From positions 34,120-66,119 of the forward strand of contig PRDJ01000035.1 of assembly GCA_003345555.1 (NCBI GenBank): DNA of 32,000 bases, given 5' to 3'. The position numbers and the translations under genes were made by a program. The DNA is from Candidatus Thorarchaeota archaeon (GTDB taxonomy: Archaea; Asgardarchaeota; Thorarchaeia; Thorarchaeales; Thorarchaeaceae). Numbering within the stretch: position 1 is the first letter of the stretch; every line of letters starts with the position of its first letter. Shown piece by piece: positions 1 through 32,000 of the stretch. Under the pieces are notes generated by a model that had not been told where the DNA came from, did not search any database, and saw only the letters and a list, made by a program, of their open reading frames with translations.

Positions 1-2
1 TG

Positions 3-221
3 GTCTATGATATCGTCTTAGGGCGAACACACTTAGGCCACGTTCTCAGAGAAGCCGTCAGACGCAATCCATCCTCGGTCGTAGCAGGCGCTGATGAACG
101 GTTGATTCTTGTGGAAGGCAGAGTGCTGCCCCCTTCTGAGCTGGGACCAAATGAAGCAAGGGACATCGAGAAGAACCTGACTGCCGTTCTTGGTATCATC
201 GGGTCTGAAGTGCCTTCCTAG
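3..221 (+). CDS. 3' end of a protein running off the left edge, function unknown
   Basis: Frame +3 is open from base 3 to TAG at 219-221 (VYDIVLGRTHLGHVLREAVRR...LTAVLGIIGSEVPS*). Composition is protein-like. It is absent from the ORF track because it has no start in the window. No motif recognised. Confidence 0.55.
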   Translation, partial: VYDIVLGRTHLGHVLREAVRRNPSSVVAGADERLILVEGRVLPPSELGPNEARDIEKNLTAVLGIIGSEVPS

Positions 222-252
222 TCGAGTACTCTCTGCCACCGGTCGAAAGAAT

Positions 253-305
253 GTGCACCGGACTCGGTTTCTTTTTCCACAATCAGACAAAGAAAACGAG
301 TGCAC
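253..305. other. Imperfect inverted repeat/hairpin downstream of the left-edge ORF (possible terminator or protein-binding site)
   Basis: CTCGGTTTCTTT (263-274) pairs with AAAGAAAACGAG (289-300) at 11/12 positions, and the outer GTGCA/TGCAC arms also pair. Confidence 0.35.
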
Positions 306-602
306 GTTTGGACTTCTTTGCAGCAAAGGCTGCTGTGACTCCGTGTCACTGGAAGCCACCGCAACCATTATTGGCATCGAGTGACATGAGCAATCCGCAA
401 CGTCCGCTCTTCTTTTCAAAAGATAGGACGGTCGTGGGGAAGTGATTCCACGTGACTTGGCCATCTCGGTGTTTGTCTGGTATCGGCTCCGCCATCGGCA
501 ATGAGCAGTCTCCGAGCCGGGGGTACTGCCAAGGTAGGTTCACTTCGCTGCCATCAAGGGACAGCAACAGTTATTGACCCCAAGAACTGTCTCAGTTCAG
601 AG

Positions 603-2996
603 ATGCCTGCGAAGAAGTACTACACAGCGTGCTCACTGAACTGCCCAGACATATGCGCGTTCGTGGTTCAAGTAGAGGGCGGTCGCATTGTCAGACTTGA
701 GGGTGACAGGAACCATCCATACACATTGGGCAGATGCTGTCCAAAGGGTTATGCCCATGTGCTCAGAATGTATTCGCCCGACAGGATATTGTACCCTCAG
801 CGGCGTCAGGCTGACGGTACCTTCAAGAGAATCGCTTGGAATGATGCGCTCGACGAGATTGCTGTCGATATTGACGATGCTCGCAGGAAGTTCGGTGCGC
901 AGTCTGTGGGCATATACTGCGGCTCGGGAAATGATGGGCTAGCCCCTAAGTATGCCAGCAGATTTGCGAACACGCTTGGCTGCAGAATGATTCCGGGGAT
1001 TGTCGAAATCTGTTTCGAAGGTGCGTACGAGGGTGCTCGGTTCAATGTCGGCCCTTTTCCTCCTCACGAGCTAAGCGACTGGGCGAACTCGCGATGTATT
1101 GTGGTATGGGGTACGAACAAGTTCGAATCCAGCATTCACTCGAAGAGAGTCATCAAAGAAGCGACCGATCACGGCGCGAGACTGATTGTCATAGACCCTC
1201 GCAAGACTCCACTCGCAAAGATAGCTGACATCTACACAACCATTAGACCAGGGACTGACGGAGCACTTGCTCTTGGAATTGCGAATGAGATAATCAAGAG
1301 AGACCTGTATGATCACGAGTTTGTCGATAGATACGTTGTCGGCTTCGAGGAGTACAAGCGCAGAGTGGCTGAATACGACAAGAGGACCGTGAGCGAGATA
1401 ACTTGGGTGGATGCCAACACAATTGAAGCCATAGCTCACACATTTGCCGTTCACGGACCCGGTCTCTTAATGACAGCTCCTGCTGGGATGAATCACTATA
1501 CGAATGGAACTTGGGCCGCGAGGGCAGTGCATAGTCTTCTTGCAATATGCGGCTACTTGGGTGTTTCAGGAGGCGGTTTTCAGTATCTCTCATCCGATCG
1601 CGGTCCCTTCCAAAGCTCTTCGATTACGCTTGCTGACATGCTTCCAAGTTCAGTCAGACCTGTTGTCGAGTCGGGAACGCATATTCCGGAATACGTGCTG
1701 AGTCATGAGGAATCACCTCTCAAGGTGTTCATCATTCAGGCGGCAAGTCCTATTACTCAGTGGCCGAATACGAAGAAGACTAGGGCGGCACTTGAGCGAA
1801 TTCCTCTCAAGGTCTGTATCGATATCGAGATGACCGACACAGCCCGGTTGTGTGACATCGTCCTCCCCGCGACAACATTGTTCGAACATCATAACTTAAT
1901 GCACAGCGAACTTCACAGGATTGTCCAATATGCACCGAAGATTGTGGAGCCACCGGGCGAGGCAAGGCATGAGCTGGAAATCTGGAAAGGAATCGCAGAG
2001 AAGCTCGGGCTTGGCAAGTTCTTCCGACTAACAGAGCTTGATGCGATAAAGCTTGCACTGGGAGGTCATGATTGTGAAGGGATTACGCTCGATGAACTTA
2101 AGCGGCATCCGGGCGGCATGAGAACTAGGAGTCCGGCTATCCCATTCGCAGATCGCCACTTTCTCACGCCATCAGGCAAAGTCGAGCTGTATTCCAAAAC
2201 GTTGGCGAATTTGGGCTATGACCCTTTGCCGTACCACCAGGAGCCAGCTGAAAGCCCTGTATCCACGCCTGAGATTTTCAGAAACTACCCACTAATCATG
2301 ATTTCTGGTAGGCTACGGAACCGATTGCACTCACAGTACACTACCGTGGAAGTCGGAGCTGAGGCCAAGGCCTATTCTGAATGTACAACTTGTCAGAAGT
2401 GTGTCAAAGACTGCAAGGACGAGGCAATATCCCTACAGTCACCCAGCATCGAGATGATTCGCCGGGTTTCTAGCGAGAATCCAGAGACGCGTGCCAAGAT
2501 GCGTGAAAAGCTAAGTGAGAGTGTGAAAGGACTTGCCATCACTGGCTCAGAAATAGTGATAGCTATTCCCAACAGCATCACTGGACTCCAAGTCCCCATA
2601 TGGGACCCGGTCAAGTGCATAGGGTGCAGAGAGTGTAATCTGGACATCTGTCCTTTCAAGGTCGTGACGGAACCAATTAGAATGCCCTCGATGCTCCAGA
2701 CCCCTACGCATCGAACGTTCCTGAGGATGAACCCGGTTGCTGCAGAGCGGCTCGGCCTCTCTGATGGAGACTCAGTCCGCGTGGAATCCATCAGAGGGGC
2801 AATCGAGGGTATCCAGCTTGAATTGACAGAAGACATCGATTCCAGGGTCGTGTGGGCATCCGACGGTTGGTGGGAGAGAGACGGCAACATTAACCTCCTG
2901 ACCGATGACAAACACACGGCGTTCGGACACACGCCGGGCTTCAACTCGGTTCTTGTGCGAGTCTCTAGGGTCGAGCACGGTGCACGTCAGCTCTAG
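603..2996 (+). CDS. Mo/W-bisPGD (DMSO reductase superfamily) oxidoreductase catalytic subunit with an N-terminal [4Fe-4S] site and an inserted 2x[4Fe-4S] ferredoxin domain
   Basis: N-terminal CSLNCPDIC...CCPKG; WGTN, VIDPR, IRPGTDGALALG, DIVLPA and TPSGKVELYS motifs; C-terminal domain IV motifs (LIMISGR..HSQ, MNPVAAERLGLSDGDSVRVES). Likely Cys metal ligand in EICFEGA. Start moved from 501 to ATG 603 (MPAKKYYTAC) because the upstream 34 codons show no family or TAT signal features. Confidence 0.9.
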   Translation: MPAKKYYTACSLNCPDICAFVVQVEGGRIVRLEGDRNHPYTLGRCCPKGYAHVLRMYSPDRILYPQRRQADGTFKRIAWNDALDEIAVDIDDARRKFGAQSVGIYCGSGNDGLAPKYASRFANTLGCRMIPGIVEICFEGAYEGARFNVGPFPPHELSDWANSRCIVVWGTNKFESSIHSKRVIKEATDHGARLIVIDPRKTPLAKIADIYTTIRPGTDGALALGIANEIIKRDLYDHEFVDRYVVGFEEYKRRVAEYDKRTVSEITWVDANTIEAIAHTFAVHGPGLLMTAPAGMNHYTNGTWAARAVHSLLAICGYLGVSGGGFQYLSSDRGPFQSSSITLADMLPSSVRPVVESGTHIPEYVLSHEESPLKVFIIQAASPITQWPNTKKTRAALERIPLKVCIDIEMTDTARLCDIVLPATTLFEHHNLMHSELHRIVQYAPKIVEPPGEARHELEIWKGIAEKLGLGKFFRLTELDAIKLALGGHDCEGITLDELKRHPGGMRTRSPAIPFADRHFLTPSGKVELYSKTLANLGYDPLPYHQEPAESPVSTPEIFRNYPLIMISGRLRNRLHSQYTTVEVGAEAKAYSECTTCQKCVKDCKDEAISLQSPSIEMIRRVSSENPETRAKMREKLSESVKGLAITGSEIVIAIPNSITGLQVPIWDPVKCIGCRECNLDICPFKVVTEPIRMPSMLQTPTHRTFLRMNPVAAERLGLSDGDSVRVESIRGAIEGIQLELTEDIDSRVVWASDGWWERDGNINLLTDDKHTAFGHTPGFNSVLVRVSRVEHGARQL

Positions 2997-3026
2997 GCGC
3001 GCTCGACCTTGGCGCATTGGCAAATC

Positions 3027-4301
3027 CTATGACCAGAATGGAACTATGATGAACATGTAGACAGTTGCAGTTGCAAGGTGTATCAGACCCACCGTCATAG
3101 CCAGCTTTATGAATTCGGCCCATGAAATATGACTCTCATTCTCCTCGGCCAATGAGACAACGTACATGTTGGGTGCATCACCAAAGGGTATTGTATAACC
3201 TCCCATGTTCACACCGGCCACGAGTGATGTTGCGACAATGGGGCTTCCTCCAGGGAATTCCGCGGCCACCGGGGCCATCAATGCACCAACTGCAGTCGTA
3301 TCTAGGATCCCTATTGCAAAGCCTGGTACCCATATGAAGACGAAAGCAGCAATGTACATGTTGCCACCGACAAGAGCAACCAATCCACCCACTAGGTCGG
3401 TGACAACGTTCGTGACCGACAGAGACGCGACGAGACCCAGAAGCCCAACCACAAAGAAAACAGTTTCCCAAGATAACTGCTGAAGGAGGTCCTTCGCTCT
3501 GTCGAATGATATCACCAGCAGTGCGGAGGCAACAAGAACCGCGACCATGGCCGATTCATTCGGGACAAGGATAAGCCCTGCCATGAGAACGCCCAAGGTG
3601 AGTATCGAGAGGTAGAAGTCAAAGCGCGACTTGATCATTACTCTTGGGTCAACTTGGAAGAGTTCGCTTGTCTCGTCGAACTTGCCCGGCACCAAGACAT
3701 CCTTGTAGTAGTTTAGCAGAAACACAATTGTCACAAGCAATAGAATCACTGATAGAGGCATGAGGATGACGAACATTGACCCAACATCGAGATTGGCGAG
3801 GCGAACAATCAGTAAGTTCGGGATGCTACCAATAGGTGTCGGGAGGGAGCCTAGGTCTGCCACTATGATTTCTCCGATTAAGAATGGCCTGAAATCGATT
3901 CCGAGACCACGACAAATCTCAACCGTGAACGTGGCCATTATGATGATTGTCGGGAGAGGAGGAATGAAAGGTGACATGACAAAAACAATGGTCATGAACA
4001 CGAGGAAGACTTTGCGAGGGTCGCCTCTCGTACGTTTCGCCAGAATAAGGGCCGTATACTGAAACATGCCGGAGGAACCCACGACCGATATTATGATCAT
4101 CATTGCCATGACAAACAGTATCGTATCCCAGTTCATGGCATTCAGCATCTCAACGAATCCATACCCACCCACTGCATACAACACAGCCGCTGCGAGACCC
4201 ATCGAGAAGAGCACTACTGCCGTGTCGTCGAATTTCTCGATTAACAGCACTACGAGTGTGACAATGAATATAATCAGACAAATAATACCTGCAATCTCCA
4301 A
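3027..4301 (-). CDS. ArsB/NhaD/P-protein (SLC13/IT superfamily)-type permease, paralog 1
   Basis: Highly hydrophobic, 424 aa. WDTILF, SGMFQY, PTPIGSIPN and IPFGDAPN motifs. TTG start with GGAG upstream. Confidence 0.85.
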   Translation of the reverse strand: MEIAGIICLIIFIVTLVVLLIEKFDDTAVVLFSMGLAAAVLYAVGGYGFVEMLNAMNWDTILFVMAMMIIISVVGSSGMFQYTALILAKRTRGDPRKVFLVFMTIVFVMSPFIPPLPTIIIMATFTVEICRGLGIDFRPFLIGEIIVADLGSLPTPIGSIPNLLIVRLANLDVGSMFVILMPLSVILLLVTIVFLLNYYKDVLVPGKFDETSELFQVDPRVMIKSRFDFYLSILTLGVLMAGLILVPNESAMVAVLVASALLVISFDRAKDLLQQLSWETVFFVVGLLGLVASLSVTNVVTDLVGGLVALVGGNMYIAAFVFIWVPGFAIGILDTTAVGALMAPVAAEFPGGSPIVATSLVAGVNMGGYTIPFGDAPNMYVVSLAEENESHISWAEFIKLAMTVGLIHLATATVYMFIIVPFWS

Positions 4302-4529
4302 GCAGAACGCGCTCCTTCGTGCGAGCCCGATGTGTCATCTTGGCGGCAAAGGTCCGCCTAGCGCACCTGAGCAACTGGATAATAAGGTATTCTGTGTTGT
4401 CAGGCGATTCACCAGTTCTCAGACAGGCATTCAATGTAGCATCTGTGTTCGTCATTCATCTTGGAGTTCACTCGCTTGAGCAGGAATTCCAATGTGCCAG
4501 CATGATGAACATGTATCACCAATTGATTA

Positions 4530-5801
4530 TCAAACCAGCGCGGCTACCGCAAAAAGATAGGCTGTCGATATTGCCAGATGGACCAACCCGAGCGGCGTGA
4601 CGGCTTTCGTGAAATCCATCCATGAAATCGGCCCACGGTTCTTCTCGGCTAAGTCCCGAAGATACATGTTAGGGGCATCTCCAAACGGGATGACATACAC
4701 TGAGAAGTTCAATCCGGCAACCATTGAGATGGGCACTATTCTGTTCAACGATGCGAACTCCACACTCATGGGCGCAAGAAAGGCTGCTATAGGGATAGTG
4801 TCAAACGCAGACATTACAAATCCGGGCAGCCATATCATCACCAAGATGGCGATGAATACGTTGTTGCCCACGACGGCAGTCATTGCTGCCACGAGATCTG
4901 TGGAGACGCCTGTCACTTGCAGTGCTGCGACAATTCCGAATAGGCCCACAATGAAAAAGACCGTGTTCCAAGACAGCTGGTTCAACAGAACCTTAGCTCT
5001 CTGGAACGAAATCACCAGCAGTCCTCCGGCAACAACGAGAGCCACGGTCACAGACTCTGTAGGGACGAGTACCAGTCCTGTTATCAGTACTGCAAGCGCA
5101 ATAGCTGAGACAAAAAAGTCGAGTCTCGAGCGTATCATGAGTCTTGGCTCTATATCAAAGAGATGGCTGGCTGCAGCGCCTGGAAGCTGTGCGAAGACCT
5201 GTCGGTAGTACCTGAGGAAGTACCAAATTGTCACTCCCAGAAGAAGTAATGACAATGGGAACAGAGTGACGAACATGAGGCCGATGTTCATTTCGGTGAG
5301 GGACACGACAATCATGTTTGGAATTGATCCTATCGGACTTGGTATGGAGGCAGAGTTAGCTACAACAGCCTCTGAGAGCAAGTATGGTCTGAAATCGATT
5401 CCAAGGGAGTTGCATACTTCCGCGGTGAAGGCACCTATTATCAAAATGGTCGGCAGGGGTTGCAGCACGAGCGATACTACAAATACAAACCCCATGAGAA
5501 CCATGAATAATCTCCTTGGCTCCCCTCGGGTCCAGCGAGCAAGAACGAGGGCCATATACTGAAACATGCCCGAAGAACCTAGGACGGATATGATGATCAT
5601 CATCGCCGCTATGAAAAGAACGGTGTCCCAGTAGATACTACCTAGCATGGCTGTGAAAGCTATGTTGTTGAAGGTATAAAGCACCAGAGCACATAGTCCC
5701 AACGAGAAAAGTGCAACAGCTGTTTCATCAAGTCTGCCAAGCAGTATGACCAGTAAAGTCCCGACGAATATAATCAGGCAGATTATCCCGGCTATGTCCA
5801 T
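4530..5801 (-). CDS. ArsB/NhaD/P-protein (SLC13/IT superfamily)-type permease, paralog 2 (tandem duplicate of paralog 1)
   Basis: MDIAGIICLIIF matches MEIAGIICLIIF of paralog 1, so the start is placed at ATG 5801 rather than GTG 5810. WDTVLF, SSGMFQY, PSPIGSIPN and IPFGDAPN motifs. Confidence 0.85.
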   Translation of the reverse strand: MDIAGIICLIIFVGTLLVILLGRLDETAVALFSLGLCALVLYTFNNIAFTAMLGSIYWDTVLFIAAMMIIISVLGSSGMFQYMALVLARWTRGEPRRLFMVLMGFVFVVSLVLQPLPTILIIGAFTAEVCNSLGIDFRPYLLSEAVVANSASIPSPIGSIPNMIVVSLTEMNIGLMFVTLFPLSLLLLGVTIWYFLRYYRQVFAQLPGAAASHLFDIEPRLMIRSRLDFFVSAIALAVLITGLVLVPTESVTVALVVAGGLLVISFQRAKVLLNQLSWNTVFFIVGLFGIVAALQVTGVSTDLVAAMTAVVGNNVFIAILVMIWLPGFVMSAFDTIPIAAFLAPMSVEFASLNRIVPISMVAGLNFSVYVIPFGDAPNMYLRDLAEKNRGPISWMDFTKAVTPLGLVHLAISTAYLFAVAALV

Positions 5802-5922
5802 GTCAATCACGTTTCAACTCGTGGTACTACGGAGAGCTGTTTGTGGCTGGAGCCGTCAGGAAGTAATCGCAATAAATAAGTGTCGCGTCTAGCCTCTGCT
5901 GAAAAGACCGGTCGCTGATCGT

Positions 5923-7032
5923 ATGGACTCGAGAATCGAACATCATGCCCGAATTCTTGTAGAATGGAGCACTGAAGTGAAGAAGGGTGATATGGTCATC
6001 ATCAGTGCCTCCCCTGAAGCTCACGAATTGGCTGTCGCAGTTACAAAGGAAGTGGCAAGAGCTGGTGGGAGTCCGTTTACAGTCATGGCGAGTGAGGAGA
6101 TTACCCGTGCTTTCTATGACGGGGCGGCCGAAGACACGATAGCTTTGTACCCGAAGCATCAGGAATCGCTTATCCAAGCATGCGATGTATTTATCGCACT
6201 TAGCGCCCCAGTGAACACACGGGCACTCGCGAATATTGACTCGAAGAGAATCATCGCTCTCAGCAGAACAGTCCAGAAGATCACGGACCTGAGGCTATCG
6301 AAACGCTGGTGCCTGACTGTGCACCCTTGCAGGACACTAGCTCAGCAGGCTAACATGAGCTTGGAAGAGTATCAGAATTTCGTGTATGGCGCGACCCTGA
6401 TTGATTGGAAGGCAGAAAGCAAGAATCTATACCTCATGAAGGAGCATTTCGAACAGCACAAGGATGTCAGATTCGTTGGCCCGGATACGGACCTCCATGC
6501 ATCAACTGAAGGACGAATTTGGGTCGCCTCAGATGGCAAACACAACATGCCGAGCGGGGAGGTATTCACTGCACCAGTCGAGACCACTGTCGAAGGGAAG
6601 ATATTGTTCGATGTGCCTTTCCTACAGCAGGGTCGAGTCATCGAAGGAGTGAAGCTCAGATTCGAGAAGGGAGAAGCAGTTGATTTCTCGGCCGAGAAGG
6701 GGCAGGAGACTCTGAAGTCTATACTGGATACGGATGCAGGTTCCAGACGACTCGGCGAGATTGCAATAGGTACGAATCGTGGCATCAAGCAGTACACTCT
6801 CAACATGCTGTTCGACGAGAAAATGGGCAACACAGTTCACTGCGCCTTGGGTAACAGCTACAAAGAAAACAACGGCACCAATCGGAGCGCGGTTCACGTA
6901 GACATGATCAAGACCATGGTCAATGGTGAGGTCATAGCAGGTGATGAGGTAATCTACTCTAAGGGCAAGTACTTCTTCGAGACTCAGGCGCCTGGAAGGC
7001 CTTCGATTGGCAAGAAAACACAGAGAAAGTAA
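5923..7032 (+). CDS. Aminopeptidase, peptidase family M29 (AmpS/AmpT/PepS-like)
   Basis: NMPSGEVFTAP, RRLGEIAIGTN, LFDEKMG..VHCALG and SAVHVDM carry the M29 metal/catalytic Glu, His and Asp residues. Confidence 0.92.
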   Translation: MDSRIEHHARILVEWSTEVKKGDMVIISASPEAHELAVAVTKEVARAGGSPFTVMASEEITRAFYDGAAEDTIALYPKHQESLIQACDVFIALSAPVNTRALANIDSKRIIALSRTVQKITDLRLSKRWCLTVHPCRTLAQQANMSLEEYQNFVYGATLIDWKAESKNLYLMKEHFEQHKDVRFVGPDTDLHASTEGRIWVASDGKHNMPSGEVFTAPVETTVEGKILFDVPFLQQGRVIEGVKLRFEKGEAVDFSAEKGQETLKSILDTDAGSRRLGEIAIGTNRGIKQYTLNMLFDEKMGNTVHCALGNSYKENNGTNRSAVHVDMIKTMVNGEVIAGDEVIYSKGKYFFETQAPGRPSIGKKTQRK

Positions 7033-7151
7033 GTCTGCCAATCATCTGCGGCATCAGCAAAGGAACTCCAAAAGGGGCGTGCTTTCGGTATCGCTGCTTC
7101 TTCTGTAATGCATTTAGGGCAGTGACAAACGTGAGATGCTAGGGTAATAAC

Positions 7152-7583
7152 GTGTCAGCCCAGAAGGATCGTCTGGTTCACTTGATTAAGGATGCAAATC
7201 TCAGCTCAATCGAAGTCATGAGTGAAGAGCTTGGTGTGAACCAAGAAGAAGTCAGAATGATGTTGCATGAGCTCCTCGAACAAGGAGTGCTGAGGGGTCG
7301 AATAACTGAAGATGGAATAAGGTTCTTCCAAGATGGCCTGAGAGTCTCGGAACAGCCTTCCGTGTCAGTGAAGGAGAAGGAACCACGGTTACTTAAATAC
7401 AGTACGAAGCCGGGCCGCTACGTGGCAGAGGCAGGTCTCGCAGTTGTCGTGATTTCATATCTGAGTATAGTCATATTCCATGGGAATATAGACGTGGAGA
7501 ACATCGCCGTCGGCATGATACTTGTGGGCCTTCTCTTATTGGCAGCTGGCTGCTATTACGTTGGTCGTCGCAAGACTGTCTGA
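7152..7583 (+). CDS. Membrane protein with an N-terminal PCI-like winged helix and two C-terminal TM helices
   Basis: SIEVMSEELGVNQEEVRMMLHELLEQGVLRGRITED fits a winged-helix/PCI pattern. Two hydrophobic segments (AGLAVVVISYLSIVIF; IAVGMILVGLLLLAAGCYYV) are followed by a basic tail. GTG start. Confidence 0.6.
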   Translation: MSAQKDRLVHLIKDANLSSIEVMSEELGVNQEEVRMMLHELLEQGVLRGRITEDGIRFFQDGLRVSEQPSVSVKEKEPRLLKYSTKPGRYVAEAGLAVVVISYLSIVIFHGNIDVENIAVGMILVGLLLLAAGCYYVGRRKTV

Positions 7584-7611
7584 TGTGAAATCGTAAGCAC
7601 TCACAGCTCGC

Positions 7612-7619
7612 CTTAAGTA
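7612..7619 (+). promoter_or_regulatory. Candidate archaeal TATA box for the TauE gene
   Basis: CTTAAGTA about 40 bp upstream of ATG 7656. Similar CTTAA[A/G] words occur in other intergenic regions (10621, 13302, and 16260 on the minus strand). Confidence 0.3.
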
Positions 7620-7655
7620 CGGGTCGACCGAACCAGACTCTGGACGCGACAAAGA

Positions 7656-8618
7656 ATGGACATCCTCCTTCAAGCTCTCTTGCTTATCGTGTTTGCAGTT
7701 GGAGTGGGAACACTGGCCTCGATGCTCGGTATAGGCGGCGGAATAATCCTGATGCCTCTCTTGGTTATCGTATTTGGTTTTTCTGCTAGACTGGCACCTG
7801 CCACGACGCTCGTCGCCGCTCTCTTTGCCGCGATAGCTGGTTCCTATGCGTACCTACGGCAGAAGCCGAGTCCCGTAATCGTAAAGGCCGGGCTCTTCTT
7901 GGCAGCGACCAGTGTTCCAGGTTCGCTCGTTGGCGTATGGCTACGACTGATAATTCCGACTGACTTCATTCTAAGGTTAGTCTTTGCTGTAGTTCTTCTC
8001 CCGATCGCAATCAGGATGCTCTTTGCCAAGAGGAAGGGCAAAGGAGACTTGGCCTCAGAGGTCGGTTCGTTCGGATTCTCTCAGGTTTCCCATCGAAGAC
8101 TCCTCTCTTCTCTTGCAGGCTCATTCAGTGCAGGCACTCTGTCGGGTTTGTTAGGGATAGGAGGGGGCATACTGATGGTTCCAGTCTTCAACATGATGAT
8201 GGGACTCCCGATGCACGCGGCAGTAGCCACCTCAATGCTCACGATGATCTTCACTGCCACATCAGGTACGATGCTCAACTTCCTGACAAGCGAAATCGAC
8301 TTCTTCTACAGCCTTACTTTGAGCATAGGCATGGTCATTGGAGCCCAGATAGGCCCGAAGCTCATTTGTCACGTGAACGCCATTCGTCTCAAGCAGGCTT
8401 TTGGTGTTGTATTGGTCTACCCGCTAGTCAACATGGCACAACTTGGCAAGATGATGTTGGACCCTTCAGGCACAAATCCTATCATGGCTACGATTGGCGA
8501 CCTCATCATCTGGTTCTTGATAGTAGTACCGGCCATCTTTGTGAAAGTAGTGGAGTCGCGAAGAGCAAGAACCCTTGAGACTCCGTCTGAGAAGTGCGAG
8601 GTGCCGACTTCGGAATAG
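7656..8618 (+). CDS. Sulfite exporter TauE/SafE (TSUP) family membrane protein
   Basis: Duplicated GIGGG(I/L)..P motifs (LGIGGGIILMP, LGIGGGILMVP) and AVATS. Multi-TM. Confidence 0.88.
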   Translation: MDILLQALLLIVFAVGVGTLASMLGIGGGIILMPLLVIVFGFSARLAPATTLVAALFAAIAGSYAYLRQKPSPVIVKAGLFLAATSVPGSLVGVWLRLIIPTDFILRLVFAVVLLPIAIRMLFAKRKGKGDLASEVGSFGFSQVSHRRLLSSLAGSFSAGTLSGLLGIGGGILMVPVFNMMMGLPMHAAVATSMLTMIFTATSGTMLNFLTSEIDFFYSLTLSIGMVIGAQIGPKLICHVNAIRLKQAFGVVLVYPLVNMAQLGKMMLDPSGTNPIMATIGDLIIWFLIVVPAIFVKVVESRRARTLETPSEKCEVPTSE

Positions 8619-8767
8619 CGCCGCCTTCTGAAATCCTTCTCTAGCCTTCACCAGAACGTTAGCTTGCCCTAGCAGCTTGACCTAAGAGCATGCGGCCTAA
8701 GCAATCGGCCAAGCTTCAACGCGTTTCCTTTCGGACTATGGCTGAAACCACAACTGGGAGACAATCG

Positions 8768-9229
8768 ATGATGAAGATAGCCCGTGCAACAAAGAGACAA
8801 GCAGATTGGGTAGTCAGACACCGCATAGAGATGTTCAGGTCTATGGGCTGGAGTGAAGATGAGCTTGAGAAGACTGAACCTATTGTCCGAGAGTTCTTTG
8901 CTATGGCTCCCAATAATGACATCGACTGCTATCTCGTCACGGAGGAAGGCAAGATCGTGGGCGGTTGTGCCGTATCTATCCTGAGAATGCTTCCTTCATA
9001 CAAGAACCGAACCGGCTTGCAGGCCTATCTGCACAATATGTATGTTGAGCCCGACTACAGGGGAAAAGGAATCGCTACAGCTCTTCTTGAGTTCATTCTC
9101 GACACTTACACGAAGAGAGGAATCCGCAGGTTCACGCTGCATGCTTCTGAAATGGGAAGGCCGCTATACGAGCACATGGGTTTCGAGAAATCAGACAACT
9201 ACTACTCTAAGTCAATCCAAGATACATGA
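8768..9229 (+). CDS. GNAT family N-acetyltransferase
   Basis: LHNMYVEPDYRGKGIA (motif A), TLHASEMGRPLYEHMGF (motif B). Start at ATG 8768 has GGGAG upstream; 8738 is an alternative. Confidence 0.9.
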   Translation: MMKIARATKRQADWVVRHRIEMFRSMGWSEDELEKTEPIVREFFAMAPNNDIDCYLVTEEGKIVGGCAVSILRMLPSYKNRTGLQAYLHNMYVEPDYRGKGIATALLEFILDTYTKRGIRRFTLHASEMGRPLYEHMGFEKSDNYYSKSIQDT

Positions 9230-9274
9230 CCAACCAGACTGAGGTTGGGATTTCACTGCAAGTAGGCAGAATGC

Positions 9275-10555
9275 TCAGTTGACCTTCTCCCAAGCAGTAA
9301 AGACCTGACCCCGCCCAGATTCAGTAGTGCCCAGTATCTTCTCAATATCCTCCAGCTGCTGGCAGGTACCTGTGTCCATGATCGTTTCAACCATAGACGC
9401 CATTTCGGCACCGACATGAAGCCTCTCCTGAAGTGTTCCTTCTTTCCTCAGTAGTGTTAGCTCATCCACTCCTTGTTCAATCGTTGCGGCAAGTTCTTGG
9501 TAACGTCTGCTCTTGTACCAAGGAAGACCGAGAGCGTACATCTGGTAGAAAATCATGTCTAGCACAACTCCCAGAACCTTGTTGTTAGAATCATGCTCAC
9601 CCGGCATCTTGTGCCTAATTGACCTGTCTCTGAGACCTATCTCTCTGCAAATCTGATGCCCCCGAATCATCACGCTTACTGGTTTCTGGGTGTAGTCCGG
9701 GCGTCCGTACTTGTCATTGTTCAGGTAGATCCTTGCAAGGAGGTCATGTTGTTCAGGGAAGTGTCTCTTGACGACGTTGAGAAAGTATTCCTTCTGTCGT
9801 CCGGGTTTCAATGTGAGCCCTCCGAATACGATGGACTCTGCCCCGGCTTGCTTTGCTTCTTTTACGAGTCCAGTGATGTTCTCGTAAGTATCGCCGATGC
9901 CCGGGATGAGTGGCACTGCCATCACTCCCCCGAATAGTCCTGCCTTTCTGACTTCCTTGAGTGCTTCGAATCTCTCGGATGTAGAGGCAGACTTGGGTTC
10001 GAATACTTGCTTTGTGCGTTCCTCATACAACGTGATTGTGAACGTCACGTTCGCAAAGGACTGTTTATGGATCTCCTTCAGAATATCAAGGTCTCGGAGA
10101 ACCAGGTCCGATTTTGTCAGAACAAAGACAGGCATACCGAAATCTCGTAGAACCTCGAGGTTCTTCCGTGTCACTTCGTACTGCTTCTCAGCTGGTTGGT
10201 ATCCGTCAGAGACTCCCCCACAGACACCGATGACCTGTTTCCTCGGTCCCTGCCGTGCAAGTTTAGCCGCATCATCTTCGTCGAGAAACGACAATAGAGA
10301 CTCCGAGCTCAACTCCGATTGAGGGGCAAAGCCATCTTTCTTCAGCTCGCGTTTGAGTACGTCGGGAGCGTTTTCCTTAATGCGGACACAGGTGAAGAAA
10401 TCATCGACGTGATATCCCTCAGACATACCATCACAGTAGACGCAACCGTGTTCACATCCTCTGTAGGCATTGAGAGAGCGGTTCACATGGAACCAGCTGT
10501 CCGCTACAATGAGTTTGGAAAGAAGTGACTTTGCCCTAATACATTGATACTCCAT
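9275..10555 (-). CDS. Radical SAM protein (spore photoproduct lyase-like/Rv2578c-like) with a C-terminal Pol X 8-kDa-like HhH domain
   Basis: NAYRGCEHGCVYC (CxxxCxxC), SDGYQPAE, VLTKSDLVLRDLD. The C-terminal ~85 aa resemble the DNA Pol beta N-terminal domain. Confidence 0.85.
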   Translation of the reverse strand: MEYQCIRAKSLLSKLIVADSWFHVNRSLNAYRGCEHGCVYCDGMSEGYHVDDFFTCVRIKENAPDVLKRELKKDGFAPQSELSSESLLSFLDEDDAAKLARQGPRKQVIGVCGGVSDGYQPAEKQYEVTRKNLEVLRDFGMPVFVLTKSDLVLRDLDILKEIHKQSFANVTFTITLYEERTKQVFEPKSASTSERFEALKEVRKAGLFGGVMAVPLIPGIGDTYENITGLVKEAKQAGAESIVFGGLTLKPGRQKEYFLNVVKRHFPEQHDLLARIYLNNDKYGRPDYTQKPVSVMIRGHQICREIGLRDRSIRHKMPGEHDSNNKVLGVVLDMIFYQMYALGLPWYKSRRYQELAATIEQGVDELTLLRKEGTLQERLHVGAEMASMVETIMDTGTCQQLEDIEKILGTTESGRGQVFTAWEKVN

Positions 10556-10740
10556 TCTGCGAACAGCCCCGCTTGCAGTTACCCAAGGATTGCTTGATGA
10601 CTCATATAGTGTTCTTGGCTCTTAAATCGAGCTTTCAGATATGCGAAGGATGCATGAAGAGACCCACAATTAACGCGAACGGATTCTGCATCTAGGTAGC
10701 TTTTTCTTCTTGACGTATCTGTCTCAATCTGGGTGCGTTC

Positions 10741-11346
10741 TTGAAGACCGACCTGAAGAAACAGTTCAAGGATCTGTACTTACCCTCTGCCAAGAAGCCA
10801 TCCATCGTTGATGTGCCCTCGTTCAACTTTGTCATGATTGATGGCGCTGGAGATCCGAACACGTCTAAGGAATACCAAGCAGCATTGGAGGCTCTGTACG
10901 GAGTATCATTCACTGTGAAGTTCATGCTCAAGAAGGAGGTTGGGGCCGATTTCGCAGTGATGCCTTTGGAAGGTCAATGGTGGACACCTGGGCAGGCTAC
11001 AATCGATTTGAGCAACAAGAGCAAATGGCAATGGACCTCGATGATTCTTCAACCAGAACCTGTGACCAAGATCTGGATAGGGAAGGCTATTGAAGAGCTG
11101 CGCAAGAAAAGGAACCCTTCTGCCCTTTCGAAGGTGCGATTCGAGACCTTCCACGAGGGCCTCTCAGTCCAAATCATGTATGTCGGTCCGTACGCTGCGG
11201 AGGGTCCGACAATAGAGAACCTTCACACATTCGCGAAGGAGTCCGCCTACAGACTTCGCGGCAAGCACCACGAAATCTACCTTAGTGACCCTCGAAGGAC
11301 AGCACCGGAGAAACTCAAGACAGTCATTCGACAACCTGTTGAATAG
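10741..11346 (+). CDS. GyrI-like domain protein (lin2189/YtkR7-like subgroup)
   Basis: DLKK..KDLY.P, MIDG.GDPN, EALY, PLEG.WW, GPY..E, HHEIYLSDPRR...EKLKT.IRQP. TTG start with GGGTG upstream. Confidence 0.85.
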   Translation: MKTDLKKQFKDLYLPSAKKPSIVDVPSFNFVMIDGAGDPNTSKEYQAALEALYGVSFTVKFMLKKEVGADFAVMPLEGQWWTPGQATIDLSNKSKWQWTSMILQPEPVTKIWIGKAIEELRKKRNPSALSKVRFETFHEGLSVQIMYVGPYAAEGPTIENLHTFAKESAYRLRGKHHEIYLSDPRRTAPEKLKTVIRQPVE

Positions 11347-11419
11347 GACGAACATCAATCGTTATATGTCGGACCTTCCTCATGTCTGCTCCAACGATTC
11401 TGAGAAGGTGCTACTCAAC

Positions 11420-12208
11420 GTGACGAAGTATAATCTGAGCGGAAAAGCTGCGATCGTGACGGGAGCTTCGCGCGGTCTCGGTGAGCAGTTCGTCAGAGCC
11501 CTTGCTGAGTCAGGGGCGAATGTTGTTCTTGCTGCTCGAACCCTCGACAAGATGCAGAGAATAGCTGACGAGGTATCTCGTGCTCATGGTGTTAAGGCAA
11601 TACCAATTGCCACCGATGTAACCAAAGAATCTGACGTCATCAAGATGGTGGACACTGCTGTCAAGAAACTCGGCACCGTGGATATTCTGGTCAATAACGC
11701 GGGAGTATACGTTTTCAAACCCCTGATTGAGCAGACTCTCGCTGATTGGAACCAAGTCATGAATGTCTGTTTGACGTCGGCCTTTCTGGCATCAAGAGAG
11801 GCTGCGAAGGTAATGATTCCGAAGAAATCGGGCTGCATTATCAACATCTCATCCACTTTCGGACTTGGTGCAACGGAATTCACAGAAGTGGGTTACTACG
11901 CTTCGAAAGGCGGAGTGATAGCAATGACAAAGGCCCTCGCAGTGGAACTTGGCAAGTACGGTATTCGTGTCAATGCCATTGCGCCTGGATTCTTTCCAAC
12001 TGAGATGTCCATCAATGCTCTCACAGACAAGAAGCTTCGAGAGACCTACATCGAACCCAGGACCGCGCTGTTCGATACAAAGACCGGTGGCCGTCTGATG
12101 GCCCAGAACGAGTGGATTCGGGGTGCAGTCTGTTTCTTGGCAAGCGATGATGCGAAGTATATAACAGGTCACACGCTCGCAGTGGATGGCGGCTGGTTGG
12201 CGTACTAG
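11420..12208 (+). CDS. Short-chain dehydrogenase/reductase (classical SDR; FabG/gluconate 5-dehydrogenase-like)
   Basis: TGASRGLG, LVNNAG, NISS, YYASK (YxxxK), VNAIAPG, ITGHTLAVDGG. Start moved to GTG 11420 (AAGGTG upstream); the track start at 11285 overlaps the GyrI gene. Confidence 0.92.
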   Translation: MTKYNLSGKAAIVTGASRGLGEQFVRALAESGANVVLAARTLDKMQRIADEVSRAHGVKAIPIATDVTKESDVIKMVDTAVKKLGTVDILVNNAGVYVFKPLIEQTLADWNQVMNVCLTSAFLASREAAKVMIPKKSGCIINISSTFGLGATEFTEVGYYASKGGVIAMTKALAVELGKYGIRVNAIAPGFFPTEMSINALTDKKLRETYIEPRTALFDTKTGGRLMAQNEWIRGAVCFLASDDAKYITGHTLAVDGGWLAY

Positions 12209-12333
12209 AGATCGTCTCGGACGACAAGCGCCCGGGATTTACGCTTCATTTCCCCGGGTATTGTTCGGCCTTAACAGTCTTGAAATAGGTATGACGAGAA
12301 GCTCAAGAATAGTCTCCTACTGGAGGCGCAAGC

Positions 12334-13260
12334 ATGCGAGCAATACCGTTTATCCAAACCAGTGTCTTTGTGGACGAGAGGTACTCCTTCAGCGGCAATC
12401 AGCTGGCCACATTTTGGGATCATATCCTGAATTCGCGTCTCACTGATGAGGAAATGCAGGGTATTGCTTTGGAGATGCAGCATTCAGAGACGACGTTCAC
12501 TCTTGCTCCCACTCTCGCAAATTGCTCTTCGAAGGTGCGAATCTTTACACCGGGAATGGAGATACCCTTTGCTGGACATCCAACTCTTGGCACAGCATAC
12601 GTGCTGAGATACAAGCGACTCGTGAGTCCTACTGACAGCGAAGTGCAGCTCGAACTCGGGGTCGGACCAATAAAGGTGCGGTACCTTTCAGAAGATGCTA
12701 TTCAGATGGCCCAAGGTCGCCCTAAGTTCATGGAGACTTGGACACAGAAAGGTGCAGTTGCAGACGCGATTGGACTGAGAGCCGATGAGATATTAGATAC
12801 ATCACCAATGGAATTCGTTTCGACTGGTGCGCCGTTTCTGATTGTCCCCGTCAAGTCACTCATTGCTATTCAGCGGGCAAGTCCAAATGCTCCGACCCTA
12901 CTGAAAGTGCTCAGCGGACAACCGTCCCAAGACGTCGTTCTCTTCAGTACCGAGCACATCAACGCCGACTCGAATGTCCATGTCAGGATGTTTGGTCCGG
13001 GCGTGGGAGTCCTTGAAGATCCTGCCACGGGCAGTGCAGCTGGTCCGCTGGGCGCATATCTGAAAATGCACGACATCTTGCCCGAAACCGGGTCAAAGGA
13101 CAAGATAGTCATCGAACAGGGGTATGAGATTCGTAGACCCAGCAGACTTGAGGTAACTACATCAGGTGGTAAGTCTCCGCGTGAAGTCTATGTGTCCGGC
13201 AAGGTCAGACTTGTCGCCGAGGGGCGTCTGTACGTAAGGACAGAAGACAAACGCAGCTAG
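12334..13260 (+). CDS. PhzF/diaminopimelate-epimerase-fold isomerase family protein
   Basis: GNQLA, SETTF, RIFTPGMEIPFAGHPTLG, RMFGP..GVLEDPATGSAAG, IEQG. GGAGG RBS. Confidence 0.92.
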   Translation: MRAIPFIQTSVFVDERYSFSGNQLATFWDHILNSRLTDEEMQGIALEMQHSETTFTLAPTLANCSSKVRIFTPGMEIPFAGHPTLGTAYVLRYKRLVSPTDSEVQLELGVGPIKVRYLSEDAIQMAQGRPKFMETWTQKGAVADAIGLRADEILDTSPMEFVSTGAPFLIVPVKSLIAIQRASPNAPTLLKVLSGQPSQDVVLFSTEHINADSNVHVRMFGPGVGVLEDPATGSAAGPLGAYLKMHDILPETGSKDKIVIEQGYEIRRPSRLEVTTSGGKSPREVYVSGKVRLVAEGRLYVRTEDKRS

Positions 13261-13407
13261 TCCTTCTTGGACGGCACAACATCATGCCATGTTTCACTGC
13301 CCTTAAGAGAAGGTAGACTTGCGTCAACGACCTATCATTCTAGGAGATTTGATCTCATCAGCGAACAATCCGTTCCGCAGACGCGGGCAGGAGAACATCA
13401 GAAGTCG

Positions 13408-14700
13408 ATGCGCCCGTTCTTCATAATGTGGAGCGGTCAAGCTGCCTCTCTACTTGGTACCTCACTTGTCCAGTTCGTACTTGTATGGTGGCTCACGCTT
13501 ACAACCGGCTCAGCCACAGTCCTAGCCTTTGCTACAATCGCCGCTTTGATTCCACAGGTGCTCCTAACTCCTCTTGCGGGAGCCTTTGTGGATCGGCACA
13601 GTCGACGAGCCATAATGATCGTAGCCGACACAATTGCGGCAGCTCCCATTGTACCTCTGATGATGCTCTATTACTACGGATTGATTGAGGTCTGGCATAT
13701 CTATCTCGCCATGTTCGTCAGAGCTTCTGCTAGTGCATTTCATTGGCCGGCCATGGAGGCGTCTACGACCATGCTTGTGCCGAAGAAGCATCTGGCCCGA
13801 ATCGGTGGGTTGAATCAAGCACTCTACGGTGCATCGAGTGTGGTCGCTCCTCCGATAGGTGCTGTGCTATTCGTTACATTCCCGATGTATGGTTTGCTCG
13901 CCATTGATATCGTTACAGCGTCCTTGGCTGTTTCTGCTCTTGCTTTCATACACATACCGCAACCCGTGCGGCAAGCACTAACAAAGGACTCAGGGGTCCT
14001 AGGCGATATGTTGGCCGGGTTTAGATTCCTGCGAGTCTGGAAAGGAGCATTAGTCTTAATGTTTGTCGCGATGCTGATCAATTTCCTCATTTCTCCGGCA
14101 TTCGGCCTATTGCCTATTCTGGTTGCAGAGAACTTCGCAGGAGATGCGCCGATGCTGGCCGCGATGGAGTCAGTGATGGGCATCTGTACAGTCTTAGGTG
14201 GTGTGATCTTGGGCGCATGGGGTGGGTCTAGTCGAAGAGTCGTGACGGCAGTATGGTCTCTGGCTATCTCAGGCATTGCGACAACGATTATCGGTCTTGC
14301 TCCCCTGCTTGTTGGTCCGCAACCTTGGAACCAGTACGAGCTGACCCTGGGCATGGTGTCCGTAGTCGGTTTTCTCTTGGCACTTGTGAACGGCTGTCTG
14401 ATGGCGATCCTTCAGGCCACGATTCCACCAGACATGCAGGGACGGGTGTTCTCACTGATATCCAGCGGTGCGGGAGCCATGATGCCATTAGGCTATGCGC
14501 TTGCAGGCCCGCTAGCTGATGCCTTTGGTGTTCAATTCTGGTTCATCCTCTCTGGTGTTGTCACATTTGCCACCGGCTTGGCCTGTGTCTTCATGCCATC
14601 GGTAATGGAAATCGAAAAGACCCCAATTCAGTCACGGAAAACGGTAGCTGAGCTGGCCGAGTTGGTCGATACTAGCTCATCTGACACTGACACGGAATGA
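13408..14700 (+). CDS. MFS transporter, DHA3/Mef(A)-like efflux family
   Basis: FFIMWSGQAASLLG, GAFVDRHSRRAIMIVAD (motif A), FHWPA, QGRVFSL. About 12 TM. Start moved from 13267 to ATG 13408. Confidence 0.88.
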   Translation: MRPFFIMWSGQAASLLGTSLVQFVLVWWLTLTTGSATVLAFATIAALIPQVLLTPLAGAFVDRHSRRAIMIVADTIAAAPIVPLMMLYYYGLIEVWHIYLAMFVRASASAFHWPAMEASTTMLVPKKHLARIGGLNQALYGASSVVAPPIGAVLFVTFPMYGLLAIDIVTASLAVSALAFIHIPQPVRQALTKDSGVLGDMLAGFRFLRVWKGALVLMFVAMLINFLISPAFGLLPILVAENFAGDAPMLAAMESVMGICTVLGGVILGAWGGSSRRVVTAVWSLAISGIATTIIGLAPLLVGPQPWNQYELTLGMVSVVGFLLALVNGCLMAILQATIPPDMQGRVFSLISSGAGAMMPLGYALAGPLADAFGVQFWFILSGVVTFATGLACVFMPSVMEIEKTPIQSRKTVAELAELVDTSSSDTDTE

Positions 14701-14728
14701 CGTTGCCTGAAGAGGAGATGGCCGACGA

Positions 14729-14797
14729 TTCCTGTCTAGTCAGGAACATAAGAAAGGAGCGGACCTCCCCGGTGCCAAACCGAGGGGATTCCGCTTC
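14729..14797. terminator. Two adjacent hairpins between convergent MFS genes (possible terminator or stability element)
   Basis: TTCCTG-tctagt-CAGGAA (14729-14746), then a GC-rich stem GGAGCGGA..CCCCGGT-gccaa-ACCGAGGGG..TCCGCTTC (14756-14797). Confidence 0.35.
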
Positions 14798-14852
14798 CGT
14801 ACCCCGCTTTTGTACGATTCCAATTCGATTCCCGCAAGAAAGGGCTCTAGAC

Positions 14853-16187
14853 CTATGCACCCGTTTTGCGTGCCCATAGTGTCTTGAAATCAGGGTCAAT
14901 GTCTATGTACCTAAGTATGATGACCGCCACAATTAGAGCCGGAGCAAAAATCGGGCCCCACCATATCAGCGCCCATGGCTTGGAGTAGTCCATCATAACG
15001 CCCAGGATCACCGCGGAGACTGCTTGAAAGAAGTTGAGTGGTACGCCAATGAAGCCTGTATATATCCCTGAACGGCTTTGTCCAGTCTCAATCTCATCAA
15101 CCTGAGCGATGTCAGCGGGGACAATGTAGCTCATCAGATAGTAGACCGCCATGCATGCAGCTAACGGTATGAAGTACACTACGCCAACAATCACATTTGG
15201 CACAATGGCCGTCAAGGACTGTAGAATGACTGTCATCGGCAAAAGCAGCGCAAGAACAATCATCGACATGGTCATGGAGCGTTTCTTCCCTATGCTTCGA
15301 ATCACCTTTATCCATACAAAGAGAAACAGCATGATGGAAATGAGGAGCGAGAGTGCTGGTGGAAGGAGCAGCGGGAGAGAGTTGAGGAGGAGGACATCAC
15401 GAGTGACTCCTACTATCTGGGCAGTGATAGCCGAAAAGGTGAATGAAAGGAATCCAACAGCGAACATCCACCCCACGTAATTGTGATTGGCAAGAACTAT
15501 CGCAGTTTCTTGACGGAGACTCCTCCTGGGGACGACAATGTCTGGCTTCTCCCGTATCCAGATTATTGACGGTAAGAAGAATACAACTGTGAGTACTGAG
15601 AATGCGAGTATGAATATCACACCAAAGCTCTTGAGGCCCGGAGGTTCAGGATCCTCGTAGAAGAGTAGTGTAGTCAGGAAGCTAACCACGACTCCCAGTC
15701 CGTTAGCGATCCAATTCGCCGTGTTTTGCATACTTGACACAAAAGGCCTTTCGTCTTCATCTGTTATCTCTGGCAGCCAAGCTTGGAATGCTGTTAGTAG
15801 GAATGCGTAGAAGAACTTGAACGTGCATAAGGTGGTCAAATAGTAGAAGAACAGGAGGAGTCCCAAGTTAGGATTCGTCAAGTCAAGGAACCAGTTGGGA
15901 ACGAATAGCAGGAAACCGGTCACGGCAAGACCTGGTGCTCCCACTGCCACGAATGGCTTTCTGCGCCCCCATCTGGTCTCAACACGATCGCTCCAGTAGC
16001 CTGTCAGCCAATGAGTCAGGCCGATAACAACGTATGACGTTGCGAGAGCCAATCCTGCGAGAAGCCAATCAAGTTTGAAGAAATTACCGTAAATGTAGAA
16101 CGAAGTAAGGCCGGTCAAAGTCAAAAGAAACGACGATCCGAATCGGCCCATACCATAAGCGACTTTCTTGTAGAATGGTAGCATCAT
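14853..16187 (-). CDS. MFS transporter, GPH (MelB/GusB-like, MFS_2) family
   Basis: KVAYGMG, GYWSDRVETRWGRRKPF, AWLPEIT..DERP, ADIAQVDEIETGQSRSGIYTG. Confidence 0.88.
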   Translation of the reverse strand: MMLPFYKKVAYGMGRFGSSFLLTLTGLTSFYIYGNFFKLDWLLAGLALATSYVVIGLTHWLTGYWSDRVETRWGRRKPFVAVGAPGLAVTGFLLFVPNWFLDLTNPNLGLLLFFYYLTTLCTFKFFYAFLLTAFQAWLPEITDEDERPFVSSMQNTANWIANGLGVVVSFLTTLLFYEDPEPPGLKSFGVIFILAFSVLTVVFFLPSIIWIREKPDIVVPRRSLRQETAIVLANHNYVGWMFAVGFLSFTFSAITAQIVGVTRDVLLLNSLPLLLPPALSLLISIMLFLFVWIKVIRSIGKKRSMTMSMIVLALLLPMTVILQSLTAIVPNVIVGVVYFIPLAACMAVYYLMSYIVPADIAQVDEIETGQSRSGIYTGFIGVPLNFFQAVSAVILGVMMDYSKPWALIWWGPIFAPALIVAVIILRYIDIDPDFKTLWARKTGA

Positions 16188-16299
16188 ATTTCAAAGACCA
16201 CCAATCCAGCCCTTTTGCGGAATCTGAATCCTAAGCTGAGCGGCTAAGCCCGCATTTAAGCGATACGAAAGAAGGGACAAGATTGACTATGTGGTTGTT

Positions 16300-18942
16300 T
16301 TAGGCTTTCACATCTTTGTTCCTGTATGCTACTGGGCTTGCATCAAAGGTCTTCTTGCAGTTCGGGCTACAGAAGTAGTACCTCTTTCCCATGAAGTCAC
16401 TGTACAGCGCCGCTGTCTGGATGTCTACATCCATCTTGCATACGGGATCGATGGCGATGCCCGACTTCCTATCCTCGGATGGAAGCACCGTTGTGGCTCC
16501 CTCGCCCAATGGCCTAGGCTTGAACCTGCCAAGGAACAATGCATTCGTGACAACGCTGACGCTGGATAGCGACATGGCGAGGCCAGCATACTCTGGTCTT
16601 AGTACTAAGCCCATTAGCGGTACGAAGACACCAGCCGCTATCGGAAGCAAAGCCAAGTTGTATACGAACGCCCAGAAGAATCCTTGCTTAATCTTGGTCA
16701 TCGTCTTGCGACCGAGCTCAATGCCCGATACAACGTCCAGGAGATTGTCTTTCACAAGTACGATATCCCCGGTCTCCACTGATACGTCCGTACCTGAGCC
16801 CAAGGCAATACCGACATCGGCTTGAGCCAGAGCAGGAGCGTCATTTACGCCGTCGCCTACCATTGCCACTGTGCGTCCTTCAAGTTGGAGGCCCTTCACT
16901 TTGATTGCTTTGTCCGCAGGTAACACTTCTGCAAGAACGTTATCAATTCCAAGACTTCTCGCCACGGCTCGTGCTGTCTTCTCCTTATCCCCGCTAATCA
17001 TCCAGACATTGAGACCCATGCTACGAAGTGCTTTGACTGCCCTTGCTGAACTCTCTTTGGGTGGGTCAGCTATAGCCAGCGCGGCGAGTGGCCTGCCATC
17101 GATTGCTGAGTATACCACCGTCTTGCCCTGTTCCTCAAGCGCGTCGCTCTTGGTATCAATCTGAGAAATGTCGATGGAATTCTCCCGCATGTAATGGTCA
17201 TTTCCGATGATTATCGTGGAGCCGTCCACGGTGGCACGGACTCCTTTGCCAGAATCGGAAATGAAATCGTCAACTCGGAGAAATTCAATCTCTCTCTCTT
17301 GTGCATAACGAACGACCGCCTCAGCCAGAGGATGTGCACTATTCTTCTCCACCGATGATATCAGCTGCAATGCTTTGGTTGCATCGGTATTCGAGGCGTA
17401 GATGAGGTCTGTAACGGTAGGCTTCCCGACGGTCAGTGTTCCTGTCTTGTCGAACACGACTGTGTCAATCCTAGGAATTGCTTCGAGCCCCGCTCCCGTC
17501 TTGAAGAGTATACCCTCCTTGGCTCCTCTTCCTATCCCCACCATAATCGCCGTAGGGGTAGCCAAGCCCAGGGCACATGGACACGCGGCGACAAGGACAG
17601 CTATTGTGAAACTCAATGCTCTCACCCAACCTGCACCCATGAACACCACCCACGACACGAATGTCGCGGCTGCCAGTATTAGGACAATCGGGACGAATAC
17701 TTCTGCGATCGCGTCAGCCCTTCTCTGGATTGCAGGTTTCTGGGTCTGAGCTACCTCAACGAGCCGCACAATCTGGGACAAGACAGTGTCCTGTCCGACC
17801 TTCGTAGCTCTTATCCTGAGTGCTCCACTCCTGTTTATCGTGGCGCCGACGGCTGAGTCTCCCACATTCTTGGTGACCGGCATTGATTCTCCTGTGATCA
17901 TTGATTCATCAACAGTAGATTGTCCCTCTACAACTTCGCCATCTACTGGCACCTTGTCACCAGGTCTCACCAATATTATGTCACCGACTTCCACATCCTC
18001 AGCAGGGATTACGATCTCTTGGCCATTCCTCTCGACAATAGCTACCTGGGCTTGAAGGTTCATCAGGCTCCTGATGGCTCTCGAGGTTCGACCCTTGGCG
18101 ATGGCCTCAAGCGTCCTGCCTAGGAGAATGAATGTAATCAACAGAGCCGCAGTATCGTAGAACGTCAAGTAACCCGGTAGCACAAACGTTGCCGCTACGG
18201 AATAGAAATAGGCTGCACTAGTCCCTAGCATTATGAGCAGATCCATGTTGGTCTTGCCATGCCGAAGTACTCTGAGGCTTGACCGGTAGAAAGGATAGCC
18301 CGCGACGAATTGAATGGGGGTCGTCAAGATGAATAGCACAAAGTCTGCAGACACCCCTGGGGGTATGAATGGAATCAACACTCCAAGCATGATCAACAGC
18401 ACTGGGACAGTCAAGACTGTGGCAAAGGCCAGCAAGCCCGAATAGTAGTGAACTTCCCTCTCTCTTGCCAACGACTCTCTATCAACACGTGAGGTACTAG
18501 TGTCCACTATGCTGTAACCTAGCTCCTTGAGTGCTCGTTTGACAATCTTGGACGTAACCAAATCCTCGTCGTACTCAACAAGAAGGCGTCCGCTGTCCTC
18601 ATAATTCCTTACACTGATAACGCCGTCAAGATTCTTGATCCTCTCTGAGATGGGCTGCCATTCTTCTCGCTGAGGATGAGGATTAAGAGTCAGAGTCATG
18701 GCCGGCCTTCTTGCGCGATATCCTGTCGAGTTGACTGCTTCCTCCAATGTTCGACGATCTACCTTGCCTGCCTCGTATTCAACTACAGCTTTCTCATCCA
18801 GTAGACTCACGGCCGCACTGACGACACCTTCCTGTTTGAGAAGCGACTTCTCGACGGTCGCCACACAGGATGCGCAGTGCATCCCCTCTATCTTCAGTGA
18901 CATTCGCGATTTGGTCGCTGACTCGCGCGATTCAGTACTCAA
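16300..18942 (-). CDS. copA: Cu(I)-translocating P1B-type ATPase with HMA, degenerate HMA and C-terminal YHS/TRASH domains
   Basis: [40 protein letters not shown], and YN and MSLSS Cu(I)-type TM motifs. C-terminal DPVCKM...[15 protein letters not shown] start with GGTGG upstream (ATG 18903 is an alternative). Confidence 0.93.
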
Positions 18943-19045
18943 CGTAGACCACCCTTCTTCGGCTGTATGTTCACTATTGTTAACGCGGTCAACTAATAAG
19001 CATTCGGATATGTCACACAGACCAGCAAATCATCGAGGCACCGTG

Positions 19046-19630
19046 TCAGCCCACGAACAGGTCACTTTCTCCACTTTCGGCCAGCTTCATCATTCGCAGC
19101 AGCTCTGTGAATGTATGTTGTATATTCTCACCTGTCTTAGCTGATGTCTCGATAAAGTAGGCCGGCACATTGAGCTTGGCTTTGAAATACTCCGCAAACT
19201 TCCGGCCTTCGTCAGGAGTCACACTGTCCTTTGCCGGGGTTCGTGGTCGGAGGTCCACTTTGTTACCTACTATGACGGTGGGCGGCAACGGCCCCATGTT
19301 GCGGTAGGCTTCCACGAGCCATTTGGAAGCGTTCTCGAATGATCTTCGGTCGACCACAGAGTACACCAAGATGATTCCATTGCAGCCATGATAGTAGTGG
19401 CCTCTGACTTTCTCGAATGTAGGTTGCCCGGCCAAATCCCATATTATGAACTTCACGACTTCGTCCTCGAAGAGTATTCGCTTTGTCGCAAGGTCAACTC
19501 CTATGGTTGCGATATGACCCTCGATGAAGTCCTCTCCTAGGTAATTGCGCCGCATGCTGGTCTTGCCTACGGCACCATCTCCTATGAGAACTGCCTTCAG
19601 AATCCTGCTGCCGTCGTCTTGGTCCTTCAT
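19046..19630 (-). CDS. Ras-superfamily small GTPase, Rab-like
   Basis: G1 GDGAVGKT, G2 ATIG, G3 WDLAGQ, G4 NKVD, G5 SAK. RabF-like IGVDL, KFIIW, YYHGC and LVYSV. No C-terminal Cys. Confidence 0.92.
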   Translation of the reverse strand: MKDQDDGSRILKAVLIGDGAVGKTSMRRNYLGEDFIEGHIATIGVDLATKRILFEDEVVKFIIWDLAGQPTFEKVRGHYYHGCNGIILVYSVVDRRSFENASKWLVEAYRNMGPLPPTVIVGNKVDLRPRTPAKDSVTPDEGRKFAEYFKAKLNVPAYFIETSAKTGENIQHTFTELLRMMKLAESGESDLFVG

Positions 19631-19800
19631 TGGTTATCATCGTCGCTTTGCGGGGCGCGTTTTTTGACTTTGGTTACTATGTCACACGTTGTCGGCTCAG
19701 TCATATCTCTTGCTGAACAGCTGCGTCCTTAATCCCCGGCGGTACACGATTGTGATGGGACACCATATGGATAAGATAAGCTTACTGGACTGCCCCGAAA

Positions 19801-21042
19801 TCACGATTCCGGCTCGCCTAGAGCCACTTCTAGGGTTCTCTTCATTGCGCGAGGTCTCACTTGGCCTACTTTGATGCTGTCACAATTGTGGAAATCTGCG
19901 AATTCTCTCAATCCGTTTGCGAGCCGACCTGCAAGTCCCGCTGTGCTTTCCTCTGACTTCTCAAGATATAGCGACTTCAGCTCGAGAGTGCTTTCTTTCC
20001 GGTGTGCTTTGGCGTCAACTCCACCAACGAACCTCAATCCGTCGAGAATGGGAAGCACGTAGTATCCCAACGTCCTTTTCTCTTGAGGAACGAATGCTTC
20101 CATTTTGTAGTCAAAGCCCCATAGTGTTCTCGGCAGATGACGTTCGCGAACAACGTTGTCAAAGGGGCTAAGGAGCTTGATAGGCGCCTCTTCCTCTGGT
20201 TCTTTCGTGACCTTGTTAATCTCTTTGAGCTTCGAATTCAGCATGAAATACCGTTGCTCTATGCCTTCTATGGACACTTCCTCGACGAACCCCTCATCAA
20301 GTAAAGTAACGAGAAACTTCTCGATCTCGGTCTTCTTTCCTTTCCAAAGAATGCGGGCGGGAAACCTGCCGCGATAAAGCCTCAGGTCCTCGGCCGATGC
20401 AAGCCCGAGAGATGACAGGGTAGTGGACGCCACAAAACGCGGCACCTCGTCTTCGGGCATCGGTTCCTGACTCACGCGGGGCGGGAGTACCCTCTCAGTG
20501 AGGTCATAGTACTTCTGGAAACCTTCTCTGTAGGCGATCATGAGGCGACCAGTATAGTAGAGGTATTCGAGCGCCGTCTTTTCGTTTTTCCAGTCCCACC
20601 AGCCGCTACTTCTTTCACTCCTGCCTCCGAAGTCCGAACTCGACATAGCTCCGTCTTTCTTGATTCTATCGTACACCGAATCAAGTATCTCCCTTTTCTT
20701 GACAGCCCAACTTGCCATTGAGCCCCAAGTCTTGTCGGTGTATCTGGTCCTCGCCCAAGTGCAGTAAGGATAGGCCTCTATGGGTAGAAGACACATCATG
20801 TGATCCCAGTACTCAAACAGGTCACCTTTTCTCTCCCATTTCCAGACTTCATCAGTCTTGTATCCAGACAAACGATTGCGTATTATCAGGTCATGACTTC
20901 TTGCTACAACGGAGATAGTGTCAATCTGGACATTCTGGATCCGGCGTACAGTGTCTACTACCGACTTTGAGGGTCTTCGCGTTCTGAGTCCTTGAGCATG
21001 CAAGATGAACTTGCGAGCTTCTTCAACGGTCAGCTCAAGCAT
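19801..21042 (-). CDS. YcaQ-type (AlkZ/YcaQ, HTH_42) DNA glycosylase, candidate crosslink/alkylation repair enzyme
   Basis: VQIDTISVVARSH (QxD motif of the YcaQ branch), FEYW.H..CLLP, GWWDWK..K.ALE, YDLTERVLP, LLSPFDN, YVLPIL. Confidence 0.88.
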   Translation of the reverse strand: MLELTVEEARKFILHAQGLRTRRPSKSVVDTVRRIQNVQIDTISVVARSHDLIIRNRLSGYKTDEVWKWERKGDLFEYWDHMMCLLPIEAYPYCTWARTRYTDKTWGSMASWAVKKREILDSVYDRIKKDGAMSSSDFGGRSERSSGWWDWKNEKTALEYLYYTGRLMIAYREGFQKYYDLTERVLPPRVSQEPMPEDEVPRFVASTTLSSLGLASAEDLRLYRGRFPARILWKGKKTEIEKFLVTLLDEGFVEEVSIEGIEQRYFMLNSKLKEINKVTKEPEEEAPIKLLSPFDNVVRERHLPRTLWGFDYKMEAFVPQEKRTLGYYVLPILDGLRFVGGVDAKAHRKESTLELKSLYLEKSEESTAGLAGRLANGLREFADFHNCDSIKVGQVRPRAMKRTLEVALGEPES

Positions 21043-21120
21043 GTTCTTGATTGAGTGTGAGAGGACTATTCGGTTTTTCTGTTGGTAGTCTTAGGGCGGT
21101 CGGACCTAACCCAGCAGATG

Positions 21121-22404
21121 CTAGTGGAGAAGCAACGTCAGCATCAGAATCCATCCAGTGCCAATGACCATCATCAGCAGCGCTATTGGCATTGCCGCTT
21201 TCGCAAAACCCCGCATCCCTATCGGATTCTCTTCAGCTTCAGATAATGCGAGGGCGATTACGTTCGCCGGAGAGCCTATTGGTAGAATAAAGGCGCCGAC
21301 ATTGACGCCAAACACAAGCGCAAGAGGAGGCATTGGACCCGCGGTTGCAGCCTCAACAGCCAATGGGGCAAGTAGAGCCGCTATTGGCACGTTATCGATT
21401 ACTGACGATAGCAGGCCCGGAATCCAAATCATGAAGAGCGTGACACTGACTGCTCCGCCGCTGATGAATGCGTCTGCCCAGTTGGCTATGTCCGCGAGTA
21501 CGCCAGTCGCCTCAAGTGCGGCGACAATCCCAAAAATCCCTATTACGAAGAACACAGTGCCCCACCCAACCTCGCGCAAAACCCTGTCCACATCGTGCTC
21601 CGTCAATAGGAGCATGATTGCCGCGATTGTTATCGACACTAAGCTTGCTTCCAACCCCTCGGCAACGCCTACTGTGAAAGCCAATATGAGGGCAATCATC
21701 GCTATGATGGACATGTAGAACTCAATTCTCGAACGAATGAGAGTCGTCGGGTCAATCTTGAACAGTTCTTCTGCTGTGGCCTTGTTGCTTGCAGTTAGGG
21801 AGTTTCTATAGAAGCGACGGAGCAAAGGCAGCGATACAATGAGGAGAATGAAAGACAGAGGCATCAAGGTAACAAACTGGAATCCCGGGTTGATTCCTGT
21901 TGCAGTCGCTACAACTAGATTCGGCACGTCACCCACGACGGAAGGTATAGAAGCGAAGTTTGCGACTATGGCCTCGGAAACAAGGAAGGCCTTGATGTCG
22001 AGGTCTAGTGCCCTGCACAACTCAATCGTAATTGGCCCGACTATTAGCATCGTGGATGTTGTGTCGAAGAATAGGGAGATGAAAAACACGAAAACCAAGA
22101 ATGTCGTAAACAATCGAGGTGGGTTGCCGCCGCTAGGGAGGGCCATCCTGAGGGCAATATACTGATACATGCCCGAGGCACGAGATATGCCAACAATAAT
22201 CATCTGACCCGTTATGAATAACACAGTGTACCATCCAATGCGTTCAGTCAACGCTTGGAATGAGCTCACGTGTGCTGCCCAGAGAATCAAAGCGACAATC
22301 CCCATACCCGTAAGCGACATTGCAGTCCTGTTGACTCTCTCACTTGTTATTGCACTGTAGGTAACAATGAACACTAATACGACAAGTCCGCCGACTAGAT
22401 CCAT
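21121..22404 (-). CDS. ArsB/NhaD/P-protein (SLC13/IT superfamily)-type permease, paralog 3
   Basis: SGMYQY, FDTTST, NFASIPSVVGDVPN, IDNVP, NVGAFILPIGSPAN. Start at ATG 22404 has GAGG upstream (22413 is an alternative). Confidence 0.87.
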   Translation of the reverse strand: MDLVGGLVVLVFIVTYSAITSERVNRTAMSLTGMGIVALILWAAHVSSFQALTERIGWYTVLFITGQMIIVGISRASGMYQYIALRMALPSGGNPPRLFTTFLVFVFFISLFFDTTSTMLIVGPITIELCRALDLDIKAFLVSEAIVANFASIPSVVGDVPNLVVATATGINPGFQFVTLMPLSFILLIVSLPLLRRFYRNSLTASNKATAEELFKIDPTTLIRSRIEFYMSIIAMIALILAFTVGVAEGLEASLVSITIAAIMLLLTEHDVDRVLREVGWGTVFFVIGIFGIVAALEATGVLADIANWADAFISGGAVSVTLFMIWIPGLLSSVIDNVPIAALLAPLAVEAATAGPMPPLALVFGVNVGAFILPIGSPANVIALALSEAEENPIGMRGFAKAAMPIALLMMVIGTGWILMLTLLLH

Positions 22405-22651
22405 AGGATGCATTCCTCGTTCTGTGCTCTTGTGAATGGCCTTGACAGTGTGTCCCAGTCAGGATGCGGAGTATGGCAAGCTATGCAGATGGGTTCACCC
22501 TATTAACTTCCGCGGATGCAATTCGTACTGAGCTGTTCTTCTCCAGAGCTTGAAGCAATATCAGTTCGTCCCACCAGCGTCAGTGAAAGCTGTCATCGAG
22601 CTCATGCGGGCAAGAGAGATATGCCGCTTCTTGTGCAACTGACCATGCAAG

Positions 22652-23392
22652 ATGATCGGCCTTTACTTTGGCGTGCTCACAAGCCTTGACACGGTTGTCG
22701 CTATACTCACAGGCGCGGCTGCATCTATCGTAGTCGGGATTGCTCATTGGGTTTCAAAGAAGGGCGGTCCACGATGGGTCGGCCGGAAGCTAGTCCACAT
22801 GGTAATGGGCACGATTATCGCTCTCACTCTCGTGGTGTACTCGAATCTGAGCGGGCCAATCTTCGCGACCGCTCTCTTTATGATAGTTCTATTCTGCTTA
22901 TCGTTCTACGACAAGGATATCATTTCACACTTGTTGGCTGCAGGCACCAGAGAGTCAGGGAGCACATTCGGAACGTTCTTTGCCGGCTTTGCTGGTCTCG
23001 TGTCGTTTGCTGTTGTGTTCCTTGTATTTTACGTCCGGCCTGAGATATTTGTCGCGGCGATTCTTGCTGTGTCGTGGGGTGACGCCTCAGGAGAGGTTTT
23101 TGGCAGAACTCTGGGCGGCAGTCTGATTAGGAAGCGATTTCGGGGAAAATCCATTGAGGGCAGCGCGGCAGTATTTGCCTTCTCTGCATTGTCACTAATC
23201 GTAGCCATGCTTCTCCATTCCGTCGACACACAACCCTTCTTGGTATTGCCCGAAATCCTTGTCGTCGCGCTTGTTGTTTCTGTGGTTGAAGCTGTGAGCG
23301 TCGGCTGGACAGATAACTTCCTAGTTCCCTTGACCACAGCCTTTCTGACTTGGTTCCTGATCTTTCCCACGACCCCGTTGCTGCTGCCATGA
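22652..23392 (+). CDS. CTP-dependent polyprenol kinase (phytol/dolichol kinase-like, cytidylyltransferase fold)
   Basis: RKLVH, GDASGEVFGR, KSIEGS and E....DNF.VP motifs in a multi-TM protein. Confidence 0.82.
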   Translation: MIGLYFGVLTSLDTVVAILTGAAASIVVGIAHWVSKKGGPRWVGRKLVHMVMGTIIALTLVVYSNLSGPIFATALFMIVLFCLSFYDKDIISHLLAAGTRESGSTFGTFFAGFAGLVSFAVVFLVFYVRPEIFVAAILAVSWGDASGEVFGRTLGGSLIRKRFRGKSIEGSAAVFAFSALSLIVAMLLHSVDTQPFLVLPEILVVALVVSVVEAVSVGWTDNFLVPLTTAFLTWFLIFPTTPLLLP

Positions 23393-23412
23393 CTGGCACG
23401 GCTGGACGGCTT

Positions 23413-24357
23413 CTATTTCCAGTCGCTATATCTCATAATGCCCGACTCGCCTAGCTCGCAAACAAGCTTGAGTTCGCTCAATACACTAGTCCAACCAATA
23501 TCGTATCCGACGATGTCTTCGGGCTGTCGAAAGTCATGGTGATGGAGATTGACCACAGTGTAATCCTCTGCAGGGTCGAACCTGACGTTGACTATGGTTT
23601 CTGATTCGTCCTCGTATACCCATGAGAACTCGATTTCCTTGTCGGGGACTAGCTTCCTGAATAGCACGGGACCTCGGCCTTCTGCCCACCAGGTGTAGAT
23701 GCCTGCGTATTGTGGGTCTACCTTAGGCTTGGGTGCGCGAACGAAGTGACGGAGCTTCTCAGGGTTGGTCCAGACATCAAATGGCAGAGAAGGCGGTGCC
23801 CGTATCAGCACACTCTGTCTCACCTCTTTGGGATCGTAACGGGTGATTCTCAGAGGGCGATAATCAGAGTAATCAAAACGCACGGCGGGCTCTCCCAGTT
23901 CAGTAACCGACTTGAAGTTCGCCAACAGCACGTTCCAGTGTTCTGGCAGGTATAGTCTGCTTGCAGAAAGAGGGATGGCCCCATGTTTGACTTCGATTAA
24001 CGTACCTTTCGCCAGCTCGCTGAATCTCAATACGAAGAGAGTCTCTACACCCATTATGCTCCAGCTGCAAAGGATGGCTTTGTTCTGAGAGAACTCGGTA
24101 ATGGTCCAAGTGTCCTCGATTTCGGAGTTAGTCGGAGCATTCTTCCCCCGGAATGTGATGAAACCCCCCTTTTTCGTGTCCGAGGTAATCTCGTTGCCCA
24201 GCCACTGTACCATCCTCACCGGATCTAGGAATGTATTCCATACTTCTGGAACTGGCTTAGAAATGTGGGCAGTAATCCTTACTACCGGGAGCACAGGTTC
24301 TTCGTCGTTACCAGGCACGGTCCTACTCCTCCACAAGTTCTGATTTGCCGAGGCCAC
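23413..24357 (-). CDS. Protein with two tandem SRPBCC/AHSA1 (START-like) domains
   Basis: Unit 1: I.KPVPEVWNTFLDP..MVQW...GT.IEVKHG..W..LL. Unit 2: LIRAPP..PFDVWTNPEKL...IEFSW...T.VNLHH..GW..VLSELK. Confidence 0.8.
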   Translation of the reverse strand: MASANQNLWRSRTVPGNDEEPVLPVVRITAHISKPVPEVWNTFLDPVRMVQWLGNEITSDTKKGGFITFRGKNAPTNSEIEDTWTITEFSQNKAILCSWSIMGVETLFVLRFSELAKGTLIEVKHGAIPLSASRLYLPEHWNVLLANFKSVTELGEPAVRFDYSDYRPLRITRYDPKEVRQSVLIRAPPSLPFDVWTNPEKLRHFVRAPKPKVDPQYAGIYTWWAEGRGPVLFRKLVPDKEIEFSWVYEDESETIVNVRFDPAEDYTVVNLHHHDFRQPEDIVGYDIGWTSVLSELKLVCELGESGIMRYSDWK

Positions 24358-24614
24358 TTATCTACGTGACAAAGACGAGTACCCTAGCTTGAATCAGGCT
24401 TTATTGACTGCTTTTCTTACACAAAACACTTTCTGCGGTAAGGCCTTTCTCGATGGCACCGAGTGCCGTCAAGCCATCCCTTCTCCAATATGACGCGACT
24501 TGTTCGTTATAGACCTACCCGCCGCAAGCACAACAGACAAGTACGCTTGCGATAATTGGTCTTGGCGCATCATTTCACTTGAGATTCTCAGTATGCGCCG
24601 AGGTTCTCAGACAA

Positions 24615-26459
24615 ATGAAGAGTCGGAGTAAGCCCCCCAGCACTTCTGGCACCAAGACGCAGGAGGAGATTCTGCGATACCACGCCCTCATTGATAACAT
24701 GAATGAAGGATTCTGTGTCGTTGACCTCGACTCCAAGATAGTTTACGTGAACAAACGTTTCTGTGGAATGTTCGGGTATACCACGGAAGACATGTTTGGT
24801 CGGGACGTTCATGAGTTCCTAGACAAACGCAACAGTGGCATATTCGACAAGCACAACAAGAAGAGGGCAAGGGGTCTTCCATCGCAATATGAACTGGAGT
24901 GGATCACGAAGACCGGTAGAGTGCTTCCGACGCTTGTGTCGGGTGCTCCTCTCGTTGATACGCAAGGTGTTCAACGTGGCTCGTTTGCAGTTGTCTGTGA
25001 CTTGACGGAACGTCGAAAGGTGGAAGATGCATCGAAGGCGTCTGAGGCTAAGTATAGGGCTCTAGCAGAGGAGATGACTCAGGGGCTCGTTATCGTAAAG
25101 GATGACAGGTATGTCTACGCAAACAAGGCGTTCGCGGAGATGCTCGGTTATTCGCCAAAGGAGATAGTTGACATGTCCTCGAGTAAGGCTTGGTCTCTCG
25201 TACAGCCTGAGGACCAGGGTATCTTGCGTCAGTATGGAGCGGACCGCCGAGCAGGCAAGAAAGCTCCATCTCACTACAGATATCGCTTAGTTGCACGCAA
25301 CGGGTCGACTCACTGGGTGGAGGCGTTTGTTACTGAAACTGATTTCGGAGGAAGCCCTGCGTTGCAGGTGTTGCTGATTGATGTAACAGAGCGAGTGGAA
25401 AGAGACGAAGCTTTTCTTGCTTCAGAGGCGAAATATCGTGCTCTGGCCGAACAGTCAAGCCAAGGAATCATGATAATAGGTGACGAAGGATTTGCTTACA
25501 TCAACAAGGCATTCGCCCAGATGGTGGGATACTCTGTTGACGAACTAATGAGAAAGAACATGATTGAGATATGGGACTTGATCCATCCCGAAGATCAGCC
25601 CGTCGTAATGACGCAAATTCAGAACCTCTTCGCACGAAGGGCCGTGCCGCCTAGGTATCAATACCGTCTAGTTCGCAAGGACGGTGAGATATGCTGGGTT
25701 GAAGCATTCTCAGGCCCAATTCAATATGAGGGCAAGCAGGCAATCCAGACCATGATTGTGGACGTGACCGAGCGATTGAGAGTCGAGAGAGCAACAGGCG
25801 TCACGAAGGATAGGGCGTCGTTCTACTTGGATGTAATGGGGCATGATTTGAAGAATCAGCTACAGGTTGTTGTCAATAGTGCGGCACTGTTGCGTATTGC
25901 ACAAGATGACAGCCGGAAGTCCTCGCTTTTGGAGGTCATTGAGAATGCTGTTCAGAGATGTTCTAGGCTTATAGAGGAGGTCCGAGCGACAGAACAGCTA
26001 ATGAGCATCCCCTTGGCAGAGCGGCCGTTGAATGTCGCTTTGAAGGGGTGTGTCCAAGCTATCTCCAGCCGTGTCACAGATGCGGTGTTCGAGGCAGTCT
26101 ATGAAGTGGATGATGCCTGGATCTACGCGGACGGCTATCTTGAGCTGCTGCTTTCCAACATACTCGTGAATGCGGTTGAGCACAACCCGAGTTCGGACAA
26201 GCATGTTTGGGTCGGACTGAAGGACGACGGTCAGTTCTATGTGGTCTCCATCTCAGACAACGGACCCGGTATTCCTGATTCGTCCAAGGCCATTCTCTTC
26301 GATCCTGCTAGGCGGTTTGGAGGAATGGGTATCCACCAGTCAAATCAGATTATTGAGAAATACAGGGGTAAGATCGACATCGTGGACAGAGTAGTGGGAC
26401 ATCAAGACATGGGAGCTGAATTCAGAATATGGTTCCCGAAAGCAGTGAGAAGCAGCTAG
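24615..26459 (+). CDS. Soluble sensor histidine kinase with three PAS domains
   Basis: Three PAS/PAC units (YVNKRFCGMFGY, YANKAFAEMLGY, YINKAFAQMVGY, each ending in D(L/V)TER). H-box MGHDLKNQL, N-box NILVNAVEH, G1 SDNGPGI. No TM segment. Start moved from TTG 24579 to ATG 24615 (uncertain). Confidence 0.92.
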   Translation: MKSRSKPPSTSGTKTQEEILRYHALIDNMNEGFCVVDLDSKIVYVNKRFCGMFGYTTEDMFGRDVHEFLDKRNSGIFDKHNKKRARGLPSQYELEWITKTGRVLPTLVSGAPLVDTQGVQRGSFAVVCDLTERRKVEDASKASEAKYRALAEEMTQGLVIVKDDRYVYANKAFAEMLGYSPKEIVDMSSSKAWSLVQPEDQGILRQYGADRRAGKKAPSHYRYRLVARNGSTHWVEAFVTETDFGGSPALQVLLIDVTERVERDEAFLASEAKYRALAEQSSQGIMIIGDEGFAYINKAFAQMVGYSVDELMRKNMIEIWDLIHPEDQPVVMTQIQNLFARRAVPPRYQYRLVRKDGEICWVEAFSGPIQYEGKQAIQTMIVDVTERLRVERATGVTKDRASFYLDVMGHDLKNQLQVVVNSAALLRIAQDDSRKSSLLEVIENAVQRCSRLIEEVRATEQLMSIPLAERPLNVALKGCVQAISSRVTDAVFEAVYEVDDAWIYADGYLELLLSNILVNAVEHNPSSDKHVWVGLKDDGQFYVVSISDNGPGIPDSSKAILFDPARRFGGMGIHQSNQIIEKYRGKIDIVDRVVGHQDMGAEFRIWFPKAVRSS

Positions 26460-27316
26460 TGTTCCTCAATCACGTCTATGTCATCGTCACTGCTGGCTCC
26501 GATTTTCAGTTCCTTTGCGCGCCGTACCTGCGGTAGGTCCCAGACATCCATGTTCAGCTTGTTGTCCGCATTGAATGTTTGTAGAATCCGTACGCCCTGA
26601 ACGTCTATTGAGACCATATCTCCGCTTGCCAGAATGATTCCCGGTTCTTCCACACGACCAGAAGCCGGGCCGCCGGTCACAAAGACCTTCCTTGCATCCA
26701 TCACAATAAGCACGGGATGAAAGAATGACGCTAGCTCAACCACCTTCTCCTCCAGGTGGCTCATATGCATCTTCACCCTGTCCTGTCTGTTCATCCAACC
26801 CACAAGCAGCTTCATGCTTGCTGTGAATCGTGCATACTTGTGCGTCTTCAGACATGGTGCCAACACGAGTGTTCCAATGTCGAGCAGCGGCTTCCCGATA
26901 TGTGTCTCCTTGAGGAACTTGCCGTCTGCAATCCTCACCTTGGTGTATGGTTGCTCCTCAAGGAAAACAATGTCTGCTCCAAGCCTCTCGGCAACTTCGG
27001 TCAGTCCAACTCTACTGGACGCCTCTCTTGTTGAAGCCGTTACCATCGAGCTCTCAGCAATCTGTATCTTATCTGCCCCTGCGTCCAGAATGTTCCGACC
27101 TAGAGCCTCGACAAAGCTGGCATCACTGCTGGCCGGGTAGGGGTCTGCCGTGTTCAGGTTGGGTTTAATCGTGACAGTGTCGCCGGGCACGATAGCTTTG
27201 TCAAAGCCTCCAATGAGGTCTACTGCTTTCTTTATGGAAGCACGGAGGTCGGAGCTTGCATGCACTTTGCTGACAAGGAATTTGCCATCTCTGACGAATG
27301 GCCTTGCTGATTGCAT
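26456..27316 (-). CDS. DUF362 family protein (no appended ferredoxin domain)
   Basis: PGDTVTIKPNL, IQIAESS, PCLKTH, TASMK..VG, L.VMDA, ILASGDMVSID. Confidence 0.82.
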   Translation of the reverse strand: MQSARPFVRDGKFLVSKVHASSDLRASIKKAVDLIGGFDKAIVPGDTVTIKPNLNTADPYPASSDASFVEALGRNILDAGADKIQIAESSMVTASTREASSRVGLTEVAERLGADIVFLEEQPYTKVRIADGKFLKETHIGKPLLDIGTLVLAPCLKTHKYARFTASMKLLVGWMNRQDRVKMHMSHLEEKVVELASFFHPVLIVMDARKVFVTGGPASGRVEEPGIILASGDMVSIDVQGVRILQTFNADNKLNMDVWDLPQVRRAKELKIGASSDDDIDVIEEH

Positions 27317-27574
27317 GATTGAAAAGTGCTGGCCTAGGTGTCAAATACCTTTCTCAATGACATGAACTGGCGAACGGAAACGCGAGACCATTCAGTCATT
27401 AGGTTAGAACACTTGTCCATGTCTGCACAAGCCAATTCCGTCTTGGCTTCACTACTGTCCAACTGATTCAAGGACCGGAAACCGCTCATGTTCGCCAACC
27501 TGACGCGGATTGCAACGGCGCCTTCGTGTGCAAACGTCCAAGTTAATATGCAGGAACGCGCTGCCTTTGGAACC

Positions 27575-28513
27575 ATGTCTGAGCCAATGATAAAGGAACT
27601 TGAATCGAGATTCGTAGAGGTTGTCGAGAAAGTTGTGCCCAGTGTAGTGAGTGTGTCTACAGTGGCTCTGGCGCGCGTACAGATGTCCCAGATAGTCCCA
27701 GTGCAAGGTCAAGGTTCAGGTGTTGTCTTGACTGAGAAAGGTTTCATTGTCACCAATGCACATGTTGTGGAAGGAGCCAGAGACATCGGAGTGACCATGT
27801 CTGACGGCGAAGCTTTCAAGGCTGTTCTCGTTGGTCAGTCGCGAGTGAGAGACCTCGCGGTTCTGAAGATTGATACAAAGAAACTGGTTCCGATTGAGCT
27901 GGGCGAATCGAGCAAACTGAAAGTTGGTCAGTTCGCGATAGCAGTTGGTAACCCCCTAGGACTCGGCACCACTGTCACTTTCGGCATGATAAGCGCCTTA
28001 GAAAGAACGATTCAGAGTGAAGAGGCTTTTCTCGAGGGCCTGATACAGACCTCTGCTCAGATCAATCCGGGCAACTCCGGAGGAGCCCTTGTTGACACTG
28101 AAGGCAAGCTGATTGGCATGCCAACAGCCATGATCCCATGGAGCCAAGGAATTGGCTTTGCCCTAGCAGTGGATCGAATCAAGGACGTCTTTGAAGAGCT
28201 TATCGAGACAGGAACGGTGCAGTCACCATGGATGGGTATTGTGGGAGTGACTCTCAACAAGGGGATTGCATCACACTATCAGCTCTCAGTTGAAGAAGGA
28301 GCCTTGTTGATTGAGATCCCCTCGGGTCCTGCGCTCAAGGCTGGTCTCAGACCTGGCGACGTCGTTATCGCTGTTGACGGGAAGAAGGTGGTGGGCATGG
28401 AGGAGCTCAGAGGCATCATAGCCAAGAAGAAGGTAGGTTCCAAGCTTCGTGTCACTTTCAACAGACAGGACGATACGTACGAGGTCTACGTAACTTTGCA
28501 GCCGTCACCGTAG
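27575..28513 (+). CDS. htrA: HtrA/DegP-family serine protease with one PDZ domain
   Basis: GSGV, TNAHVV (His), DLAVLK (Asp), INPGNSGG (Ser); C-terminal PDZ (WMGIV, GPA.KAGLRPGDVV). Start moved from 27488 to ATG 27575. Confidence 0.92.
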   Translation: MSEPMIKELESRFVEVVEKVVPSVVSVSTVALARVQMSQIVPVQGQGSGVVLTEKGFIVTNAHVVEGARDIGVTMSDGEAFKAVLVGQSRVRDLAVLKIDTKKLVPIELGESSKLKVGQFAIAVGNPLGLGTTVTFGMISALERTIQSEEAFLEGLIQTSAQINPGNSGGALVDTEGKLIGMPTAMIPWSQGIGFALAVDRIKDVFEELIETGTVQSPWMGIVGVTLNKGIASHYQLSVEEGALLIEIPSGPALKAGLRPGDVVIAVDGKKVVGMEELRGIIAKKKVGSKLRVTFNRQDDTYEVYVTLQPSP

Positions 28514-28543
28514 CCTTGAACCGAAGTCGGATTGCCAATGTGC

Positions 28544-29437
28544 CTAGAGCACGAATACGGTCAACAACACGCCCGTCATGGTTGCCGCGATGCCGACAAT
28601 CTCAAGCCTCGATATCCTCTCTTTCAAGTACGCGTAGGCAATGGGCACGCCAAAGAGTGGCGAAGTGGATCCAACAACAGCTCCGATGGTCGCCCCGGCA
28701 TACTTGATGGAGGCGAGGTATAGAAGCGATCCCAGAGCCATCCCAAAGAAGGCCGCGACGACGGTGACCTTGATGCCGCGCTTCGACGGGAGCGGCATAC
28801 CTAGGTGCCTTGCGACGGCGAAAGCCGGAGCGAGTTCTATCGAGCCGACCAGCATCCTGATGAAGTTCGCGTCAATTGCTTCAACCTCTGATGTGCCTGC
28901 TTGCATCAATGTCGTGCTAAAGGAGTACATGATTAGTGCGAGAATCGCCAGTGCCATTCCAACCGCAGCAGAGCCGCCCTTTTCCGTGGCGTCGGCATCA
29001 TGGTTCTGGCCTCGGGAGATTACAAAGATTCCGACCACTGCAAGAATCACTCCGAAGACTCTGCTCGGAAGTATCTGGTCGCCCAGGAATAGAATCGCCA
29101 GAATGTATGTTGTGATGGGATATGCAGACGTTATGGGGAACGCGTAAGACACACCGATTCGGTCTTGACTGAAAAGGTATGCTGTGTCTCCGATTACTGT
29201 GCCGACTGTGACTGCTGCTCCTAGTATGATGATGTCTTGAAGAGGAACAGAGAACGGTGTCGTTCTGAAAGGCTGGAAGACGAGGATGGCGATGAAGGCA
29301 AGACTGACCCACATCTTGATGGCACTAACAGCCAGGGGTCTTATGTCATGGGCAACTGACTTGTAGATGATAACGGACACAGCATAGAAGAGAGAGCTCA
29401 GCAGTCCCGCTGTTACGCCCAAGATTATGTCCTGCAT
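28544..29437 (-). CDS. EamA/DMT family transporter, paralog A
   Basis: About 10 TM in two repeats; GDTAYLFSQDRIGVSYAFPI, STSPLFGVPIA..YLKERIS. Confidence 0.88.
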   Translation of the reverse strand: MQDIILGVTAGLLSSLFYAVSVIIYKSVAHDIRPLAVSAIKMWVSLAFIAILVFQPFRTTPFSVPLQDIIILGAAVTVGTVIGDTAYLFSQDRIGVSYAFPITSAYPITTYILAILFLGDQILPSRVFGVILAVVGIFVISRGQNHDADATEKGGSAAVGMALAILALIMYSFSTTLMQAGTSEVEAIDANFIRMLVGSIELAPAFAVARHLGMPLPSKRGIKVTVVAAFFGMALGSLLYLASIKYAGATIGAVVGSTSPLFGVPIAYAYLKERISRLEIVGIAATMTGVLLTVFVL

Positions 29438-29476
29438 CGTAATCGCCTTTGGTCTTCTCTACGCTCCATTCTAGAA

Positions 29477-30385
29477 TCAAAGTAGGACCAAGAACACCCC
29501 GGTGATTGTTGCAGCAATGCCGACAACTGCCAGTCTTGAGACCTTTTCCTTCAAAAAAACTAGCGACATTGGGACAGCAAAAAGAGGAGATGTGGATGCT
29601 AGAACCGAACCAACTGGAGCTCCGACGTACTTGAATGACATGATGTAGAACACTGAACCAACTGACATACCTAAGAACCCGGCCATAATGCTCAGCTTCG
29701 TTGCTCGTCTTGAAGGTGTGGGCATTCCTTTATGCTTGGCAATTCCATAGATAGGCAGAAGTGCAACGGATCCGACAATGACCCTCGGAAGATTGGCGTC
29801 CACAGGGTCGACGCCCACTACGCCTATGTATGCGAAGACAGCCGCAAGGGAGAACATTACCAAGGCTAGAAATGCGAGGCCGATTCCTAGAGGATCAAAG
29901 CCACGTTTGTTCTCCGACTCACTGGCCTTGGCTCCATGCTCTTTCGATATGAGCACAATGCCGATGACGGCAAGGATCACACCTGCCATTCTGGCAATCG
30001 CGAAAGATTCGCCCAAGAATGCTAGTGCGACAAGATAGGTCATGATTGGATGTGCGCCAGCGATGGGAAATGCGTGAGCTATTCCTATCCTATCTTGGCT
30101 AATCAGGTATGCAGTATCGCCGACCACGGCACCCGCAACCATGGAGAATGAGAGTGGCGGCAGGGCTTCTAGTGGCACCGCGTAAGGAGTCGTCCTAAAG
30201 GGCAAGAGCAAGAGCTCAAGTGCAATCATGAATGGAAGTGAAATCCACATTTTTATCGAGCTGACAGCGACCGGTCTGATGCCTTCACTCTGCGACTTGT
30301 ATATGTTGACCGAGATGGCAAATAGGAAAGCTGCCAGCAGACCCGATACTGCCCCCATGAGGAACTCGGGTGTGACCTGCATCAT
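29477..30385 (-). CDS. EamA/DMT family transporter, paralog B
   Basis: GDTAYLISQDRIGIAHAFPI, STSPLFAVPMS..FLKEKVS. Clearly colinear with the adjacent paralog. Confidence 0.88.
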   Translation of the reverse strand: MMQVTPEFLMGAVSGLLAAFLFAISVNIYKSQSEGIRPVAVSSIKMWISLPFMIALELLLLPFRTTPYAVPLEALPPLSFSMVAGAVVGDTAYLISQDRIGIAHAFPIAGAHPIMTYLVALAFLGESFAIARMAGVILAVIGIVLISKEHGAKASESENKRGFDPLGIGLAFLALVMFSLAAVFAYIGVVGVDPVDANLPRVIVGSVALLPIYGIAKHKGMPTPSRRATKLSIMAGFLGMSVGSVFYIMSFKYVGAPVGSVLASTSPLFAVPMSLVFLKEKVSRLAVVGIAATITGVFLVLL

Positions 30386-30487
30386 GAGGGTCGCGACGAA
30401 GCAACCCTCCTAAGAGCATATCTGAATGTACCGATTGGAGGAAGGGATATGAACGACACCGCAGCGACTACCGACTCGGGCATCGAG

Positions 30488-31828
30488 CTATGCCTTAGGA
30501 GCCTCTCCTCTCTTCTGTGCGTGCATCTCATCGGTCTGCCGTTCAATGTCCTTGAGTGCTTGTCCATGGAATGGATAACGGGATATGATGGCAGCACCGA
30601 CAAGGGCGGCCGCCAAGGGTACGGCCGAAAGCAGTAGTCGGATTGCCAAGATTGCGGAAGGGGGCTGGACAACCAAGTTCTCATCAAACCCAGAGCTATT
30701 GAGAAGAAGGGCGTATGTCCACGACTGCGCCAAGACCGCGAAACGCATGACGAATGCATTGAAACCGAAGTACGCTCCTTCGCGGCGAACTCCTGTTTTG
30801 AGTTCATCAGCATCTATCGTAAACGCAATCAGAATATCTGGGAGCATCATGAACCCGCCCACACCTGCGGCCGCGATGCCGATGACGATCAGCGCCTGAG
30901 TGAAGTCGCTGATGAAGAGGATAGCTATCAACGTGACGCCCACCCACAGCAGAGTAGCTATTGCCGAAGTTCTGGGTCCTCTGGCAACATTGATGTGATT
31001 CCAGACGGCAAATACGGGCATTGCGACAATGAATAGAACCAGAAACAGTACGGTTTGGTCCCAATCGCTGCCACCTACTACATATTTGACAAAGAATGGA
31101 AGTGCGCCCAAAGCTACGGCGACGATGTACTGCACCAGGAAATTGTAGCTAACAAAGATGATGAATGACCGGTTCGAGAACGTGTGCTTCATTGCTTTGA
31201 ATACGGGCAGAGTCGGCTCTCTGAACTCAGGTCTCTCGTGTGATCCTGCAAGAGACAGAAACGCGAAGATGGCAGATACCAACCCGACGGCAAGACCGAC
31301 ACCGGACCAACCCATTGTAGTTGCGAGCAAAGGTGGGATAGCTGTTCCTGCAATCAATCCGAAAATCGAGAATACCTGTCTCATTAGAGACATCTGAGAT
31401 CTCTCTCGATTTGTCTGGAACATCTCGGGGAAAAGAGCAGTCCAGTTCAGCACGACTATCGTGTAGCATGTGTCATAGAATAGCAAGGCAAGTGTTAGCC
31501 AGATGAAGAGGTTGAAGTTACCGTATGTGGATGCATCGCCCGGGGGACCAAACACAAAGAACATCGAAATGGCGAGAGGAAATGCGAACACGGCAATCCA
31601 TGGTACTCTTCTGCCCCATCTCGTAATCGTCCGGTCTGAGATGTACCCGAATATGGGGTCATTGAAGGCATTCCACACGGTCCATATGGACGTGGCAAAG
31701 GCCATCCACACAGGGTCCATATGAATTACTGTGATGTAATAGAACCAAATGTAAGTCTGGATTGCGTACTGAGGAATTGATGCAGTGATACTCCCAGAGC
31801 TGTAAGCGAGCTTCCCAGCGATGCCCAT
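30488..31828 (-). CDS. MFS transporter, GPH (MelB/GusB-like, MFS_2) family
   Basis: KLAYSSG, WNAFNDPIFGYISDRTITRWGRRVPW, ALFPEM, IDADELKTGVRREGAYFG. Start at ATG 31828 with GGTGGAGG upstream. Confidence 0.9.
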   Translation of the reverse strand: MGIAGKLAYSSGSITASIPQYAIQTYIWFYYITVIHMDPVWMAFATSIWTVWNAFNDPIFGYISDRTITRWGRRVPWIAVFAFPLAISMFFVFGPPGDASTYGNFNLFIWLTLALLFYDTCYTIVVLNWTALFPEMFQTNRERSQMSLMRQVFSIFGLIAGTAIPPLLATTMGWSGVGLAVGLVSAIFAFLSLAGSHERPEFREPTLPVFKAMKHTFSNRSFIIFVSYNFLVQYIVAVALGALPFFVKYVVGGSDWDQTVLFLVLFIVAMPVFAVWNHINVARGPRTSAIATLLWVGVTLIAILFISDFTQALIVIGIAAAGVGGFMMLPDILIAFTIDADELKTGVRREGAYFGFNAFVMRFAVLAQSWTYALLLNSSGFDENLVVQPPSAILAIRLLLSAVPLAAALVGAAIISRYPFHGQALKDIERQTDEMHAQKRGEAPKA

Positions 31829-31897
31829 GATTCTGATTCCTCCACCGAATGGCCGCACTGCGGAATAAAAAGCATCCGGGAAAGCGGAGGAATCTCA

Positions 31898-31917
31898 ATG
31901 CGGTACATCAACCGCAT
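31898..31917. promoter_or_regulatory. Perfect 7-bp inverted repeat upstream of the GPH transporter (candidate operator)
   Basis: ATGCGGT-acatca-ACCGCAT, 70-89 bp upstream of ATG 31828. Confidence 0.3.
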
Positions 31918-32000
31918 AGCTTTGCCTGCCCCTTGTACTCTGCAACAATCATTTCTGTTTCGCGAGACGCCCGGCTTTCTTATGGAACGAGCTGGGAGGG

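Follow-up and report, generated by a model that had tools for sequence, protein, structure and literature searches.

Introduction

The MopB (DMSO-reductase) superfamily of Mo/W-bisPGD enzymes comprises textbook modular redox enzymes, in which additional Fe-S clusters are known as separate subunits or as terminal fusions. The beta subunits of the FdnH, DmsB, PsrB and NarH type contain bacterial-type ferredoxin folds through which electrons leave FS0 for a partner. Each is a polypeptide of its own, has three or four clusters and is encoded beside the catalytic subunit. Fusion of extra Fe-S clusters into the catalytic chain occurs in formate dehydrogenases of the FdhA/FdsA type, which possess N-terminal NuoG-like Fe-S modules, and in some assimilatory nitrate reductases, which possess C-terminal cluster domains. 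ActB of alternative complex III and NuoG likewise pair ferredoxin-type clusters with a MopB fold in a single chain, with the Fe-S domain before or after the fold and the metal site lost. Finally, the acetylene hydratase of Pelobacter acetylenicus (PDB 2e7z), a single-subunit, cytoplasmic protein containing W-bisPGD and one [4Fe-4S] cluster, is a non-redox hydratase and has no need for two more clusters.

Here, we analysed a 32,000-nucleotide stretch from a Candidatus Thorarchaeota archaeon (assembly GCA_003345555.1, contig PRDJ01000035.1, positions 34,120 to 66,119 of the forward strand), hereafter the window. It contains a MopB-type gene with a ferredoxin-type module nested inside domain IV. 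The FdnH/DmsB/PsrB/NarH-type subunits are the presumed functional equivalent of this module, but here two predicted clusters lie within the catalytic chain and no gene for such a subunit is nearby. The FdhA/FdsA and nitrate reductase fusions are terminal, whereas this one is internal. Unlike in ActB and NuoG, the ligand Cys and the cofactor motifs are invariant. A complete dicluster ferredoxin nested in the cofactor-capping domain would add another route to a self-sufficient enzyme, and shows that a surface of domain IV is compatible with electron transfer.

Results

Gene and protein anatomy

The true start of the gene is probably M35 of a long ORF (nt 603, MPAKKYY), with the longer ORF from 501 unused, because a database twin has 797 aa and homologs begin at this residue. 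The 797-aa protein has no signal or Tat peptide ahead of its first Cys and is therefore probably cytoplasmic. The features of the gene, in window coordinates, are as follows.

603 to 2996, + strand: MopB-type oxidoreductase gene, 797 aa (database twin of 797 aa, 100% identical)
612 to 776, + strand: N-terminal FS0 [4Fe-4S] domain (Pfam match, Molybdop_Fe4S4)
783 to 2003, + strand: molybdopterin-oxidoreductase domains (Pfam match, PF00384)
1011 to 1013, + strand: invariant Cys137 in 797-aa numbering (alignment with the metal-ligand Cys of relatives)
2286 to 2342, + strand: initial strand of domain IV; it includes the conserved cofactor-contact motif GR..R.HSQ, with HSQ at nt 2328-2336 (Pfam and alignment)
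2343 to 2726, + strand: inserted module, 128 aa, residues 581-708 of the 797-aa protein (alignment with insert-less relatives)
2382 to 2414, + strand: ferredoxin Cys motif 1, C-x2-C-x2-C-x3-C (translation and homolog alignment)
2415 to 2615, + strand: linker, 67 residues, predicted helix (homology to the linkers of free-standing long-linker ferredoxins, with conserved Arg, Leu and Pro positions)
2616 to 2654, + strand: ferredoxin Cys motif 2, C-x2-C-x2-C-x4-C-P (translation and homolog alignment)
2709 to 2951, + strand: rest of the domain IV barrel, Molydop_binding profile positions 27-109 (Pfam)

Along the chain, the Pfam matches follow the order Fe4S4, Molybdopterin and a split Molydop_binding. 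The FS0 domain (PF04879) scored 46.3 bits against a cutoff of 22.7. PF00384 scored 151.1 bits in the protein, against a cutoff of 24, and 153.8 bits in a genome search, in which this gene was the sole match in the window's own 93%-complete genome. The four invariant Cys residues of FS0 (nt 630-632, 642-644, 654-656 and 738-740) are spaced C-x3-C-x3-C-x27-C, as opposed to the C-x2-C-x3-C usual in the superfamily, and an invariant Lys lies two residues past the fourth. Cys137 aligned with W-ligand Cys141 of acetylene hydratase and with the Cys/Sec ligand of FdhF (7qv7); the next residue is Phe, not His. Molydop_binding (PF01568) scored 66.6 bits against a cutoff of 26.8; the match runs from residue 737 to 817 of the 831-aa ORF and covers profile positions 27-109 of 110. 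Profile positions 1-26, corresponding to the first strand, fall upstream of the insert, the split being at 26/27.

These matches assign the predicted protein to the acetylene-hydratase-like branch of the Mo/W-bisPGD (MopB) superfamily, and from the conserved motifs only we infer that it binds Mo or W and bisPGD. Among proteins of solved structure, acetylene hydratase was closest in sequence (E 4.6e-64), and it has in common with the window protein a single-subunit, cytoplasmic organization (predicted for the latter), the FS0 domain, the aligned Cys ligand and the domain order. However, it lacks the insert, having 14 residues there, its FS0 Cys spacing differs by one motif step, and the position of its catalytic Asp13, beside the second FS0 Cys, is taken by Ser in the window protein and by Ala in most of the family. 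On the basis of the Asp13 position, identity with acetylene hydratase was rejected. Formate dehydrogenase (FdhF/FdhA) was rejected as well: TIGR01591 scored 282 bits versus 666, and Cys137 is followed by Phe where FdhF has His. All 28 matches to curated NCBIfam MopB families (PhsA, DmsA, NasC, NapA, NarG, ArrA, TtrA and others) were far under their cutoffs.

A ferredoxin-type module nested in domain IV

An initial, sequence-only reading had placed an insert between HSQ (2328) and MNPVAAERLG (2727), with eight Cys in two ferredoxin motifs around a linker of about 65 aa, at a site normally occupied by a short loop of about 20 residues. Translation and alignment bore this out. Positions 2328-2735 read in frame 1 from HSQYTT to RMNP with no stop, and the MNPVAAERLG strand begins at nt 2727. 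The two motifs are 67 residues apart, and the module stands in for a domain IV loop of 14-15 aa in relatives, giving a net gain of ~113 aa at a point 5-6 residues past HSQ. At the site of the 128 residues found here, the closest relative without an insert, P0131 (36% identity over 578 aa), has 15, and the alignment with 2e7z stops at query 605/chain 603 and restarts at query 731/chain 617. The residue after the fourth Cys of motif 1 is Lys here and Pro in most homologs; in motif 2, four residues, not three, precede the last Cys. Judged by these motifs, the nested module is of the two-motif, eight-Cys ferredoxin type. A Pfam scan had been expected to show Molydop_binding split by Fer4: the split was found, but the Fer4 scores of the window protein were under the cutoffs (best 18.8 bits versus 27). 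Fer4 matches are precomputed for many of its homologs.

Relatives and predicted fold of the module

Using hhalign, the insert matched free-standing and fused dicluster ferredoxins (probability 99.4%, E 4e-21, 107 columns including the linker, 23% identity). The homologous free-standing proteins clear the Pfam Fer4 cutoffs (Fer4 51.6 vs 21.1). The relatives comprise free-standing proteins of ~160 aa (one labelled Odinarchaeia), MvhD/FlpD fusions of ~266-318 aa (with a Bathyarchaeia label on one cluster member) and modules at the C-terminus of 750-780-aa proteins adjoining HdrB/HdrC-like genes. The best curated matches of these long-linker ferredoxins were NuoI-like and under cutoffs. Their alignment with the insert starts at the Gly preceding motif 1, takes in the entire linker and reaches motif 2, with the same motif spacing and conserved Arg/Leu/Pro linker positions. 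By contrast with the insert, they are independent proteins or terminal fusions with a second copy of a pre-motif helix-strand unit; in the enzyme, a domain IV strand replaces the first such unit. We therefore assign the insert, from its alignment, to an existing family of long-linker, two-cluster ferredoxins.

In the full-length AF2 model, mean pLDDT was 76.6 and that of the insert 40-55; a model of the insert only had a pLDDT of 75.8. The top PDB matches of the insert model were all 2x[4Fe-4S] domains, with middling Z scores of 5.0-6.4 over 52-84 aligned residues. The best was the HdrA C-terminal domain (7bkb_A 586-653; Z 6.4, rmsd 3.1 Å, 68 residues). Foldseek of the insert model against the PDB returned no match at E 0.001 or better (E 0.03 or worse), and PDB sequence searches with the insert alone and with its profile returned generic single-motif ferredoxin matches only and no solved long-linker relative. 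A complex prediction of residues 1-580 and 709-797 with the insert as partner and three 4Fe-4S ligands scored 0.42 ('weak support'; best of three controls, 0.00). Binding is a given for pieces of one polypeptide, and the score is silent on geometry. Of 80 solved complexes, 58 attain the weak-support mark, as do 2 of 110 mismatched pairs; with scores no higher than 0.60, only 7 of the 80 attain it, along with both passing mismatches. At least 65% of contacts agreed between runs, and partner pLDDT was at least 65.

Conservation and distribution

A survey of 400 genomes from the phylum placed the architecture solely in the window's own GTDB family, where 51 of 86 genomes have it. The closest relatives in a set of 1.84 billion protein representatives are without the insert. 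More than 200 public database proteins have the architecture and are labelled only 'molybdopterin-dependent oxidoreductase'. The initial reading knew of no described example. This stands in that a literature search found no paper on the architecture, yet the database proteins already contain the layout and the module comes from an existing ferredoxin family. The conserved layout is apparently undescribed.

The eight insert Cys, the four FS0 Cys (Cys10/14/18/46), Lys48 and Cys137 show no variation across 51 full-length aligned homologs or 11 genome-assigned copies. Each of 120 scanned family sequences has both insert Cys motifs, and in 121 of 122 sequences 64-68 residues separate the two. In homolog alignments, HSQ and the usual nucleotide-binding motifs are also invariant. 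Between G000 and its congener G333, dN/dS was 0.087 for the gene, 0.227 for the insert and 0.064 for the core, and the strong constraint on the core extends to a genus whose four genomes are all without Moco genes. One metagenome contig spans 1274-3100 with zero differences, and independent metagenome contigs, including some from a second sample, span both insert junctions. The initial reading had raised both Cys conservation and a possible chimera: all eight insert Cys are kept in homologs, and the junction-spanning contigs from independent samples reveal no chimera.

Gene neighbourhood and cofactor supply

At 13 loci, no four-cluster ferredoxin/beta-subunit, membrane-anchor or chaperone gene flanks the oxidoreductase gene, and the gene context provides no clue to the substrate. 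The recurrent neighbours are Peptidase_M29 (12 of the 13 loci), a CitMHS-type transporter (7), a DinB_2 protein (7) and a 1100-aa GNAT fusion (6). No redox partner is among them, and close kinship alone may account for the synteny. No RNA runs are listed with the gene.

In the window's own 93%-complete genome, MoaC, MoeA_N, the MoaA C-terminal domain and MoaE were undetectable; the genome does have an ORF for a MobA-like guanylyltransferase. In 28 of the 51 carrier genomes MoaC and MoeA_N are jointly missing, and several of these 28 are 95-99% complete. AOR genes are present in 85 of the 86 family genomes, with 10 in the window's own genome and 4-15 in each genome that lacks Moco genes. This mismatch between many pterin-dependent enzyme genes and no MoaC/MoeA poses a separate question on cofactor supply in uncultured archaea.

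Discussion

It is fairly probable, in our view, that the protein is a cytoplasmic, single-subunit MopB enzyme whose nested module is a built-in electron relay replacing the beta subunit. According to this mechanism, a pre-existing long-linker 2x[4Fe-4S] module would have been inserted into the loop after the HSQ strand of domain IV, in an enzyme that keeps the N-terminal FS0 site, the adjacent Lys and the Cys corresponding to the metal ligand of relatives. The module would do the work of the missing electron-transfer subunit, its two clusters relaying electrons between FS0/pterin/metal and an external low-potential partner, which may be a ferredoxin or a Hdr/MvhD-type complex. The whole wire, of three clusters, would then lie in one polypeptide. 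We infer cluster binding, a position of the module by FS0 and the direction of electron flow. Because the N-terminal FS0 site is kept beside a two-motif module, three [4Fe-4S] sites per chain are the natural reading, in agreement with the single-chain, three-cluster enzyme initially proposed. The accompanying proposal, that the electron-transfer module is built in rather than separate, fits a neighbourhood with no Fe-S subunit gene. The relatives of the module also occur in electron-transfer contexts, as MvhD/FlpD fusions and next to HdrB/HdrC-like genes, and the MobA-like ORF makes a pterin cofactor plausible. Weighing against this reading are the low pLDDT of the insert in the full-length model, the sub-cutoff Fer4 scores of the window protein, the middling Z scores of the insert model and a cofactor supply that the Moco gene content does not explain. 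The nested module probably gives the single-chain enzyme its own electron wire, and such a compact three-cluster enzyme would suit structural and electrochemical work.

An unlikely alternative, although one to be weighed, is that the module binds two clusters off the FS0 line, either as a separate entry or exit path on the pterin-capping side, which is the speculative second exit route of the initial reading, or as a redox-sensing, structural or docking element, for example for a Hdr/MvhD-type complex. In the MopB superfamily, the HSQ motif contacts the pterin cofactor; with the insertion just a few residues beyond it, the module could therefore be near a pterin rather than FS0. The MvhD/FlpD and HdrB/C-like associations of its relatives are also in keeping with such a role. 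However, FS0 and its Lys are invariant, a single-subunit enzyme without another relay would need a route to FS0 from outside, and no measurement favours a distal position.

It is less likely again that the protein represents a new self-contained type of Mo/W-pterin enzyme, in which electrons would travel via the pterin-capping side of domain IV, not the FS0/beta-subunit face, with direct coupling to ferredoxin or to a Hdr/MvhD-type bifurcating complex, in hosts seemingly unable to make the pterin cofactor. If true, this would point to salvage of the cofactor, or to an undescribed way of making it, in Thorarchaeia.

The apparent lack of Moco genes, in the window's own genome and in more than half of the carriers, would also suit a MopB scaffold without cofactor, as in NuoG, ActB and QrcB, that serves only as a three-cluster electron wire or adaptor. 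We consider this very unlikely. AOR enzymes also need a pterin cofactor, and the missing genes therefore do not single out this protein; on the AOR genes, we demoted the scaffold reading without dropping it. Moreover, Cys137, HSQ and the nucleotide-binding motifs are invariant, the core is under strong constraint even in the genus with no Moco genes in any of its four genomes, and a MobA-like ORF exists.

The notion that the insert is an assembly chimera or sequencing artefact has practically no probability and is refuted by a layout common to over 200 homologs from NCBI, JGI, ENA and Logan assemblies and to 51 genomes of one GTDB family, by contigs from two samples that bridge both junctions, and by an open frame with purifying selection on the insert.

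Returning to the built-in relay, its carrier is the only MopB enzyme in the genome, and recurs across the family, and its reaction is therefore missing from metabolic models of Thorarchaeia. Among Atlas look-alikes of the protein's C-terminal part, none of which scored above 0.80, are clusters that combine Fer4 with Molydop_binding, as in ActB and NuoG; at 0.77-0.80 they serve as leads only.

Gene and domain anatomy

An ORF at 501-2996 (+) of the window translates to 831 residues. Its database twin, 100% identical, comprises 797 residues, and homologs start at the equivalent of M35. The gene therefore most likely starts at nt 603, judging from these sequences, and residues are numbered throughout according to the 797-residue protein. 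The above-cutoff Pfam domains and the motifs located by translation were as follows.

Molybdop_Fe4S4 domain (Pfam, 46 bits)
Molybdopterin domain (Pfam, 151 bits)
Residues 703-783, Molydop_binding domain (Pfam, 67 bits; profile positions 27-109 only)
From nt 2328 (+), HSQ motif
2382-2414 (+), Cys motif 1 of the insert
2616-2654 (+), Cys motif 2 of the insert
From nt 2727 (+), MNPVAAERLG strand

The stretch from HSQ through the two Cys motifs to the MNPVAAERLG strand thus reads exactly as in the sequence-only reading. That reading also expected a Molydop_binding domain split by Fer4 hits: the former match was partial, and Fer4 matches, all sub-threshold, lay between it and the Molybdopterin match.

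The best solved relative was acetylene hydratase (2e7z; E 4.6e-64), which aligned as far as the strand preceding the insert and picked up again beyond it, with 14 residues of its own between. P0131, the closest insert-less relative found among 1.84 billion representatives (699 residues; 36% identity over 578 residues), has 15 residues at the site where the window protein has 128 (residues 581-708). These lengths bear out the proposal that a short loop is usual here. The insertion, nt 2343-2726, represents a net gain of ~113 residues.

No signal peptide was found, and nine residues precede the first Cys of FS0, the N-terminal [4Fe-4S] domain. The FS0 motif (window 630-740) is C-x3-C-x3-C-x27-C, invariant in the family, with Tyr in place of the first Cys of the usual C-x2-C-x3-C and an extra Cys four residues downstream. 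NarG-type enzymes possess a similarly spaced H-x3-C-x3-C motif.

Conservation and distribution of the insert

A word-indexed search yielded 231 relatives. The 120 listed, from NCBI, JGI, ENA and Logan assemblies, shared 56-100% identity across the C-terminal 272 residues; most were ~790 residues long. Where named, they were annotated 'molybdopterin-dependent oxidoreductase' from Thor-, Loki-, Odin- or Promethearchaeota MAGs. Both insert Cys motifs occurred in 120 of 120 family sequences scanned, 64-68 residues apart in all but one. In 51 aligned full-length sequences, the eight insert Cys were invariant, so the predicted ligands are indeed conserved in homologs, as were the four FS0 Cys, Lys48, Cys137 (the aligned metal-ligand Cys) and HSQ. 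Logan contigs from wetland metagenomes also contained this gene stretch: one spanned 1274-3100 with zero differences from the window, and contigs from a second sample spanned both insert junctions, which argues against a chimeric assembly. Relative to G333, a congeneric genome, dN/dS was 0.087 over the whole gene: 0.064 in the core, 0.227 in the insert and 0.148 in the remaining domain IV. Overall, the insert is genuine and conserved.

A profile built on the C-terminal 253 residues was then compared with one representative per 50% cluster of ~15 billion proteins. Three full-length matches plus fragments had E below 1e-27, followed by a sharp fall in score to E 1e-21. The matches below this drop were ~690-780-residue proteins that aligned in two stretches either side of the insert, and therefore lack it. 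Among the best 150 representatives, ferredoxin motifs occurred in the MopB C-terminal region in the window protein's family only. Of 400 genomes of the phylum, 51 had strong matches (E 1e-30 or better); all of these were among the 86 from the window's own GTDB family, and none among the other 314. This family includes a closed genome, labelled Thorarchaeota in its NCBI record; the Loki- or Odinarchaeota of a few submitters' labels are at odds with the GTDB sample.

The literature searched yielded no report of a domain IV with a ferredoxin nested in it; for Asgard MAGs, one superfamily survey mentions just seven homologs of the acetylene hydratase family (PMC10100899). The earlier statement that no described example was known thus holds for the literature searched; the sequences themselves were already public under generic names. 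Superfamily and module are both known; the nesting of the module in domain IV appears to be new.

Origin of the insert

The C-terminal profile also matched, at the insert positions only, ~160-residue proteins and one of 294 residues. These are built from two repeats, each with a helix, a short strand and a CxxCxxCxxxC motif, and exceed Pfam Fer4 cutoffs. Profile-profile comparison of 120 inserts with seven such proteins gave a probability of 99.4% (E 4e-21, 107 columns), with an alignment that begins at the Gly preceding motif 1, spans the entire linker and extends to motif 2. The domain IV strand takes the place of the module's first helix-strand unit. The module's best curated matches were NuoI-like, below cutoffs. 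Folded alone with the alignment above, the insert had a mean pLDDT of 75.8. All top PDB matches of this model were 2x[4Fe-4S] domains, with only middling scores and no counterpart of the linker: the HdrA C-terminal domain was best (Z 6.4, rmsd 3.1 Å, 68 residues), and others were the ABCE1 N-terminal domain, HydB, PFOR delta, RnfB, PsaC and NuoI.

Asgard genomes encode the module as a free-standing protein, in MvhD/FlpD fusions (~318 residues) and at the C-terminus of 750-780-residue proteins whose gene neighbours encode HdrB-like (CCG), HdrC-like and FlpD proteins. One free-standing protein carries the label Odinarchaeia; a Bathyarchaeia member occurs in the FlpD-fused cluster. Because the insert is homologous to free-standing and fused dicluster ferredoxins and its top PDB matches are 2x[4Fe-4S] domains, these comparisons indicate that domain IV received an electron-transfer module that already existed.

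Asgard module-bearing proteins and fusions include those at loci L016:773-3052 (+), L020:2302-4551 (-) and L018:1058-2011 (-). The 750-780-residue proteins have almost no Pfam match except the C-terminal long-linker dicluster ferredoxin, and acyl-CoA dehydrogenase genes also adjoin them. The 318-residue ferredoxin-FlpD fusions adjoin HdrA-like genes.

Functional class and cofactor supply

No NCBIfam family reached its cutoff for the window protein; PhsA, DmsA, NasC, NapA, NarG, ArrA and TtrA scored far below theirs. Formate dehydrogenase was rejected: Fdh-alpha scored 282 against a cutoff of 666, and formate dehydrogenases have His after the Cys/Sec ligand, whereas the window protein has Phe. 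Acetylene hydratase was likewise rejected, its catalytic Asp13 being replaced by Ser in the window protein and by Ala in most of the family.

MoaC, the MoaA C-terminal domain, MoeA_N and MoaE were undetected in the protein's own genome, whereas the same searches succeeded for 11 of the 14 genomes used as controls, including four archaea. MoaC and MoeA_N occur together in about a third of the GTDB family's genomes; 28 of the 51 gene-carrying genomes lack the two, including some rated 95-99% complete. These absences first suggested a cofactor-less scaffold. That reading is weakened by AOR genes, found in 85 of 86 genomes of the family (4-15 matches each; 10 in the own genome), as AOR enzymes, which are tungstopterin enzymes, likewise require a pterin cofactor. 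Whether or not a genome has Moco genes, its copy shows the same key residues and overall identity (0.68-0.69), and the gene is under strong constraint in a genus whose four genomes all lack the Moco genes. The own genome further contains a MoCF_biosynth domain and a MobA-like ORF (best NCBIfam matches all MobA, E 7e-29, below cutoff). The absence of Moco genes is therefore a puzzle that concerns these genomes in general and does not bear on the window protein, which we infer to be a Mo/W-bisPGD enzyme. The many AOR matches without MoaC or MoeA_N suggest cofactor salvage or an unknown route. In genomes that have MoaC and MoeA, the two genes lie side by side, so that the cluster behaves like an accessory unit.

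Possible role of the nested clusters

In the best-supported reading, the two nested clusters would be a built-in substitute for a beta subunit, linking FS0, the pterin and the metal to a soluble low-potential partner, in a presumed geometry. This reading draws on the invariance of all cluster ligands, the module's electron-transfer pedigree, the retention of FS0, Lys48 and Cys137, and the lack of partner genes: the window and 12 further loci contain no adjacent gene for a four-cluster ferredoxin, membrane anchor or maturation chaperone. When the full-length protein was modelled, the insert reached a pLDDT of 40-55. A split-chain complex prediction with 4Fe-4S ligands returned only 'weak support' (score 0.42; best control 0.00) and no contacts, although the pieces are one chain and the score says nothing on position. 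Alternatively, the insert may sit close to a pterin and offer a non-classical electron route, since the insertion point is only 5-6 residues after HSQ, a cofactor-contact motif in the MopB superfamily.

Gene context

The gene is the sole PF00384 match in its genome (2.28 Mb, 93% complete). Recurrent neighbours in the window and 12 further loci encode a Peptidase_M29, a CitMHS-type transporter, a DinB_2 protein and a large GNAT fusion. A CitMHS/ArsB-family transporter gene lies beside the oxidoreductase gene in 7 of 13 loci. The window has three paralogous CitMHS/ArsB-superfamily anion transporter genes, two of them directly downstream of the oxidoreductase gene, and two other genes of note.

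3027-4301 (-), CitMHS/ArsB-superfamily transporter
4530-5810 (-), CitMHS/ArsB-superfamily transporter
21121-22413 (-), CitMHS/ArsB-superfamily transporter
16300-18942 (-), P-type ATPase with N-terminal HMA and C-terminal YHS domains, likely a copper or heavy-metal exporter
19046-19630 (-), Ras-family small GTPase (Pfam Ras, E 1.7e-42), one of the eukaryote-like signatures that typify Asgard archaea

Near the intact gene, additional short stretches match the same protein at its C-terminal end or in its Molybdopterin domain; they occur at locus L024 (G333:C3, ~431036-431269), G321:C31:1443-1583, G364:C105:7637-7765 and G334:C39:4933-5007. Some contain an in-frame TGA, and they look like remnants of partial duplications.

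Follow-up and report, generated by a model that had tools for sequence, protein, structure and literature searches.

In the elevator fold, the transport pocket is built from two helical hairpins (HP1 and HP2) and two broken-helix loops (L1 and L2). In both of the solved systems that we examined, ArsB and VcINDY, the position following the conserved Gly of each loop is an established hot spot. The metalloid-binding residues of ArsB are N111, N337 and S380, plus D112 and N158, with N158 and S380 contacting the metalloid and S380 hydrogen-bonding the substrate (PMC13381914). In VcINDY, G199 binds Na1 and A420 binds Na2, while S200 and T421 bond N151 and N378; T421, which adjoins the Na2 carbonyl ligand, braces Asn378, a residue that binds both substrate and Na2 (PMC5413979). 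An S200A substitution nearly abolishes VcINDY transport (PMC13394699). Asgard proteomes have been described as holding 1–5 MamN-like (TC 2.A.45.2.2) paralogues each, and the accessible text of that paper states nothing on their hairpin or loop motifs (PMC7997004).

Three predicted elevator permeases

The window (the whole stretch of 32,000 nucleotides analysed here) comes from a Thorarchaeia genome and carries three permease genes, an adjacent pair in the same orientation and a more distant paralogue:

3027..4301, minus strand: PAR1, 424 aa, TTG start; CitMHS/ArsB-like permease, predicted elevator type; L2-Asp clade (see below); downstream member of the tandem pair
4530..5810, minus strand: PAR2, 426 aa, GTG start; L2-Asp clade; upstream member of the tandem pair
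21121..22413, minus strand: PAR3, 430 aa; sister-clade paralogue whose Asp is in L1, not in L2

The ends noted earlier for PAR2 (5801) and PAR3 (22404) correspond in each case to an ATG at codon 4, in frame in PAR2. PAR1 and PAR2 are separated by 228 bp and are 54% identical, compared to 33% for PAR1 and PAR3. All three belong to the CitMHS family (PF03600): PAR1 scores 153.5 bits (E 1e-44), PAR2 150.7 bits (E 7e-44) and PAR3 186.9 bits (E 7e-55), each above the gathering cut-off of 31.9. A profile search of the PDB matched ArsB (E 3.3e-44) and VcINDY (E 4e-22), and an AF2 model of PAR1 (pLDDT 88.9, pTM 0.87) placed hairpin tips at residues 110–114 and 330–334 and helix breaks at residues 152–159 and 371–375. 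Foldseek matched this model to ArsB, NaS1, NaCT and VcINDY (TM 0.75–0.83), the top match being LfArsB (10tp_A, TM 0.82). Comparison of the N-half and C-half profiles by hhalign (Prob 96.6%, E 5.6e-10, 164 columns), together with the AF2 model and the Foldseek matches, revealed the inverted two-fold repeat, with a hairpin and a broken helix in each half, that characterizes the elevator fold. PAR1–3 are thus predicted to be CitMHS/ArsB-like permeases of the ion-transporter superfamily that operate by an elevator mechanism, a prediction that for PAR1 and PAR2 follows from the arsenite pump ArsB being the nearest solved relative.

The pocket motifs read as follows:

3948..3968, minus strand: PAR1 HP1 tip FIPPLPT (residues 112–118); Asp replaced by P114 and the polar tip by P-L-P; model loop 110–114
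3816..3836, minus strand: PAR1 L1 motif PIGSIPN (residues 156–162); S159 aligns with ArsB N158 and VcINDY S200; model loop 152–159
3288..3308, minus strand: PAR1 HP2 tip ILDTTAV (residues 332–338); D334 kept; model loop 330–334
3168..3188, minus strand: PAR1 L2 motif PFGDAPN (residues 372–378); D375 aligns with ArsB S380 and VcINDY T421; model loop 371–375
5448..5468, minus strand: PAR2 HP1 tip VLQPLPT; Gln in place of Asp
5316..5336, minus strand: PAR2 L1 motif PIGSIPN
4668..4688, minus strand: PAR2 L2 motif PFGDAPN
21919..21939, minus strand: PAR3 L1 motif VVGDVPN
21262..21282, minus strand: PAR3 L2 motif PIGSPAN

The HP2 tip of PAR2 reads AFDTIPI, and the hairpin tips of PAR3 read FFDTTST (HP1) and VIDNVPI (HP2). 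The translations therefore bear out what an earlier note on this DNA had read from the letters, namely that both members of the pair carry PIGSIPN in the N-terminal half and PFGDAPN in the C-terminal half and have lost the first-hairpin Asp, and that PAR3 carries its acidic motif in the reverse order. The note had also taken the motifs of the two halves to be structurally equivalent and to line the cation/substrate pocket. In agreement with this, the repeat-on-repeat hhalign alignment pairs S159 with D375 and P114 with D334 of PAR1, making the motifs pseudo-symmetric positions, and profile alignment to ArsB and VcINDY, at a sequence identity of 17–18%, puts the variable residue of each loop on the pocket positions listed above.

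A conserved clade with aspartate in L2

Asp in the C-terminal half combined with Ser or Ala in the N-terminal half occurs in 56 of 115 full-length close homologues (a set that includes the window's own three entries), and in a tree of sequences from related genomes L2 Asp is present in 20 of the 22 rows of one well-supported clade, a recurrence that argues against a chance pattern. Among the genomes searched, this L2-Asp clade (clade B) is restricted to a single Thorarchaeia family. Fewer of these sequences also lack the first-hairpin Asp: 13 of those 56 homologues do so, as do 9 of the 22 clade rows, of which 7 belong to the window's genus. The HP1 tip in the clade is without polar residues, P-L-P replacing T-T-S or N-x-T. 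In the wider family, the L2 residue of 141 representatives is Ala in 69, Ser in 48, Gly in 7, Thr in 7 and Asp in 5–6, and none of the 141 has an acid in both L1 and L2. The earlier note had declared beforehand that its reading would fall if a C-half Asp were common in the family; such commonness was not seen, the residue being conserved within a clade and scarce outside it.

Comparison of PAR1 with its two relatives in a congener genome (G003) gave dN/dS values of 0.09–0.14, indicative of purifying selection, and these values together with the intact reading frames rule out decaying duplicates. Nine of the 25 clade-discriminating positions fall within 39 pocket-motif residues, compared to 2.3 expected (p 1.3e-4); as the pocket windows were picked once the motifs were known and the related genomes are kin, this p-value, like the gene linkage described below, overstates independence. 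We found no earlier description of the L2-Asp clade in the open literature searched, nor any paper on an Asgard SLC13 permease.

Independent gains of the two aspartates

A FastTree split with 98% local support places PAR1–3 among 52 mostly Ser/Ser rows, while the other superclade, the GDPPN/GASAN type, comprises 92 rows, 81 of them with an L1 acid (80 Asp and one Glu across the 141 representatives). None of PAR1–3 belongs to this superclade of L1 Asp and L2 Ala/Ser proteins, a pattern that was checked on the family representatives. In the representative tree, PAR3 is the sole protein with L1 Asp among the 52 rows of its superclade, and in the related-genome tree its subclade consists of five rows, all with L1 Asp. 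The outgroup representatives P0125, P0128 and P0131 are all Ser/Ser. As the surrounding lineage is Ser/Ser, the L2 Asp of PAR1 and PAR2 and the L1 Asp of PAR3 are separate gains on a Ser/Ser background. PAR3, called canonical in the earlier note, is so by appearance only, and the tandem pair is no mirror-image swap of PAR3 by descent.

A second Asgard clade has L2 Asp in 19 of 19 genes and gained it separately: a single origin of all L2-Asp forms was rejected by an AU test (p 5.7e-7, delta lnL 167.5) on a group that was defined post hoc, from the tree already in hand. Overall, an L2 acid was gained at least twice as Asp and once as Glu, and every such lineage that has a source name is Asgard.

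The PAR1/PAR2 pair itself stems from a tandem duplication at the level of the genus. The syntenic locus of one congener (G002) contains a single gene, and tblastn found no remnant of a second; G003 has the PAR1 type twice and lacks the PAR2 type. In other genera the clade is represented by a single gene or by two unlinked genes, and of the 15 family genomes that carry the clade, 4 show a tandem of two clade members. Of the two points that the earlier note had wanted checked, the clade is conserved but does not always occur as a pair. In the sister clade, tandem pairs (A1+A2) are kept in nine genomes.

Genomic neighbourhood

Two genes adjoin the tandem pair:

501..2996, plus strand: Mo/W-pterin oxidoreductase containing a ferredoxin-module insertion; oriented convergently to PAR1; listed for context only
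5923..7032, plus strand: M29 aminopeptidase gene (PF02073, E 8.8e-75), head-to-head with PAR2, 112 bp between

An M29 gene lies head-to-head with the L2-Asp clade gene at 10 of 18 clade-B loci, in six genera, compared to 0 of 24 other loci. It is missing at the remaining 8 of the 18, and no M29 neighbour was found for the second L2-Asp clade. The Mo/W-pterin oxidoreductase is present at 6 of the 18 clade-B loci. An arsenic link through this enzyme was dismissed: the genes are convergent, the ArrA and arsenite-oxidase models score far below their cut-offs, and a true ArsB is encoded elsewhere in the genome.

Scores against known families

On the ArsB models NF011980, TIGR00935 and NF033877 (cut-offs 457, 415 and 760 bits), PAR1 reaches 58, 42 and 45 bits, PAR2 65, 47 and 39 bits and PAR3 118, 94 and 77 bits. 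With PF02040 (cut-off 22.2 bits), PAR1 is marginal at 23.5 bits, PAR2 has no match and PAR3 scores 64.6 bits. No NhaD model (TIGR00775 or NF038006) matches PAR1–3 at E <= 0.01; the GDPPN-type representative P0135 matches these models only weakly. Scores were likewise below cut-off for MamN (NF040989, cut-off 500 bits; PAR1 102.1, PAR2 84.3, PAR3 105.5) and for DASS/SLC13 (TIGR00785, cut-off 198.6 bits; PAR1 60.1, PAR2 48.2, PAR3 70.6), and where DASS/SLC13 proteins have SNT/SNT hairpin tips, PAR1 reads PPLPT and DTT.

Discussion

From these sequences it is a reasonable inference that PAR1 and PAR2 have an altered substrate or ion coupling, as the earlier note had supposed. On balance, we favour the interpretation that they are tandem-duplicated L2-Asp carriers whose Asp would re-specify the pocket or the coupling ion, each paralogue being its own transporter and the M29 gene being co-regulated with them. 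The hallmark of the clade is the Asp directly after the conserved L2 Gly. Since the window's genus has lost both the HP1 Asp and the polar residues of the HP1 tip, charged and polar ligands would lie on the C-repeat side of the pocket only. There the L2 Asp may adapt the pocket to a cationic or amino-bearing solute, or else alter the coupling-ion site. Co-regulation of the L2-Asp clade with the divergent aminopeptidase gene would suggest a role in peptide or amino-acid catabolism, or in metal supply for the M29 enzyme.

The L2 Asp could instead be near-neutral or purely structural, for example through a hydrogen bond to the HP2 tip like that between T421 and N378 of VcINDY, with the carriers doing the same job as their Ser/Ala sisters and differing by subfamily drift. 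The equivalent VcINDY residues act indirectly, the Thr bracing an Asn (PMC5413979), so a structural Asp is conceivable, and the L2 position varies among the 141 representatives. Nevertheless, we regard drift as unlikely, given that Asp is kept in nearly all rows of clade B and in every gene of an independent clade, that it arose at least twice by the AU test, that it never coincides with an L1 acid among those representatives, and that HP1 and L2 were remodelled together with it. Moreover, a Ser to Asp change places a buried charge in the membrane core, where it is seldom neutral.

The earlier note had also suggested that the pair forms a heterodimeric transporter, which in its obligate form would make the tandem a reflection of two non-equivalent protomers. 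PAR1 and PAR2 are co-oriented neighbours, both are constrained (intact reading frames, L2 Asp kept), paired permeases recur in the family, as the A1+A2 tandems illustrate, and the DASS relatives are dimers (PMC5413979). However, the clade is not always paired, as G002, G003, the single or unlinked genes elsewhere and the 4/15 count indicate, which makes an obligate heterodimer improbable; the pocket motifs of PAR1 and PAR2 are alike and thus are not complementary half-sites; and ArsB oligomers were judged detergent artefacts by their authors (PMC13381914). We consider it similarly implausible that PAR1 and PAR2 work as arsenite/antimonite efflux pumps or as NhaD-type Na+/H+ antiporters, as database labels say. 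Relatives carry the source name 'Na+/H+ antiporter NhaD/arsenite permease-like', ArsB is the closest solved relative and a Mo/W-pterin oxidoreductase adjoins PAR1. Against this, PAR1 does not keep the metalloid ligands in the profile alignment (N111/D112 to P/L, N337 to T, S380 to D), the best ArsB NCBIfam scores of PAR1 and PAR2 are 58–65 bits against cut-offs of 415–760 with no NhaD model reporting, the genome holds a true ArsB elsewhere (PF02040 276.7 bits; motifs FAND, SN, MNN and GS), and the oxidoreductase is convergent and far under the ArrA and arsenite-oxidase cut-offs.

The labels 'SLC13 family permease' and 'NhaD/arsenite permease-like' in Asgard genomes are unsafe as statements of function, and a recurrent L2 Asp that excludes an L1 acid may mark an uncharacterised specificity class among such annotations. 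A far more speculative idea, which we think has little chance of being right as a whole, is that Asgard archaea repeatedly built a new carrier class with a pocket carboxylate on L2, never with an L1 acid, in which the side of the carboxylate may set polarity or coupling and which the M29 gene would tie to the peptide/amino-acid economy. If the carboxylate side did set polarity or coupling (symport or antiport, uptake or efflux), comparing PAR1/PAR2 with PAR3 would be an obvious way of relating inverted-repeat symmetry to transport direction in elevator transporters. Both mirror forms lie within one genome, making for a simple mutational comparison, and the head-to-head M29 gene is a concrete handle on physiological role.

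With regard to known systems, the GDPPN/GASAN 'ArsB/NhaD family' superclade, which has the P-protein/OCA2-like pattern, carries its Asp at the L1 position identical to that of PAR3, although PAR1–3 belong to the other superclade and the PAR3 Asp was gained independently; a term search of the main text of the OCA2 modelling paper did not find 'GDPPN'. MamN-like proteins (TC 2.A.45.2.2) provide the top NCBIfam model for PAR1 and PAR2, which fall far short of its cut-off. VcINDY and the DASS Na+-dicarboxylate symporters (PDB 4f35, 5ul7; PMC5413979) have the same fold (TM 0.76–0.79), and VcINDY has in common with the PAR proteins the L1 G-x-x-P-N loop (GSPPN in VcINDY) with its invariant Asn (N203), the Gly or Ala preceding the variable residue giving the Na1 or Na2 carbonyl in VcINDY (PMC5413979); these symporters differ in their S-N-T hairpin motifs, and the acidic PAR pocket would be ill-suited to a dicarboxylate substrate. 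The best match in both sequence and fold is ArsB of Leptospirillum ferriphilum (PDB 10tp; PMC13381914), with which the PAR proteins have in common the inverted repeat, the HP1-L1/HP2-L2 pocket and the loop positions, whereas its ligands N111, D112, N158, N337 and S380 become P, L, S, T and D in the profile alignment with PAR1.

Permease genes and their pocket motifs

The window encodes three predicted elevator permeases of the CitMHS/ArsB type, two of them as a tandem pair:

3027-4301, minus strand, PAR1, 424 aa
4530-5810, minus strand, PAR2, 426 aa, 228 bp upstream of PAR1
21121-22413, minus strand, PAR3, 430 aa

Their Pfam match is CitMHS (PF03600; E 1e-44, 7e-44 and 7e-55 for PAR1, PAR2 and PAR3), and they miss the cut-off of every curated NCBIfam model, scoring 84-106 bits against MamN (cut-off 500), 58-118 bits against ArsB PRK15445 (cut-off 457) and 48-71 bits against DASS (cut-off 198.6), with no match to NhaD models in the NCBIfam scan. 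A whole-assembly search returned one further family member, a genuine ArsB on a different contig (G000:C82, L004:1294-2655, minus strand, 453 aa; PF02040, 276.7 bits). As this protein keeps the ArsB ligand motifs (FAND, SN, MNN, GS), the genome's dedicated arsenite pump is separate from PAR1-3. An alanyl-tRNA-synthetase-like ORF adjoins it.

The translated sequences bear out the motif strings reported in the earlier note on this DNA. PAR1 and PAR2 have PIGSIPN in the N-half (helical hairpin HP1 and broken-helix loop L1) and PFGDAPN in the C-half (HP2 and L2), and the first-hairpin Asp of their relatives is replaced by Pro in PAR1 (FIPPLPT) and by Gln in PAR2 (VLQPLPT). PAR3 has VVGDVPN first and PIGSPAN second, with hairpins FFDTTST and VIDNVPI. 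The motifs are equivalent across the halves: the N-half and C-half profiles of the family align with a probability of 96.6% (E 5.6e-10, 164 columns), placing S159 of PAR1 opposite D375 and P114 opposite D334. In an AlphaFold2 model of PAR1 built from a 94-sequence alignment (mean pLDDT 88.9, pTM 0.87), the hairpin tips lie at 110-114 and 330-334 and the broken-helix loops at 152-159 and 371-375, so that P114, S159, D334 and D375 close the four loops. The top fold match of this model was L. ferriphilum ArsB (10tp_A; TM 0.82, E 3.6e-14), followed by NaS1, NaDC3, NaCT, Pho90 and VcINDY.

Independent gains of the acidic residue

Among the matches listed were 120 close homologues, 115 of which (at least 380 aa) were aligned; judging by the names they bear, the organism belongs to the Thorarchaeota/Thorarchaeia, a group of Asgard archaea. 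An L2 Asp is present in 56 of the 115, three being the window's own entries, with L1/L2 as Ser/Asp in 54 and Ala/Asp in 2; the others are Ala/Ser (37), Ala/Ala (15), Asp/Ala (4) or of another type (3). All 56 have the HP2 Asp, and HP1 reads FLDPLPT in 43, with P, H, Q or I at the Asp position in 13. An exhaustive search of the wider family gave 2179 proteins at E <= 0.001, and 141 of the best 150 cluster representatives were of at least 380 aa: 81 have an acid at L1 only (nearly all TLIGDPPN ... GASAN), 54 have none, 6 have one at L2 only and 0 at both. This makes the C-half Asp a rarity in the wider family, contrary to the case of a common C-half GDxPN by which the earlier note would have been refuted.

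A FastTree tree of representatives resolved two superclades with 98% local support. The GDPPN/GASAN superclade (92 rows) has an acid at L1 in 81 rows and at L2 in 0, and the superclade with PAR1-3 (52 rows) contains 27 Ser/Ser rows, 8 with an L2 acid, and an L1 Asp in PAR3 alone. PAR3 had been taken as canonical and the GDxPN motif of the pair as switched between the repeat halves. The closest outgroups of the Thorarchaeial genes (representatives P0125, P0128 and P0131) are Ser/Ser and the superclade mostly lacks an L1 acid, and on these grounds we reject a swap by descent; PAR3 is canonical in appearance only, as a product of convergence. The simplest reading of the tree is that the L2 Asp was gained in the PAR1/PAR2 lineage and the L1 Asp separately in the small PAR3 lineage.

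The L2 acid recurs elsewhere, in a four-cluster clade (P0181, P0183, P0205, P0213) with the motif TPLGDN and a two-residue deletion, and in one Glu form (P0238), the source names, where given, being Lokiarchaeota/Lokiarchaeia, Helarchaeota and Jordarchaeales. Forcing the Asp-bearing rows into a single clade cost 167.5 log-likelihood units (AU p 5.7e-7), although this group was defined with the tree already in view. The four-cluster clade, a second and independent L2-Asp clade, was found in 46 of 201 Asgard genomes (18/21 in family f5, 24/40 in f9, 3/10 in f22, 1/3 in f24 and 0/43 in the window's family). Its permeases, from Loki/Hel-type families, read TP[LMI]GD-N with NN in HP1, and G-D is present in all 19 genes from 16 fetched loci (L047-L062). 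Among the 45 nearest of 112 neighbour ORFs in these loci (for example L047:3980-5422 and L047:5493-6053), the permease is followed in many loci by a conserved ORF of 187-213 aa that matches no Pfam family and is adjoined by CorA in 3 of the 16, with no M29 aminopeptidase. In f5, an ORF of ~555 aa, likewise lacking Pfam matches, comes after the permease.

Clades A and B in related genomes

Searching 41 genomes with PAR1 (the window's own, 24 more from its family and 16 more distant) yielded 40 fetched loci with 60 permease ORFs. One, a distant CitMHS, was left out, and the alignment and tree comprise the other 59. Two sister clades, A and B, emerged (SH-aLRT 96 each). Clade B, which includes PAR1 and PAR2, has the L2 Asp in 20 of 22 rows; both exceptions, the upstream copy of genome G003 and one long-branch gene of G016, have Gly. 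Clade A (33 rows) splits into an Ala/Ser group of 15 rows, A2, and a group of 18 rows, A1. Within A1, PAR3 forms a subclade with the orthologues from G001, G002, G003 and G015, with an L1 Asp in 5/5. The dN/dS of PAR1 and its two G003 relatives is 0.09-0.14, so these are working genes.

HP1 is remodelled in clade B, with PLP where clade A has TTS; 13 rows have the HP1 Asp and 9 lack it, 7 of these losses lying in the window's genus. At 25 positions the clades are each at least 85% conserved with different residues, and 9 of these fall in the 39 pocket-motif residues against 2.3 expected (hypergeometric p 1.3e-4, for windows picked with the motifs already known and sequences that are kin). The changes in clade B include F373, A376-P377 and M379 in L2, and Y369. 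Position 408, outside the four motifs, is His in 100% of clade B and Met in clade A. Across the 56 L2-Asp close homologues His408 (window 3075-3080 region), Tyr369 and Tyr415 are 100% conserved, with Met, Phe and Trp in the sister clade; these are possible candidates for additional proton or metal ligands.

Pairing of permease genes

Clade B occurs in 15 of the 25 family genomes, and a B-B tandem in four (G000, the window's own, G001, G003 and G016), the others having a single gene or two unlinked genes; the notion that the swapped form always comes as a pair does not survive this count. Within the window's genus, G001 has the pair and G002 a lone PAR2-type gene with the same neighbours as in the window and no remnant of a second permease at the locus by tblastn. 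In G003 there are two copies of the PAR1 type, with tblastn identities of 86% and 87% to PAR1, and no PAR2-type gene was found there by tblastn and tree. Between these copies lie 3'-end fragments of the neighbouring Mo/W oxidoreductase gene (L007:16824-17402, minus strand), and they are therefore a separate segmental duplication. A heterodimeric PAR1/PAR2 transporter had also been proposed; the genome distribution argues against an obligate form and is compatible with facultative mixing.

The sister clade has a conserved A1+A2 tandem in 9 genomes of 7 genera (G022, G007, G008, G010, G013, G011, G017, G005 and G023, at loci L024, L025, L027, L029, L030, L031, L034, L039 and L043), an Ala/Ser-or-Ala type beside an FTPLGSPAN type. 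It is missing from the window's genus and G015, which have the PAR3 type instead. As a two-protomer transporter, the A1+A2 pair is a better candidate than PAR1/PAR2.

Gene neighbourhood

501-2996, plus strand, Mo/W-pterin oxidoreductase with a ferredoxin 2x[4Fe-4S] insert
5923-7032, plus strand, M29 aminopeptidase (PF02073, E 8.8e-75), starting 112 bp from PAR2 on the opposite strand
7656-8618, plus strand, TauE/SafE-family membrane protein, two genes past M29
16300-18942, minus strand, heavy-metal P-type ATPase carrying HMA and YHS domains, between the pair and PAR3
19046-19630, minus strand, Ras-family small GTPase, between the pair and PAR3

Within flanks of ~2 kb, 10 of 18 clade-B loci, from six genera and both main subclades, have an M29 gene head-to-head with the permease, and 0 of 24 loci with clade-A, PAR3-type or outgroup genes have one beside them. 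The genome has two M29 matches, the strong one being the gene at 5923-7032. The oxidoreductase is a convergent permease neighbour in 6 of the 18 loci, and other neighbours vary (GNAT, PEPCK, DinB). The M29 linkage suggests that the permease may serve the aminopeptidase by bringing in peptides or amino acids, by exporting its products or by supplying its metal.

The M29 neighbour of the clade-B permease in G010 is split into two adjacent frames (L015:3969-4739, 4743-4985), through a frameshift, misassembly or disruption of the gene. The TauE/SafE protein occupies the same place in each of the four genomes from the window's genus (L007:12643-13602, L008:94-1059, L009:5737-6501); its sole NCBIfam match is a weak one to the C-terminal part of MamO, and the permeases' top model is MamN, an echo of magnetosome names that probably reflects family-level similarity only.

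Comparison with ArsB and VcINDY

We found no description of the L2-Asp class in the open-access literature searched: in its available text, an Asgard transporter survey gives 1-5 MamN-like (TC 2.A.45.2.2) paralogues per proteome and does not comment on L1/L2 motifs (PMC7997004), and the term 'GDPPN' is absent from the main text of an OCA2 modelling paper (PMC10372470). The family profile aligns with ArsB (E 3.3e-44) and VcINDY (E about 4e-22).

Table. Equivalent positions by profile alignment
Variable residue of L1: ArsB N158; VcINDY S200
Variable residue of L2: ArsB S380; VcINDY T421
Conserved Gly preceding it (L1 / L2): VcINDY G199 / A420
Terminal Asn of L1: VcINDY N203
HP1 Asp: ArsB A110; VcINDY S150
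HP2 Asp: ArsB N336; VcINDY S377

ArsB N111 and D112 directly follow the HP1 Asp, and N337 the HP2 Asp. According to the cryo-EM study of ArsB, As(OH)3 lies <3 Å from N111, N337 and S380 and within 4 Å of D112 and N158, and D112 is a proposed proton-coupling residue (PMC13381914). In VcINDY, Na1 and Na2 are coordinated by backbone carbonyls of G199 and A420, and N151 and N378, H-bonded by S200 and T421, hold Na+ and succinate (PMC5413979); S200A leaves almost no transport or stabilisation by succinate, and N203 is an invariant residue (PMC13394699). The two motifs of the earlier note are therefore the pocket loops L1 and L2, and the Asp occupies exactly the pseudo-symmetric hot spot.

In clade B the charged or polar ligands would be shifted to the C-repeat side (HP2 Asp with Asn or Thr, and L2 Asp), the HP1 side having presumably turned hydrophobic. 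By analogy, the L2 carboxylate would sit at the substrate-bonding Ser position of ArsB, beside a Na2-type carbonyl. Such a placement would favour a cationic or amino-bearing ligand, or an altered coupling ion, a general statement that we consider somewhat probable; any one particular substrate would be much less so. The same predicted position of the carboxylate argues against a dicarboxylate, arsenite or plain NhaD-type function for clade B.
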